The position numbers and the translations under genes are program-made. From Nannocystales bacterium (GTDB lineage: Bacteria > Myxococcota_A > Polyangia > Nannocystales > Nannocystaceae), in assembly GCA_050633305.1 (NCBI GenBank), contig JBOEGF010000018.1, forward strand, positions 64,001 through 128,000: a stretch of 64,000 nt of DNA, in the 5' to 3' direction. A model generated the notes under the pieces. That model had not been told where the DNA came from. It made no database searches and saw only the letters and a list, made by a program, of their open reading frames with translations. Each line of letters starts with the position of its first letter. Position 1 is the first letter of the stretch. Shown one piece after another: positions 1 to 64,000 of the stretch.

Positions 1-850
1 CGTCTCCGCTGAAGGTGGCGAGCTCGAGTCGTGCCGCGCCATCGCGGTGTTGTCGGACGTGCCGACCTCGTGTTCGGATCGGCGGATCGACCAAGGCGTC
101 CTCGACCACGCCCGAGAAAGTCTGCGCGCTCAGGCGCACGCCCTGTTTGGGGTCGAGTTGTGCGCTGATGTTGCCGGAGTGGGCGTCGAGCGTGTGCTCG
201 CCTGATGCGAGCCCGCCTTCGAAGCCGATATCGCCGCTGATCGTCGAGAGCCGGCTGCGTTGTAACTCTGCATTGGCGATGGCGATGCCGCCTGAGATCG
301 TCTCCGCTTCGAGTCGCCCGCGGGCCTTGGCGACCCGTACGTCCCCGCTCACGGTGGAGAGCTCCGCTTCTTTCGACACACCCACCACCCGGATATCGCC
401 GCTTGTGGTGCTCGCTTCGACGCGCGTCGGCGAGCCGCCGACCGAGATGTCCCCCTGCAAGGTCGAGACGTGGGCCTCCCCCTGCAAGCCGACGATGGTG
501 ACGTCGCCGCGTCGAGTGTGAACGGTCACCCGGGCGCGTACCGGGACCGACAGTCGCACGCGGCCACTACCCGGTGCCGCGATCCCGCGGACCACCACTT
601 CGACGCGCCGTTTGCTTCCGACCAGGTCGACCGAGAATCCTGAGGGGAGTGAAGCTTCGGCGACGGACACCACGTGCGTGGTCGTCGTCTCGATCTCGAC
701 GTCGAGGTCCCCCACGTCGGCTTCTACGGCGACGTTGGGCCGTGTTTCGATGGAGCTGGCAGACGTGTTCGCGGCTGCGTTGCGGTGCACGAGCCACACG
801 GAGGCTCCGGCCGCACCTCGAAGCCACGCCCTGCGCCCGAGGACCCTCAC
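1..850 (-). CDS. DUF4097/adhesin-like beta-strand repeat protein, 3' end runs off the window
   Basis: Missing from the ORF track because there is no stop inside the window. The GTG at 850 overlaps the TGA of the upstream gene. It reads VRVLGRRAWLRGAAGAS... (Tat-like RR) and then repeated T-x-(S/Q)GD(I/V)-x-V motifs (STLQGDISV, STTSGDIRV, STVSGDVRV). Confidence 0.8.
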   Translation of the reverse strand, partial: MRVLGRRAWLRGAAGASVWLVHRNAAANTSASSIETRPNVAVEADVGDLDVEIETTTTHVVSVAEASLPSGFSVDLVGSKRRVEVVVRGIAAPGSGRVRLSVPVRARVTVHTRRGDVTIVGLQGEAHVSTLQGDISVGGSPTRVEASTTSGDIRVVGVSKEAELSTVSGDVRVAKARGRLEAETISGGIAIANAELQRSRLSTISGDIGFEGGLASGEHTLDAHSGNISAQLDPKQGVRLSAQTFSGVVEDALVDPPIRTRGRHVRQHRDGAARLELATFSGD

Positions 851-1368
851 CGACGCACCCCCGTTGCGCGAACCAGCAAGGAGAGCTGCCGATCGTAGGC
901 GTGCCGGAGCATACGCTGAAGGTGCGCGTCGCCGGGATGTTGCACCAACGCCGCGCGGGACTGATCGACCGCGTCTCCGATAGTCGCGAGGTTCTTGTCG
1001 TAGACCGCGAGCAACGCGGGGTCGAGGTCGCTTCGACGTCGAGCGTATGCCTGCTGAAGAGCGACGACCGCTGTCTGGAGATCGTCTTCGGCGGGGAGGA
1101 GGGCTTCGTCCCGTGGAGCCCATGTGTCGGAGGACGGCAGGCCCGAGAGGGTGGGGTGCACCGAAGAGACCGCGGGGTCCAGCGTCATGAGGCCGAACAC
1201 GTTCAGCAACACCACGGCGGCGGCCATCAACCACGGTGCGAGTGACCGACGTACGGGCGTTTGAAGCTCGGCCTCGATGCCGGACCAAAGTTGGGCCTGC
1301 AGTTGTGCGGGAACGTTCGGGGTCTCCAGCTCCTGATCGAGCAGACGGTCGAGCTCGTCGTCGGTCAT
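847..1368 (-). CDS. Putative membrane-anchored anti-sigma factor
   Basis: ATG at 1368 overlaps the ECF stop (ATGA). N-terminal helical domain (DDELDRLL...LWSGIEAEL), one TM helix (WLMAAAVVLLNVFGLM), then a C-terminal helical domain. Confidence 0.75.
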   Translation of the reverse strand: MTDDELDRLLDQELETPNVPAQLQAQLWSGIEAELQTPVRRSLAPWLMAAAVVLLNVFGLMTLDPAVSSVHPTLSGLPSSDTWAPRDEALLPAEDDLQTAVVALQQAYARRRSDLDPALLAVYDKNLATIGDAVDQSRAALVQHPGDAHLQRMLRHAYDRQLSLLVRATGVRR

Positions 1369-1916
1369 GACAGAGCCTCCTTCAGCAGCGCGCGGGCGCG
1401 GTGCAGCTGCGCCTTGGTCGTGCCGATGCTCGAACGCATGACCTCCGCAATCTGGGCGTGGGAGAACCCCTCGATCGCGTGCAGCACGAAGACGGTGCGG
1501 GCTCGGTCCGGCAACGAGGCGATTGCGCGGTCGAGGTCGAGACCGGCGTCGACCCGGGCTTGGGGGGGGCCAATCTCGTTGGGCCCCGCGGCGCGTTGTT
1601 CGCGAAGAACGCGCCGCTGGTCGGAGCGCCGCTCGCCCAGCACGATGTTGATCGCAAGTCGGTGCAGCCACGTGCCGAAGGCTGCATCGCCCCGGAATCC
1701 TCCAAGGCGCTCCCATGCCCGGACGAACACCTCTTGGGTCCTGGCCTGGGCATCGTGGTCGTCACCGCCCGAGAGCCGCCAACACAGGCGGAGGACCGAG
1801 CCCACGTGATCGCGGTACAGCTGCTCGAACGCCGCCACATCACCACGCTGCGCCCGAGTGACAAGGTCACAGCGGCGGGGGATCTCGAGACGAGCAGCGG
1901 CGGCCACAGTGGTCAC
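1365..1916 (-). CDS. ECF RNA polymerase sigma-70 family factor
   Basis: Region 2 (AFEQLYRDH, QEVFVRAW, FGTWLHRLAIN) and region 4 (RTVFVLHAIEGFSHAQIAEVMRSSIGTTKAQLHRAR). Confidence 0.95.
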   Translation of the reverse strand: MTTVAAAARLEIPRRCDLVTRAQRGDVAAFEQLYRDHVGSVLRLCWRLSGGDDHDAQARTQEVFVRAWERLGGFRGDAAFGTWLHRLAINIVLGERRSDQRRVLREQRAAGPNEIGPPQARVDAGLDLDRAIASLPDRARTVFVLHAIEGFSHAQIAEVMRSSIGTTKAQLHRARALLKEALS

Positions 1917-1923
1917 GGCGCCT

Positions 1924-1998
1924 CTTGGATGCCACGGGGGGCTGAAAGGTTTGAAAGTTTTTTCGTCTTCAACCTCTGGGCTTCCGGCGGCATCGAAG
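1924..1998. promoter_or_regulatory. Two back-to-back ECF-type promoters (AACC-N15-GCATCnAAG)
   Basis: Plus strand: TTCAACC 1968-1974, 15 nt, GCATCGAAG 1990-1998. Minus strand: TTCAAACC 1955-1948, 15 nt, GCATCCAAG 1932-1924. Confidence 0.7.
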
Positions 1999-2002
1999 CG
2001 CC

Positions 2003-2761
2003 ATGACCCCCCGTCTCCTCCCGTGTCTTTTCCTAACCCTCCTCGCCTGTACTCCCGGCTCCTCTGCCTTCGCGGAGGATTCCTCTCCGGCCCAACAGTC
2101 CGGCAGCGAGTTCACCTGGTCTGACACCGCCACGGCGGGCAGTTCGGTCCGCCTCTCCAACGTTCATGGGGATGTTCAGCTCGTCAGCTCCAAGGACAAG
2201 ACGATCCGAGTGCGTGCGACGAAGTCCGGCCGCGATGCCGAACTGGCCGAGGTCATCGTCGAGACCGTGGGCGACGACGTCAACATCAGGACGAAGCTTC
2301 CCGAGGGCCGCAAGCACAACCGGTCGACCGATGTTCGCGTGAACTACGTCGTGGAGGTGCCGGCGGGCATCGCGTTCAACGCCAACGTCGTGTCCGGAAA
2401 CATCCACGCCCGGGGGATCGATGGTCCTCTCGACCTCGAGGCGGTCTCGGGAAACATCGATGCCGCCGGATCCGGAGATCTCAGGGTCACCACGGTCAGC
2501 GGTAACGCGACGGTGGAGCTGCCCGCGGGGTCCCGTCGGGCCATGCTCGAAGCGGTCAACGGATCGCTGGAGGTCTCGGTGCCAACGTCGTTGGGGCTGG
2601 ACCTCGCCGCAACGTCGATCAATGGGCGAATCCAGTCCGAGGTCACCCACGAGCGCACCACGAAACTCGTGGGGTCGGAGGTTCGCATCTCCAGAGGCGA
2701 CCGCGCCGCAACCGTCCGGCTGGAAACCGTCAACGGCGCCATCCAGATCCGCAACGGCTGA
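2003..2761 (+). CDS. Exported DUF4097 family beta-strand repeat protein
   Basis: Signal peptide, then repeats NVVSGNI, EAVSGNI, TTVSGNA, EAVNGSL, TSINGRI, ETVNGAI. Confidence 0.88.
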   Translation: MTPRLLPCLFLTLLACTPGSSAFAEDSSPAQQSGSEFTWSDTATAGSSVRLSNVHGDVQLVSSKDKTIRVRATKSGRDAELAEVIVETVGDDVNIRTKLPEGRKHNRSTDVRVNYVVEVPAGIAFNANVVSGNIHARGIDGPLDLEAVSGNIDAAGSGDLRVTTVSGNATVELPAGSRRAMLEAVNGSLEVSVPTSLGLDLAATSINGRIQSEVTHERTTKLVGSEVRISRGDRAATVRLETVNGAIQIRNG

Positions 2762-2834
2762 TGCGTCGTGCGGTCGCGGGGATGGTCGCACGGCACTGGC
2801 ATCTCGGGCCCACAGACGGCACGCTTCGGCACCC

Positions 2835-3965
2835 ATGGCCGACGCGAAGCCCAAGTCAAAAGCGTTCAAGGACTGGTTCGACAAGCCGGCGGCCAAAGCC
2901 CTCGGAGCCCAGATGCAGGGGGCGTGGTCCGGGTTCGACACGGCAGCATTTCAGCGCCGCGCCACGAAAGGGCTGCTCGACCTGGAGTTCTCAGGCCGCG
3001 TGCAACAGTTCGCCGATGCCCTCGCCGCGGGTCTCCCCGATGACATCCCGAAGGCACTCGGTATCATCGCCGACAGCCTCCCGGAGATCATGCCCGGCGC
3101 GGACAGTGTGACAGACGGCTGGCTGCAGTGGCCGGTTGGGCAGTTCATCGCCGACCACGGAGTGCCGCACTTTGAGGAGTCGATGCACGCCATGATCGAG
3201 CTGACGCAACGGTTCTCGTCCGAGTTCGCGGTGCGTCCCTTCGTAGACCAACGCCCCGTGGAAACCTTTGCCCGGTTGCAGGAGCTGACCTCACACGAGA
3301 GTCAGCACGTGCGTCGTTGGTGTAGCGAAGGCGTGCGGCCCCGTCTTCCTTGGGGCAAGGTGCTCAAGGCGTTGGTCGCCGATCCCGGCCCGATCTGGCC
3401 GATTCTCGATGCGCTCCAAGGGGACGACGAGCGCTACGTGCAACGCTCGGTGGCCAACACGCTCGGGGACATTGCAAAGGACCACCCCGAGGCCGCGGTC
3501 CGGTGGGCAAAAGCGTGCGCGAAGCGGGGCGGCGAACATGGGCTGTGGATCGCCAAACATGGCCTTCGGGGCCCGATCAAGGCGGGCCATGCCGGCGCCC
3601 TCGCGGCGGTTGGGTTTCTCCCGCCGAAAAAGGTGACAGCCACACTCTCCGCCTCGCCGAAGACCGTCCGGGTGGGAGAGGCGGTCGAGCTTCACGCAGA
3701 GTTGGGGACCACGCACTCCCGCAAGCAAACGCTTCTGGTCGACTACATCGTCCACTACGTTCGCAAGACCAAGACCGGTGGGGGCAAGACCTTCAAGTGG
3801 AAGACGGTCGAGCTTCCCGCTCGAGGGAGCTTCGAGCTGACGAAGCGACACTCGATGAAGACCACCACCATTCGCGCCCTGTACCCCGGCCGTCACCGGG
3901 TGGAGTTGTTGGTCGGCGGCGAGGTCCTGGCGGAGACCGCGTTCACACTCAAGCCAGCTCGGTGA
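2835..3965 (+). CDS. DNA alkylation repair protein (AlkC/AlkD-like HEAT-repeat glycosylase with C-terminal Ig-like domain)
   Basis: Motifs ELTQRFSSEFAVRPF, HVRRWCSEGVRPRLPW, YVQRSVANTLGDIAKDHP and TTIRALYPGRHRVEL. Start set at ATG 2835. Confidence 0.88.
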   Translation: MADAKPKSKAFKDWFDKPAAKALGAQMQGAWSGFDTAAFQRRATKGLLDLEFSGRVQQFADALAAGLPDDIPKALGIIADSLPEIMPGADSVTDGWLQWPVGQFIADHGVPHFEESMHAMIELTQRFSSEFAVRPFVDQRPVETFARLQELTSHESQHVRRWCSEGVRPRLPWGKVLKALVADPGPIWPILDALQGDDERYVQRSVANTLGDIAKDHPEAAVRWAKACAKRGGEHGLWIAKHGLRGPIKAGHAGALAAVGFLPPKKVTATLSASPKTVRVGEAVELHAELGTTHSRKQTLLVDYIVHYVRKTKTGGGKTFKWKTVELPARGSFELTKRHSMKTTTIRALYPGRHRVELLVGGEVLAETAFTLKPAR

Positions 3966-5166
3966 CGATCTCGATCTTGCCCGCGCAGAGGGTGCGATGG
4001 ACCGGGCATCGGTCGGCGATCTCCAGCAGCCGCGCGTGCTGGGTTGCATCGAGTTCGCCGCGTAGCTCGATTCGCCGGTCAATGCGATCTACCTTGGCTT
4101 TCGGGTCGTCGTGTTCGCCACAGGTCTCGCAGTCCGCCGCGTGCACCTTGGCGTGCCGTAGGTGGCAGACCGCCTGGTCCAGCGGCCAGCCCTTGCGGTC
4201 GGCGTACATGCGCAGCGTCATGACCGTACAGGCGCCGAGCGAGCTCAGCAGCAGACCGTAGGGACTTGGGCCACGGTCCTCGCCGCCCATCTCGCGGGGT
4301 TCGTCGGCGATGACCGAATGCTCGCCCACCGTCAGCTCGGTGGTGAACGCTCGCTGTGGACCCCACGCGGTGACGTCGTCGCTCGCTGAACTCGACTCGT
4401 CCGAACCCGGCAGGAATCGTTGCGCCCACGCGGCGATCACGTTGGCGGCGAATCGGGCGTCGGCGGGACGGGTGAGGAGATGGTCCGCACCATCGAGGGC
4501 GACGAAGCTCTTGGGGTGCTTCGCTGCCGTGAAAATCTCCGCGGCATTCTCCACCCCCACGACTGTATCGCCGGGCGCGTGCAGGACGAGCAGAGCACGT
4601 CGGAGTTCGCCGATTGCGGTCTGCATCTCATGAGCGCGCAGGTCCTCGAGAAAGCTGCGCCTGATCGTGAACTGTCGTCCCGCGAGGTTCACGGCGGCTT
4701 CGCCTTCTCGCTCGACCGTTTCGATTTGGTCGTCGATCAGCGCCAGGACATGATCCGGCCGAGCGGGGGCGCCGAGCGTTGCGACTGCGGCGACGCTTTG
4801 CACGGAGGCCGCCGCACGGAGAACGGCCGCACCACCAAGGGAGTGGCCGATCAGAAGCTGAGGGGACGCGTGGTGCAGCTCCAGCCATTGGCAGGCGCCG
4901 ATCAGGTCCTGCACGTTGCTGGAGAAGTGGGTGTCCGCGAACTCGCCTTCACTGTCGCCAAGGCCTGTGAAGTCGAAGCGAAGCACCGCCCAGCCATGCT
5001 CCACGAGCGTGCGAGACACATGCACGGCCGCCGTCAGGTTCTTGCTGCACGTAAAACAGTGGGCGAAGACCGCGTACGCTCGGGGCTGGTCGCGAAGCGG
5101 GAGGTCAAGACGTGCTGAAAGCTGTTCGCCGCGCCCGTTTCCGAAGGTCACACGCCGGGTCTTCAC
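3949..5166 (-). CDS. Bifunctional alpha/beta hydrolase / OsmC family protein
   Basis: AHCFTCSK, RFDFTGLGDSEG, GHSLGG nucleophile and ADHLL; C-terminal OsmC domain (GPSPYGLLLSSLGACT...IADRCPVHRTL). Likely GTG start at 5166. Confidence 0.92.
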   Translation of the reverse strand: MKTRRVTFGNGRGEQLSARLDLPLRDQPRAYAVFAHCFTCSKNLTAAVHVSRTLVEHGWAVLRFDFTGLGDSEGEFADTHFSSNVQDLIGACQWLELHHASPQLLIGHSLGGAAVLRAAASVQSVAAVATLGAPARPDHVLALIDDQIETVEREGEAAVNLAGRQFTIRRSFLEDLRAHEMQTAIGELRRALLVLHAPGDTVVGVENAAEIFTAAKHPKSFVALDGADHLLTRPADARFAANVIAAWAQRFLPGSDESSSASDDVTAWGPQRAFTTELTVGEHSVIADEPREMGGEDRGPSPYGLLLSSLGACTVMTLRMYADRKGWPLDQAVCHLRHAKVHAADCETCGEHDDPKAKVDRIDRRIELRGELDATQHARLLEIADRCPVHRTLCAGKIEIVTELA

Positions 5167-5250
5167 ACCGTGAGCGTGGCACACCTGTCGCATACGCGGG
5201 CAAGGTGGGGCCACCATTCGGATCGCGGGGGTGTTATCACTGGGTTTCTC

Positions 5251-6168
5251 GTGGACGCGCCGTTCTTCGATGATCTCTCCCGGGCCCTGGGAATGACCCT
5301 GCTGGAGGTGGGCGACCTTCGAGTCACCCCACTGTTCCTGCTGAAGTTCGTCGTCCTCTTCGCCGCGCTCGTCGCCCTGTCCAGGTTCGTCCGACGCAGA
5401 CTGGTCCTGCGGCTGCTCCGCAACGCGGAGATCGATCCCGGGGTCAAATACGCGGTCGCTCGAATCGCGGCCTATGGCGTGTGGGTGTTGGGGTTGCTCG
5501 TCGGGCTACCGCTGGTGGGCATCCAACTCAACAGTCTGCTCGTCGCCTTTGGTGCGGTGGGCATCGGGATTGGACTTGGACTTCAGAAGATCGCCGAGAA
5601 CTTCATCAGCGGCATGATCCTGTTGTTCGCCCGCCCGGTGAAGGTTGGCGACCGAGTCCGACTCGGTGACGTCGAGGGGACCATCATCGAGATTCAGGGA
5701 CGGGTGACGCTGGTCCGCGACAACAACAACGTCGTCTACCTCGTCCCCAACGCCACGCTGGTCTCGGACCTGGTGGTCAACCTGACGCACAACGACCGCG
5801 TGGTCCGCTACGTGTTCGATGTGGGCGTCTCGTACAACGCCGATCCCAAGACGGTCAAAGAGCTCCTGCTCACCGTAGCCTCTGAGCACCCAGCGCTCCT
5901 CGACGACCCCCCGCCTGATGTCCTGTTCGTCGGGTTCGGGGACTCCTCCATCAACTTCAAGCTGCGCGGGTACTGCAAGGAGATGATCGAGGTACCCGAC
6001 CAGCTCAAGAGCGAGATCAACTTCGCCATCTGGTACGCGCTCAAGGAAGCGGGCATCGAGATCCCATTTCCCCAGCGCGACCTGCACATCAAGTCTGGCT
6101 TCACGCTCGAAGGTGGTCGCTTGGCGACTGTGGCCAAGGTCCCCAGACCACCGCAGACCGGTGCGTAG
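5251..6168 (+). CDS. Small-conductance mechanosensitive channel (MscS family)
   Basis: GIGIGLGLQKIAENFISG, RPVKVGD, GFGDSSINF, GIEIPFPQRDLHI. Start codon uncertain (5251 or 5293). Confidence 0.9.
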   Translation: MDAPFFDDLSRALGMTLLEVGDLRVTPLFLLKFVVLFAALVALSRFVRRRLVLRLLRNAEIDPGVKYAVARIAAYGVWVLGLLVGLPLVGIQLNSLLVAFGAVGIGIGLGLQKIAENFISGMILLFARPVKVGDRVRLGDVEGTIIEIQGRVTLVRDNNNVVYLVPNATLVSDLVVNLTHNDRVVRYVFDVGVSYNADPKTVKELLLTVASEHPALLDDPPPDVLFVGFGDSSINFKLRGYCKEMIEVPDQLKSEINFAIWYALKEAGIEIPFPQRDLHIKSGFTLEGGRLATVAKVPRPPQTGA

Positions 6169-6248
6169 CGACCAGCCACGACGAAAGAGCGTTCGCCTGT
6201 CGAAAGCGCTTGCGAAGCTGAGGCCCCGCTGCTATCAACTCCGCCCAC

Positions 6249-6322
<74 letters not shown>

Positions 6323-6330
6323 CTGCTGAG

Positions 6331-6366
6331 AACCGCCTCCACAAAAGTGGGGGCGGTTTTCGTTTT
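6331..6366 (+). terminator. Intrinsic terminator after tRNA-Arg
   Basis: AACCGCCTCCAC-AAAA-GTGGGGGCGGTT followed by TTCGTTTT. Confidence 0.85.
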
Positions 6367-6438
6367 GGTTCGCGAGGCTGGGGCACGTGTCGGGCAGATG
6401 TTCGGCGGAGTGGGACCGGTCTGGGAGTCGGGGTTGGG

Positions 6439-6963
6439 ATGCGTAGCTCCCGCGCGGTTCACGTACAGATGACGGGCGTCGAGCCCTCGGGCGAGTTTGA
6501 TCCCTCGCGATACGATTCCAGCGTGAACGGCACGCAAGAGGCCGTCGCTGTCGAGCTCAGCTTTGGGCAGCCTGAACACGGCTGGATGCCGGTCGACCTT
6601 CGGATCGGCGAATTCACGTTCCGGACCAAAGCGTCGAACGTGCTCAACGACCCGCTCGCGGACTTTCTCGAACTTCGCGTGTTCGTCCTTGGCGAAATGC
6701 TCGGCCACCACCTCGTCTCGCTCTGGCTGGAGCCCGCGGCGTACATCGTAGAGGTCACCCGGGTCGACCAGACGCTCGCCTCGGTCAAGGTCTGGTTCGA
6801 GGAGGACTTCGTCGCTCCGAAGCTGCGCAACACGAGCAAGTGCGTCTTTGCGGGGGTCGTGGAACGAAGCAGGACCGCCCGCCGAATCGAGCAGGTGACC
6901 TTCCAAGGGCGCATACGCCCAACTGTCACGCCAAGGACAGCCTTCATCCGCTGGGAGCTCTGA
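6439..6963 (+). CDS. Hypothetical protein
   Basis: Globular-looking composition (GQPEHGWMPVDL...LWLEPAAY); no family recognised; start uncertain. Confidence 0.55.
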   Translation: MRSSRAVHVQMTGVEPSGEFDPSRYDSSVNGTQEAVAVELSFGQPEHGWMPVDLRIGEFTFRTKASNVLNDPLADFLELRVFVLGEMLGHHLVSLWLEPAAYIVEVTRVDQTLASVKVWFEEDFVAPKLRNTSKCVFAGVVERSRTARRIEQVTFQGRIRPTVTPRTAFIRWEL

Positions 6964-7010
6964 AGCTCGTGGGCGGCAACTCGAACACAGAGTCCGCGAG
7001 GTGCAAGAAC

Positions 7011-7832
7011 TCACTCTCCGCGGGAGACGCGACGTTCGCCGCCGCAGGCAGAGATCGCCCAACCTCCGTCGACGTCTCGGATCGCGATGGCCGGCGGCTC
7101 CATGGTCAGCTCCTTGCCTGGCCGGGAGCGCTCCCGGCTGACGCGCACCAGCAGCGGCCCGTCATCAGCTTCGAGCACGACCACAGCTTCGGCGCGGTAT
7201 GTCCAACACCACGACCGGTCGTCATCGAACGCACTCGACGACTGCTCGACGTCGACCGTGAACGGAGGGCCCGCCGCTCGCGCTTGGATCGAATCGCCGC
7301 AGCGACCGTAGCTCCCAAGGGCGAGGCCGGGGAGAATGACGAGCCGAGCTGGGTCCGAGGAGAGCACCAAGTGGTAGGCTCGCGCCGACGTTCCTCCGGT
7401 GGAGACAAGCCATGGCGGATCCCCCTCGCAGGCACGCCCCTCACACAGATGGACCCGCGCTGCCTCCTCGTCGTCGGGAGGTGTCTCTACTTGATCAGAG
7501 AGCTTGCCGATCAGCGTTCGGTACGCTGACAGCCAACCCGCGAAGTGGCAGGTGGATCCCTTCACCCGCAGGACCTCGGCGGTGCAGCCCGACCGCCCAG
7601 TCCACCGCTCGAGGGTCACCGGGGGCGGTGGAAATGGTTCGACGGCAGATCGGTTGACGTTGTCGGCCGGCATCGCCGGGGCCGGGACCATATCCGGGGT
7701 CGGCCTCTCCGTCTCGACACGGGCAGCTTGCGGGGGCTCAGGTGGCTCGGTCTCCTCGGGCGTCGCAACGGACGGTGGCGCGCTGCAGGTGAGCCCCAGC
7801 GCCGCGACCGCGGTCCACATTCTCCAGAGCAT
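7011..7832 (-). CDS. Hypothetical exported Cys-containing protein
   Basis: Signal-like N-terminus (MWTAVAALGLTC), Pro/Glu linker, Cys-containing domain. Confidence 0.6.
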   Translation of the reverse strand: MLWRMWTAVAALGLTCSAPPSVATPEETEPPEPPQAARVETERPTPDMVPAPAMPADNVNRSAVEPFPPPPVTLERWTGRSGCTAEVLRVKGSTCHFAGWLSAYRTLIGKLSDQVETPPDDEEAARVHLCEGRACEGDPPWLVSTGGTSARAYHLVLSSDPARLVILPGLALGSYGRCGDSIQARAAGPPFTVDVEQSSSAFDDDRSWCWTYRAEAVVVLEADDGPLLVRVSRERSRPGKELTMEPPAIAIRDVDGGWAISACGGERRVSRGE

Positions 7833-8481
7833 CGGCACCTGACGCGGCGAGTGCAGCACGAGCTGGGGACTCAGCGCCAGCGCGTAGGGCCGGGGTTGCA
7901 TGGCTGGCGCCACCGGCGGCTCCGCGGGAACTCGACAGGCTGAAGTGCCGGGGGCAAACAGCCAGCGCCTGAGCCGCCTATCGTTGCAGACTCAACGACC
8001 TCAAATCGGGGAAGAGTGTGCGTGCTTGCTGTTGGGGCGGGGCTCAACCGGGTGGGTCTGTGGCCTCCTACAGCCTCCACATCGAAGGGCTTCCTCGTCC
8101 CAGTTGTTTGAGCTGCTCGACGCATAGTCACCGACACCAGGTCCATGGGGCAGCCCGTGCCGGATCGGGCGAGTTCCCCTCGGTAGCCGTTGAACCTGCC
8201 GCGCGGTGGCTCTGCATTCTGTCTGCGACCCACGACCGGCCCAATAGCGCTCGGCCGTTCACCGCGCCAGGTCCCCCGTGGAGGGGCAGCTGAGCAAGGA
8301 GTGGCGTCATTTCGACCAATGGGACGGGGAATCAGCGTTCGCATTGCATCGCAAAACTGCGAGGCGAACTCGCAGTCCTCGATACATGTATACATTCGAT
8401 GATCCGCGTCGTGACCCGGAGCACCGCCGGGGCCTGGTCGGGGGTTGGCGGCTGCACGCCTGCGTGCTGCTCGCACGGCTT

Positions 8482-9267
8482 CTAGCCCGGCCCTTCGGGA
8501 ACTTCGCAAGCCCTCGTGACCGTCGACGGTTGAGCGCCGTCGAGGATTCCGTCACGGCAGTCGAGGAAGGCTTGCACGCAGTCGGATCCGGCTGCCGGGG
8601 CGCAGCTCACCTGCAGCTGTGCGACGACGGACTCGGTGTAGTTCAAGACGCTCGTGCCCACTCCGCCCACCCCGGTCGACCCCTTCATGGGCTCCGGAAC
8701 GAAAAAGGCGTCGTCGATGCAGTTCTTCGAATCCGGCAGGCACGTCGTGCACAGGGTTTCCGCGAGCTGAGTTTGCGTCGTCGTCGGCGTCATCGACTTG
8801 GTCGCCTGATGGATGCACAGCCTCTGCTCAAAGCTCGTGGGCGAAGCGCAGCCATCGGGGAACCCGCAGCTGGCACGCGCCTCGAGGAGCTCTTCGCGTT
8901 CGACGTCGAAAACCTCGACGCACGCCGTGAACTCGGCAAGGTCGCACTCGTCGAGCGTCTCGCCGCACGCCTCGACGAACGCGGCCGCCGCATCGCAATA
9001 CATGGTCAGCGCCGAGGACCCTCCCGTGTCGGTCCCGGATTCGTCGTTGGACGTCGTGCCGGATTCTGCCGACGAAGCATGGGTGTCGCCCTCGCCCATC
9101 GAGGTGGAGGCTTGCGTGGTCGTGCCGCTGGACGCCGAGGTGTTTTCCGCCGAGCCGCCTGCGGGGCCCGAACCGTCGCCCGCGTTGTCACCACACGCGG
9201 TAAGAACAGCTGCGACAACGCACGTGAAAAGTAGCCCTCGAAGCACATCCCGGACGACGGCCTGCAT
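8482..9267 (-). CDS. Cys-rich lipoprotein
   Basis: Lipobox VLTAC, Ser/Thr/Gly linker, many Cys; typical myxobacterial architecture. Confidence 0.75.
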   Translation of the reverse strand: MQAVVRDVLRGLLFTCVVAAVLTACGDNAGDGSGPAGGSAENTSASSGTTTQASTSMGEGDTHASSAESGTTSNDESGTDTGGSSALTMYCDAAAAFVEACGETLDECDLAEFTACVEVFDVEREELLEARASCGFPDGCASPTSFEQRLCIHQATKSMTPTTTQTQLAETLCTTCLPDSKNCIDDAFFVPEPMKGSTGVGGVGTSVLNYTESVVAQLQVSCAPAAGSDCVQAFLDCRDGILDGAQPSTVTRACEVPEGPG

Positions 9268-9978
9268 CGGGGAAACGTCGCAGGGTCGGGTCGATCGTTC
9301 CCGACCGAGCAGACTCGGCGGACGGACTGGCAGCGTCCTCACCGAACCAGGTGTTCCAGAGCGCGAGCATCTTCCTGCCCCCGTTCGAGCCGCCAAACCG
9401 TCCACGCTGGCACACCCCGGGAGCAAGAGCTTGTGAGAATCGGACACCGAGTCGGTCTAGCCGGCGGTCGGTTAACCCTGTGATTAATCGTCCCACCGCG
9501 GGCCTTGGCTGGGCAGGGACCCCGTTCACGAGCGGACTCCGGCCAGGCTCCTCATCGCGAGAGCCACACGCGCCCGCCGCCGCGGTCGCGTTGTGGCTGC
9601 GGCGCGGAGGGTCCGGCGGGACCAACTCGAGTTTTGTGAGTGGAAGGATGACGGGGATGGCGCATGCGGGCGGGCGCGAGCGTTGCGGCGATCTGCACGT
9701 GCAGCCGCCGCCCTCCGCGTCCGCCGATCCGGCCGTCGTTCCTGGATCGTCGGTGCCGCCCGAGTCGTTGCTGGGCTCGCCGCGCCGAGCCCGTCGAGGC
9801 ACAGCTCCCGAAGCGGTCGAGGTTCGGAGGGGCAGCGTCGGCGACCGCCACCGTACACTCCACCCGTCTCGGTCACCGGTCGTGACATCGGTCGACGGAA
9901 GCGAAGCTCGTACGTCCGACTCGTCGAGGGGCGTTCGTCTTCGGCATCACGCGTGTGACCCGGCAGCTCGCGGCCGTC

Positions 9979-10899
9979 TCACGATTGGTGGACCGGCGCG
10001 GCGCAGGATGTCGCCGGAGTTCCGAACGCGTCCTTCCAGGCCGCGCGTTCGTGGGCGGGCAAGATGAACAGGGAGGGGTCTTGGTCCGAGAGTGCCCGCA
10101 ACCGGGCCACGTTTCGGTGCGCCTCGGGTTGGTCGACATCGGTGCGTCGCATGGCAGGGGTTTTTCCGCGAAGCCGCTCGAGCTGGGTTCGGCTGTTGAT
10201 GGCGTCGCCCACGTGAAAGACGCGGCGCCCGTCCGGGAGCGTCACGAACACGCCCACGCTTCCGGGGGTGTGGCCTGGCATGGGGACGACGACGAGGCTC
10301 CCGTCTCCGAACAGGTCGGCGTGACGCTCGAAGATCTCGTAGGGCCCGCCGGAGAAGTCCAGCGGCTCGAGTTGATCGACGAGTGCCTCGGCGTGCGCGG
10401 GGATGACCTCTTCGGTGAGGGCGTGGCGGCCGCGCTCGATGAGGGCGGCCTCGGCCTGGGAGACCCACACGGGGATGGGCGGGAGGTCGAGGATGCCTCC
10501 GATGTGGTCGAGGTGGGCGTGGGTCGGAAGGACGGCACGGACTTCGCTGGGGTGGACGCCAAGCTCGACCAAGAGAGCATCCATGGGGGTCTTGGGCTTG
10601 AGCGCCCCGGGGAAGGTCTTGAACCATCGCTTCGTGCCCCCTCGATAGACCTGCACCTCGGCGTCGAAGTTCGAGCTGTTACCCGCGTCGATGAGCACGG
10701 TGCCGCGATCGGGATGCCGCACCAAGATCGCCGACGCGGTGAACCCGAGCTTTCCGCGGCTCTCGATCCAGCACGCCTCGACGCTGGCGTCGGTCGAGCG
10801 GGCGACGCGGGAAGGGGGCTGGACCGGGTCGAGACGAGGTCTGCATCCGGATCCGAGCAACAGCAGCAGCGTGCCGAGTGCGGCAGAGTTCGTTCGCAT
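9979..10899 (-). CDS. Metallo-beta-lactamase-fold hydrolase, AHL-lactonase-like, lipoprotein
   Basis: HAHLDH (HxHxDH), GHTPG, GDA and terminal PAH motifs; lipobox-like LLGSGC. Confidence 0.88.
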   Translation of the reverse strand: MRTNSAALGTLLLLLGSGCRPRLDPVQPPSRVARSTDASVEACWIESRGKLGFTASAILVRHPDRGTVLIDAGNSSNFDAEVQVYRGGTKRWFKTFPGALKPKTPMDALLVELGVHPSEVRAVLPTHAHLDHIGGILDLPPIPVWVSQAEAALIERGRHALTEEVIPAHAEALVDQLEPLDFSGGPYEIFERHADLFGDGSLVVVPMPGHTPGSVGVFVTLPDGRRVFHVGDAINSRTQLERLRGKTPAMRRTDVDQPEAHRNVARLRALSDQDPSLFILPAHERAAWKDAFGTPATSCAAPVHQS

Positions 10900-10956
10900 G
10901 TTCTTGATCCTAGCGACCCGAGGTATGATGAAAAATGAAACGTTGTCAGGTCTTAC

Positions 10957-11931
10957 ATGAGCACTTTCGATGTACGGTCCTTCAACCTCAATCTTGTTTC
11001 GGCGCTAGACGCACTTCTTCGGCATCGGGCGGTGGGCGCGGCGGCGCGGGAGGTCGGGGTGAGTCAGAGCGCGATGAGTCACAGCCTGGCCAAGCTGCGT
11101 GAGCAGTTGGGAGACCCGTTGCTCGTCCCCCAAGGGCGAAGGTTTGAACTCTCGGCCCGCGCACGGGCGATCGCCGCCGACCTACCGGAGCTCCTCGACC
11201 GCTTGGGCGCAACGCTTGGCGGAGGGGCGTCGTTCGACCCCCGAACCGCGGAACTCACGATCCGGATCGCAACCGTGGACTACTTCGAGCTGACGGTGTT
11301 GCCGTCGTTGATGCTCTACCTTCGGGAGCACGCACCCCGGATCCGTCTGTCGATCGAACGGCTGACTCCAGATTCGGCGGCGCTTCTCCAATCGGGTCAT
11401 CTCGACTTCATCTTCGGCGGCACGATGTTGGTTCATGGCGCGGGGCTCGAATGTGCCGAGCTGTTTCAGGAGCCGTTCACCGTCATTGCACGCGAGGGCC
11501 ACCCCACGATTCGCCGCCGGCTCACGCTGAAAGCCTACCTCGGGGCTGTTCACGTGGTGGTGCGATTCGAGGGACGTGGCGTTCCGGTGGTCGATCGTGT
11601 TCTCGAGCGCGCGGGCCATCAGCGCACGGTGGGGCTGTATGTCCCCCACTTCGTCACCGCACCGCTCGCGGTGTCCGAGTCCGACATGATCTGCACGATC
11701 GCGCGCACGGTCGCGGAGCGGGCCCGTGCCTTGGTCGGACTTCGGTTGTTCACGCCACCGATCGAGCTTCCCCTCGCGTTGGTCCGGATGTGGTGGCCAC
11801 GGGTCCAGGAGCACGACCCTGGGCGCACGTGGTTCCGACGACTCTTGCTCAGCGGAAAGGGGATGCCGCCTGAACTCGGCCGGCGGGTTCGAGCGGCTCA
11901 AGCGGGCTCCGAGAGCGGCAGCGGGCCTTGA
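10957..11931 (+). CDS. LysR family transcriptional regulator (NodD/LeuO-like)
   Basis: HTH (NLNLVSALDALL...SQSAMSHSLAKLREQLGDPLL) and substrate-binding domain; divergent from the MBL gene. Confidence 0.95.
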   Translation: MSTFDVRSFNLNLVSALDALLRHRAVGAAAREVGVSQSAMSHSLAKLREQLGDPLLVPQGRRFELSARARAIAADLPELLDRLGATLGGGASFDPRTAELTIRIATVDYFELTVLPSLMLYLREHAPRIRLSIERLTPDSAALLQSGHLDFIFGGTMLVHGAGLECAELFQEPFTVIAREGHPTIRRRLTLKAYLGAVHVVVRFEGRGVPVVDRVLERAGHQRTVGLYVPHFVTAPLAVSESDMICTIARTVAERARALVGLRLFTPPIELPLALVRMWWPRVQEHDPGRTWFRRLLLSGKGMPPELGRRVRAAQAGSESGSGP

Positions 11932-12057
11932 CCGATGAGCGCTGGCGCCAATGTGGACCGACCCGCATAGTGACGGAACCATGCATGCTCAGCCGTTGTC
12001 CCCGAATCGCCTCATGCCTCCGGTCCTGGACGTGCGGTGCGGTGACCGAGGTGCAGC

Positions 12058-12996
12058 ATGACCGAGCCCGAAGCCGTTCAGGCCGCCCTTGACCACGCGC
12101 TGCGGCTCTCCTTGGCCAACCCCGAGGGCACGGTCGCGACCTACATCCCCGAACTCGGCAGCGTCGACCCCGATCGCACCAGCGCGGCTGTTGTGCTCAA
12201 CAGCGGCCAGGTGATCACCGCCGGAGAGGTCAGCGAGCACCGGTTTACCCTTCAGAGCGCGGCCAAGCTGATCGTCTTGTGTGGGGCGCTCGAAGAACTG
12301 GGGCCCGACTGCGTGTTTTCGGCGGTCGGCTCGGAGCCTTCGGGGGAGAGCTTTTCGTCCATCGCGCGGCTGGACTCCCGAGGGCCGCAGGCGGCAAACC
12401 CCATGGTCAACTCCGGAGCGATCACGTTGTGCGGGCTGATCGAGGGACAGGCGGAGGAGCGGATCGCGTGGATCGAGCGCTGGGCGAGCAAGCTGTGTGG
12501 CGTCGCCGTGGACGTCAACGCGCGTGTGCAGGCCTCGGAGCGCCGCACCGGAGACCGCAACCGCTCGATCGCCTATTTGCTGCGGAGCAATGGGTCGCTG
12601 TCCGGGTCCGTCGACGACGTGCTCGACGCCTACTTCGCGTTGTGTTCGCTGGAGGTCTCGGTCGTTGAGGCGGCGCACCTGGGCTGTGTTCTGGCGAACG
12701 GCGGTGTCGCTCCGTCGGGTGAGCGAATCGTCAGCGTGGACAATGCCCGACGGGTTGTTTCGCTCATGGCGAGCTGTGGGATGTACGACGAGTCGGGTAC
12801 GTACATGATGAAGACGGGCCTACCGGCCAAGAGCGGCGTGTCGGGAGTCATCGTCGCGTCGGCGGTTGCGGCAGGAGGCATCGCGGTTTGCAGCCCTCGG
12901 CTCAACAAGCGCGGGGGCAGCGTGCGCGGCCACGTAATTCTCGAACACCTCTCGGCCGCGCTGGGTTGGCACTTCGCCACGCAGACTCCGGCATGA
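12058..12996 (+). CDS. glsA: Glutaminase
   Basis: ATYIPEL, FTLQSAAK (catalytic SxxK), EPSGESF, NPMVNSGAI, CGMYDESG, GLPAKSGVSG. Confidence 0.95.
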   Translation: MTEPEAVQAALDHALRLSLANPEGTVATYIPELGSVDPDRTSAAVVLNSGQVITAGEVSEHRFTLQSAAKLIVLCGALEELGPDCVFSAVGSEPSGESFSSIARLDSRGPQAANPMVNSGAITLCGLIEGQAEERIAWIERWASKLCGVAVDVNARVQASERRTGDRNRSIAYLLRSNGSLSGSVDDVLDAYFALCSLEVSVVEAAHLGCVLANGGVAPSGERIVSVDNARRVVSLMASCGMYDESGTYMMKTGLPAKSGVSGVIVASAVAAGGIAVCSPRLNKRGGSVRGHVILEHLSAALGWHFATQTPA

Positions 12997-13019
12997 GCTG
13001 AAGTTCTCTGCGCTACTGT

Positions 13020-13439
13020 GTGACGGTGCAGCCGTTCCACCTTGCCATCGTCGTCGATGATCTCGATGCTGCTCGTGCGTTCTACGGGGGCACGCTGGGG
13101 TGTTCCGAAGGCCGGAGCAGCGATGCGTGGATCGACTTCGACCTCTTTGGGCACCAGCTCGTGACGCATCACCACGCGTCGGGGCCGGGCTCCTCTGTCA
13201 CCAATCCCGTCGACGCCCACGACGTTCCGGTGCCGCACTTTGGTGTGGTGTTGTCGTGGGGGCAGTTCGAGGCGTTTGCGCAACAGCTGCGGGACGCAGG
13301 CGTCGTGTTCGTCATCGAACCAACGGTCCGGTTCGCGGGGGAGGTCGGCGAGCAGGCGACGATGTTCTTTCGGGACCCGTCGGGCAACGCCCTCGAGTTC
13401 AAGGCATTCCGGGAACCCTCCCGGCTGTTTGCCACCTAA
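13020..13439 (+). CDS. VOC/glyoxalase family protein
   Basis: [45 protein letters not shown]. Confidence 0.93.
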
Positions 13440-13455
13440 CAGACCGTGCCGCGCT

Positions 13456-14517
13456 CTACAACGCGACGCCTTCCCCGTCTTCCTCGCCTTCCTCGGCGGG
13501 TGTGTCGGGCTTGGGCATCGCGATCTCCGCCCACACCAGATAGTGGTCGCTCACGTCGCGGTACGGGTCCTCCTCGATCGGGATGGAGGGCCACGGCGAG
13601 TCATCGGGATCCTCGACTTCACGAACGACCTCATTCACCGCCGACGTTGTTGCGCTGCGCAGTTCGAGCCCGCACGAGATGATGTGGTCGCTGGGGTCGC
13701 CCGCGGTGTTGGTGGGTCCACTGTCCGCGGCAGAGTCGGTGCAGTCGTCGTCCTCCACCTTGTTGTGGCGGGCCGCCAGGATGCCCGGGGTGCGACGCGC
13801 GTAGTCGTCGTCGTACGGGTGGGACCTGGAGCCGAAGGTTCCAGTGACGAGAACGGGTCCACCGTCCAGCGACCGAGACAGCTCCCGCCGCAAGGATCGG
13901 GCGGCCTTCCGGCGCTTGGATGCGTATGCTGGTTGTTGCGACTCACGCAAGTGGAGAGCGACCACGGCGACCGTGTCTCCGGAGGGGAGCTCGACGTCGA
14001 CCGCCAGCTGCTTGTCGATGGAGGTCTGAAATCGGCGGACGTTGCTCATCGAGAACCGGGAGAGGATCGCGACATGCTGCCCGGTCGCCTTGTCGTGGGT
14101 CGGAAGGCAGGCGACCTCGTACCGATAGCCACCCCCGGCGAGGACAGCGTCGGCGACCTCCATCGCCTCCCGCTCTCCACCGATCTCGGTCAGCGTGACC
14201 ACGTCCAGTTCTTCGGCGACGAGGATCTTGGCGATGCTGTCGCGCTTCCACGTCCAGTCCTCCGCTGTCTTTGCGCGGTGGGGGCGGGCCTTCTTGGGCC
14301 GCTTGTCGACGTCGTCGAATGCCCACTCGACGTTGAAGGTCCCGACCGCGATCGCGTCCTCGGGGACCTTCGGGGGCGGCGGGGGCTCGGGTTCCGGTTC
14401 AGGTGGCGACTCTGGGCCTTCGGCGACGACGGGAGGCGACTGCGGTGGGGGCGCGGTCTTGCACCCCAAAGTAGCGACGGAGGCGAGGACACAGGTGCAC
14501 ACCAGAGCAGACTTCAT
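13456..14517 (-). CDS. Endonuclease/exonuclease/phosphatase family lipoprotein
   Basis: Lipobox TLGC; TFNVEW, DVVTLTEI, DHII and SDHYLV motifs. The GDFN motif is altered to GTFG. Confidence 0.85.
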   Translation of the reverse strand: MKSALVCTCVLASVATLGCKTAPPPQSPPVVAEGPESPPEPEPEPPPPPKVPEDAIAVGTFNVEWAFDDVDKRPKKARPHRAKTAEDWTWKRDSIAKILVAEELDVVTLTEIGGEREAMEVADAVLAGGGYRYEVACLPTHDKATGQHVAILSRFSMSNVRRFQTSIDKQLAVDVELPSGDTVAVVALHLRESQQPAYASKRRKAARSLRRELSRSLDGGPVLVTGTFGSRSHPYDDDYARRTPGILAARHNKVEDDDCTDSAADSGPTNTAGDPSDHIISCGLELRSATTSAVNEVVREVEDPDDSPWPSIPIEEDPYRDVSDHYLVWAEIAMPKPDTPAEEGEEDGEGVAL

Positions 14518-14621
14518 TGCGAGTCCTCCGTAACGCCGACGATGAACGTTCGCCGTTTCGGGTTGGGCCGAATCTTTGGGTCCGTCCCGTAACCGATCGT
14601 TTCCCCCCGCGTGAGGGGGGC

Positions 14622-15827
14622 ATGGAGAGACAAAACGACGTGGTCGTGGTGGGCGCCGGGATCGCTGGACTGGCATGCGCTGCCTTGCTCGGTCGTGCCG
14701 GGCGCTCGGTAACCCTGCTCGAGGCCGGCGCGGAGCCCGGCGGCCTGGCTCGCACCCGCGCGAAGGACGGGTTTTTGTTCAACCGTGGCGCTCATGCGCT
14801 GTATCGGGGGGGCGCGGCGCAGGCGGTGCTCTCATCGCTGGGGATCGAGCCGGTGGGACGTCCTCCGAGCTTGGGTGGGGTGGCGTTCTATCAGGGGCAG
14901 CGTCACCGGCTCCCGACGACCCCGTGGGGCATGCTGACGACAGGATTACTGAGCCTGCGGGGTCGAGGGGCGACGCTCAAGACGTTCGCTCGGCTTCCCC
15001 GGATCCAACCCGGCCCAGGTTCGGCCGCAGCGTGGTTGGAAGAGATCACCCCGGATGCCTCTGCCAGGGCGTTTCTTGCGTCGATGCTCCGGTTGTCGAC
15101 GTACTCCGGTGACCTCGGGAAGATCAGCGCGGCCGCGGCCGCGGACGCGTTGCGGCAGGCGTCGCAGCACGGCGTGGTCTACCTCGATGGCGGGTGGCAG
15201 CAGCTGGTCACCCGCTTGGTCGAATCCTGTGCGGCGGCGGGTGTGGAGATCGTGTGTCGAGCCCCGGTCGAGCAGGTTGTCGCTGGACAGGTCACACTGC
15301 GCGACGGGACGCGCCTGGACGCCGAAGAGGTCGTCCTTGCGGTGGCGCCCTCGGTGGCCCGTCGGTGGGTGGACGTGCCAGAACTCGGACACGCCCAGGT
15401 CGCGTGCCTGGATGTGGCCCTGCGCGAGCGTCCCAAGGGTCCCGGGCTCGCGTTCGACCTCGACGACCCGATGTACCTGTCGGTGCATTCAGATACGGCA
15501 GCCCTCGGGCCGAAGGGTGGTGCGGTCGTGCACACGCTGCACTACGGGGCGCCCGACGATGCGCGCAAGAGACTCGAAGGCCTCCTTGATCGGACCCTCG
15601 CTGGATGGCGGGACGACTGTGTCCACGCCCAATTCCTGCCGAAGATCACGGTGACGGAGGGCATCGTGCCCCCGCAGGGGAGACGGCCGGGGGTCCGGGT
15701 TCAGGGGATCTGGCGGGTCGGGGATGCGGTTGGGGAGCATGGTGCGTTGGCAGATGCGGCGTTCGGTTCGGCTCAGGAGGTTGCGCGTGCGATTGTTGAC
15801 TCCGCGGCGGGAGGCCGCGCCGCCTGA
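14622..15827 (+). CDS. FAD-dependent oxidoreductase (phytoene desaturase/amine oxidase-like)
   Basis: VVVGAGIAGL Rossmann motif, GGLART, FNRGAHALY, C-terminal VGD..G.LAD. Confidence 0.88.
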   Translation: MERQNDVVVVGAGIAGLACAALLGRAGRSVTLLEAGAEPGGLARTRAKDGFLFNRGAHALYRGGAAQAVLSSLGIEPVGRPPSLGGVAFYQGQRHRLPTTPWGMLTTGLLSLRGRGATLKTFARLPRIQPGPGSAAAWLEEITPDASARAFLASMLRLSTYSGDLGKISAAAAADALRQASQHGVVYLDGGWQQLVTRLVESCAAAGVEIVCRAPVEQVVAGQVTLRDGTRLDAEEVVLAVAPSVARRWVDVPELGHAQVACLDVALRERPKGPGLAFDLDDPMYLSVHSDTAALGPKGGAVVHTLHYGAPDDARKRLEGLLDRTLAGWRDDCVHAQFLPKITVTEGIVPPQGRRPGVRVQGIWRVGDAVGEHGALADAAFGSAQEVARAIVDSAAGGRAA

Positions 15828-15830
15828 CGC

Positions 15831-16766
15831 ATGTCCGCCGACCCGAGCACCGAAGCGATCTACGAGGCCCACGGCGACTACCTGTGGGGGCTCGCGTTTC
15901 GCATGCTCGGCGTTCGGGCGGATGCGGACGAGGTCGTTCAGGACGCCTTCGTTCGGTTGCTGCGGGCAGAACCCGACCGGACCGCCGCGATGAGACCGTG
16001 GCTGGTGCGAGTGACGATGAACCTCGCACGCGACCGCCTCCGGGCGCGCAAGCGCGAGACGTACATCGGGCCATGGCTTCCGGCCGTGACGGACTTGGGC
16101 ACGGGTGAGCCGGCATCGCTCCCGGGGGCCCGCTACACCGGGGTGGAGAGCTTGTCGCTGGGGTTTCTATGGGCCGCGGAGCAGCTTGATGACGTTCAGC
16201 GCGGGGTGCTCGTGTTGCGTGACGTCCTCGGGCATTCGGTTCGCGAGACCGCCGCGGCGCTCGAGCTGAGCGAGTCCAACGTCAAGGTCATCACGCATCG
16301 GGTTCGCGGACGCATGCGGGAGTGGGAGGCTTCGCAGAGGCGCAGCCTTGCCGTTCCCCACGAGCAGGTGATCGACGCGATGCGTCGGTTCTTCGGATCC
16401 GTCGCGGCAGGAGAGCGGGAGGAAGCCGAGGCTGCGCTCGCCGAAGATGTCCGGATGTTGTCCGACGGAGGCGATGAATTCTTCGCCGCGCGGAAGCCCG
16501 TCGTCGGCGCCGCCAAGGTCGCGGGGTTCTACGTCAAGATCGCGGCTGGAGAGGTGGCCGCCCCTACGCTCGAGATCCGAACGCTCGGAGGGATGCCGAC
16601 GCTGATCGTGCGCCGCCCGAAGGCCAAGGACAACAACGCGCCCGCGGCCTGCATTCAGGTCGAGTTGAACGAGTCCGGTCGGATCTCCCGCATCTACTCC
16701 GTCTTGGCGACGGCGAAGGTTCGGGGGATGCTCAGCGACCGAGCGCGTTCTGGATGCCCGTCATGA
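15831..16766 (+). CDS. ECF41 (SigJ-like) sigma factor with C-terminal SnoaL-like domain
   Basis: Sigma regions 2 and 4, linker RETYIGPWLP, and SDGG motif in the C-terminal extension. Confidence 0.88.
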   Translation: MSADPSTEAIYEAHGDYLWGLAFRMLGVRADADEVVQDAFVRLLRAEPDRTAAMRPWLVRVTMNLARDRLRARKRETYIGPWLPAVTDLGTGEPASLPGARYTGVESLSLGFLWAAEQLDDVQRGVLVLRDVLGHSVRETAAALELSESNVKVITHRVRGRMREWEASQRRSLAVPHEQVIDAMRRFFGSVAAGEREEAEAALAEDVRMLSDGGDEFFAARKPVVGAAKVAGFYVKIAAGEVAAPTLEIRTLGGMPTLIVRRPKAKDNNAPAACIQVELNESGRISRIYSVLATAKVRGMLSDRARSGCPS

Positions 16767-17646
16767 GGTCGTCGTCGGACGCGAAGAGTTCGTCGACTTC
16801 GTCTTGCTCGAAGAACCAGTCTCCGGGGCGACGGAACATCATGGGGTCGCGCTCCAAGGCGAGCTCGAGTCGCTCGGCAAGCTTGCGGGGGGATGCGCCT
16901 TCGACAAGCTCGATCTGCTGCTGCGCCACGAGCGTCTCGATGAAGGCGACGAACGGGTCCTTCTGCGCGGGAGCGCCCGACTCGTCGTCGTCCTCGAAGT
17001 CGTCGTCCTCATCGCCCAGCCCGGCGATCGCGGCGAAGAGCCGGGAGGCGACCGCATCGGAGGTCTTCTTCTCTCCGGTGCTTGCCTTGGCGGGCTTGCT
17101 GCCACCTGCGCCCGCGCTGCCAAAGAGGGAGCGAAGGTCGGGAAGTGCGGCGTCGTCCATGGCGTCGCCGGGAAGCGAGAGGGCGTCGGGGAACGGTGCT
17201 CCGCCGGGTGTTCGTGCGGCGTCGGTCAGGTGGGGGATCGACGGCCAGCGCGGCTCTGGCAGCTTGTCCTCCTTGGCGAGCACCAAGACGTACTGGGCAC
17301 CGATGCTCTCCTCGCAGTCGGGAAAGACCTCGTACAAGGCGCCCCAGTAGGAGCCGGCTTCGACGTCCCAGCTGCCCTGCGAGTCCCCGAGCTTCGTGCC
17401 GATGTGCACCGGGCCAGCGACGTTCAGGGGGAACGCGAAGGCTGAGTGCAGCACGTCGGCCACGGTGGGCAGGTCGTCTTCGGAGACAAGGCGCACGTTG
17501 AACGTGCCCTTCTCACCCAGCTCGATGCCGAAAGCTTGCGCGTCGGCGAGGGCCTTCGCCTGGGACTTTGATGGGTCTGCGTCGGCGTGATCGCCGACGT
17601 ACACCACGATGCGTCCCTCGGACGCTTTGCACTCGAGCGTGGCCAA
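16732..17646 (-). CDS. Hypothetical acidic protein
   Basis: Long ORF with protein-like composition; overlaps the convergent ECF41 3' end by 35 nt. Confidence 0.7.
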   Translation of the reverse strand: MATLECKASEGRIVVYVGDHADADPSKSQAKALADAQAFGIELGEKGTFNVRLVSEDDLPTVADVLHSAFAFPLNVAGPVHIGTKLGDSQGSWDVEAGSYWGALYEVFPDCEESIGAQYVLVLAKEDKLPEPRWPSIPHLTDAARTPGGAPFPDALSLPGDAMDDAALPDLRSLFGSAGAGGSKPAKASTGEKKTSDAVASRLFAAIAGLGDEDDDFEDDDESGAPAQKDPFVAFIETLVAQQQIELVEGASPRKLAERLELALERDPMMFRRPGDWFFEQDEVDELFASDDDLMTGIQNALGR

Positions 17647-17742
17647 AGCAGAGCGAGCGTCGTGCGAGGGCGCAGCGGCGTCAACCCCTGGCGCGGACCG
17701 AATCGCCGAAATCGCGTGAGGTTTCGGGCCGGAAAACCCGCG

Positions 17743-18477
17743 CTAGTCGTTCCCCGTCACAGTGAGGCTCCAGCTCGCCCCGACGGTGCATTCATCCGCT
17801 TTGGGGAAGATCTCCACGGCGACAATCGCATCGTCGTCGGTGTTGTTGGCCAGCGCTCCCTCGCCCCAGTCGAAGCGGACCGAGTCCGGCCCTGTTGTCT
17901 CGGAGGCCGCTTCGAGTCCCCCACACCCGTTGGCGTCCCCGGGGTCGCCAAGATACGCGCGCAGGTCCCAGTCCCCGCCGGTGCTGTCGAGGTCGAGCGT
18001 CACGCTCATCGCGGAGCCGAAAACACTGCTGTCGTTCTCGCTGACCTCAACCTGCAGCCACACCGGCTCCGTCCCCGTCTCGCCGATCGAGGGGACGGTG
18101 GTGTCTCCGGACACACCGCCCAGGGTGCTGGAGCTGTTGCACGTGGTCGGGAAATCGCACGGAAATGTCCCCGCGTTGCTGCCCGAACTGGAGGACGCGT
18201 CGCCGTTGGAGGACTCCTGCTGGGCCCCGGAGCTGGAGCCTGTGGACCCGTCGCTTTCCTCCTCCCCCTGGGTCGCAGCCCCGCTCGTGCTCGTGGTGTC
18301 CGAGGGCGGGTTGATGCCGGTGGTGAAGGGGCCGTCGGTGGTGCTGTCTGCGTCGTCGTCCGTCGCAGGTGGTGGCGCCGTCGTGATCGCGGGCCCAGCC
18401 GGGTCCGCTGAGCTTGCGCACCCGATCAACGCTACGCACACGCTCGCGCAGCCGCTCCACACCCGCCAACACACCAT
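17743..18477 (-). CDS. Lipoprotein with Ser/Thr linker and beta-sandwich-like C-terminal domain
   Basis: Lipobox LIGC; low-complexity linker; DWDLRAY motif. Confidence 0.75.
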   Translation of the reverse strand: MVCWRVWSGCASVCVALIGCASSADPAGPAITTAPPPATDDDADSTTDGPFTTGINPPSDTTSTSGAATQGEEESDGSTGSSSGAQQESSNGDASSSSGSNAGTFPCDFPTTCNSSSTLGGVSGDTTVPSIGETGTEPVWLQVEVSENDSSVFGSAMSVTLDLDSTGGDWDLRAYLGDPGDANGCGGLEAASETTGPDSVRFDWGEGALANNTDDDAIVAVEIFPKADECTVGASWSLTVTGND

Positions 18478-18508
18478 CCGAGTCTACCAAGACCCGGCTC
18501 TCGCGGCG

Positions 18509-18880
18509 TCATCCTTCGTCGAGTTGGGTCTTCAGACTGCCGTCGGCGATGGCTTTCGCCAGATCCGTGAAGCCTCCGAGAAGCGCGCCCCGGACAAACA
18601 CCTGTGGAAAGGTGGGCCACCCGCTCCACATCTTGATCGCCAACCGCGGCTTCCATTGCGACATGTAGCTGCCGTACTCCAGGTAGGTGAACGGGAGGTC
18701 GGCCTGCTTCAGAGCCGCGCGCGCCTTGCGAACGAAGGGGTTCTGCGACATCCCGACCAGGACCAAGGGCTCGCCTTCGACCGCCTTGGCAACCTCGTCG
18801 ACGACCTCGCGGTGAAAGTCCGCGACCTTCGTTGCGGTGCGTTCCGTGTATGCCGAGTCCGAGAGCAGGGGCCGTGCCAT
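18509..18880 (-). CDS. Glutaredoxin-like protein lacking cysteine
   Basis: Grx4-type WSGWPTFPQVFVRGALLGG motif; QNPFV at the active-site position. Confidence 0.85.
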   Translation of the reverse strand: MARPLLSDSAYTERTATKVADFHREVVDEVAKAVEGEPLVLVGMSQNPFVRKARAALKQADLPFTYLEYGSYMSQWKPRLAIKMWSGWPTFPQVFVRGALLGGFTDLAKAIADGSLKTQLDEG

Positions 18881-18989
18881 GGCGACGGCTTAGCAGGTTT
18901 GACTCGGCCCTCCACCTGCGCGGTTGCTCAGGTCTTCTCCGCATGCATGCACGCGGACTTTTGGGTTGCGGGGCCTCGCGTCGGGGCCT

Positions 18990-19702
18990 CGCTGGACACG
19001 GTGAGGTCCTCCGGGCTCGCGACGAGGGCGAGCTCTTGCGGGCCGCGGCGCGAGCGGGTGGGCCCTCCGCGGCGCAACGCCGGACCGTGGTCGCGGGCTT
19101 GGCGGTACGGCTGGGCGGGTTCTCCAAAGCCGCGGCCTCGAGCTTCGGGCTCTGGGCTGCGATCGCAGCCGCCGGTCTTGTCGTGGTGGGTGGCGACTTG
19201 GGTCTCGTTGCGCAGGACGACCCGCCCGCCTCCTCCGAGCGCTCCGATGTCGCGGTCATGCGTAGCGCGAAGGAGCCCGAGCCTACGGTCCAGGAGCCAG
19301 CGGCACCGGCAACCCCCGATCCGCGGGTGACGCCGATGACCCGAGCCCCATCGCCCGAGGCATCCAAGCCCGTGCCGCGTCGGACCGTCATCTGCGGTCG
19401 CAGCCCCGGCCCCTGCGCCGACCCTCGCGGCCGAAGCGAAGCTGGTGCGGGCGATCAAGGCAGCGGTCTCGACCGATCCCGCACGGGCGCTGAAACTGGT
19501 CGCGCAGCACGACGCCCTGTTCCCACGAGGTGTGCTCGCAGCCGAAGCGACCACGCTGCGTATCGAAGCGCTTTGCTCTCTCGGGCGCGACACGGAGCCC
19601 ATACCGCTGGCGCGTACCGTTCCCGCGACGCATCCATCCGCAGTCGTCAGCCGCCAACGTTGCCCAGAAAAGAGCGCGAGTCCGATCCGGAACGGAGAAT
19701 GA
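18990..19702 (+). pseudogene. Frameshifted myxobacterial anti-sigma-like membrane protein
   Basis: One frame gives the N-domain, TM and Pro linker (GGPSAAQRRTV...WAAIAAAGLVVVG). The C-terminal domain (LAAEAKLVR...HDALFPRGVLAAEATTLRIEALCSLGR) is in another frame, open only after TGA 19328-19330. The 5' end is approximate. Confidence 0.65.
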
Positions 19703-19790
19703 AGCCGCCGAAGCCTGCGGGGGGTCCGCTTCGAACCATCACTGTGACAGTTTTCCGGAACCTCGTCGCTAGGCTGGGTGTCGGAGACTC

Positions 19791-20609
19791 ATGGACCGCG
19801 CCGCCCTTGTCACGATGATTGCCTTGTGCGGCTGCAACCACGCCGCGGAGACGAGCCCTTCGAGCCACACCGCATCCACGCTCCCGCTGGTTGTGGCTCC
19901 AGCGGCGGCGCCCCGAGTCCGGGTGATGACGTTCAATGTGAACTTTGGCGTCGCGGATGCCATGGCGAATCTGGAGGCGATCGAGTCTTTGGACGCCGAT
20001 GTCGTGCTGCTGCAGGAGACGACGGCGGAGTCGGAGGACAGGTTCCGCGACGCGCTTTCGGACCGGTACCCGAACATTTTGTGGCAGGACTGCTGCAACG
20101 CGGGCGGTTTGGGCGTGCTCTCGAAGTACCCGATCGCATGGGACGAGTACCTCCAGCCGGACGCGGGATGGTTTCCCGGATGGTTGGTGGCCGTGCAGAC
20201 CCCAATCGGGGAGGTTCAGTTTCTCTATGTGCACCTTCGGCCGCCCGTGAGCGACTCGGGAAGCTGGGTGACCGGGCACTTCTCGACTCGGAAGATTCGG
20301 GCCCAGGAAATCGAGGGCTTCTGGACCGCGGTCGACACCGACGTCCCTGTGATCGTTGCGGGCGACTTCAACGAGGGGGCCGATGGACGCGCGGTGCAGT
20401 TTCTCGCGGACAAGGGCATGCGCAGCGCGCTGGTCCAGGTCAACCCCAAGGCCGACACCTGGCATTGGCCTCTGAAGGTCGGCGAGCTGTCCTCGATGCT
20501 GGATCACATCGTCTACGACGCACGGCTGTCGTTGCTCCGTGCCGACGTGCATGAACTCGGGCGTTCGGACCACTATCCCGTGGTCGCTGAGTTCGGGCTT
20601 GCCCCCTGA
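19791..20609 (+). CDS. Endonuclease/exonuclease/phosphatase family lipoprotein
   Basis: MTFNVN, DVVLLQE, AGDFN, LDHI, SDHYPV; lipobox LCGC. Confidence 0.92.
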   Translation: MDRAALVTMIALCGCNHAAETSPSSHTASTLPLVVAPAAAPRVRVMTFNVNFGVADAMANLEAIESLDADVVLLQETTAESEDRFRDALSDRYPNILWQDCCNAGGLGVLSKYPIAWDEYLQPDAGWFPGWLVAVQTPIGEVQFLYVHLRPPVSDSGSWVTGHFSTRKIRAQEIEGFWTAVDTDVPVIVAGDFNEGADGRAVQFLADKGMRSALVQVNPKADTWHWPLKVGELSSMLDHIVYDARLSLLRADVHELGRSDHYPVVAEFGLAP

Positions 20610-20622
20610 TACGCTCGCCGGT

Positions 20623-22032
20623 ATGCGACGCGCAGCGCTTCTCCTGGTTGTCGGTCTAGGATGCGGGCGTTCGTTCGAGAGCTTGCCTCCTCCTCCAGTG
20701 CCTATCGAGGCGGTTGCGTCGGCCGAGCCGCAGCCCGAGGCGGAGACGACTCCGGTCTCCCGAGGACCGGCGGAGGTCGATGCCATGCTGGCCGAAATCG
20801 ATGCGTCGCGGATGGCCCAGAGCATTGAGATGCTGGTCGGCTTTGGGACACGGCATACCCTGTCGGTGACGGATGACCCTGCGCGAGGGATCGGCGCGGC
20901 GCGTGCTGGGCTCGCGGCCCGGCTGCGGGCTTCACCGCGGCTGGAGGTGACGATGGACATCCACAGGATTGAGCCCGACGGCCGTCGCGTCGACGCCCCG
21001 ACCGAGGTTGTGAACGTCGTGGCAACGCTGCCCGGGACGATGTCCGAGGCGGCAAAACGTCTGTACTACGTGATTGGCCACTACGATTCGCGGGTGACCG
21101 ACCCGATGAACCGCTCCGCCGACGCGCCGGGAGCCAACGACGATGGGTCCGGGACGGCGGTGGTGTTGGAGTTGGCCCGCGTCATGTCGCAACACAAGTA
21201 CGACGCGACCCTCGTCTTCATGGCGACCGCGGGAGAAGAGCAGGGCTTGCTGGGGGCACGGGCTCACGCGCAGGCGGCGAGCAAGGCAGGGCTCGATATT
21301 CGCGGGGTGTTGTCGAACGATATCGTCGGCGACCCGAGCGGCCCCAGCGGGTCGAGCTTCGACGGTGAGGTCCGGGTGTTCTCGATCGCGCTCGAGAACC
21401 CACTGGACGACACCGAGTTGGCCGCGCTGCGCACCCTGGCGGGCACCCACGATGGGGAGAGTCGGCAGCTCGCGCGGTTTGTGCACGCGGTCGGGCAGCA
21501 ACACGCACTCGCGGTTCAGGCGAAGCTCGTCTTTCGACGGGACCGGTTCCTTCGCGGTGGAGACCACACGGCGTTCAATGAGGCTGGATTTGCGGCGGTG
21601 CGCTTCAGCGAGGTGGAGGAGAACTACGACCGGCAACACCAGGACGTCCGAACCCAAGACGGGCGGAAGTATGGGGACTTGGCGGAGTTCGTGGACCCCG
21701 AGTACTTGGCGGGGGTCGCTCGTCTCAATGCGGCCACGCTGGCGCACCTGGCCAACGCCCCTTCGATGCCCGCCAACGCACGGATCGTGGCCGCAGGGCT
21801 GAGCCACGACACCAACCTGCGTTGGGAGCCCAGCCCCGAGCCGGATGTCGCTGGGTATGAACTCGTCTGGCGAGAGACGACGGCGCCGCAGTGGAGTGGG
21901 GTGAAGGACGTGGGAGTGGCGGTGGATGTCACCGTGCCGATGTCCAAGGACAATGTGTTCTTCGGCGTACGAGCCTACGACGCGCAGGGGTATCGGAGTC
22001 CGGTGAGGTTCATGAGCGTGGCCCGGGAGTAG
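20623..22032 (+). CDS. M28 family metallopeptidase lipoprotein with C-terminal FN3-like domain
   Basis: GHYDSR, PGANDDGSG, GEEQGLLG, NDIVG, GGDH; lipobox GLGC. Confidence 0.92.
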   Translation: MRRAALLLVVGLGCGRSFESLPPPPVPIEAVASAEPQPEAETTPVSRGPAEVDAMLAEIDASRMAQSIEMLVGFGTRHTLSVTDDPARGIGAARAGLAARLRASPRLEVTMDIHRIEPDGRRVDAPTEVVNVVATLPGTMSEAAKRLYYVIGHYDSRVTDPMNRSADAPGANDDGSGTAVVLELARVMSQHKYDATLVFMATAGEEQGLLGARAHAQAASKAGLDIRGVLSNDIVGDPSGPSGSSFDGEVRVFSIALENPLDDTELAALRTLAGTHDGESRQLARFVHAVGQQHALAVQAKLVFRRDRFLRGGDHTAFNEAGFAAVRFSEVEENYDRQHQDVRTQDGRKYGDLAEFVDPEYLAGVARLNAATLAHLANAPSMPANARIVAAGLSHDTNLRWEPSPEPDVAGYELVWRETTAPQWSGVKDVGVAVDVTVPMSKDNVFFGVRAYDAQGYRSPVRFMSVARE

Positions 22033-22186
22033 GGATCTCGGAGGGACTGCCTGCGCTCAGATCCCTGGCCAGTCGGTCCAGCCGTCGCAGGAGTGCCTTG
22101 TACTCGGCGAGCCGCCGCAGGCGACGCCGAGTACAAGGATCAGCGCAGGGGCGAGCTTGTCACTGCGGGCTGTGTACGCAGATCCC

Positions 22187-24214
22187 TCAGGCCGCGCGCC
22201 GTCGACGGCGACGAAGGCGGAACGTTCCGAACAGCAGCAGGGACAAGAGGCCTGAGCCGATCCCGCTGGCTGACCCCGTGCTGCTGCAGCCACCACGGGT
22301 ACCCGGTTGAGGGCCGTCGTCGACGGCGGTCGCGGTCTCGCCGTAGACCTCCTCGCAGGTCGGGGGGTCCGGGATCTCGAAGCGGTCCGCGGAGGGCGTT
22401 GAACTCTCACACATCACGCCATGGATGCCGTCGCGGTCGGCTTCGATCAGCCAGCCACTGTCGCCACATGCCGGTGGCGCCGGAGCACAGACTTCGAGTT
22501 CCTGAAGCGGTCCGGTGTAGTTGCGTGCCCCGCTATCCCCGACCGGGTTCGTGTCGCCCTCGCAGGTGACGGACCCAAGCGTGTCATCGATCAGCGCCGA
22601 GTCCCCGCTCCCACAATCACAAGTCGGGAAGCCTCCCACGGCGACGCAATCCCCCGTGCCGCAGTCGTAGCCGTCGCAGACGTCGGGAAGCTCGGTGGTC
22701 AGCCCGAGATCGACGGTCCCGACTGCGGGCACGCAGGTGACCGACTCGGCGCCGTCATAGTCGGTGAAGCTCTTGGCGACGAACCCGTCGTTGCAGTCGC
22801 AGCCGGCCTTTCCGGATGCTCCGACGACACACGACCCCTCGCCGCAGTACATCGCGGTGCATTCTTGTTGACGCAAGTTCTCGGCGTACGCGTCCTGGTC
22901 GATCACGTCGGTGTCGCAGCCAAGCAGCGAGTACTCGAGTCCTTCGAGCCGCAGCGCACCCTGGGCCTCAGCGGGCGCACCAACGCCTTCAAACATCGGG
23001 TCGAAGGTCATCTCCTCCGGGGACAGCCGGGTCGTGAGACGTGTGAGCACGGTGTACTCCTCCGCGAGCCGGTTGGTGAGTTCGATGCTCTCCAGAAGAC
23101 CTTCGACGCTCGCACAATCCCCCGCGTCCCATTCGGAGTCCGGGCACTGACACTGCGTATCGTCGGCGATGCCGCACCAGTCGCTGCTTCCACAGCATCC
23201 GCTCTCATCGGAGAAACCTGGGCGAACCGGAGCGCCTTCGTACTCGCGAACGAACGCGTCTCCTCCCGCTTCGTCGATCGACGCGGCGAGGACCATCGGG
23301 TAGTTGTTGCGGCCTGATGGGTCTCGGGCGATGCGGGCGGCATCGAGTTGGGCCAGAGGGTGACCCACCGGCGCGTAAGACTCGTCCGAGTAGATGAACG
23401 CGGACACGGTCATGTGGGGCTCGGCCGCGACCGCGGTGAGTTGCAGCGGAATCATGGGCTGCGTCCCCGCGTAGGTGATCTTCAGCGGCTTGATGGAGTC
23501 CACGCCGGCGCCGGCGACCAGCTTGGCGGCGACGAAGACCATGCCTCCATCGATGTAGGGCTGCATGTAGGGGGTCATCGTCTCGTTGACGATGAAGCCG
23601 TTCTCTTGCAACCAGTCGACGGCGAGGGCCGCGTCGTCCGCACTGAATGTCACGGTTTCGTAGTCCCCGACCGTCTGCATGTCGATGACGTCGACACCGC
23701 CAGGAGGCTCACCCGTGCCTTCCCCGTCTCCGTCCGTACCCCCCGGGCCTCCGTCGTCCCAGGTGTCATTCTCTCCTTCGCCGGGGACGTCACACTCGGG
23801 TGCGGGGTGGTACTCGCACGTGAACTCGGGGACGGGGCACAGGGACTCGTATCCGGCGAATGCGATGGGCGCAGTGCCCTCGTCGACCAGGCCGAATGCG
23901 ATGGTGTGGGAGATCTCCAGCTCCGGGACATTGGGCACTGGGACAATCCAAGCGAACTGCTCCGGATCACCCGCGTAGCGGATCTGTACGTGCGCGCTGA
24001 CCGTCTCTTCGCCCACCTCGAAGATGATCTGCTCGGCCTGCTGATTGACCGCGAAGTTGTTGGTATCGAGGGCGACTGGATCGGGCGGAGAGAGACAACC
24101 ACACGCCTCGGCGCGGGAGGGGGTGAGGGCGGCGGTGGAGAACACGAGCGCGGCGACGCAGAGCGCACTGGCACCCGCCGCGGTCGTTGAACGACGCAAC
24201 ATTCTAAGATTCAT
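22187..24214 (-). CDS. DUF2330 domain protein with EGF-like Cys-rich region and MYXO-CTERM sorting signal
   Basis: AEACGC start, QQAEQIIF, FAWIVPVP, WLQENGF, PMIPLQLT; C-terminus GGCS...LLSLLLFGTFRLRRRRRR. Confidence 0.88.
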   Translation of the reverse strand: MNLRMLRRSTTAAGASALCVAALVFSTAALTPSRAEACGCLSPPDPVALDTNNFAVNQQAEQIIFEVGEETVSAHVQIRYAGDPEQFAWIVPVPNVPELEISHTIAFGLVDEGTAPIAFAGYESLCPVPEFTCEYHPAPECDVPGEGENDTWDDGGPGGTDGDGEGTGEPPGGVDVIDMQTVGDYETVTFSADDAALAVDWLQENGFIVNETMTPYMQPYIDGGMVFVAAKLVAGAGVDSIKPLKITYAGTQPMIPLQLTAVAAEPHMTVSAFIYSDESYAPVGHPLAQLDAARIARDPSGRNNYPMVLAASIDEAGGDAFVREYEGAPVRPGFSDESGCCGSSDWCGIADDTQCQCPDSEWDAGDCASVEGLLESIELTNRLAEEYTVLTRLTTRLSPEEMTFDPMFEGVGAPAEAQGALRLEGLEYSLLGCDTDVIDQDAYAENLRQQECTAMYCGEGSCVVGASGKAGCDCNDGFVAKSFTDYDGAESVTCVPAVGTVDLGLTTELPDVCDGYDCGTGDCVAVGGFPTCDCGSGDSALIDDTLGSVTCEGDTNPVGDSGARNYTGPLQELEVCAPAPPACGDSGWLIEADRDGIHGVMCESSTPSADRFEIPDPPTCEEVYGETATAVDDGPQPGTRGGCSSTGSASGIGSGLLSLLLFGTFRLRRRRRRAA

Positions 24215-24501
24215 CGGTTTTTATCCAAAGCCCACGTTGGGCAGTTCAAGACAAGCCATACGACACCCAAGTGTGCCGTGAAACGAGCCTAACACACCGA
24301 AGTGCCAGTGGCAGTGCGCGGGTGTCATGACGGGACAGCGAAAGGTCGGCCCGGGTTTCGCCCCGGTTGCAAGGCCGGGCCCGCGCGGCGCTCAGTCCGA
24401 GGACACCCGAGGACGCGCCGGAACCGCGTTGCGTACAGGCGCTCGCTCTTCCGGGTGTCGCGGGAACAGAGCGACGGGAGGGCATGTATAGTTGAACGAC
24501 G

Positions 24502-24744
24502 ATGCTCTTGACCGTGTTGTTTTCCATCGCCGCAGCGGGCGGAGCCTACGCCGTCGCCAAGAAGAAGCGGACGAACAGCGGCTCTGCTGCGGCCGTGGGC
24601 ATCGCAGCGGGAGCGGGCACCGGCGCTGCGATCACACTGTTCGCGGCGACGTGGCCGCTGTTGTTCTTGTTCGGATTCCCCGCTGCCGCCGTCTACTACT
24701 ACGGCAAGGCGAAGGGGCAAAAAGCCATCGGCCCCGGTCGCTGA
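24502..24744 (+). CDS. Small membrane protein
   Basis: Two to three hydrophobic segments; TATAGT 9 nt upstream. Confidence 0.75.
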   Translation: MLLTVLFSIAAAGGAYAVAKKKRTNSGSAAAVGIAAGAGTGAAITLFAATWPLLFLFGFPAAAVYYYGKAKGQKAIGPGR

Positions 24745-24745
24745 C

Positions 24746-25708
24746 TCACCCGCGCCAGGACCACAGGTCCGAGCTCCAGGCCAGCGTTCGCGCTCCGGTC
24801 TCGAGTTCGAAGACTTCGACCGTGACGCCGTGACTCTCGGCGGTGAAGACGGCGAGCCCGCGTGGGTTCGACTGGGCCATCACGCCGGGCTTGGCGGGCG
24901 GATCCTCGAGCACCACCATCTGAACGATCATGTAGCCGCGCCCATTGAGCACCTTGCGGTCGGCGGCACAGACCTCGGTGGTCCATCGCTGCGCGCCATC
25001 GCTGCCCACTGCGCGCAGCGGGAATCGAAAGCCACCCGAGCCTGGCTCGAACATCGCGACGTAGAGCGTCGTCCCGGCACGAGCCCGAGTCACTTCGATC
25101 GCAGTGCCCGGCGAGGCCGGTATCGGGCCCAGTTCGACGCGTGCGCTCGAGAGGTCGTATGCCAGCGTCCCGCCGGACTCGACGAGCGGGGAGGTGCCGC
25201 GAATGAGCACGCCACCGGGGCCGCGCTTCAGCTCGCCTCGGCGGTCGCCGTGTCCGCTTTGTGCAATCTGTAAATCGTACGCTGTCGTGGTGCCGTCGCC
25301 CCCACGCGCGGACTTGAGCGTGTCCACCCACCACTGCGGTGGCGCCATCCGAAGTGCCGCGCTGAACCGAGGGAGCATGTTGTCGACGGCTGCTTCCTCG
25401 ATTCGTCCGTTGTGATCGAAGCGCCGCTGAGCCTCCCATTGTGCGAGTAGAGCTGCGCTTGGCGGAGCGTGGTCCGGGCTCAACGAGCTGAGAGCCGCCG
25501 CGCCGCGTTGCATCAACGCTGGCCCATCACAGCGAAGCGCTTCGGCTTCGACCTCGGGCGCGTTCGCGCCAGGTTCGGGCGTGTCTTCATCAGGAGCGGG
25601 CATCGGCGACGGCGGCTGGGAGACTGCCGGTTCGGATCCCGCATCGGTCTTTGGCTCAGTGCCGGCGCACCCGGAGAGCAGGACCATCGCGAGGCTCAGC
25701 CGGTTCAC
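24746..25708 (-). CDS. Hypothetical lipoprotein
   Basis: Lipobox LSGC, Pro-rich linker. Confidence 0.75.
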   Translation of the reverse strand: MNRLSLAMVLLSGCAGTEPKTDAGSEPAVSQPPSPMPAPDEDTPEPGANAPEVEAEALRCDGPALMQRGAAALSSLSPDHAPPSAALLAQWEAQRRFDHNGRIEEAAVDNMLPRFSAALRMAPPQWWVDTLKSARGGDGTTTAYDLQIAQSGHGDRRGELKRGPGGVLIRGTSPLVESGGTLAYDLSSARVELGPIPASPGTAIEVTRARAGTTLYVAMFEPGSGGFRFPLRAVGSDGAQRWTTEVCAADRKVLNGRGYMIVQMVVLEDPPAKPGVMAQSNPRGLAVFTAESHGVTVEVFELETGARTLAWSSDLWSWRG

Positions 25709-25891
25709 AACACGAAGATAACATCAGCACGGATCCTCGTTGCAGTGGCTGACCCTGCACCGATCCCATTGGTCGCCGTTCTCCGGTGCCTCGAACTCTT
25801 GAAAGCAAGGGTCCGCCGCAACGAGGGACGTCTCGTCGCGGCCGTGCTCTCGAACGAGTGTGACGTCGAAGCCAGGATCCCCACCTGGGCA

Positions 25892-27301
25892 CTACTGGCT
25901 CTCGGTGAAGAAGAACCCGACCAAGCACATCTCGTCTTGGGTTCCGAAGCCGGCCTGGAGTGGGTCGGTCTCGGCGCTGGTATCGAAGTCGCACTCCACG
26001 TGGAGACTGTCGGTGTCACGGACGGTCACGGGCTCGTCGTAGAAGTAGGTCCGCTGCCAGTTGTAGTCGTAGCGGTCCACGTCGGCCGCACACTCCATGC
26101 CGTCAGCACGCTCGAACTCCACGGCCATCTTGCGCCCGTGCTCGTGCATGTGGGGCAGGACGCCCAGGACGTCGATCGAGTCGAAGTCGTACCCGTCAAA
26201 CGCGAACATCTCCCGGAACGTCGCGTTCCAGTTGTATTTCACGCTCTCCATGCCCGGCTCGAGCGTCTCGCCGCCCCCGCCAAAGGACTGGAACAAGAAG
26301 GGGTCCCACAAGACCTGGAAGCCTTCTTGCTCCACCTCATCGGCCCACTTCAGACGGACCTTGGACGCGTCGATGCCCCCACCTTCGTCGAGCAGGTTGT
26401 AGTGCATCTGGACGACCATCAAGTCGCCCGGGGCGAACCGAACCCCGACCCCCTCGGGGTAGTTGAGGGCGCCTTGTCCCGGGGCCCAGGTCACCGGTAC
26501 CCCTTGCGGAAGAATGCCATCCCCGGCAGCGCCGTAGCAGGGCCAGCCGGGTTTGTCGTCGAGGCCTTCGAGGACGTTGATCGCAGCCGTGTTGTTGAGG
26601 AACTCAGGGTCCACCCGGAAGCCCAGCACGTGGTGGACGAGTTCGTCGTTGTCGGGGAGCACGTCATAGCCGACGAGGTAGCGGTCTTGCTCGAGGCCCA
26701 GCTCGATCGGGAAGCAGCGGTAGTCGTCGAGGGCGAAGCCGAGGTCTTCTTGGGTGCCGGGCTCGTACTCGGGAATGGTGACCACCTCGGTCTCCCCCTC
26801 GAGGGTGGGGAGGGTGGGGGGCTCGGGAGCTTCCAGTGTGTCGTCGCCCGCAACCATGCCACCGTCGACCCACGCGGAGATGGTTGCGATCTCGTCGTCG
26901 GTCAACCAGCGGGCGTCGTCGAAGTCTTGGCAGCTTCCGTCGGCACGGACGCCGTACGGGGGCATCGTCCGGGCCTCGACCACGACCTTGATTGCGGCGG
27001 CAAGACCGGCGACCTCGTCGTAGGTGTCGAGCCGGAACGGCGCGATCGAACCCTCGGTGTGGCAAGAGACGCAGTGCTGGGCGAGCAAGGGGCGGACGTC
27101 CTCGTAGTAGTCGACATCCGATGCCGCGCCGCTGGAGCTCTCGTCCGCGGCACCCGAGCTCCCGCTCTCAGACCCGTGTGCGCCGGTCGTCGCAGCGGCG
27201 TCTGTCTCGCCTTCGGCAGCCGGGGCGGGTTCGTCGGTTCCGCAACCAACCGGAAGAGCGAGGGACAGGAGCAAGCAAGTGGAGTAGGCGCGAACGGTCA
27301 T
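25892..27301 (-). CDS. Copper type II (PHM/DBH-like) monooxygenase lipoprotein with N-terminal c-type heme motif
   Basis: Lipobox PVGC; CVSCH; Cu ligands VHHV, MHY, PHMH and DEMC. Confidence 0.85.
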   Translation of the reverse strand: MTVRAYSTCLLLSLALPVGCGTDEPAPAAEGETDAAATTGAHGSESGSSGAADESSSGAASDVDYYEDVRPLLAQHCVSCHTEGSIAPFRLDTYDEVAGLAAAIKVVVEARTMPPYGVRADGSCQDFDDARWLTDDEIATISAWVDGGMVAGDDTLEAPEPPTLPTLEGETEVVTIPEYEPGTQEDLGFALDDYRCFPIELGLEQDRYLVGYDVLPDNDELVHHVLGFRVDPEFLNNTAAINVLEGLDDKPGWPCYGAAGDGILPQGVPVTWAPGQGALNYPEGVGVRFAPGDLMVVQMHYNLLDEGGGIDASKVRLKWADEVEQEGFQVLWDPFLFQSFGGGGETLEPGMESVKYNWNATFREMFAFDGYDFDSIDVLGVLPHMHEHGRKMAVEFERADGMECAADVDRYDYNWQRTYFYDEPVTVRDTDSLHVECDFDTSAETDPLQAGFGTQDEMCLVGFFFTESQ

Positions 27302-27487
27302 CGACTTCCCGGTAGGTTTCCCCGCCGGGAGTATGCGCCTGCTCGGCTGTCGCGCCAAGGGACCTGACACTGAGGCGCGTTCGTCGCCGCTCGGCACGGA
27401 CGGATCGGGGTCGTTGCGTGCCGCGGGGCAGTGCGTTCCGGGGTTTGGGGGGATGCGGGCCGCCGAACCGTTCCTACACTCGACAGC

Positions 27488-28507
27488 ATGATTCTGGAGT
27501 CCGTACCCCTCGGGTTTCCGTGGCCCACGCTCGACCCGTTTCTCTTCTGCGCCTACCACCTCGACGAGTATCCCGCGGGCAACGAGTCGATGGGCCCCGA
27601 TCCGGCGCTGCTCGAGGGACGAAGGATCGGCAGCGACTTCGAGGTCCGCGACGGCTGGCGCATGTATCACGGAGACGTCGTGCCCGGATTCCCACGGCAT
27701 CCGCATCGAGGGTTCGAGACCGTCACGGTCGCGCGTCAGGGGTTGCTTGACCACTCGGACTCCTTGGGCGCCACCGCGCGCTTCGGTCGGGGTGACTGTC
27801 AGTGGATGACCGCCGGCAGTGGGATCGTGCACTCGGAGATGTTCCCGCTCATCGATCGGGAGTCCGGCAACACGGCGGAACTCTTCCAGCTATGGCTCAA
27901 TCTTCCGGCCAAGAACAAGATGGTCGACCCGGCGTTCAAGATGCTGTGGGCGGCCGAGATCCCCAAGGTGACGCTTCGTGATGACGACGGTCGGGAGACG
28001 TTGGTGACGGTCAACGCCGGCAGCCTCGAAGGGCACGCTGCACCCGCGCCCCCACCCAATTCCTGGGCGTCGCAGCCGGGCTCTCATGTCGCCATCTGGA
28101 CGGTGGAGATGCAGCCGGGTGCTCACGTGACCCTGCCACCGGCACCGAAGGAAGCGCATCGGATGATCTACTTCCATCGCGGGCAGCGTCTCGGGGTTGG
28201 GGAGGGGGCGCTCGATGTCAACAATGCCGCACTCGTTCAGTCGGACGCTCCACTGGTGCTTCACAATCTTGGTGATGTCCCTGCCGATATCCTGCTGCTC
28301 CAGGGACGGCCGATCGGAGAACCAGTCGCGCAACACGGTCCGTTTGTCATGAACACTCGCGCCGAGATCGAGCAGGCGTTCGCCGACTATCGACGAACCC
28401 AGTTCGGGGGCTGGCCGTGGAAGCACGATGCTCCGGTCCACGAGCGCGGCCAGCGACGGTTTGCGATGCATGCCGACGGCCGGCGAGAAGACGCCCCCGC
28501 CGGGTAG
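27488..28507 (+). CDS. Pirin family protein
   Basis: DPFLF, GFPRHPHRGFETVT, QWMTAGSGIVHSE, QLWLNLP, GPFVMNT. Confidence 0.95.
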   Translation: MILESVPLGFPWPTLDPFLFCAYHLDEYPAGNESMGPDPALLEGRRIGSDFEVRDGWRMYHGDVVPGFPRHPHRGFETVTVARQGLLDHSDSLGATARFGRGDCQWMTAGSGIVHSEMFPLIDRESGNTAELFQLWLNLPAKNKMVDPAFKMLWAAEIPKVTLRDDDGRETLVTVNAGSLEGHAAPAPPPNSWASQPGSHVAIWTVEMQPGAHVTLPPAPKEAHRMIYFHRGQRLGVGEGALDVNNAALVQSDAPLVLHNLGDVPADILLLQGRPIGEPVAQHGPFVMNTRAEIEQAFADYRRTQFGGWPWKHDAPVHERGQRRFAMHADGRREDAPAG

Positions 28508-28632
28508 TGCGGCCCAGTGGCCAGCGAATTCGGAACGATGCGTCACATACTCCGCCGTCGCCCGCGGGGCTAAGGGGCAGTGTCAGGCCGTGTGTGCCTG
28601 ACACCGGCCCATCAGCTGTCTATTCTCCGCGT

Positions 28633-30387
28633 ATGAAACGCAGGACTGTTGGCCTCGCCGTTGCGTGTCTGGCCGGGTGTGGAGGCAGCTCTGGGGGCGC
28701 GGGTGAGGACTCCGGAAGCAGCTCGTCGGGCGGAGGCACGGGGACGGGCCTCACCACCGCGGTGGCCGAGTCCTCGACCAGCGGTGCGCCGACCGGTTCG
28801 AGTTCCGGCGTGGCAGACAGCAGCTCGGGGGACGGATCGTCGAGTTCGGGCGGAGAAGGTCTCGACCCGCTGTGCGACGAACTCGGTCTCCCTCGTGCAG
28901 ACTTGCTCGCGCGGGACGGGGATGCGTGGGGACAGGTTGCCGGAGACTTCCGGGTCGAGACGACGTTCGGGCCCTGGTCGCTGTCGGAGAACTTCTCAGG
29001 CTGTGACTCCTACGTGTTCATCAACGACCAGGGCAGCGCGACCGCGTCGGGTCTACGCAGTACGGCGAGCACCGAACTGTTCGAACGCTCGGCGCTCAAT
29101 GTGCACTACTTCTTCCTCACAACCTCCGGTGACGCGGTCGACGGTGCCGAGGCGTGGCAGACGTCCATCGGTGGCGCGTTGGCAGGGCTTGATATGGCCG
29201 CGCAGGACCACTGGTCGTCGCGCGTGCACTTCGTAACCGACGCCTCTGGCAGTATCGCTGACTTCCTCAGTGCTCGACCGGACCAGGTCACGTTCGCAAT
29301 CGACCGGGGACAGCGCTGGGACGACCCCGGCTCGACGAGCGACACCACGGGCGGAAGCTTTGCCCCCGCGGCGCCGGTGCTTGGCTACACGGCGCGCTAC
29401 TACAACGCTCGTCACGCTCGAGATCTGCGTCTCGCCGCGCAGCGAGATGTAACCGAGGTCGTGGTGTTGGACGAGGTTGTGTTCGAGCCGGAGTGCGATG
29501 GCTCCTGCTCAGGTCTCCCGAACGGGCCGTTCTCCAACAGCAACAACTGGGCGGCATGGCCTGCGGAGTTTCCGGACGCCGAGACGATGGCGGGATTCGA
29601 CACGATGGACGTCGTGGTGACTGCGCAGTGCGGTCCCGACCCGGACGCTGACTGCGGTCACTGGGACTATGAGGCGATGCTCAACCTCTGTGACACGGAC
29701 GCTTGTGACGCGCAGGTCAACGAACTGGCACGGTGGATCACCCCGTACTCGCGTCCTGGGATCCGTCGTTGGGTGTTCGACGCCTCGCATATGCTTGGCT
29801 TGGTCCGAGAGGGCGGCACACGTTGGGTTCAGTTCGGGATGGTCTGGAACATGAACCCGTCCGTTTGGGATATCCGTGTCCGACTGCGGGACTCGGGCAA
29901 GGATGGGTCGGTACAGGCGACCGTTCCGGCGTTCGCAGGAAACCGTGGCTTCAACGACGACTACAACACGTGGGAGCCCGTCTTGTTTACCCCGCCGGCG
30001 GGCACGACTCGCGTCGAGTTCACCGCGCTGATTTCGGGGCACGGCCAGGAGGCGAACAACTGCGCCGAGTGGTGCGAGCATCAGCATGAGTTCACGGTCA
30101 ATGGCGAGGCCGTGCATCTTCGGGAGTTCCCCGGCGAGGTCGCCGCGCAGCGTTGTGGGGAGGCCGTCGACGACGGGGTGGTTCCGGGTCAGTGGGGGAA
30201 CTGGACCCCGGGACGGGCGGGATGGTGCCCCGGTGCTGCGATCGAACCGTGGGTCATCGACATCACCGATGCGGTGAACATCGGGCAGGTGAACACCATC
30301 GCGTACCGGGGCCTGTTCGCGGGGGTGCCGGTGGAGGGCGGGCGGGGCCGGATCCGCCTTTCGAGCTACGTGACGTTTAGCGAGTAG
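28633..30387 (+). CDS. Peptide-N-glycosidase F-related lipoprotein
   Basis: CGHWDY, ELARWITPY, ISGHG, CAEWC..H, GQWGNW...RAGWCPG motifs; lipobox LAGC. Confidence 0.82.
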   Translation: MKRRTVGLAVACLAGCGGSSGGAGEDSGSSSSGGGTGTGLTTAVAESSTSGAPTGSSSGVADSSSGDGSSSSGGEGLDPLCDELGLPRADLLARDGDAWGQVAGDFRVETTFGPWSLSENFSGCDSYVFINDQGSATASGLRSTASTELFERSALNVHYFFLTTSGDAVDGAEAWQTSIGGALAGLDMAAQDHWSSRVHFVTDASGSIADFLSARPDQVTFAIDRGQRWDDPGSTSDTTGGSFAPAAPVLGYTARYYNARHARDLRLAAQRDVTEVVVLDEVVFEPECDGSCSGLPNGPFSNSNNWAAWPAEFPDAETMAGFDTMDVVVTAQCGPDPDADCGHWDYEAMLNLCDTDACDAQVNELARWITPYSRPGIRRWVFDASHMLGLVREGGTRWVQFGMVWNMNPSVWDIRVRLRDSGKDGSVQATVPAFAGNRGFNDDYNTWEPVLFTPPAGTTRVEFTALISGHGQEANNCAEWCEHQHEFTVNGEAVHLREFPGEVAAQRCGEAVDDGVVPGQWGNWTPGRAGWCPGAAIEPWVIDITDAVNIGQVNTIAYRGLFAGVPVEGGRGRIRLSSYVTFSE

Positions 30388-30394
30388 CGGGTCT

Positions 30395-32665
30395 TCACAT
30401 GCCGTAGGACTCGGCGACCGCACGCTGCCGTGCAAGCTCGTTGGCGTAGGCTGGCCCATGCGCTGCCACGAGCGCTTCGCAGAGCTCGACCCACACGGCC
30501 GGTCCCGGCCACGCGTTGGCAGCCGCGGTCAGTGCTCCGTGCAGCTGCTCGAGGTCCGCGGTCGCGGGCACGGCCGCAAACAGATAGATCCCCGGCACAT
30601 CCTCGTCTCCGGGCGCAGTGAGCCGATACTCCTCGCCGGAGCGCTGTTGGAGCCGGAGGGAGAAGTCTCCCATCGTGTCGACGAGCTTCTGCAGCGCCTC
30701 GGGCCCGGGATGCACCGCGTCGATCGTGAAGGCCCGGCGCTCGCCTTGGCGGAGGGTGTCGAGCTCTCGGTAGGTGAAGAGTGTGTGCTCGTCGGTCTCG
30801 TCCCGCTCGACGGGCGCGGGGTCGAAGAGCACCACGTCGTCCTGTCGTTCCCGGGCTTCTCGGTCTCCACTGATCGTTTCGATGCGCGCCGTGACCGGTC
30901 CAGTGCGTGTCGCCCAGTAGGTGTGCCCGCGACCGGTCCGAATCCACGCGCCACCCCAATGCTCGTCGATCGGAGCATCGCCGGGCGCGACGTCCATGCC
31001 GAGGCGGGCCGCTGATGCCCGGACGATGCCCCAGCGCTCCAACGCAGTGGCGGCGACCATGCGGTCCCAGTCGTGTGGTCCCGGGTCGTTGCACTCTACC
31101 AAGACGCCCGAGAGGGCAAGCGCGTCCTCCCAACGCCGCTGTTTCGCCGCGATCTCGCAGAGCCGGGCGCGGGCGGCGTCTGCTTCGGGATCGTAGACGA
31201 GCATCTCCTTGAACCCCTCCACGGCCAACGCCAAGCGGCCGGCCTTTTCGTGGCTCGTGGCGAGCAGCCATCGGCCCAACGGATCATCTGCCTCGAACCG
31301 CTCTTGGACCAGGGTCTCGAGGGCTTCGTGCTGCCCCGTGTCTCGAAGAACGCCGCCGAGGACCTTCGCGACATCGCGAGCGTCCGGGTGGGCCTGAAGA
31401 AAGGTCTCCAGAGACCGCCGTGCTCCTGACGTGAGGCCGAGCTGAGAGAGCAGGGAGCCGCGCAGGATGGCCAAGCGCGCGTCGTCGGGCCAACGCGAGC
31501 AGCCAACACCGAGCAACTCGAGCGCTGCGTCGTCGGCCTTGGGGAGCGTCTCCGAGTTGAGGGCGTCCGGTCCGGTGATGCCCGCGTCCATCGACACCAG
31601 GGGTGTTTGCTCGAGGAGGGTTCGGGTCTGCGCCAGGGCCTCGTCGAGGTGGTGGGGCGCCTTGAGCTCGTTTCGGGCTTGCGTGGCGAGCTGTACGAGC
31701 GTCTGCCCCTGGTGTCGCAAACCACGATGGGCGGCGAGTCGAGCGGCCATCAACGCCGTCTCCGCGGTACTCCACAGTGCGCCGTTGGCCTCGAAGCGGT
31801 GGACGACGGCGGCGGCCTGGCGCCCGAGAGCCGTGGTGTTGTCAAGGCACTGCGCTGCCACAAGTCGTTCGACCACCGCCAACCAGTCGCGGCCGTCGCT
31901 GTCATCGATCTCTTCCAACGCGGGGAGCGTGAGGGCTGCATCTTTGGGTTGCCCAACTGCGGCCAAGGCCTCCGCCAGCGCGACCTTGTACCCGAGTGCG
32001 CCGCTCTGCCCCGACGCCGAACTTGGCGGTGCGGCGCGCAGCAGGGCCAATGCCTCCTCGCTGCGACCGAGCAGCACGAGGCAGTGAGCCTTGTTCTTGA
32101 ACATCTTGTCGTGGCTCCTCACGACGTCCGCAGCGGTGGCTGCCTCGAGTTGCGCGTCGATGAAATCCACCGCGTCTTGGAGCCGTCCCGCGTCCTGAAG
32201 GGCGCTTGCCCGCTCCAAGCTGATGCACTCGAAACACGGCCACGTGGGGTCGATGCGTCCCAGCGCTTCTTCGGTGACCGAGAGCCGCTCTTGGGCGTAC
32301 CCGGGCCCGTCGGTGACCCCGTAGCAGTTGGCGAAGTCTTGGACCACACAGAGGCTCTGTGGGCAGTCGCGGTTGCCCGGTCGGTGCGAGAACTCCAGCA
32401 GCGCCACGCAGTCCTCGAGGTTGTCCCGTCCCTGATAGCGGTGGAGGACCCGACTTTGCATGAGCCAGTGGCGGAGGTAGATCTCCACCCATGGCTCCTC
32501 GAGGTCGGCCGCGAGCGCGAGCCCCTCGGGGACCATGGCCTCGGCCTGCTCATGTCGCATGTCGCAGACCGCGGTGGGCAGAGCGTCGATCACCGTGGCA
32601 AGGCGATGGTGCCCTTGCAGGCGGAGCTGTTCTTGTTTGTCGTAGATCCACGCCCAGATGTTCAT
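30395..32665 (-). CDS. TPR-like helical-repeat protein coupled to the Hsp90 paralogue
   Basis: 756 aa, Ala/Leu-rich helical repeats; ATG overlaps the TGA of the Hsp90 gene (ATGA). Confidence 0.82.
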   Translation of the reverse strand: MNIWAWIYDKQEQLRLQGHHRLATVIDALPTAVCDMRHEQAEAMVPEGLALAADLEEPWVEIYLRHWLMQSRVLHRYQGRDNLEDCVALLEFSHRPGNRDCPQSLCVVQDFANCYGVTDGPGYAQERLSVTEEALGRIDPTWPCFECISLERASALQDAGRLQDAVDFIDAQLEAATAADVVRSHDKMFKNKAHCLVLLGRSEEALALLRAAPPSSASGQSGALGYKVALAEALAAVGQPKDAALTLPALEEIDDSDGRDWLAVVERLVAAQCLDNTTALGRQAAAVVHRFEANGALWSTAETALMAARLAAHRGLRHQGQTLVQLATQARNELKAPHHLDEALAQTRTLLEQTPLVSMDAGITGPDALNSETLPKADDAALELLGVGCSRWPDDARLAILRGSLLSQLGLTSGARRSLETFLQAHPDARDVAKVLGGVLRDTGQHEALETLVQERFEADDPLGRWLLATSHEKAGRLALAVEGFKEMLVYDPEADAARARLCEIAAKQRRWEDALALSGVLVECNDPGPHDWDRMVAATALERWGIVRASAARLGMDVAPGDAPIDEHWGGAWIRTGRGHTYWATRTGPVTARIETISGDREARERQDDVVLFDPAPVERDETDEHTLFTYRELDTLRQGERRAFTIDAVHPGPEALQKLVDTMGDFSLRLQQRSGEEYRLTAPGDEDVPGIYLFAAVPATADLEQLHGALTAAANAWPGPAVWVELCEALVAAHGPAYANELARQRAVAESYGM

Positions 32666-34485
32666 CGAGGTGGCTCCCCTTCGTCTGCGGTCAGCGTGCA
32701 GACGGCGTGTTGCAGGTCGAGTAGCGCTTCATCGAGGGTCGGTGTTCCACGCAGGTCGTCCTGCGCGGTGAGCATTCCGAGGACCGCCCGAAGCAGGCGG
32801 ACTCCGCTGGCTTGGCGGTCGTGATCCGGGCATGCGAGCACGGCCTCGATCGAGGGGCAGGCGAGGTTCACATAGAGGAGCTGGGTGGCCCGCTTCTCGA
32901 TGGTCTTGGTGAAGCTGCGTGCGAGCGCCAACGTGGCGGAGCCCATCGCAGCGTCGGCTTTGTCGTCCTCGATTCTGGCCTTGAGTTCCTGCTTGCGGTC
33001 GACCAGCGCGACGAACGGCAGAGATTTCGGTTCGTAGCGGGCCGCGAGAACCTCGAGGTCGTCGGCGCCGAACCACTGCATCAGTCGGGGGTCGAGCGTG
33101 TCATTGGATTGGACGCCGAGCATGCGCTCGTCGGCGCCATCACCGATGAGGTGCACCGTCCCCGAGCGTGCGTCGCAGTAGCGTTGCACAAACCCGAGCG
33201 CGCCGTACCGGCGACCCAGCACGACGGGGATGTCACGAGCACGGTAGAGCAGGGACTCCACCCCGGGCCGCTCGCTCTGGCTGATGTAGGCGGTGCCGGC
33301 CGAGCGACGAAGGAGCTCTGCGAGGTCGAGGTCGCCCATGGACGTGGGGACGGTGAGCTCATCGGCGACCAAGTCGAACAAGCCGGGGGCGGCGAGGGAG
33401 CAGCCAAGCAGGGCCTCGTTGTGTCGCCGAACGACTCGCCGCCAGGTGTGCGGCTCATCCTTCGCGAGTCGAGCGAGCTCGCTCATCAGCGAACGCGCAA
33501 GGGTGTCGCGCGCGTGTTGGTAGAACGCATCGCGTTGCAGGTCTTCGCGGCTCGCGGTGGGCACGAGCTGGTCGCATTCCACGATGGCGCCGACGAACGA
33601 GGCCCACTCGGGAAGCAGGTGGCGTGCGTCGTCGTCGACCAGCATGCCGCGGACGAAGACGGAGACGTTGCGGTTGTCCGCGCTCCCGTACGACGAGCCG
33701 TCTTGGATCCACAAGAGCCCCTGTACGCGAGTTCCCGGCGGGCCGTCTTGCGCGTCGGTGATGTCGAGAGTGCAAAGGGGGGAGAAGCGTTGTTCGTACC
33801 GCTCTGCGAAGGCCAGACCCTGCTTCCGCCGCTTCAGAGCGCTGGAATCGGGATCCCGCCACGGCGGGGTTTCGCCGTTGATGGGGCCGAAGCCATCGAG
33901 CGTCAGCGGGATGCTGAGCAAGGAGCAGTACTTCACGAGCAGCGCTCGAAGTGGACCCAGCTGTCCGAGCGAGCGGTGGGCCTCCTTGAGGCGCAGACTG
34001 ACGCATGTCCCCACGTCGCGGGGGGCCGCTTCTTCGATGGTGTACTGGTGTCCCGACCGCGAGGTGAAGCGCCACGCGGTTGCCGGGTCTTGGTGCGAAG
34101 ACGTCCAGACTTCGGTGCGTTCTGCGACCACGTACGTGGAGAGGAACCCCAGCCCGAACAGGCCGATCAGGCCGTTGGCGCCGTCTTCTCGGAGCTCGCG
34201 GGTCCGGCCACGACCGACAGTTGCAAGGTAGGTCTGAATCTCCTCGCGGGTGAGTCCTGCGCCGTTGTCCTCGACGTGCAGCCACCCCTCGCTGGGGTTG
34301 GCCCGGACCGAGATCGCAGGTCGCGGTGCGTCGCGCTGTTCGTGCGCTCGACGGACACACGAGTCGTGCGCGTTCTGTACCAACTCGCGCACCACCACGT
34401 TTGGGGTGGAGTAGAGGTGTTGGCCCAACACGCGCATCAGGCCGTCGAGGTCCACCTCCGTCTTGTGGAGCTGGGGGGTACTCAT
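32662..34485 (-). CDS. HSP90 family ATPase (non-canonical HtpG paralogue)
   Basis: GHKL motifs LYS...RELVQNAHDS, EDNGAGLT, IGLFGLGFLS, GT; middle domain LVPTASREDL. Start 34485 (alternatively 34494). Confidence 0.92.
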   Translation of the reverse strand: MSTPQLHKTEVDLDGLMRVLGQHLYSTPNVVVRELVQNAHDSCVRRAHEQRDAPRPAISVRANPSEGWLHVEDNGAGLTREEIQTYLATVGRGRTRELREDGANGLIGLFGLGFLSTYVVAERTEVWTSSHQDPATAWRFTSRSGHQYTIEEAAPRDVGTCVSLRLKEAHRSLGQLGPLRALLVKYCSLLSIPLTLDGFGPINGETPPWRDPDSSALKRRKQGLAFAERYEQRFSPLCTLDITDAQDGPPGTRVQGLLWIQDGSSYGSADNRNVSVFVRGMLVDDDARHLLPEWASFVGAIVECDQLVPTASREDLQRDAFYQHARDTLARSLMSELARLAKDEPHTWRRVVRRHNEALLGCSLAAPGLFDLVADELTVPTSMGDLDLAELLRRSAGTAYISQSERPGVESLLYRARDIPVVLGRRYGALGFVQRYCDARSGTVHLIGDGADERMLGVQSNDTLDPRLMQWFGADDLEVLAARYEPKSLPFVALVDRKQELKARIEDDKADAAMGSATLALARSFTKTIEKRATQLLYVNLACPSIEAVLACPDHDRQASGVRLLRAVLGMLTAQDDLRGTPTLDEALLDLQHAVCTLTADEGEPPR

Positions 34486-34540
34486 CGCGAGCATGGTACC
34501 CGAGCGTGGTCGGCTGGACGATGCTCGGATGCGCCGAGGG

Positions 34541-36340
34541 TCAGCTCGGCGTCACGCCGGGCTCCGACGCGTCGACGGACCACACCCAGTTGTCGAGCAG
34601 GACGGTGGAGTCCCACACGCCGTCGCTGGTATCCCAGATGACGAACCGGACATCGAAGATCTCGCCGGGCTCGACGTTCCCGCTGAGGGTGAGCCACCCC
34701 GTGCCTCCGCCGGCGCGACCACTGTGACCACAGGCCGTCGCTGCGATGTCGAAGCCCGTGCCATCGAGCGCCCCCGGGTCGACACAACCGTTGTAGGTCC
34801 CGCCGCCTCCGCATTGCGCGATGCCACCGTTTTCGCAGGCCGTGAACAGTCCATCGGCCGCGGAAACGAGGTTGATGCCGACGGGCCACGTCGACCCCGC
34901 GCCGTCGTCGTAGATCGCGATGTTCTGGTCGGCGGGGTTCTCAGGATCGGCGCTGTCGACCAGTGTGATGAAGAAGTCGTTGAACGCAGTGCACACGTAC
35001 TCGGGGTACTCCGCGGAGTAGAAGTACATCTGCACGGAGAACGAGTTCGCGTTGGTCGGGGCGCGGACGCGTAGGTGCAGGTTCACCGGGTTGAACGCGG
35101 TGGTGTTGTTGGGGTCGGGGCAACCGGGTGCGTTGGGAAGGTTGTTGCCGTTGGCCGCAAACCAGGCAGCGGGCACGGGGGAGGTTTCGCCCAAGTCGAT
35201 GCCGGTCTGGTACTCCTGAAACCCGGGGTTGGTGTCCCCTGCGTTGTCCGCCGCGTGTCCCGTGGACAGCACGACGAGCCTGTCCCCGAACTGCGCGGTG
35301 ACGTTGTCGCCGAACCCATCCCGAAGCGAGCGTGCGTTGGGGTCAGGGGCGCCGGTGTCGTCGGCGAGCAAGAGTTCGGCCTCGATCACACCCCAGACCG
35401 CATCCTCTGGGTTGGCTGGAGTTTCTTCGGTGAACTGGCACAGATCGAGCGCTCGCGCGTAGTCGAGCGTGTCGGCGGAGTCGCTGGCCAGCGCTGCATC
35501 ACACTCGGGGATCGGGTTGTCGACCATACCGTCGCAGTCGTCGTCGACCATGTTGCCGTCGACCTCGAACGCTCCCGCGTTGACGAGCTCGGGGGTGGAG
35601 CAGTTCGGCCCTGCGGTGTCGCAGCAGTCGCCGCCGCAGGTCGTGAAGCCGTCTCCGTCGGCGTCGATATCCTCGTCGACTGCGCCGTCGCAGTTGTCAT
35701 CGGCCATGTTGCCGCAGACCTCTGATACGGGAACAACCTCCCCCTCGCAGGGCCCCCATGCGGTTCCCGCGTCGTTGCAGGTCTGGACTCCGCCGACGCA
35801 AGCGCCGACGTCTTGCGTTGCTGGGTCAGCGGAGTAGCAATTCTGAGTCTCTGCGGGCGTGCAGGTGCATTCGCCCTGGGTCTCGCAGCCGTCGGATGCA
35901 TCGCCGTTGCAGTCGTTCGTACCGTCTGCGCATTCCCCCAAGCCGCACTGAGCCTCGACACAAGCCATCTCGCCATCACACGCCTCGCCACAGGACCCGC
36001 AGTTCTCGGCCGAACTGAGCACGTCCACGCAGGCCTCGTCGCAGCAGACCAAGCCGTCCGTGCATGGGGTGTCCTCGTTGCAGCCCTCCATGCAGCCCCC
36101 TTGGGCGTTGCAGATCTCGCCGTCCGAGCAGTCCTCGTCTGCAAAACACTCCGCGCCCTGGCTGTCCGAGATGTTCGAGTCCGCGGTCTCTCCGTTCGTG
36201 TCACCGTCCGTTCCCGTGTCCGGGTCGATCGGAACGATGCCGCCCGTTCCCGCGTCGAGCGTGTCTGCGGGGGCGCTCGCGCCGCCGCAAGCGGCCAACG
36301 TCGCCGCGATACCAATTCCAATCCAGTGTCGTCCCATCAT
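34541..36340 (-). CDS. Cys-rich lipoprotein with choice-of-anchor-L-like C-terminal domain
   Basis: Lipobox LAAC; NCGSCGEAC and DDNCDGAVDE/DDDCDGMVD repeats; SAEYPEYVCTAFNDFF and IWDTSDGVWDSTVLLD. Confidence 0.85.
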   Translation of the reverse strand: MMGRHWIGIGIAATLAACGGASAPADTLDAGTGGIVPIDPDTGTDGDTNGETADSNISDSQGAECFADEDCSDGEICNAQGGCMEGCNEDTPCTDGLVCCDEACVDVLSSAENCGSCGEACDGEMACVEAQCGLGECADGTNDCNGDASDGCETQGECTCTPAETQNCYSADPATQDVGACVGGVQTCNDAGTAWGPCEGEVVPVSEVCGNMADDNCDGAVDEDIDADGDGFTTCGGDCCDTAGPNCSTPELVNAGAFEVDGNMVDDDCDGMVDNPIPECDAALASDSADTLDYARALDLCQFTEETPANPEDAVWGVIEAELLLADDTGAPDPNARSLRDGFGDNVTAQFGDRLVVLSTGHAADNAGDTNPGFQEYQTGIDLGETSPVPAAWFAANGNNLPNAPGCPDPNNTTAFNPVNLHLRVRAPTNANSFSVQMYFYSAEYPEYVCTAFNDFFITLVDSADPENPADQNIAIYDDGAGSTWPVGINLVSAADGLFTACENGGIAQCGGGGTYNGCVDPGALDGTGFDIAATACGHSGRAGGGTGWLTLSGNVEPGEIFDVRFVIWDTSDGVWDSTVLLDNWVWSVDASEPGVTPS

Positions 36341-36478
36341 GTCCCCGTCCGCTGTCACGATATCCGCGCGGCCGCCTTTGACCAAGCACCATCCGATCCG
36401 AACTCCGCTACGAGCACGTCTCGCATGACACCGACACACAAGGTGCGATGTGCTCGTGTGCATTGCTAGACTCCACCC

Positions 36479-36826
36479 GTGGGGTGGCTGAACGGAGCGC
36501 GTTTCCTGACGCACTACGGCCTGCACTTTGGCGCGCCCGGTGCTCTGGCGTGGCTTCTGTTCCGCGAGCGGTGGAAAACAGCATGGGGGCTGATGGTCGC
36601 GACGATGGTTGTGGATGCCGATCACCTGCTGGCGGACCCTGTGTTCGAACCGGACCGTATGAGCGTGGGCTTCCACCCTCTGCATTCCTATCCAGCGATC
36701 GCCCTGTACGCGCTGATGCTGCTGGTTCCCTGCACGCGGGTGCGAGTCGTAGCGGTCGGGCTGCTCTTTCAGATGCTGCCCGACGCCCAGGACTCTCTCT
36801 GGGTTGGGCTGCTACGCCCAGTTTGA
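36479..36826 (+). CDS. DUF6122 family membrane protein
   Basis: HYGLHF, ATMVVDADHLLADPVF, SVGFHPLHSYPAI. Confidence 0.8.
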   Translation: MGWLNGARFLTHYGLHFGAPGALAWLLFRERWKTAWGLMVATMVVDADHLLADPVFEPDRMSVGFHPLHSYPAIALYALMLLVPCTRVRVVAVGLLFQMLPDAQDSLWVGLLRPV

Positions 36827-36948
36827 GCCAGGGCTCTCGCCCAGGTTCGGCGGAGCGTTCGAGCCCAGATAGCCTGGACGTCTGAGCGTGTATCTGGTCT
36901 TGTGAGTCTTGCAGGATGCGCTCGAAGATGAAGGAGAAGATGTCAACG

Positions 36949-37392
36949 ATGACCCGCGGTGGCGGGCTTCTCAGTTTGCTGTGGCTGCTCGGCGGCTGCG
37001 CGGGCGGGTTGAACGTCGAGAGGAAGCTTGTCCAGATCGAGGTCGTGAGCCCGAAGACGGTGGGCAGGCTCGAATTCTCGGCGACCCGGGGCATTCCCTT
37101 CGATATTCCGATGGTTCCGGACGGTCGCACGAGCTACGCGGTACGTCTCCGGCCGGGGGAGTATTGTTTGCACACCTACGTCTGGGGCGACTTGTCCGTT
37201 GGTCATGCGGTTCGCCTCGAACACCCCCAATGTTTTCGAGTCTAGGAAGAGGACGCTGAAGTCACCTACCGCGGACACGTGGAATTCGATACCCAACGCC
37301 GAGTTCACCTGTACCGGAACCGCGATGCGTTCGTGCATGACATGAAAGACCCTGCGGTCGACAAGGTCCACCTTCAGACCGGGCCGCTGTAG
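36949..37392 (+). pseudogene. Lipoprotein gene interrupted by an in-frame TAG
   Basis: Lipobox LGGC. The frame continues after TAG 37243-37245 (CFRV*EEDAEVTYRGHVEFD...) to TAG 37390-37392. Confidence 0.55.
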
Positions 37393-37972
37393 GCGCGCTG
37401 AGAGCCACCAACTCCTCAAACCGAGCATGGCTGCGGCCAGCCGACGACGAGCGTCCCGGGAACTGCCCTCGGCCCTCGTCCTCGTGCCCAATCCCGCATG
37501 GCTGAAGCAGCGCCACTCTTCCAGCCGACCTCTTGCGCAGTCTGCGATGGAGTCAGCGTCGTCGTCGGCCAGACGCAGCAGGATGCGGCGCGGGCAGCCG
37601 GTGACAGAGCGATCAAGTGTGTTACGCCGAGTTACACACCGTGGCCCCGCCGTGAGCATCAAGTAGCGGGACTTGCTGGTGTACGCGAGCGAGCAGTGCG
37701 TGCCCTTGAACCTGCCTAGTGGGATGATCAAGTAAGCGGACCTCCTCACCTTGCGGAACGCTGCTGCTACCGAGCGTGGTCATCTCATCGTGAGGCTGGG
37801 ATAGGTGGTCAGCTTCTCAACTCGGACTTCTTTGGCGACAGCCCAACCTCCCATGCCCGTGGAAGGATGCACCTGCACATTGGGCATGATCCGTTTGGCC
37901 GACACTCCGATTCGTCGTGGCAACATCGACAACCGCTCTCCGTCGCAAACAGTCCCGTCGGCCGTTCGATCT

Positions 37973-40906
37973 CTACCGGTGCGCCTTTTGCCATGCACGG
38001 ACTTCGCCTAGCTGGATCCCCAGCCCCTCGACACTCGCGTAGGCTGCCTCGGCTTCTAACGCCAGCTGGCGAGCACGGTCACGATCGCCGCCGGTATTCC
38101 ATAGGACGCGAGCGACGAGGAACTGCGCTTGGGCGACGACGGTCGGGTCCTCGTTGGACAGCCGCAAGAGTTGTTCTCCGTTCGTCAGGGCGTCGTCGAG
38201 CCTGCCAAGGGCGAGATAGACTTCGGCCTGGTCGGCGACAGCAGTCTGGTAGCCGAAGCTCTGCGGTGCATCGCGCGTCAGTTCGAGGACGCGTGCGTAT
38301 TGTTCGAGGGCCGCGTCAAACTCACCTTGCTCGACCAGCAGGAGGCCGAAATTCGCGCGAATCGAATCTTCTATCCCTGAAGGGGTCGGTCGCGTTCGTT
38401 CGCCTTCGAGGAGCTGTTCATACAGTGCTCGGGCTTCACTGGGCTTGCCTTGCAGAGCGAGAATGTTCGCGATCTCCATCCTCGCACTCGTGACAACGGG
38501 ATGCGAGGTCCCGAGTTCAGATGCCACGATCGCGCTGGCCTCGTGGCACGCTGCAAGTGCCTCTTCATAGCGTTCGAGTTCAACCAGGGCGATGCCGAGT
38601 CCGAGATGCTCGGTGCCGACCTCGACATGTCCTGGACCGAGCGCGAACGTCAGGATCTGCATCGAAGCTTGGTGGAGGGCGAGCGCGTGCTCGGGCTCCC
38701 CGAGGTGTCGGTGGGCATGCGCCATGCTTGAGAGCGACGAGGCCACGTCTCGCCCGTCTGGGCCCTGGAGCGCCACGTAGGCGTCCTTGGCTTGCCCGGC
38801 AGCGCGGAGCGCATCTTCGTAACGACCCGCGGCCGAGTAGGAATCGGAGAGGTTCAGGTGTACAGCAGCGACCGTCGGGTGCTGGGGGCCGAGCTGCTCG
38901 ATAAAGATAGCCACAGCCTCCTGCTGGTCCTCGATGGACCCCTCAACCTCCCCGAGCTCATCTCGGACGCTGCCACGCCCTGCCAGTGCCGAAGCTCGAC
39001 TTGAGGAACCCGCTGGGTGTAGCGCGAGGGCCTGGTCGTACAGCATGCGGGAGCCCGTGTTGTCTCCATGGCGGTTCAGTACGCTAGCCCGGGCGTCGAG
39101 AACGCGAGCGACGAGGGCGCCGTTTTCAGGCTCGACACGTCGAGCCAACGCCAGCGCGAGGTCGTTCCAAAGCAGACCCTGAGCCTTGTCGTTGCCTTCG
39201 ACCCCAGCGGCGAGTGAAGCCACGAGGGCCGCGTTCATTGCGACAACGTCGTGGGCGGCGGTCTGCGCCAGCAGAAACGCGCCCCTTGCCGCCGCAGCCG
39301 CATCGTCGGCCCGCCCAAGCATGTCCAGCGCCCGACCCAGCCCCAGCTGCGCCTCCGCCTCCAGTGGCCGGAACTCCAACACCTTCGCCGCCTCGACGGC
39401 ACCCCTCGCGCCCGACTCCGCATCGGCATAGCGACCCGCGCTCTGCATCGCAGCAACCGCGGCGAGGGTCTCGCGAACCTCGGCCACTCGTGAGCGGAGC
39501 GCGGGCTCGGCGGGAACGGCGTCGCTCGCCTGCACGTACGCGAGGTCCTCGCAGTGGCCTGCGTCCGGCAACCCATCGACCACCCGAACCGCGTGCATCA
39601 CTTGCGCCTCGCCCATGGCCCTCAAGACGTTGACCACGCTACCAAGCTCCCGGCGACGCTGATCCAGGCAGGCCATTCGCGCGTCCATCACCACGGCCGA
39701 TTGCTCGTGACGCACGACACGGGCTGTACACGCGTCCGTGTGCCCCGCGACCCAAGACTCCCCGTAGGCGTCGAGTCGCTCGCGAACGACCATGTCGGTG
39801 TGCTCTGCGTAGGGCACCCCCGTAGCGAGGAGGGCCGCACTCACCTCATCCCGGGCCGCGTCATTCCAGACCTTGGCCAGCGCTACGTCAGCGCCTGTAC
39901 ATGGAGCATCGCCCTCTCCTCCACGGCCGAGCCAATACCCGCCCACCACGGCCCCTCCGACCACCACGGCCGCACCCGAGATCAACCACGACCGGAGGCG
40001 ACGCAAATGGTCGCCCCGCAGTTCTGTGGCTGCGGACTCGAGAGCGCGCAGCAGCGGAGCGAGTGAACGGTGCCGAGAGAGGGGGCGCTCCGACAGCCCT
40101 TTCTTCAGCGCAGCGACAAGCACGGCGGGCAAGCTGAGGGCCTCCGCCACGGCGGGCGGACGCCTACCATGGAGCACTTCCCATGCCCCTACGCAGAAGC
40201 TGTATTGGTCGGTGCGGGCATCGACAATGCCGCGACGGGCATGCTCGGGTGCCATGTAGGCAGGCGTGCCCGCGATGACCCGCCGCGAGCCCTCTTGCGA
40301 GGCCTCGGAATCCGAGAGCGTACGGTCGGCAGGGTCTCGTCCGCGGCCACGCGACCCGGCAGCGCGGGCCAGTCCGAAGTCGGCCACACGCGCCCGACCG
40401 TCCGTCCCAACCAAGACGTTGTGAGGCTTGAAGTCACCGTGCACGAGACCGGCTTCATGCGCCGCCTCCAGACCGCGCGCAGCCTGTGCTAGCAGCTCCA
40501 AAGCCGCAGCCGGCTCGGCCCCGCGCGTCCGCGACATCCACGTCTTGAGCGTCGTGCCCTCGACGAACTCCATCGCCACAAACACCGCGCCCTCGTGAAG
40601 CCCCACATCGTACACCGCCACCACGTTGGGATGGTTGAGGCGGGCCAGTGCCTTGGCCTCGCGCACCAGTCCGTCACGGTCCTTCTCCGACTGTTCGGCG
40701 TGCAGCAGCTTGAGCGCGACCCGCCGGTCCAGCCTAGGGTCATACGCGGCATACACCTGCCCCATGCCGCCCGCCCCGACGCGGCCCAGCACCATGAACC
40801 GACCGATCCGCTCAGCGGGGGCCACCACGTCGCCCCGACGCGCGGGCTGAAAGCGCGGACGCTCGGTGGCGGTGTTGGTCTCCTCGTCGTCCTGACGGCC
40901 CTGCAT
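37973..40906 (-). CDS. Ser/Thr protein kinase with TM segment and TPR repeats
   Basis: GAGGMGQVY, VALK, HGDFKPHN, DFGLA, GTPAYMAPE; C-terminal TPRs (LGPQHPTVA). The true start is ATG 40906, not 41164. Confidence 0.93.
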   Translation of the reverse strand: MQGRQDDEETNTATERPRFQPARRGDVVAPAERIGRFMVLGRVGAGGMGQVYAAYDPRLDRRVALKLLHAEQSEKDRDGLVREAKALARLNHPNVVAVYDVGLHEGAVFVAMEFVEGTTLKTWMSRTRGAEPAAALELLAQAARGLEAAHEAGLVHGDFKPHNVLVGTDGRARVADFGLARAAGSRGRGRDPADRTLSDSEASQEGSRRVIAGTPAYMAPEHARRGIVDARTDQYSFCVGAWEVLHGRRPPAVAEALSLPAVLVAALKKGLSERPLSRHRSLAPLLRALESAATELRGDHLRRLRSWLISGAAVVVGGAVVGGYWLGRGGEGDAPCTGADVALAKVWNDAARDEVSAALLATGVPYAEHTDMVVRERLDAYGESWVAGHTDACTARVVRHEQSAVVMDARMACLDQRRRELGSVVNVLRAMGEAQVMHAVRVVDGLPDAGHCEDLAYVQASDAVPAEPALRSRVAEVRETLAAVAAMQSAGRYADAESGARGAVEAAKVLEFRPLEAEAQLGLGRALDMLGRADDAAAAARGAFLLAQTAAHDVVAMNAALVASLAAGVEGNDKAQGLLWNDLALALARRVEPENGALVARVLDARASVLNRHGDNTGSRMLYDQALALHPAGSSSRASALAGRGSVRDELGEVEGSIEDQQEAVAIFIEQLGPQHPTVAAVHLNLSDSYSAAGRYEDALRAAGQAKDAYVALQGPDGRDVASSLSSMAHAHRHLGEPEHALALHQASMQILTFALGPGHVEVGTEHLGLGIALVELERYEEALAACHEASAIVASELGTSHPVVTSARMEIANILALQGKPSEARALYEQLLEGERTRPTPSGIEDSIRANFGLLLVEQGEFDAALEQYARVLELTRDAPQSFGYQTAVADQAEVYLALGRLDDALTNGEQLLRLSNEDPTVVAQAQFLVARVLWNTGGDRDRARQLALEAEAAYASVEGLGIQLGEVRAWQKAHR

Positions 40907-40959
40907 GCCCCTGCGGTATAGCCTGGGCACCGAAGCTAGGGAACTGTGCGGCCTTCTGC

Positions 40960-41205
40960 TCATGCTGCAGGGCAGCCTAGTTGTACGCCAGCCGCACCAC
41001 CGTGCCGTCCGGCGTCGTCTGCGTCCTCGGACGACCCAGCGCATCGAAGAGCGTCGCCGACTCGACCACCTTCGACTCCAGCATCGGCGCCGCCTCAGGG
41101 TCCTAGACGTCCTCCAGCTCCGCGAGCGAAGACCAGTCCAGCGTCGCTGAGACATCCACCGCAAGCTGACGCTCTGCCGGAAGCAGGCCTCCCTTGAAAC
41201 CGTAC
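40960..41205 (-). pseudogene. Fragment of an Rhs/YD-repeat (SpvB/TcdB-TccC-like) toxin gene
   Basis: Reads YGFKGGLLPAERQLAVDVSATLDWSSL...*...LFDALGRPRTQTTPDGTVVRLAYN*, with two in-frame TAG codons (41103, 40977). Confidence 0.65.
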
Positions 41206-41461
41206 CTGTTAACCGCCGGGAACGCGTCGTAGAAACCGGGCCGAGTGCTCGTCCGCGGGATCTGCTTCATCGTCGGGCGTAGTTCAGAAAGGCACTCTCG
41301 ACCGCGAGCTCTCCCCCCCTCGTAGCGGGGCCACCATCTGCGTGCCGGCCTGCGGTCCCCGGGTCCACAACCCTGGGTCGGGGTCGGAAGGAGGCTAGAT
41401 TTCAGTCCCCCGACTCCCCGGGTAGCTCGTCGGAGCCTACCTGTTAACCGCCGGGAACGCG
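41203..41461 (+). repeat. Perfect 24-bp direct repeat TACCTGTTAACCGCCGGGAACGCG (2 copies)
   Basis: Copies at 41203-41226 and 41438-41461. Confidence 0.95.
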
Positions 41462-41647
41462 GTGCACAGGTCCCCCAGGGAGGCCTAAGCCTCCTCCATC
41501 GCTGCTGAGTAGCGAAGATCTCATGCTCGTGAAGACGGCTGAGGCCCACAAGCCCAAGGCCCTGGGATAGACCGCGCAACGTAAGCCCGTTAGAGGCGAC
41601 CCCCCGCAGTGGCGTGCGAAAGCGTGGGATGCTCGCGCGGGGAGGGC

Positions 41648-43043
41648 TCAAACCGGGGCGGCGTTCAGCTCGGACCAGCGCTGCGGTAGCAGCTCACTCA
41701 GTCGCCGCGCAGGCCAGCCCGCCTCGAGCTTCGTGAACACGTCGAGAAAATACTCGCGCGTGCAGATGTCGAGGTTGCGACAAGTCTGCACCACGGTGTA
41801 CGCCGCGGCGAGTCGGTGCGCGGCGTTCTCGGAGCCAGTGAACAGGAAGTTCTTGCGCCCGATCGCGGGCTTGCGGATCTCGCGCTCGCACGCTCCGTTG
41901 TCGATCTCGAAGCGACCGTCACTGAAGCAGCGACGCACGAAGCCTACGGCAGGGCTGGCTCGCCGGTCCTCAAGCTTGAACGCCTCGAAGAAGCGGCGTC
42001 AGACGCGCATCGTGCAGCCAAGTCGCCACTGGGGCGGAACCACGACGACCTCCTTGCCCTCGGCCTGGAGGGTGGCGCTGTAGCCCTTGTAGTCGTCGAC
42101 TTGGACCTCGCAAGGCGATGAACTCGGCGATGTCCTCAGCTTTCCAAGATTTCGCGAATTGGTAGGCTACGAGACCAGAGCTCGCTCGAAAGCACCACAG
42201 GTGACCGCGGTCTTTTCCGCTGTTGCGGGAGCGGTCGAGGACGTCGAGCCCAGTGTCGTCGACGCCCACCCAGTTCGGGTCGTTCATCAACAGACCCAGC
42301 TGTGCTTCGGCGAGAGGCTCGAGCATGGATGTCGCGTATCGCCAATATCCGTAGGCTGTCGACTCTGGAAAGTCGACGCCAAGTCGACGGAATCGGTCGC
42401 ACTGGCGGTGGACCGGCAGGGCGTCGTCGCATTTGTTCTCGACCAACTCGGCCAACACCGACGGACCCACGCGTAGCGTGCTGTCGGGCACCGAGGCTCG
42501 CTCGGCGGTGAACGCCTCGCCCTGGCACCCCTTGCGCTTGCATGCGAGCTTCTCGCGCCGCTCGACGTGCACCACGAACTTGCCCAGCACGGACTCCAGT
42601 CGCTCGTGCTCGACGTGCCCGAAGCACTCCATCTCTTCGCCGCACAGACGGCACGCCCGCTCGCCCGCGGGCACGGCCACCGAGTTCACGTCGCGCTCGA
42701 CGTCGTCGCCGACCGTCGTCTTGCGACGGCGCTGGCGTCGTTTCTTCGGCGTCTTCGTGTCCTCCGGGTCCGCCTCGGCGAACTCGCTCACCGGCACCTG
42801 TGGACTCTCCGCTGCCGCTTCTTCCTCGGTGCCGCCCAGTGCGAGTACGAGTTGCCGCAAATCTTCCTTCGAGAGCTTCTCGCTCTTGCGCCCGTGCAGC
42901 CGCATCGCCAGCTGCTTGTTTGCCCGCGACAGTTGCTCGACCTTCTTCTCCGCGCGCGCCCGTGCTTCCTCCGACCGCCGCTTGTCTTCGGTCAGCTGTT
43001 GCACTTGACGTCGAAGCTCTTCGAGCTCGCGCTGCGCGTCCAC
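41648..43043 (-). pseudogene. tnpC: IS66 transposase TnpC, disrupted
   Basis: Coiled coil, HGRKSEK, Zn finger, DALPVHRQ, VDDT. Frameshift near 42110 before QVDDYKGY, stop at 41999-42001, and a large apparent deletion before FEIDNGACEREIRKPAIGRKNFLFTGS. Confidence 0.88.
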
Positions 43044-43087
43044 GTATTGTCTTTATCAAGCCCGATCGCCGATGCAAGCGAAACTCT

Positions 43088-43450
43088 TCATGCCACCGCA
43101 GGTCTTGGTCGCGCGTACCGCTTCCGCTTCGTGACGACCTTCGTGTCCACGCCCTCGAGCAGCATCGTCAGCCGCGCAACGTCGACCTCGACGATGCTCT
43201 TACCCTCCTCACCGCGCACGCGCCGAAACGTTCCCGCCTCCAGCCGTTTCATCCAGATCGCGTAGCCGTCCCGATCCCAATAGAGCAGGCGCACCTGGGT
43301 GCCACGGCGATTGCGGAACACGAACAGGTCGCCTTCGAACACGTCGTGCCCGAACTCTCCGGCGACGAGCGCCGCCAGGCCGTCGTAGCTCTTGCGCAGG
43401 TCGGTTGCCTCGGTCGCGACAAGAATACGACCGCGCGGTCGGATCAGCAC
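43088..43450 (-). CDS. tnpB: IS66 accessory protein TnpB
   Basis: TDLRKSYDGL, LFVFRNRRG, LLYWDRDG, KRLEAGTF. Confidence 0.92.
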   Translation of the reverse strand: MLIRPRGRILVATEATDLRKSYDGLAALVAGEFGHDVFEGDLFVFRNRRGTQVRLLYWDRDGYAIWMKRLEAGTFRRVRGEEGKSIVEVDVARLTMLLEGVDTKVVTKRKRYARPRPAVA

Positions 43451-43755
43451 GTGGACTCCAACGCCTCGACGACGCTACGCAGCAGCTCTGCATCGACCGT
43501 TTCTCGGACGACCACGACACGACCTCTGGCCAGCACGATCTCCACCGCGCCCGCGCGCTGACGTCCCGCCGCTTGAACCTGGACGAACGCTGGCGCGCTT
43601 TGCTTCCTCGTCTTCCGATTCGCCTCCGCCCACCGATACAGCATCTCCGGCCCAATGCCGTTCGGCGTCCCGAACTCCCGCGCCGTCTCGCCGCTCGCCT
43701 TCCACCCCGCGACCAGCTCCATCCGCTCCTCTCGTGACCATTTTCGTCGGCTCAT
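43444..43755 (-). CDS. tnpA: IS66 accessory protein TnpA
   Basis: HTH (WKASGETAREF...LYRW), AFVQV, VEIVL. Confidence 0.85.
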   Translation of the reverse strand: MSRRKWSREERMELVAGWKASGETAREFGTPNGIGPEMLYRWAEANRKTRKQSAPAFVQVQAAGRQRAGAVEIVLARGRVVVVRETVDAELLRSVVEALESTC

Positions 43756-43880
43756 GCCGACGCCACTACACCACCCCGCGCCTCATCAGGAGGGGCTGCT
43801 CATAACGGGGCTAACCGCGCAACAACACACTGTCCATCAATGGTGCTGCACTTGTTGGACACCTCGGCGTTTGGCGAGAC

Positions 43881-44312
43881 CTATGTTTCGGCTTCGTAGA
43901 AACGTCGCAGTTCTGTGATGTTGGTGACCCACTGCGAAATTGTCTCTCCGTCCTCAGTCACGGCTTCCCTCGTTGGGAGAGAATCGTGAGGGCTGAGAGG
44001 GTCGAAAGGCTCCTCTAGCTCGTCAAGGAACAGGACGTGGTGTTGGAAGAAGACCATGTCCTGGACGCGGTAGCAGGGCCAGACCGAGATGAAGTTGGAC
44101 GTTGAGGGGTCTGTGATTGAGGAGATGAATAGCGCTCCGTTCCCCTGCTCGACGACGCGTCGCGCGGCCTCAAACCAGTGTTTCTTGTAGGTTGTCGCGG
44201 ACCAGAAACTGAGGTCGGTGCGGAACGTCTCTTGGAACCCGTCGATGACGATGATGCCCATCCCTAGCGTGGCATCGCGTTCAGTCGGAGTAAGGCGGAT
44301 TGAGAAAGACAC
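43881..44312 (-). CDS. Immunity protein (CdiI-like) for the upstream Rhs toxin
   Basis: Starts 4 nt after the toxin stop; visibly lower GC. Motifs I.IDGFQETF..DLSFWS...Y..HW, WPCY and TEDGETISQW resemble Enterobacter cloacae-type CdiI (from memory). Confidence 0.8.
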   Translation of the reverse strand: MSFSIRLTPTERDATLGMGIIVIDGFQETFRTDLSFWSATTYKKHWFEAARRVVEQGNGALFISSITDPSTSNFISVWPCYRVQDMVFFQHHVLFLDELEEPFDPLSPHDSLPTREAVTEDGETISQWVTNITELRRFYEAET

Positions 44313-44316
44313 TCTG

Positions 44317-47300
44317 TTAGTCCTTTAGCCTTTCTGAGAGATCGGGGGAGTATGTTCCCGTCCTTTGGCCTCTTCGGCTGAACTTTTTCCACCCGTCGGT
44401 CACGTTGTGCCCATCGATATCAGGACTGATGAAGGTCTTTCCGTTTGTGAATACATCCGCCCCGTGAGAGTCGAAAGGTGCCTTCTGCGGGGGGATCCTC
44501 TTGTCGTATCCCAGCGCCGCGGCTCGCTCGGAGAGCGAAGGGGGTCTCGGACGATATGCCTTAGGCGCGCGACGGACCGCGCCGGAAGGGTCTACGTAGA
44601 AACCCGTCGAGTCTGCGAGTTGTGCTTGGCGCGCCGAGAGTTCGACTGGACTGTCCCCGCCGCAATCCCCGGGCCCACCTGGCGCCAGACCAAACGGATC
44701 AACCCACGTCAGCGGGTCATCCACATACCCGTGAATCGCCAGCCCACCCGCAAGCCCGATCGGGTCCCGGCTGACATACCCCCCAACGCCCGGGTCGTAG
44801 TACCGGAACCGGTTGTAGAACAACCCGGTTTCCGCATCTTCGTACTGCCCCGGGAATCTCCACGGACACAGCGTCGCATCTCCGTCCGTGACCTCGCAGC
44901 GACCGTACGTATCAGTGACGCCCTGCCAGACGACGCTGCCCGAGGCTCCGGTCAGACACAGCGGTGTCCCGAGATGGTCGGTGAACACGGCCATCGCGCC
45001 GCGTTTCTCGGACACGCGGGCCAGCGGTGAAAAACTCTCGGGCTCGAACAGCCAGGTGATGACACCATCGTCATCCTGCGGGGCAGGGGCCGAGGGTGTG
45101 GTTGCCTGGGTGAGGCACTCCTGCGCGAGCCATCCGAACTGCCCGTCGTCCTGGGCCCGAGCACGCAGCATGTCGAACCATGCGTCGTCGTCTCCAAGCT
45201 TGTCCCGCGCACCGAGCAGGCCCTTCTTTCGGGCGCACAACTCGGGCGTTCGCAGGACGTCGGGCGCATCCGCCTCCCCGCGCCACTCGTGCAGCGGCAC
45301 GTTGCCGTTCCAGACCCAGCGCGTGACCACCCCGTTCGCGTTCTTCTCAACCCGCCTTCCCAAGGCGTCGTAGCGAAAGGACACCGCGGTCCCGTCGGGC
45401 TTGTCGACCTGCGCGAGCTGCCCAGGGCCGTTCCAGTGGAACCACCACCGACCACCGTCGGGATCTTCGCGCTCGGCCAGATTGCCGTCGGCGTCATAGC
45501 GATACGTGCTCACCCCCCCAGGACTGGAGCGCTTGAGGATCTGACCGGCGGTGCCGTACTCGCGGTCGGAGCGGTCGAGCCCCGCGAAGAGGTTGCCGAC
45601 CTCATCGGGGTTGCGAAGCTCGACCTCAGGTTCACCACCGCTGTTCGGTGTGACCTGAGTCTTGTGCAAGAACCCGCGAACGTCGTGCTCGTAGGCGATC
45701 GAGCCCAGGGCGTCGTCTTCGAGCGATCGCAGCTGGTCGCCGGGGTCCCAGCCGTACTTGCGTAGACGATGACTGGTCGGCGTTGCCCCCTGCGGCGGTG
45801 ATGCTTGTCCGACCCAGTGCTGGGTGGGGCGGCCCAGGGCGTCTCGCCACCAATAGCCGCGGGTTGCGTTCTCGCCGTCGCCCACGGTGCGGTCGACTTC
45901 GAGGCCCAACCGGTCTCGGGTGAAGCTGGCGGACCAGCGGTGGGCACCGTCGCGGTAGGCCACGGAGGTGACGTCGCCCATCGGGTTGCGAACGAGGTCG
46001 GCCGCAGCGCCGCGGCTGGACTCCATCGCCACCCGAAGCCCCCGATGATCGTACGCGCTGCCAACCCAGTCCTCGCGCTCTTCTTCGACCCCAGTGACCG
46101 TTTCTTTGATGACCTGTCCGAGCGCGTCGCGATCGAAGGCGACCACCACATCGTCCGCCGCCGCCTCCACCAACCCACCATCCTTGCGATACGCGTATCG
46201 CTCCGACAAGCCATCCGAGTGCTGGACGGACACGAGGTTGCCCGCGTCGTCGTACTCCATCGTACGTGTCCGCGGTGGTTGGTCGTCCTTTGCCTCGCGC
46301 AACACGGCGAGCACGCGTCCCAGCGCGTCACGCGAATACAGCGTGGTTTGGCCGTCCCACTGAACCTCGGCCGCAACCTCGCCGAGTACATCGAGCTCGA
46401 AGTGATGCTCGAGCCCGCGTTCGTTGGTCACCCCGATGAGCTGGCCTTCCGTGTCCCAGCGGTAGCGCACGGTCGCATCGCCACCCGCCACTCGGGTATG
46501 GGTGCGTGAGGCGACCTTGCCCATCTGACAGTACGTAAAGGTCAGGTCCCGGCTGCGGTCACGTGCTCGTAGCACGTTGCCCATCGCGTCGTAGCCGAGG
46601 TCGCGTACGTTGCCGTCGGGCTCCTGCACCCGGACGACGCGACCCAGAGCGTCGTAGACCCGTTTCTGCACGTTGCCGTTCGGGTCGGTGCGCTCGGTGA
46701 CACGCCCCAGTGCGTCGCGTTTCCACCCCGTGGTGCTGCCATCGGGGTGTGTGGCCTTCGCGAGGCCGCCGGCGCTGTTGTACTCGAGCGCGGTGGGCTG
46801 CCCGGCGGCGTCGATGACTTGCCGCAGCTGCTTGCCCTCGTAGGCGTAGTGGGTGGCGTGCCCGAGCGGGTCGACCCGCGAGACCACCCGCCCCATGCCG
46901 TCGTACCGCCAGGTCCACTCGCCGCCCTCGGGCCCGAGCACGGAAACCGGTCGGTTCTTGTCGTCGTAGCGGACCTTGCTGACCCGCTTGCCTCCATCAC
47001 CAAAGGGTGACACGACCATCACCACGTTGCCCTTGGCGTCGTGGGTGGTCTCGGTCCGGCGTCCCATCGGATCGACGACCACGGTCTCTCGATGCGCGTG
47101 GTCGTATTCGTACTGCGTGGTTCCGCCGGCGGCGTCGGTGATCTCGGTGACCATGAACGCGCCGTCGTAGGCGTAGGTCGTCACCTCGCCGAGAGAGTTG
47201 GTGACGGCGGTGGTCCGGCCTTTGCGGTTGTAGTCGATGAGGTGGTGGTAGATGCCTTGCTCAGCGTCGCCTGCCGGGTCGATGCCCCAAGTCTCGACAC

Positions 47301-48741
47301 AGCGGGCGAAGCGGCCGTAGCCGTCGTACTTGAAGTAGAAGGTGAGGCCGTTGCGGTCGGCCTCTCGAACGAGGAGGTGGCGGTCGTAGCCAAACCGCAT
47401 CGGCTTGCCCGCCGCGTCGCGTACTTCGACCAGGTCGCCCGCGTCGTCGTAGAGATACTCCGCATGTTGCCGATGTCCCTCCCCGTCGGCGCTGGGCAGC
47501 CAGATCCGGCGAAGCCGACCACGGGGGTCATGTTCGAGTTTGACGACGCGCCCAGAGGCATCGTGCACCTCGGCCAGACGGGCGCGGTCGTCGTAGCGGT
47601 ACTCGACGGCGAAACCATCGGGGCTGCGGTGCCGAACGATACGGGCCAGCCCTCGATCGGCCTCGTGTGTGGCTTCTCCTGGGATCGGAGCGAACTCGGT
47701 CACCACGCCGCCCGCGTCCTCGAGGCTGAACGCGAAGTTGCCGTGGCTGCGCAACGTGACGCGCTCAACCGGGTGGTAGACGGTGTCGCCCTTGCGCATG
47801 ACGCCGCCTTCGAGCTTTCGCGTGCTGAACTCGACCTCACGACCGTCCGCGGTTTGCAGCGCCACACAATGTGGCTCGAGCCACAGCTTCTGGTCGAGGC
47901 TGTGGGCCCAACCGAATCCCAGCGGCGAGTCGCGGTCGAACCAGTTGCTGCTGTAGTTGCGCTCGAACCGGACCGGCAACGGTCCGGGCAGTGTGAAATC
48001 GACGCCGTCGGTCAGGACACAGCCGTTGGCGACGTTGACCGGGTGCCCGGTCAAAAAACAGGCCGACTTGTGGGCGATGTTTCGTGCGCGTTTGAACTTT
48101 TCGGGGATGACTTTGTCGATGGCCCCGTGAAGTTTTCCGGCCGCCCACTTGCTGCGGAGCGCCCGCATGCCGGCCATCATCATGACCTGCGCCCAGTCGA
48201 TGCCAGGCGGTCCCCCAATCAACACGGGCTTTGGCATGCCCGTGGAGACAACTGCGGAGGTCGGCATGCGAACGGGGTCGCTACAGGAGAGCGCAATCTC
48301 CCCCATGCGCACCGGGTTGGAGCCCATCACCTTCACGGTCATCGAGCCCATGAGCAGCAGGGCGTCGGACGGTGGAGGCATCGGTGGGTCGGGCATGGGG
48401 AGCTTGCCCTTGAGCCCAATCGCCGGTTTGGGCGCTCGTGGGATCGGAGCCCACGACACACCGGGGGGGATGAAAATATGAGGCACGGGCATCGACACCT
48501 CGTCGCCCGTGATTGTGGCGGGAAGCCCGGCGATCCAGACCTTCCCGGGGTCGACCGGAGTGTCGGTGACCCACGCGGTGACGTGCGCGATGAGCTCGTC
48601 CATGATCAGGCCCATCGGGTCGAAGATCAGGCCCATGAACGGATGGGGAAACGGCGTGGGCACGGGCGCGGGCATGGGCACCATCTCCATGTGGAGATCG
48701 ACGCCGACCACGAGGTCGAGCCACTTGCTCGCGATGCTCAC
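44317..48741 (-). CDS. Rhs polymorphic toxin: PAAR-like N-terminus, DUF6531, YD repeats, Ntox21-like RNase tip
   Basis: VGVDLH PAAR-like start; GHPVNVANG, LGFGWAHS; YD repeats; core RFPGQYEDAETGLFYNRFRYYDP, DPIGLAGG, DPFGL; tip SHGADVFTNGKTFISPDIDGHN..GWK. Confidence 0.93.
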   Translation of the reverse strand: MSIASKWLDLVVGVDLHMEMVPMPAPVPTPFPHPFMGLIFDPMGLIMDELIAHVTAWVTDTPVDPGKVWIAGLPATITGDEVSMPVPHIFIPPGVSWAPIPRAPKPAIGLKGKLPMPDPPMPPPSDALLLMGSMTVKVMGSNPVRMGEIALSCSDPVRMPTSAVVSTGMPKPVLIGGPPGIDWAQVMMMAGMRALRSKWAAGKLHGAIDKVIPEKFKRARNIAHKSACFLTGHPVNVANGCVLTDGVDFTLPGPLPVRFERNYSSNWFDRDSPLGFGWAHSLDQKLWLEPHCVALQTADGREVEFSTRKLEGGVMRKGDTVYHPVERVTLRSHGNFAFSLEDAGGVVTEFAPIPGEATHEADRGLARIVRHRSPDGFAVEYRYDDRARLAEVHDASGRVVKLEHDPRGRLRRIWLPSADGEGHRQHAEYLYDDAGDLVEVRDAAGKPMRFGYDRHLLVREADRNGLTFYFKYDGYGRFARCVETWGIDPAGDAEQGIYHHLIDYNRKGRTTAVTNSLGEVTTYAYDGAFMVTEITDAAGGTTQYEYDHAHRETVVVDPMGRRTETTHDAKGNVVMVVSPFGDGGKRVSKVRYDDKNRPVSVLGPEGGEWTWRYDGMGRVVSRVDPLGHATHYAYEGKQLRQVIDAAGQPTALEYNSAGGLAKATHPDGSTTGWKRDALGRVTERTDPNGNVQKRVYDALGRVVRVQEPDGNVRDLGYDAMGNVLRARDRSRDLTFTYCQMGKVASRTHTRVAGGDATVRYRWDTEGQLIGVTNERGLEHHFELDVLGEVAAEVQWDGQTTLYSRDALGRVLAVLREAKDDQPPRTRTMEYDDAGNLVSVQHSDGLSERYAYRKDGGLVEAAADDVVVAFDRDALGQVIKETVTGVEEEREDWVGSAYDHRGLRVAMESSRGAAADLVRNPMGDVTSVAYRDGAHRWSASFTRDRLGLEVDRTVGDGENATRGYWWRDALGRPTQHWVGQASPPQGATPTSHRLRKYGWDPGDQLRSLEDDALGSIAYEHDVRGFLHKTQVTPNSGGEPEVELRNPDEVGNLFAGLDRSDREYGTAGQILKRSSPGGVSTYRYDADGNLAEREDPDGGRWWFHWNGPGQLAQVDKPDGTAVSFRYDALGRRVEKNANGVVTRWVWNGNVPLHEWRGEADAPDVLRTPELCARKKGLLGARDKLGDDDAWFDMLRARAQDDGQFGWLAQECLTQATTPSAPAPQDDDGVITWLFEPESFSPLARVSEKRGAMAVFTDHLGTPLCLTGASGSVVWQGVTDTYGRCEVTDGDATLCPWRFPGQYEDAETGLFYNRFRYYDPGVGGYVSRDPIGLAGGLAIHGYVDDPLTWVDPFGLAPGGPGDCGGDSPVELSARQAQLADSTGFYVDPSGAVRRAPKAYRPRPPSLSERAAALGYDKRIPPQKAPFDSHGADVFTNGKTFISPDIDGHNVTDGWKKFSRRGQRTGTYSPDLSERLKD

Positions 48742-48881
48742 CGCGCTCAGTGTAGGCGAGCCGCGTGCGTCTTCCGACCCCGAACTCGACTCAGGTGCAT
48801 GTCACCAACTCCCGCCGCGGCTCGACGGCCCAATTCCGTCGAGTCGTGGCCTGAGCGTGGCTCCGGCGGTGCTGCTCGGGT

Positions 48882-49790
48882 TCAGCAGGCGCCGATGGGC
48901 TCGTCGCAGTTTTCGGGGCCGCAGGTCGACGGATACAGTTCGCCACCAATGCAGGTTGCTGCCTCGCCACAGATCAGCGTGGGGTGGCATTGCGAACCGC
49001 AGTCGAACTCGGTGCAGGACCATTGGCCGTCCACTTCGCATAGACAGGTGTTGCATTCGTCGTCCGCCGGGATCTCGTCGCTAGGGGAGCACTGAGGATC
49101 GCAGTCGAGCTCGGTGCAGGACCACTGGCCGTCGACCTCACAGAGACACTCGTTGCAGCCGTCGCCCGCGGGGACTTGGTCGCCCGGGTTGCATTCGTTC
49201 TCGCGGTCGAGCTCGGTGCAGGACCACGTCCCATCGACTTCACAGAGGCATTCGTTGCAGCCGTCGCCCGCGGGGGGTTGGTCGCCCGGGTCGCATTCGC
49301 TCTCGCAGTCGAGCTCGGTGCAGGACCACGTCGCGTCGTCTTGGCACAGGCAGTCGTTGCAGCGATCGTCCGCGAGCTGCTCATCGCCGGGGCTGCACTC
49401 GTTGTCGCAGGCGAGTTCAGTGCAGGTCCAGGACCCATCCGCACCGCACCGCACCGCACCGCACCGCACCGCACGTGCAGGTGTTTGCAGGTGTCGCTGC
49501 TGGGGACGACGTCACCGTCGTCGCACTCCGGCTCGCAGCGGCTCGCGAGATCGGCGCAGCAGTCCTCAATCTCGATGCACGCCGCATCGCATTGACAGGC
49601 TTGGGCCTCGTCGAACTCGGTGTCGCAACGCTCCTCGCAGGAGCCAGCGAGTTCGTCTGCCTTGCCGATCGGCGCGCGGTCGTCCTGAGAGGCTTGAGGC
49701 TCTGAATCCCCGGTCGTGGAAGTCCGCGCAGGCGGTGACGGCCACCAAGGAGAGAAGAGCAGCGGAGGCGAGGGTCTGGAAGGTCGACGG
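48882..49790 (-). pseudogene. Multiply frameshifted Cys-rich lipoprotein (somatomedin-B-like + pacifastin-like repeats)
   Basis: Signal (LLSLVAVTAC), GKAD motif + SMB-like domain (CQCDAACIEIEDCCAD) and five DxCNxCxC...WxCTE repeats lie in different frames. Apparent +1 indels near 49720 and 49485, and a repeat expansion at 49439-49473. Confidence 0.75.
49439..49473 (+). repeat. Pentanucleotide microsatellite (CCGCA)7
   Basis: Seven perfect units. Confidence 0.97.
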
Positions 49791-49799
49791 TGGCCCGTC

Positions 49800-50050
49800 C
49801 GCCCAGGGGGTGTCCCACCAGGCCCACATGTTGGCCGTCGAAACTCTCTCCAAGCAAAAGGGGGGACCGGCCCGCCACATCGCGGTCGAGTCGGATGAGG
49901 GCGACGTCTCCGTTCTCGGCGCGAAACGATGCCTCGCAGCGATACAGATCGTCGGGGTCCAGAAAACTGGTGTCGTCGTTCCGCTGGGCGTCGTTGAACC
50001 CAAACAGAAGCTGGGAGGACTCGCACGCGTGTTGGTCGCCGATGTTGCCT
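49800..50050 (-). pseudogene. Internal fragment of a trypsin-like serine protease
   Basis: C...LLFGF...LYRC...GDVALIRLDRDVAGRSPL...VGLVGHPLG; no catalytic His or Ser motif present. Confidence 0.55.
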
Positions 50051-50244
50051 CTTGCGACCCGCACTTCACTGCCGACCGGGCCCGTGCCGGTCCCGTCAGA
50101 ACCGCTGTGACCCCGAGGTCGCACGGCGGGCACCAGTCTCGCCGGCTGAAGCGGCGCGAACCTGTCTGAGCGCTGTAACATCGTCCGGAGCACGCCCGTC
50201 GTCGAAGCGAACGGGCGCCGCGCCCGAGCGAAGCTGTGGTTGCC

Positions 50245-51993
50245 ATGCGAGTCGAACGAGTGATCTGGAGTGGAGCCCTGCTCTTGCTCGGGGCGTGCCG
50301 GGACGCAGATGAGGCTCCCGAGGCTGACAATGGCGTGGTCACCGGGGCCGACGTCGAGCTTCCTGAACCGGTCGACTGTGAGGCGTTCGAGATCGCGGAC
50401 CGCCTGCGCTGGACCGGAAACGGTGCCGCAAGTCCGGGGTTGCGGTCGGTGGCGGTCCATGGCGCGCGGGGGTTCACGTGCAGTGATGACGGCGGCCTGG
50501 CGACTTGGGAGCTGAGCAGCGAAGCACCGGCCCTGATCGAGGAGTCGGACCAAGCCTGCACCGCGGTCGCGACAGACGGCACCTGGCTCGCGGTCGCCCG
50601 GGCATCGGAAGTCGAATTGCGCACCGTCGACGACACGGCGGTTGTGGGGACATGGGCTACCGCGTCGGTCGTCGAGTCCATGACGCTGCTCGATGGACGT
50701 CTGTGGGTCGCTGCTGGCGTGGGCGGTTGGGCAGAACTCGACGTCGAAGCGGGACTGCAGGAGGTCCGACGATTCTCCGATGAGCAGTCCGACGCGCGGG
50801 CGGTCACCGCGATCGATGGCTTCGCGTACGTCGCAGACGCTCGGGCAGGGTTGCGGGCGTTCGAGCTCGGAGGCGACGATGCGCTCCTACGAGAGACGCT
50901 CGCCATCGACCCGGTCCTCGACGTGGTCGCGCACGACGGTGGACTCGCGGTCGCGACCGTCGAAGGGGTCGCTTGGATCGGGATTTCGAATCCTGCCTCT
51001 CCGGAACTGCTGGGCCAAGCCGAGACGCCAGGGTCCGCGTTGGCGGTCGAAGTCGTTGGGGGACAACTCGTCACGGCTGACTTCAAAGACATCGCGGTCG
51101 TCTCGGGGGAGGACGAGCCCCGCCTGCTCGACGTCGAGCCGCTGATCGGAGACGACCTCCTGGACCGCACCCGCGCGCTGTCCGTCGACCCCGTCACCGG
51201 TCGCCTCTTTGTGGCCCAATGGGACACGCTGCAGGCGTTCGACACCGCGTGCGATGGCGCGTCTCCGTCGTTGTGGCCCGATCGCCGCACCGTCGACTTT
51301 CGCGTGGTCTCTGCGCGCCGGACCCGCAGTCTCGCGGTTTCGCTGCGCAACCAAGGGGACGCGCCGCTAGCGGTCTCCGAGGTCCGAACCTCGATGGTCG
51401 GCGTGACCAACGACTTCGAACCGCTGACGATCGCTCCTGGCAATGTCGTGGCGTTCGAGGTCACGTTCGAGTCCCCCGACACGCAACCCTATGAAGGGGC
51501 GCTGGAGATCGTGAGCAATGATCCGGACCAGCCGGTTTTCGTACTGCCGATGTCTGCGAACATTCGTGGAGTCCGGGTCGGCGAACCTGTCGTTCCGTTT
51601 CGCAACGTCGACACGCTTGGTCGGGTGTGGGAACCCGATGACGCGCTCGACAAGGTTCTGCTGCTCGCCTACTTCGCGGACTGGTGAACGGCCTGCAACC
51701 GGGAGTTTCCCGGTTTCGAGGCCACGCTGTGGCGGGGCTACAAAGACGAGGGGTTGGTGATGCTCGCGCAGAGCGACCAAAGCGTGGAACGCATGGTGAC
51801 CTTTGGGGCGGAGTACGGCTCCACGTTTCCCCTGGTCCGTGACGACACAACGTACGAGATGTATGACGACCCCGGGCCTGGGAACTTTGCACTCGAAGTG
51901 ATCGTCGACCGGGAGGGCATTGTCCGATTTGCGGAGCACGGGTCGAGCACCGAGGCCTTGGAGGCCGTCGTGGTCTCCCTGCTGTCCGAGTAA
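50245..51993 (+). CDS. Multidomain selenoprotein: lipoprotein, LVIVD-like beta-propeller, Ig-like domain, TlpA/AhpC-like redoxin with UxxC
   Basis: In-frame TGA 51685-51687 in KVLLLAYFADW-U-TACNREFP. The frame continues without another stop to TAA 51991-51993 (TFPLVRD, VIVDREGIVRF). Confidence 0.88.
51697..51715 (+). promoter_or_regulatory. Putative bacterial SECIS element
   Basis: AACCGGGA-GTT-TCCCGGTT hairpin starting 9 nt after the UGA; G-containing apical loop about 17 nt downstream. Confidence 0.75.
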
Positions 51994-52085
51994 CGTCGGT
52001 TTACGGGATGCTTACCCGAGCTTCTCCATCGGCTGACCCCCTCCTCGGGTGCCCGGGGCTATTGAAGAGGTGGAGAGAAACACCG

Positions 52086-53030
52086 ATGAAACGAACCGCC
52101 CTGTTCCTTGCAGCCCTCGCCCTCGCGGCCTGCGACAGCGAACCTCAAGACCCATCCGAAGCCCGCCTCGCCGAGCTCGATTCTGAAGACGACCTTGCGG
52201 ACTCGGAGGTCCGCCACGAAGGTCACCACGGCAAGCACGGCAAACGCCACGACCTCGGTGCCGAGGTCTGCGAGGCCGTTGCATGCACCGACGCGCAACT
52301 GGAGCAGGTGAACACCATCTTCGCTCGGCCGGAGCGTGGAGAACGACCCGAGCGACCGGATCTTTCGGAGGCCAATGCGACCCTTGCCGAAGCATTCGCG
52401 GGTGCTGAGTTCGGTACGGCAGACATGCGTGCATGGTCCGAACAATTGCCCGCTCGACCTGACCGCAAGTCCCACCGGGTCGACGCCATGTCCGAGCTAT
52501 ACACGGTCTTGACGTCGGAGCAGCGGACGGTGCTGGCAGAGAAGGTCTCAGCCGGTGAGGTCTTCGCGGGTCGAGGCGAAGGGCACCGCAAGCACGGTGG
52601 GCCTGATGCCGACGAGCGCCAAGACCGTCACGTGACGCACTTCTGCGAGCCGCTGGACTGCAGCGACGCGCAGCAGGCCGAACTCTCGGAGATCTTCGGG
52701 AAGAAGCACGACTCCCGGCCGGACCCACAGACCCGCCTGGATGCGATCGCCGCGGCGTTCAAGGCCGACACGTTCGACGCCGAAGGCCTTCAGGGTTCCT
52801 GTGAACATGATACCGGTGACAAGTCAGAGCTCGTCGTCCAGGTTCATGCCGTTCTGACGCCCGAGCAACGCACGATCTTGTCGGAACGCATCGCAGAGCA
52901 CGGCCCTCGAGGCCTGATGGGCAAGGGGGGAAAACACCATCGCAGGGGGAAGCGCCGCGGCAAAGGCAAGCGCCGAGGTCGACCCGGGGGCCGCGAGGCA
53001 GCACAGGACGGCGGACCCGAGTTCGGTTGA
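52086..53030 (+). CDS. Spy/CpxP-like (LTxxQ) lipoprotein, tandem duplicated domain
   Basis: Lipobox LAAC; two repeats, each C..L/V.C(T/S)DAQ...VLT(S/P)EQR; His/Arg/Gly-rich tails. Confidence 0.8.
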   Translation: MKRTALFLAALALAACDSEPQDPSEARLAELDSEDDLADSEVRHEGHHGKHGKRHDLGAEVCEAVACTDAQLEQVNTIFARPERGERPERPDLSEANATLAEAFAGAEFGTADMRAWSEQLPARPDRKSHRVDAMSELYTVLTSEQRTVLAEKVSAGEVFAGRGEGHRKHGGPDADERQDRHVTHFCEPLDCSDAQQAELSEIFGKKHDSRPDPQTRLDAIAAAFKADTFDAEGLQGSCEHDTGDKSELVVQVHAVLTPEQRTILSERIAEHGPRGLMGKGGKHHRRGKRRGKGKRRGRPGGREAAQDGGPEFG

Positions 53031-53051
53031 TCGGCCCGGCGGGTTCTACGG

Positions 53052-53984
53052 TTGCCAAACCTTCAGAGTTTGGCGACCGTCGTGTCCGTGAGTCTCGCGC
53101 TGGTGATGCTTGGTATGGCCCTCGGCGGGAGCGTCACGTGGTTGTACCTCCGCGAGCAGAAGGAGGGCCTCCTGGGGGAACTGGGGGAGCGGCAGAAGGA
53201 ACTCGACAGCGCGAATGCCGAGCGAACCACCGCAGATCGCAAGCTCGCGCTTCGAGAACGCCAGCTCGCCTTGGCCGCCGCCCAACGAGACGACTACGCC
53301 AAGATCGCCTCGACCCACGAGATCGATGCGCCACGTTGGGGGGCCGGAGAATGGGCTCGCAAGGTGTGGAAGGACCGTCGCTATGGTGGGCACCCGTCTG
53401 AGAACCTCGCCGACCTCCGCCGCGACTTCGTCCCATTCGCGGAAGAACACGTGCTTCTGGCCGTCGGTCTCGAGCTACTGGGAGGCTGGAAATCTCTGCT
53501 TGGTGAAGAGTCCAGCGCGTCGATCACCACGCCGCTCAGCGCCGGGGATACGTTGCTGTTCGAGGGACCTGGGGCGCGGGTGCTCGACCAGCTCTCGACG
53601 TTTCTCCTGGACGACGACACCGGCTTCTACGAGCCCGCAGAGCCGGACAGTGAGGGCGATGCGGGGCGCTGGCGCGATGAGAACTCCCCCATGGTTTGGA
53701 GACTGACGCTCGACGTCTTGCACCCCGAATCGCCCAGCCACCTGCAGTTTGTCGAGGTCCTCAGGGTGCACAAAGAGTTGGAGGAGGTGATCATCGAGCG
53801 TCCCGTGATTCGAGCGGTCCCCGACGACGTGGCGACCTCGCTGGGCCAACATACGAAGGAGGAGATCGTTGCCCTCATCGAGGCGGTGCTCGAAGTTCGG
53901 GAACTCGGACCCGACCGCCGTATTCCAGCGGAGCAAGCGGCTCTTCCCGCTTCGCTCCAGCATCGCGACGGTGGGTCCGCCTAG
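53052..53984 (+). CDS. Hypothetical membrane-anchored coiled-coil protein
   Basis: N-terminal TM, coiled coil, globular C-terminus. Confidence 0.7.
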   Translation: MPNLQSLATVVSVSLALVMLGMALGGSVTWLYLREQKEGLLGELGERQKELDSANAERTTADRKLALRERQLALAAAQRDDYAKIASTHEIDAPRWGAGEWARKVWKDRRYGGHPSENLADLRRDFVPFAEEHVLLAVGLELLGGWKSLLGEESSASITTPLSAGDTLLFEGPGARVLDQLSTFLLDDDTGFYEPAEPDSEGDAGRWRDENSPMVWRLTLDVLHPESPSHLQFVEVLRVHKELEEVIIERPVIRAVPDDVATSLGQHTKEEIVALIEAVLEVRELGPDRRIPAEQAALPASLQHRDGGSA

Positions 53985-54053
53985 ACGGGCTAGGGTGCTC
54001 GCCATCCGCAATCTGGCTGCCGCTTCGCTCACCGCGCGTATACTTCGGCCGGC

Positions 54054-55064
54054 ATGCGTCGACTGAAGATCGCCGGGATCGTTCTGGCCCTGTTCGTAGC
54101 CGTGGGCGCCGGCCTTCTGTGGTGGCTGCTCCGGGCCGACGACATTCCCGTCACCCTCGAGACGGCCGAAGACCCCATGACGCTGAGCATCCCTGGTATC
54201 GGGACCCAGTCCACGCTCGACCGCAGGCTACTGGAGGACAAGACGTCCTTCTTCATCTTCGTCGGAATCCAGAGCTGGACCTCGGACGAGGGCAAGCCCA
54301 TCAACCGAGCGCTCAACCGATGGATGCTCCCTGCCGATGCTCAGGGCTTCATCATCTTCGACGCAGAGGGGCTCGGATTTTTGGCCGAAAAGTCCGAGGA
54401 GTACATGGAGCGCTTCGGCGGTGAAACGCGCTACCCGATGTATGGGGACTTCGAAGGCGCTTTTCGGCAGGTGTTCAAGATGCCACAGGGGCACCATGGT
54501 TTTGTGGTCGTGACACCCGACGGCAAGGTCGCGATGCGCAAGAGCGGGGGCGCCCAGCCTGGTCCCGAACTCGACAAAATCCGGACGCTGCTCAAGGCCG
54601 AGGAGCCTCCGCCGGGTCCTGCCGTGCCGGAGTTCTCGCTTGGCCCGCTCTCGAAGTCGGCCTGCGCGAAGAAGCCTTGCGCGTTGATGTTCTTCGGCGA
54701 TTCTGTCCGGCGTGAGCAAGTTCCCGGCATCGAAGACGGCTTCGAGGGCGAGGATGAGGAGGAGTGGGCCCAGCTCAACAACCCTGGCGTTCGAAACGTG
54801 GTGAGCGCGTCGAAGCTGGCGATCGCAGACGTAGGGATGGGGGTGCTCTCCGGCCAGGTTCCCAAGCTCGAGTATCCGGCAGGTTGGAGCGTCGAAGGGG
54901 ACGATGCTGCCGTGCGCAGGGCGTTCGGCATCGAGCCCGGCACGACCTCGTTCCTCGTCCTGCGTGATGGCGAGGTCGCGTTCCGGGGCGATGGGGTCAT
55001 CCCGATGTACGAGTTGGGCCGCATCTCGGACCTGCTCGGCGTAGAGTTCGACTTCGAGGACTAG
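54054..55064 (+). CDS. Hypothetical membrane-anchored protein (possibly two degenerate thioredoxin-like folds)
   Basis: N-terminal TM; two segments ending in 'F..P....F.V...DG.V'. Fold assignment is tentative. Confidence 0.7.
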   Translation: MRRLKIAGIVLALFVAVGAGLLWWLLRADDIPVTLETAEDPMTLSIPGIGTQSTLDRRLLEDKTSFFIFVGIQSWTSDEGKPINRALNRWMLPADAQGFIIFDAEGLGFLAEKSEEYMERFGGETRYPMYGDFEGAFRQVFKMPQGHHGFVVVTPDGKVAMRKSGGAQPGPELDKIRTLLKAEEPPPGPAVPEFSLGPLSKSACAKKPCALMFFGDSVRREQVPGIEDGFEGEDEEEWAQLNNPGVRNVVSASKLAIADVGMGVLSGQVPKLEYPAGWSVEGDDAAVRRAFGIEPGTTSFLVLRDGEVAFRGDGVIPMYELGRISDLLGVEFDFED

Positions 55065-55152
55065 AGCGCCGACGGGTTTGAATTTCGGCCTGCAACACTC
55101 AAGGAGGGGACGCCGGTACCCGAGGGCCACCCGGATATCGGAGGTCGCTGGG

Positions 55153-55962
55153 TCAGGCGGTGGGCGCCTGGTGCATCACGACCTGATCGAAGGGGATCTC
55201 GATGCCAGCTTCGTTCAGCGCGTTGTAGACCGCGACGCGGGTTCCGCCCGTGACCGCGAGCCAGTCCGCGGACTTGGCCCAGGTGAACACGGTGTAGTTC
55301 ACCGAGCTGGCACCAAAGCTCGTCAGGGCGGCGGCCGCTGCCGGGTCGGGCAGGACGTCCTCAACACTACCTGCGGCCTTGATGAGAATCTCCATGACTT
55401 TGCTGGGCTTGCTGCCATACGCGACGCCGATCTCCACACCTACGCGGCGGGTGCCAAGCACAGTGAGGTTGACGATGCTTCCGCCGGTCGCCTGCGCGTT
55501 GGGGACGATGATCTTCTGGTTGTCGGGGGTGATCATCGTGGTGGCAAACAGGCCGATCTCATCGACCTTTCCGGTGTGCCCGGCGGCCGTGATCACATCA
55601 CCGATGGTGAACGGGCGAAAGATCAGCACCATCACGCCGGAGGCGAAGTTGGCGAGGCTGCCCTGCAACGCGAGGCCGACCGCAAGCGCGGCGGATCCGA
55701 GGATTGCGATCAAGCTGGTTGTCTCGACCCCCACGGCCCCCAGTGCTGCGACAACCGTGGCTGCGAGCACGCCGTACTGGACCAACGACGCCAAGAAGCG
55801 GGACACGGCCTCGTCGAGCTTGCGCTTACGGAACATCGCGAGGCTGAGGCTGTTGCCCCACCTCGCGGCGATCCAACCGACGACGAAGATCAGGATCGCC
55901 TTGCCGGCGCCTACGATCAGAGGGCTGTAGGGGGCGAGTGATTCGGGGAACAGGCTCTCCAT
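55153..55962 (-). CDS. mscS: Small-conductance mechanosensitive channel
   Basis: LAVGLALQGSLANFASGV, RPFTIGD, FGASSVN, GIEIPF. Confidence 0.92.
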   Translation of the reverse strand: MESLFPESLAPYSPLIVGAGKAILIFVVGWIAARWGNSLSLAMFRKRKLDEAVSRFLASLVQYGVLAATVVAALGAVGVETTSLIAILGSAALAVGLALQGSLANFASGVMVLIFRPFTIGDVITAAGHTGKVDEIGLFATTMITPDNQKIIVPNAQATGGSIVNLTVLGTRRVGVEIGVAYGSKPSKVMEILIKAAGSVEDVLPDPAAAAALTSFGASSVNYTVFTWAKSADWLAVTGGTRVAVYNALNEAGIEIPFDQVVMHQAPTA

Positions 55963-56002
55963 GAGCCGGTGTGTAAGTCACGTCGTGAAGACTGTCCACT
56001 GG

Positions 56003-57697
56003 TCACCGGTAGGGACCGCGGTGCCGCATGAAACCGCGACTCATCGTGAGCAGTTCTTCGACCGTCTTCACGAGATCGAGGACGCGGGGGACGGGGGATT
56101 CGAGCTCTGCGTGTGTCGATTCCGCGCTGATCTGTAGCAGACGGACACACTTGGGGAGTTCTGTCTCAAATGGGGCATCGGACCCCGCGTGCCAGACCGT
56201 ACGATGCTTCCGTCCGATCATCTCCGGGGCGAAGACGTCAACGGCGGTGTGGTCGGGTTGTCCGGTGGGCTTGAAGTGGGTGCGGACCTCGACCCGGTGC
56301 CCGTCCCATTCTGCGTTGAGTGCGAAGGAGCCCACATGAAGTTCAGCACCCAGTCGGTGTGCCGCCTCCCTCCAATCGTCGAGTTGATGTTCGAGCGCGA
56401 GCGGCGGTGGAAGCTGCGCGCGGGCGTCCTCGATGGCGAGGGCGATGTGGTGGAGTCGCTCGGCGAACCTCGTCAGCGGCCCCACGTTTCGATCCCCACG
56501 CTTGTCGAACCGCATCCGGGTGTCATCGATGTCCAAGACCCGTAGGTCGTGGAGGTCGTCGCCGAGCGCGGCCTGGAGCGCCTCGAGTTGTCGTCGCTCC
56601 CGGGCCTTGAGCTGGCCGCTCCGCCAACTGAGCCCGAGCCCCAGGTCCACGAAGTGAATCTCTCCGACGACCCACGAACCGGTTCGGCGGGATTCGGGGA
56701 AGAGGCGAACGTCGGTTTTTCCGACGGTTCTTCGGAGGAATCCCTCCGCGAAGTCGAACCCGCTTCGGCGTCCTGCTTCTCGCCAGACGAGCTGTTGTCG
56801 ACGGGACCCGACGGCGGGCGGGAGCGACTCGATCTCCTCTTCACCGGGGCGACGATGCCGGACGTGGACAGGGACCATCATGCTCGGGTCTGTGGTCCAC
56901 GCGATGACGGCCTCGACTTGCAGGCGCCACGAGAGCGCGACGCGGCGGTGTTCGAAGCCCACTGCGAGGTTGGGTGGAAGTCGCAGGTTGAGCGGGACAA
57001 CATCCAAGCTCTCCTCGCCGTCCGGTGCGATCTCCAGGTTCCACTGTGCAACGCGCACGAAGTGTTCAACGGCGCCCAGGAAGCCTGTCACCCGTTCGAC
57101 CGCCCACAGCGTGGTTTGAAGTTGTTCGTAGTTGGACGCGTCAACGCCCGCGAGTGCGACCGATCCTCGGACACGCCCCCCGGGCTCGAGTTCATGCGAA
57201 CTCAGCGACAGCTCGAAGTAGGGCATGCCCGTGTGGGGTCCCTCGAGCGCCGAGACAAACACCTGCCGTTTTGTGCTCGGTGGCCGGGGCGGGTCGATGC
57301 CCCGAACATTGAGAACGAACCGGGCCTTGGCCGCAGGCCACCACGGGATGTCGACGCAGACCCGCGCGGTGTAACCCACCTCGACGTGTCGACCGCGGTA
57401 GCTGTTGGGGACGCCCGGTGGGAACTTGAAGCGAATGTCGAATGTATGCTCGCCCTCGCCGAGTTCCCCGTGGGCAAATGGGCTGGACGTCGCCCGGAAG
57501 AAGACGGACGACTCCCCGTGGCGCCCGTATTGGCTTTGGGTGTACCAAGACTCTTCGCCGACGAACTCGACCACGACCGAGGTCACGGGCAGCGGAGCCG
57601 GGCAACGGAGTACGACGCGCGCGGTGTACTCGCGTCCCGCGTCGATGAGGCGCGGGGCGTACAGGGACACCTCGGGGCGTGTCTTGAGAAGACCCAC
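56003..57697 (-). CDS. Arrestin/SpoOM-like beta-sandwich protein
   Basis: Two arrestin-like modules (FKFPPGVPNSYRG...VDIPWW; LRLPPNL...WRLQVEAVIAW). Confidence 0.65.
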   Translation of the reverse strand: MGLLKTRPEVSLYAPRLIDAGREYTARVVLRCPAPLPVTSVVVEFVGEESWYTQSQYGRHGESSVFFRATSSPFAHGELGEGEHTFDIRFKFPPGVPNSYRGRHVEVGYTARVCVDIPWWPAAKARFVLNVRGIDPPRPPSTKRQVFVSALEGPHTGMPYFELSLSSHELEPGGRVRGSVALAGVDASNYEQLQTTLWAVERVTGFLGAVEHFVRVAQWNLEIAPDGEESLDVVPLNLRLPPNLAVGFEHRRVALSWRLQVEAVIAWTTDPSMMVPVHVRHRRPGEEEIESLPPAVGSRRQQLVWREAGRRSGFDFAEGFLRRTVGKTDVRLFPESRRTGSWVVGEIHFVDLGLGLSWRSGQLKARERRQLEALQAALGDDLHDLRVLDIDDTRMRFDKRGDRNVGPLTRFAERLHHIALAIEDARAQLPPPLALEHQLDDWREAAHRLGAELHVGSFALNAEWDGHRVEVRTHFKPTGQPDHTAVDVFAPEMIGRKHRTVWHAGSDAPFETELPKCVRLLQISAESTHAELESPVPRVLDLVKTVEELLTMSRGFMRHRGPYR

Positions 57698-58077
57698 CAG
57701 GTTCTAGCGTAGCAGCCCGTCGCTTCACGTGGGGCGGGGTCGAGAGGCTTGCCCCTCCGGCGCCGTCACACGGAGAGCGCCCAAGCTCCGACGCCGCCCA
57801 GCATGCCCGCGATCACAACCGCGCTGAGCACTCCTACGGCGCGGAGAAACGTGGTGGCGGACACCGCGGTGCTGCTCTCGCCGGGCGTAGGAGACCGTCG
57901 AGCCCATCGGAGAGCCTGGTCCGGTCGGATCGTCCATACACCGGTTCGAGCCGCTGCGGGTTCGTCTCGTACGGCGGGAAGCTCGCCACTGAGGTCGGTG
58001 AGTGCAAGGGCCACACTGTCTGTATCGGCCGGTTTCCGGACTCCTTGAGGCCGCAATGCACCGAAGGGAACCATCGC

Positions 58078-59163
58078 TCAGCGAAACGTGGCCCTGTACG
58101 CGACGGTCCGCTTCAACGCGCCGGTACCGTCGATGGTTCGCGCGACGAACTTGTACGAGCCTGTGCGCACGGGAATGCTGAAGGTGTACTCGCTGCCTCG
58201 CCGGACGCAGGTGAAGGGGCGGGCGGGGTTCTGCTCGCCGCAGGTCAGTTTGCGGGCCCGACGATCGTACCAGATCAACTCCACCTTCTTGATGCCATCG
58301 GGATCTCGGGCGTCGACCGTGACGGTGTACGTGGAGTTCGCACTTGCGGGTCTGACCTTCACCCGTAGAGAGGGGGCGACGGGACGGGCGGAGGTCGATG
58401 GACGGACCGTCACCGCTTGGGGGGGCGTGGCGGGTTGCGAAGTTCTACGCATCCCCACGAGGGTCGCGAGTGTTCCCCAGGTGTTCTGGGAGCCGTGGCC
58501 GTCGGCGCAGGGGCGATCACCCCATTCTCCGCATCGAGCGTGTTCGTCACGAAATGCCTTGGAGCCGCAACTCTCGTAGCTCATCACGTCGTTGCATTGT
58601 CGGCTGTGGTCCAGTCCCATCGTGTGACCGATTTCGTGCGCGGCGGTGTCGCACAACGCTCGAGTGTTGCGATGCGGAGTTTGGAAGACGAACACAACCG
58701 AGGACCGCAGAACCTTGCCAGTGTAGGGCGCCACGCCGCCGACGGTGTCGGCGAGCCCGAGCATCTTCGGGTCGCCGCCGACCATCACGTTGACGTAGTC
58801 GTTGCCTGCGGGACGCTCATCGACGACGGTGACGTCGAAGGCACGGAAGTGGTTCTCCACGCACTGGGTGAACTGCTCCCACTTGGCGTCACTGCCACGG
58901 TACGCGGGAACATCGGCGACGGAGACGCCGCTGCGGCGCAGGACCCCTGAGCGCGCTTGGGATGGGTCATCGTCTCCTGCGAACACACGACCTCCGTCGC
59001 GGTGGAGGTAGACGGTGACCGGGGTTGGCCCGCCGCGAAGGGTCCGCGGAAGCTCGCGGAGGTCGTCGAGCCCGAAGCCGTTCCTTCTCGCCAGAGCCGC
59101 TGTTGCCGTGCTTGCCACAGCGACCGCAAGAACCGAACTCAGAACTGCACCAACTCGTGTCAC
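58078..59163 (-). CDS. Matrixin-like (metzincin) metalloprotease
   Basis: HEIGHTMGLDH zinc motif, VMSY Met-turn; signal peptide. Confidence 0.88.
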   Translation of the reverse strand: MTRVGAVLSSVLAVAVASTATAALARRNGFGLDDLRELPRTLRGGPTPVTVYLHRDGGRVFAGDDDPSQARSGVLRRSGVSVADVPAYRGSDAKWEQFTQCVENHFRAFDVTVVDERPAGNDYVNVMVGGDPKMLGLADTVGGVAPYTGKVLRSSVVFVFQTPHRNTRALCDTAAHEIGHTMGLDHSRQCNDVMSYESCGSKAFRDEHARCGEWGDRPCADGHGSQNTWGTLATLVGMRRTSQPATPPQAVTVRPSTSARPVAPSLRVKVRPASANSTYTVTVDARDPDGIKKVELIWYDRRARKLTCGEQNPARPFTCVRRGSEYTFSIPVRTGSYKFVARTIDGTGALKRTVAYRATFR

Positions 59164-59339
59164 GTCATTCAGACGCGGCGGGGAGATGGCCGATTCGTGA
59201 GCGCTCTGTGAACGGGGGGATACCCCGGGGCAACTCGCCCCTTGGGCGAGGGCGTTCCCGTGACTCGAGCACATCTCATGACGTCGACGCGGTGGCCCCA
59301 AGACCGGCGAGACGTCGTGACGAGCTGAAGAGGTGTGCT

Positions 59340-60002
59340 CTAGCAGCGGGTCGCTGTGACGCTCAGACCGTTGAGGTCGACGCTGTCGGGTCCCAGTCCG
59401 TCGCCTTCGAACACCAACTCGACCGCGCCGTCATCGATGGACTCGACGATGATGGTGAAGCCGTCGAGGCTACTCCCCGTTCCACCGCAGGACCCGGTGT
59501 CCGGGGCACCTTGTTCGCCGTAGAACGCGTCGACCTCGGAGTCGGTGTACGTCCCGGTCGTTTGTTGCGCGGGGGAGAGGATGACTGTGACGGTCCACGT
59601 GTCGCAGGGGTTGACGGGGTTCGGGTCCGCGCAACTGCCTCCGTTGACACCGAACTTGACCAGCAAGTCGTCGGGGTCGCCGTCGGAACCTGTGGCTACA
59701 TCGGAGCCGATCGATTCTGCGGTATCGGTGTCCTCTCCAGGGAGGTCGCCCCGTCGAATCGCAAACGCGGTCATCTGCGGCTCATCGACGGTGGTGGTGG
59801 AAGAACCCGCAGCGGTCGCGGTCGAGGACCCCGCGGGATCCGGCGACGTCGAGGAACTCACCGCGGGCAGTTCATCACCCGAGGTGTCCGTCGTTGATGT
59901 CGCGCTGGGCCCCACGACGGACTGCTGGAGCTCTCCAACCGGTGTGGGAACCGAGCAGCCACCGAGAACCAGGAACGATAGGAGCAGCGCGAACCGCGAC
60001 AC
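59340..60002 (-). CDS. Hypothetical lipoprotein
   Basis: Lipobox LGGC, Ser/Thr linker. Confidence 0.75.
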   Translation of the reverse strand: MSRFALLLSFLVLGGCSVPTPVGELQQSVVGPSATSTTDTSGDELPAVSSSTSPDPAGSSTATAAGSSTTTVDEPQMTAFAIRRGDLPGEDTDTAESIGSDVATGSDGDPDDLLVKFGVNGGSCADPNPVNPCDTWTVTVILSPAQQTTGTYTDSEVDAFYGEQGAPDTGSCGGTGSSLDGFTIIVESIDDGAVELVFEGDGLGPDSVDLNGLSVTATRC

Positions 60003-60052
60003 CGTCCAAGCATAGATGAGGTTGGGCGCCGGTCAACCTCGAGACGGCGGAC

Positions 60053-61579
60053 TCACCGGCCTCGATACTCTTTGACGATGATCGCCCGCCGGCCGAAGAC
60101 CTCGTTGCCACGGGGACGATAACGTGCGCGGCCCATCGTGCGCATGACTCGGTTGAGAGCGGTCTGCCGCTGCTTGGTCGAGATGTGCGACCACACCACG
60201 AAGACCTGAGACGGCTCGTCATCCCGCAGCCGACTGAGCAGGGCTTGCGGATCGTCGGACACAACCTCCGCCCCGTCGACCGGGTAGACGCGCAGCGTGG
60301 GCCACAGGATCTCGTGCGGCACCATGACGATGAGCGCTCCGGGTTCGCTGCGCTCGGCGATCCACGCGGACGCCTGGTCCCACGGCTCGAACGAACCTCC
60401 GCGAGCGCGCTTTCGGAGTTTCGTCGTGTGCTGCTGTCCGAGCATTCGCGAGGGGGCGGCACCGAGCATGAGACCGAGGCCAAGGAGAATCATCGTCGGG
60501 ACTCGTCCGGTCCACCGCTGAGGGAGCCGGCCGGGTGCCGCGGCCAGGGCAGCCACGCCCGCGCAGGCGAGAATGCCGACAACGCCCACCGACGGAAAGA
60601 AGTACCGAAGCACGATGAAGTGCGAGGGGGCCCGAACGAGGAGCGGGACGACCGGAAGGAGCGCAACGAGCAAGCCGAGCGCAACGAGGCCGCGACGGCG
60701 GCCTGGGGTGAGCAGGAGGGCGGAACCCAACAGCACAGGCGTCGTCCAGGTGTACTCGGCGAGCGACACCAGAGCGTGGCTCATCCGCTTGAGGCCCTTG
60801 GCGGCGCCCGGCGCCGAAGCGAAGCGGGCGGTGTCGTCTCCGGTCACGGCAACGCCGACGGCGATCGCCAGCGGCAGGATGAACAGGGCCGCGAGGACGG
60901 TCGCGCGCAGGAGTTCCTTTCGAGCTCGAGCGTCTCGTCCGCGGGTCAGCAGCCACAACGCAGCCGCGAGCGGAACGACGAAGGTCGCCGCGAGCAAGTG
61001 CATCCCGACCATGCTGGCCACACTCAGCGCCAGGCCCCAGCTCGCAGCTCGTCGCCAGCGCGGTGCGCCCCAGAACCCAAGCACTCGGGCACCGCATGCA
61101 ATCGCGACCGCGGAGAGCAGCAACAAGAGGGTGTATCCGCGAGCTTGGTCCGCGTACTTGAGAAGGTACGGAAGCGTCGGCCACATCCATGCCGCCGTGA
61201 AGGCAGCGACCCAGCCGAACATCCGACCGGCGAGCATCACCAAAACGGCGCAGGCTCCGGCGGCGCCCAGCACTGATGGTAGGCGTGCACAGCTCGCATT
61301 GACGCCGCAGGTCGCCAACATCCCGCGGAGCGCGATCGAGTAGATCGGCGGGTGAACCGAGGTCCCCCGTTCGGTGCGCATCGCGAGCATGTCGGCCCAC
61401 GGACGCTGGGCATCGACGACCGAGTAGGCCTCGTCCAGCCACATCGAAGTTGCATCGATCCGGGACAAGCCAAGGCCGAGCGCGACCAGTAACGACACCG
61501 TCGCGAGAACGCCGAGGAGTCGAACCGCCCGCGGAGCCTCCACGGGCTTCATCTGCAACAGTGATGCGCGCCAGTCCAC
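60053..61579 (-). CDS. GT-C fold (family 39/PMT-like) membrane glycosyltransferase
   Basis: SMWLDEAYS, HPPIY, ARLPSV, YADQARGY; many TM helices. Confidence 0.85.
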   Translation of the reverse strand: MDWRASLLQMKPVEAPRAVRLLGVLATVSLLVALGLGLSRIDATSMWLDEAYSVVDAQRPWADMLAMRTERGTSVHPPIYSIALRGMLATCGVNASCARLPSVLGAAGACAVLVMLAGRMFGWVAAFTAAWMWPTLPYLLKYADQARGYTLLLLLSAVAIACGARVLGFWGAPRWRRAASWGLALSVASMVGMHLLAATFVVPLAAALWLLTRGRDARARKELLRATVLAALFILPLAIAVGVAVTGDDTARFASAPGAAKGLKRMSHALVSLAEYTWTTPVLLGSALLLTPGRRRGLVALGLLVALLPVVPLLVRAPSHFIVLRYFFPSVGVVGILACAGVAALAAAPGRLPQRWTGRVPTMILLGLGLMLGAAPSRMLGQQHTTKLRKRARGGSFEPWDQASAWIAERSEPGALIVMVPHEILWPTLRVYPVDGAEVVSDDPQALLSRLRDDEPSQVFVVWSHISTKQRQTALNRVMRTMGRARYRPRGNEVFGRRAIIVKEYRGR

Positions 61580-61625
61580 GGCGGGCTCACCCTACAACGT
61601 CCACGAGGCGCTCGGGGTTCAGGCT

Positions 61626-62267
61626 TCAGAGGGTGGCGAGGATGTCTTCTGGGCTTGTCGCCCAGTGGTCAGGCTGAGCCGACTCGAGCGCGACACGATC
61701 TCTGAAACCCCACGTCACTGCGATACTTCGCACGTTTGCCGCGTGTGCAGCCTGCATGTCAACGGATGTGTCTCCTACGTACACCGCGTCCGACGGGGGT
61801 ACACCGAGTGTCGCGCACGCGGTGAGGATCCCGGTGGGGTCTGGCTTGCGGGGGATGTCCGGCGACTCTCCCGTCACGAAGCCGAACGCGGTGTCGGGGA
61901 AGAGAACCCCCACGATATGGGTGGTCATCTCGTGCGGCTTGTTACTGACCACCCCGAGCGGGATCCCACGTTCGACGAGCGTCTCGAGGAGCTGCGGAAT
62001 GCCGGGGAAGGGGAGGGTGCGGTCCGTCGAGTGCTGGTGGTAGTGCACTCGGATCTCAGCCAGGAGCGACTCGACGAGGTGTGGGGTGGCGTGGGAGCCC
62101 AAGGCTTGCTCCACCAGCGAGCCAATTCCGTGCCCGACGAAGCCGCGAATGGCATCGAGCGTGTGGGTCGGCAGGCCGGCAGCGGCCAGGCAGACGTTTG
62201 TGGAGGCCGCGATGTCCCCCAGCGAATCCACCAACGTTCCGTCGAGGTCGAACAGCACCGCTGTCAT
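61626..62267 (-). CDS. gph: HAD family hydrolase (phosphoglycolate phosphatase-like)
   Basis: FDLDGTLVDS, VVSNK, KPDP, YVGDTSVD, VTWGFR. Confidence 0.88.
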   Translation of the reverse strand: MTAVLFDLDGTLVDSLGDIAASTNVCLAAAGLPTHTLDAIRGFVGHGIGSLVEQALGSHATPHLVESLLAEIRVHYHQHSTDRTLPFPGIPQLLETLVERGIPLGVVSNKPHEMTTHIVGVLFPDTAFGFVTGESPDIPRKPDPTGILTACATLGVPPSDAVYVGDTSVDMQAAHAANVRSIAVTWGFRDRVALESAQPDHWATSPEDILATL

Positions 62268-62468
62268 GGGTGCAGTCTGGGCTACGAGACGCGCAGTCGC
62301 TCGTAAAACAACGTCACGGGGCTCTGGTGACCCTCTGCCCCGGTGGGGCAGGCTGCCTCAGAAGGCACGTCTACTGCAAAACTCTCGAAACCCCCGAGAA
62401 GACGACGGATCCGGCTCGTGACTTCGGCCCTTGCTGCGCTGGCGAAGCCCGTGCAAGCTTCCCGCGCT

Positions 62469-63326
62469 GTGACCACCCTTCGAACTGCTTTGAAGCTCTC
62501 GTCCCTTCTTTTCGCCACCTCCCTCATGGGCATGGTCGGTGGCTGCAAGAAGCCCGAGTACCCCGTCTGCAAAAAGGACAAGCACTGCAAGGCGGACCTC
62601 GGTGAGACCTGCGTCGACGGGACGTGTCAAAACTGCAAGACCGACGCGGAGTGCGTGGACAAGGGCCCTGAGGGCGCTGCCGCGTTCGTGTGTCACGAGT
62701 TCCGCTGCATGGACCCGGCCGAGGCTGCAGCGCTCAGCAATGGCGGAGATGGCGACGGGGAGCTCAACGCTCCGTGCGCCCAGAAGTTGGACTGCTTCGG
62801 TGGCCTTGTTTGCACCGCCGGCGCCTGCTCGGCGTGCAGCGACGACATTGAGTGCTCACCTGGCACCTGCGAGCTGGCCACCGGCCGCTGCTCGGCTTCG
62901 GGTCAGTGCCAGACCGATGACCAATGCCCCATGGACGAAATCTGTGACGGCGGCATGTGTGTCTTCTCGGGCGACTACGGCGGCGACGGCGAGGGCAACG
63001 GCCCTTGTGGCGTGGATGCCATCTTCTTCGCCTTCGACTCCAACAAGCTCACCCCGCAAGCCGAAGAGTCCCTGACCACCGCGGCGGAGTGCATCATCAA
63101 CGAGAACCGCGGCATCTTCCTCGAGGCGCACGCCGACTCGCTGGGCACCGAGGAGTACAACATCCTCCTCACCGAGCGTCGCGGCCAGAGCGTCAAAGGT
63201 GCACTCTCCGAGAAGGGCGTCCCCGGCGAGTTGATGCAGGTCATCGCCAAGGGGTCGCTCGAGGCTGCAGGCAGCAACGAGTCCGAGCGCAGCAAGGACC
63301 GCCGGGTCGAGATCATCTGGCAATGA
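62469..63326 (+). CDS. OmpA/Pal-like peptidoglycan-binding lipoprotein with Cys-rich N-terminal repeats
   Basis: Lipobox VGGC; C..D..C repeats; IFFAFDS, HADSLGTEEYN..L.ERR, DRRVE. Confidence 0.88.
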   Translation: MTTLRTALKLSSLLFATSLMGMVGGCKKPEYPVCKKDKHCKADLGETCVDGTCQNCKTDAECVDKGPEGAAAFVCHEFRCMDPAEAAALSNGGDGDGELNAPCAQKLDCFGGLVCTAGACSACSDDIECSPGTCELATGRCSASGQCQTDDQCPMDEICDGGMCVFSGDYGGDGEGNGPCGVDAIFFAFDSNKLTPQAEESLTTAAECIINENRGIFLEAHADSLGTEEYNILLTERRGQSVKGALSEKGVPGELMQVIAKGSLEAAGSNESERSKDRRVEIIWQ

Positions 63327-63353
63327 GCTGGAGCTTCCGCCGGTGCGGAACTC

Positions 63354-63388
63354 GGGCCCGCCTCTTCGGAGGTTGGGCCCTTTTCTTT
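63354..63388 (+). terminator. Intrinsic terminator after the OmpA-like gene
   Basis: GGGCCCGCCTC-TTCG-GAGGTTGGGCCC followed by TTTTCTTT. Confidence 0.85.
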
Positions 63389-63512
63389 GGTTTGGTGACC
63401 CCCTCGGACCCGGACGCACCGACAGGGCTGGCGCTGGACATCCCGGGGCTCGAGCAAAAAACCTTCAGAAACTTCCTTGACGATGTCCTGAGGCGGCACT
63501 AAACCCCAGTCC

Positions 63513-63675
63513 ATGTCGAGGCCAGCCAACACGTCCGAGTTCGGACGCAAGAACCACCCGCGCCGCCTTGGATGCGATGTGGTGGAGATGCTGGTCTAGC
63601 GGCTTGCCTGTCTCGTGGGGTCATTCCCACGCCTGAGACTCCGGTAGCCGCCCGACATCGTCGAGGCGGCTTTTT
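63513..63675 (+). promoter_or_regulatory. Putative transcription attenuator (leader ORFs, antiterminator, terminator)
   Basis: Terminator GCCGCC-CGACATCGTCGA-GGCGGC-TTTTT at 63647-63675. Its 5' arm can alternatively pair with GCGGCTTGCC at 63599-63608. Short ORFs at 63513-63599 and 63577-63636. Confidence 0.6.
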
Positions 63676-63703
63676 CGTGTCCCCGACGAACCTGATCTCC
63701 GGC

Positions 63704-64000
63704 GCTCCCCATCGCACGGGCCGCACACGCCCGGCCTACAGCCAACTGCCTGTCACGCAGTCGTCCTGAAAAGACGATCAAACGGCCCGTGCACTCGGGA
63801 GCCCACCTTTCCCCTCGGCCGAGACTCCGTATGGAGTGGCCAAGTTCTCTTCGCGTCCAACGAGGAAGCCCAACACGCAACTACGCGGGTTCGATCCCCG
63901 CACTCAAACCAAAAAAGCAGAGGTCATGCCCGGTGGACGGGCGTCCGGCAGGAAGCCGGATCGACAATGGCTTCATCACTCGGACGCGAAACCAACTTCT
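63704..64000 (+). ncRNA. Candidate structured RNA with tRNA-like modules (probably continues past the window)
   Basis: Multi-branch stem 63704-63802, anticodon-like hairpins, T-arm GCGGG-TTCGATC-CCCGC at 63885-63901, further hairpins; no credible ORF. Confidence 0.5.

Follow-up and report, generated by a model that had tools for sequence, protein, structure and literature searches.

An in-frame TGA very probably read as selenocysteine in a predicted propeller-Ig-redoxin lipoprotein of a Nannocystales bacterium

Sequence comparison leads us to read the TGA at 51685-51687 in the genome of a Nannocystales bacterium as selenocysteine (Sec), an assignment that we consider close to certain. It follows from the combination of a covarying SECIS hairpin, the position of the codon within a UxxC motif, Sec machinery encoded in the genome, and a reading frame that stays open beyond the codon. 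The complete product is probably a single protein of 582 residues, anchored by a lipid outside the cytoplasm and acting as a ResA/TlpA-type thiol-disulfide reductase. UxxC redoxin selenoproteins and their catalytic chemistry are already known; the 2026 catalogue (PMC13188914) does not mention the propeller-Ig-redoxin architecture by name. New here are a branch with Ala or Ser at the thioredoxin cis-proline position and the repeated change between Sec and Cys within the family.

Reading frame and domain layout

The window—the whole 64,000-nucleotide stretch of DNA analysed—contains one 582-codon frame at 50245-51993 on the plus strand and, when TGA is translated as U, this TGA is its sole interruption. 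An earlier note on the same DNA had described a 483-aa ORF that ends at the active-site position of a redoxin; the table 11 ORF does stop at 51687 and has that length if counted from an upstream GTG at 50236. The W-U-T-A-C motif and the roughly 100 further codons proposed there were likewise borne out: TGA-ACG-GCC-TGC (51685-51696) places residue 481 at the nucleophile position within L-A-Y-F-A-D-W-U-T-A-C-N-R-E-F-P, and 101 codons follow up to a TAA. With GC1/2/3 values of 0.64/0.43/0.83 after the TGA versus 0.74/0.49/0.78 before it, the coding GC pattern is kept. In window coordinates, the features are:

50245..51993, plus strand: whole gene, 582 aa including Sec481, TAA stop; homologues are equal in length and layout
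50245..50298, plus strand: predicted lipoprotein signal peptide, ending in L-G-A-C (Cys18), from sequence and alignment
50299..50376, plus strand: acidic linker of low confidence, about residues 19-44 (pLDDT <50 for residues 1-35)
50392..51252, plus strand: seven-bladed beta-propeller, LVIVD-related, about residues 50-336 (28 strands in the model)
51262..51570, plus strand: Ig-like domain without cysteine, about residues 340-442 (Pfam matches)
51577..51990, plus strand: ResA/TlpA-like thioredoxin-fold domain, about residues 445-582 (PF00578, solved relatives)
51685..51687, plus strand: in-frame TGA, read as Sec481, first position of UxxC; opposite the first Cys of the ResA CxxC, and TGC in Cys homologues
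51694..51696, plus strand: Cys484, predicted resolving cysteine; invariant in 96 of 96 rows, 93 loci having been collected by a pattern that requires this Cys
51697..51715, plus strand: predicted bacterial SECIS hairpin, overlapping codons N-R-E-F-P-G (model fit and covariation)
51889..51891, plus strand: Ala549 at the thioredoxin cis-proline position, opposite the Pro of ResA S-P-L-P-T-T-F

The domain order of propeller, Ig-like domain and redoxin had also been proposed before, and Pfam matches, an AlphaFold model (37-row alignment; pLDDT 89.3, pTM 0.87, residues 1-35 disordered) and a fold search agree on it. Searched as a whole, the model returned seven-bladed WD40-type propellers (Z ~32, 10-17% identity) and no other folds; as matches to a model, these show the predicted fold and no function. 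The suggested LVIVD likeness of the propeller held among relatives, 13 of 37 of which match at E ≤ 0.001 (best 3e-27), whereas this protein itself scores 18.1 bits for PF08309 (LVIVD) against a Pfam cut-off of 20.2. The Ig-like domain is matched by PF22544 (31.7 bits, cut-off 25.5) and PF07610 (31.5, cut-off 26.1), with NF012200 (choice-of-anchor D) under its cut-off on this protein. Within the redoxin domain, PF00578 reaches 34.2 bits, over its cut-off of 26, and PF08534 16.5, under its cut-off of 26.6. The nearest solved relatives of this domain are 2LS5, at E 2e-10, and ResA entries of the B. subtilis type, among them 1ST9 at E 3e-8; in the model, helix 482-502 begins right after Sec481 and Ala549 immediately precedes strand 550-554. 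In the ESM Atlas, all leads stayed below 0.9 and pointed to LVIVD/Ig clusters without names, 463-509 aa in length.

Cysteines stand at positions 18, 45, 79, 105, 336 and 484. The one that follows the hydrophobic stretch, Cys18, which we take to be the lipobox cysteine, is aligned in 31 of 37 rows of alignment A2; the remaining six rows are without the N-terminus. Cys79 is conserved in 76% and Cys105 in 93% of 96 rows. The model puts both at the ends of strands that would form the top face of the propeller (convention of PMC6107167), and the two presumably pair. A complex prediction with the propeller and the redoxin domain of a Cys relative, P0107, scored 0.12 (mark 0.32), a value that bears on docking in neither direction.

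An assembly error at the TGA is unlikely: a contig of run X1, which is possibly the source sample, spans 51646-52100 with three differences, none of them in the TGA and hence neither a TGC nor a TGT in its place, and the metagenome loci L145 and L146 have the same motif and hairpin as the gene at 50245-51993. The earlier note had anticipated that standard annotation would split the gene in two. The databases do hold its truncated N-terminal part, with 12 of 13 database relatives stopping at the residue before the TGA and the thirteenth being a shorter fragment.

SECIS hairpin, Sec machinery and the case for recoding

The hairpin at 51697-51715 starts 9 nt past the UGA and consists of eight pairs and a 3-nt GUU loop (-11.4 kcal/mol), matching the earlier description of an 8-bp stem with a G-containing loop. 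Its loop lies 17 nt past the UGA. All four constraints of the bSECIS model, as given in the Fig. 2A legend of PMC13188914, are satisfied: a loop of 3-9 nt with a G in its first two places, a stem of 4-16 bp, 16-37 nt from the UGA, and an MFE ≤ -7.5. Hairpin stability by itself is weak evidence, and was dropped as proof on its own, since 177 of 4532 long TGA-ended frames—a loose set, spurious frames included, from a 66% GC genome—have a model-fitting hairpin equally stable at -11.4, and 539 have one at -7.5. It is covariation in homologues that is decisive.

In an ungapped alignment of 31 TGA rows, 86.3% of the cells pair and five of the eight pairs change on both sides. The rows are related, so that shuffle counts are not probabilities and the counts overstate independence; with this in mind, cells changed on both sides number 50 versus a shuffle mean of 14.4 (0 of 500 shuffles), and covariation in these rows is 0.569 versus at most 0.162 for slid registers. 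Despite the kinship, the stem changes span different amino acids and three branches. Two of the five covariation measures, namely pairs with a change and further pair types, did not exceed the shuffles. RNAalifold, unaided, recovered the same six core pairs. All four variable pairs are closed in 29 of the 31 TGA rows, in none of ten Cys rows (five full family members and five plain TlpA-like proteins) and in one of 15 terminal TGA stops. The same holds for 69 of 74 further loci, pattern hits from outside the first set, the DNA pattern having left these four pairs free. At the Pro codon, the silent third base and its partner are complementary in each of 30 rows, 22 of which use CCA or CCT, rare codons that together make up about one fifth of Pro codons genome-wide. 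The element offers a clean natural covariation set within coding sequence, of use for bSECIS models.

The Sec machinery, for which the earlier note had proposed a search, is present in the genome (11.0 Mb, 65.9% GC): selA scores 397 bits (cut-off 268), selB 265 (242), selD 367 (125) and tRNA-Sec 67 (47), with ARAGORN concurring on tRNA-SeC(tca). The selD gene carries one in-frame TGA itself. Among 30 genomes drawn from the 93 TGA-form loci, selA is over the cut-off in 28; one further genome gave a split match, and in one none was found.

Could the TGA be a true stop, through a nonsense mutation or in a deliberately split gene, or else specify Trp or Cys under another code? Gene callers do terminate the protein there, a TTG start 66 nt downstream could yield a 79-codon tail, and TGA is the commonest stop of this genome (1215 of 2103 long frames). 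We nevertheless judge such readings very improbable. Termination would sever the thioredoxin fold past its first core strand. More than 100 diverged genes from several phyla have a TGA at the same catalytic position, and in these the open frame runs on to a normal thioredoxin C-terminus; the hairpin covaries solely in TGA forms. A simple nonsense mutation had been named in the earlier note as one outcome that would overturn recoding; homologues keep both the TGA and the hairpin, and the Cys homologues that it had suggested looking for do have TGC opposite the TGA and are without the hairpin. Global reassignment of TGA is excluded, since 40 of 93 members use a second TGA as a true stop.

Family spread and active-site changes

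A search among 60 relatives returned many long matches, with one TGA each. From these loci and 20 more regions, 43 distinct sites were taken; once two Sec redoxins from a different family (on the minus strand of L025 and the plus strand of L019) had been left out, the 31 TGA and ten Cys rows remained. When the contigs of the genome collection were searched with the protein alone, no relative was found; the DNA pattern Y-F-A-x-W/F-TGA-x-x-C-x-x-E-F/L-P succeeded, recovering 93 stretches. Among 81 pattern matches with long flanks, propeller and Ig-like domain lie upstream in 76, the Ig-like domain only in three, and neither in two. Records with the family are labelled as Myxococcota (Nannocystaceae, Polyangiaceae), Chloroflexota, Acidobacteriota and Bradymonadales. 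The distribution is patchy, as only 10 of 301 genomes in an even sample of the phylum match at E ≤ 1e-18, with one TGA in each of the 15 matches. On the family tree, the nearest titled rows, L071 and L087, are Myxococcota. A profile search over 1.84 billion representatives was dominated by long LVIVD/Ig repeat proteins and gave few full-length rows. One member, locus L068, belongs to Paraliomyxa miuraensis SMH-27-4, a strain available in culture.

Contig C5 of the organism's own genome carries a tandem pair of paralogues. Tandem pairs whose stop and start codons touch or overlap are frequent among the family genes, examples being L046 (G000:C5:194826-198600), L012, L029 and L031. A second type of redoxin lipoprotein, with the motif G-A-x-W-U/C-G-x-C-x-x-E, adjoins family genes in three loci (L025:336-1139, minus strand; L019:3171-4217, plus strand; L068:9-998, minus strand), two with TGA and one with Cys. 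Separately, the plus strand of G000:C43 near 106109 holds a likely Sec redoxin, R-G-F-W-U-P-A-C, with a model-fitting hairpin.

With respect to the cis-proline position, 96 near-full-length rows comprise 89 with Pro, four with Ala and three with Ser. The seven Ala/Ser rows form one branch (FastTree support 99; IQ-TREE 98/95 for the six sampled). Ala also occupies this position in five of five metagenome loci found with a W-TGA pattern that made no demand on it, L143 and L144 being identical over the motif and apparently the same sequence. The thioredoxin cis-proline is described as more conserved than CxxC, with a role in substrate binding and release and in preventing metal binding (PMC2757866, PMC2665069). 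Its absence makes a plain ResA-like mechanism less secure for this branch. Among solved structures the closest relative, 2LS5, is likewise non-Pro at this position, which cautions against over-reading Ala549.

The Cys forms do not cluster on the tree, which needs two Sec/Cys changes (30 of 96 rows, unrooted), and a topology constrained to unite the five Cys rows is rejected (p-AU 2e-86; LG+G4, IQ-TREE). By this tree, at least two switches between Sec and Cys took place in the family. If there were just two, one or more of them was a reversion from Sec to Cys; the alternative is three independent gains of Sec in the same SECIS register. Sec-to-Cys changes are reported to be rare in bacteria (PMC13188914). 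Loss of the Sec machinery was rejected as the cause of the Cys forms: selA is over the cut-off in eight of eight genomes, five of them with Cys forms.

Proposed function, known systems and gene neighbourhood

Disulfide reduction or isomerisation is the job that we consider fairly probable, and a DsbD-fed envelope disulfide reductase is its most likely form. SelB would bind the GUU-loop hairpin and deliver Sec at the UGA, and the protein would be exported and lipidated at Cys18. Sec481 would then attack a disulfide, or other oxidised sulfur, of an envelope protein; Cys484 would resolve the mixed selenenylsulfide, and a DsbD-type membrane protein of the genome would re-reduce the redoxin. By analogy with NHLRC2/SOQ1, the propeller may select the substrate and the Cys-free Ig domain may position the redoxin, with the active site facing the propeller as pTM and this analogy suggest. 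Ala in place of cis-proline might alter substrate docking and release in this branch. When selenium is lacking, UGA termination would leave an inactive 480-residue propeller-Ig product. We infer the substrate, Sec incorporation and every step past recoding, as well as the surface location; of the exported surface lipoprotein claimed earlier, it is the lipoprotein-type signal that is seen in the sequence.

A DsbD-type protein is encoded on contig C4, unlinked to the gene (PF02683 177 bits, C-terminal CVPC domain). Of the NCBIfam models, the ResA one fits best in 30 of 37 rows, while no model in that collection covers the family and all named-family scores are under their cut-offs; this protein scores 41.5 vs 170 for NF002854 (ResA), 19.9 vs 123 for TIGR00385 and 17.2 vs 210 for NF041202. 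Neighbour clustering over the loci compared revealed no conserved partner gene beyond close relatives (genus), and no sigma-70 promoter-like site was found near the gene.

Given Sec insertion, several other functions deserve weighing. A Sec/Cys pair over a seven-bladed propeller that has given up cis-proline might bind or exchange a soft metal, or trap a specific envelope substrate. We find this doubtful; if true, it would represent uncatalogued exported selenium chemistry in myxobacteria and neighbours, and would sit in a family where Sec also reverted to Cys within Sec-competent genomes. The narrower proposal that Sec481/Cys484 binds a soft metal or cluster (Cu, Zn, Fe-S), as a sensor, chaperone or reductase for metal-site cysteines, draws on the supported branch in which Ala or Ser stands where the cis-proline would be, with 7 of 96 rows and in addition the five metagenome loci. 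It appears unlikely, given that the other 89 rows keep Pro with the same architecture, that 2LS5 is non-Pro there too, that the 96 rows show no extra conserved His, Cys or Met ligands near the site, and that no metal genes are conserved nearby in the loci compared. An oxidase (DsbA-like, the opposite of StoA) introducing disulfides into the organism's many cysteine-rich exported proteins is quite improbable: the main family branch does have U-P-V-C, with Pro second as in oxidases, and a cysteine-rich somatomedin-B/pacifastin gene is encoded a short distance upstream, on the opposite strand. Against this, the motif of this copy is U-T-A-C, its fold resembles ResA/TlpA and has no DsbA helical insertion, and no such Cys-rich neighbour turned up beside the orthologues searched.

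Nor do we favour an envelope peroxide or sulfoxide reductase, rather unlikely in our view, in which Sec481 would be oxidised by hydroperoxide or would repair oxidised residues, possibly relaying electrons to Cys79-Cys105. The PF00578 (AhpC-TSA) match and weak matches to peroxiredoxin and GPx models in some rows would fit such an enzyme, as would the neighbouring Spy/CpxP-family gene in the same direction, which is kept in one same-genus locus. SOQ1, a thioredoxin-plus-propeller protein, is described as having methionine sulfoxide reductase activity that needs a Cys pair in its C-terminal domain (10.1101/2024.11.01.621559); the Ig domain here is Cys-free, and Cys79-Cys105 may be a plain structural disulfide. 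The protein is also without the peroxiredoxin motif or catalytic Arg. Peroxiredoxins are marked by PxxxTxxC and by Arg at the cis-proline position (PMC13188914, PMC2757866), and membership was rejected for this protein, which has Y-F-A-D-W-U-T-A-C in place of PxxxTxxC/U and Ala549 in place of Arg.

The favoured reading, a Sec-dependent reductase, has relatives among known systems. Among the 119 families in Table 1 of PMC13188914 are UxxC selenoproteins assigned to PF00578, cd02966 and PF08534. The UxxC AhpC-TSA/redoxin selenoproteins among them share with our gene a PF00578 match over the cut-off, one Sec, the UxxC motif and a bacterial SECIS; judged by the names in the table, none is given as a fusion with a propeller, Ig or lipoprotein part, and a representative could still share the architecture. 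ResA, TlpA, CcmG (DsbE) and StoA have in common with it the fold, the CxxCxxE-F-P motif, a membrane anchor (predicted here) and the best solved relatives. They differ in that our gene has Sec for the first Cys, a propeller and an Ig-like domain in front, Ala for cis-proline, scores far under the family cut-offs, and no cytochrome c maturation genes nearby.

In NHLRC2 and SOQ1, too, a single chain combines a beta-propeller with a thioredoxin-like domain. For NHLRC2, PMC6107167 describes an active site in a cleft at the propeller top face and bacterial homologues without conserved neighbours. Their domain order is reversed, with an N-terminal Trx-like domain carrying CC(I/V)NC (CCINC) rather than UxxC and a six-bladed NHL propeller rather than the seven-bladed LVIVD-type one here. 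NHLRC2 keeps the cis-proline and SOQ1 has a redox-active C-terminal domain. We treat the likeness as analogy, not as homology of architecture. The DUF1573 selenoproteins (OS_HP2, NF041425) share a PF07610-type Ig-like domain in a selenoprotein, but have the motif UGC, whereas the Ig domain here is without Cys or Sec and scores 19.3 against the NF041425 cut-off of 100.

We found no publication on selenoproteins of Myxococcota or of the LVIVD/beta-propeller type, though subscription papers and selenoproteome supplements may list members; the text of PMC13188914 has 0 matches for 'Myxococc'. According to the same source, aerobes rarely keep selenoproteins. The genes described here add a multi-phylum, often multi-copy family of multidomain selenoproteins, predicted to be exported, which are present in protein databases solely as truncated entries labelled 'hypothetical' or Ig-domain. 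With Sec and Cys, and likewise Pro and Ala, alternating naturally within a common scaffold, and with L068 as a cultured member, the family lends itself to testing what advantage Sec brings in extracytoplasmic proteins and what role cis-proline plays beside Sec.

Several neighbours of the gene in the window merit mention. A cysteine-rich exported gene at 48882-50026 (minus strand) encodes a somatomedin-B domain followed by four pacifastin-like repeats, and is split in two frames exactly at about seven GCACC pentamer units near 49440-49475, a run that represents either a switch by strand slippage, possibly phase-variable, or an error of assembly. Contig C44 carries a paralogue of the repeat part of this gene. 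At 43881-48741 (minus strand), an Rhs protein (DUF6531, RHS repeats, weak Ntox21-like end) is followed by a CdiI-type immunity gene; the Rhs N-terminus shares 86-89% identity with a gene found upstream of the orthologous selenoprotein genes of L009 and L010. In orthologues from the same genus the upstream position is again occupied by a divergent Rhs gene, and in one of them the Spy/CpxP-family gene downstream is retained. The latter, at 52086-53030 (plus strand) and 92 bp past the selenoprotein stop, encodes a His-rich Spy/CpxP (LTXXQ) protein with a lipoprotein-like start, and such a gene also adjoins the orthologue in L047. Further away, an IS66-type element with tnpA, tnpB and tnpC occupies 41970-43755 (minus strand), its tnpC looking broken, with a frame that ends at 357 aa and covers 123 of 284 transposase model positions. 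A bacterial arrestin-N-domain protein of 564 aa is encoded at 56003-57697 (minus strand).
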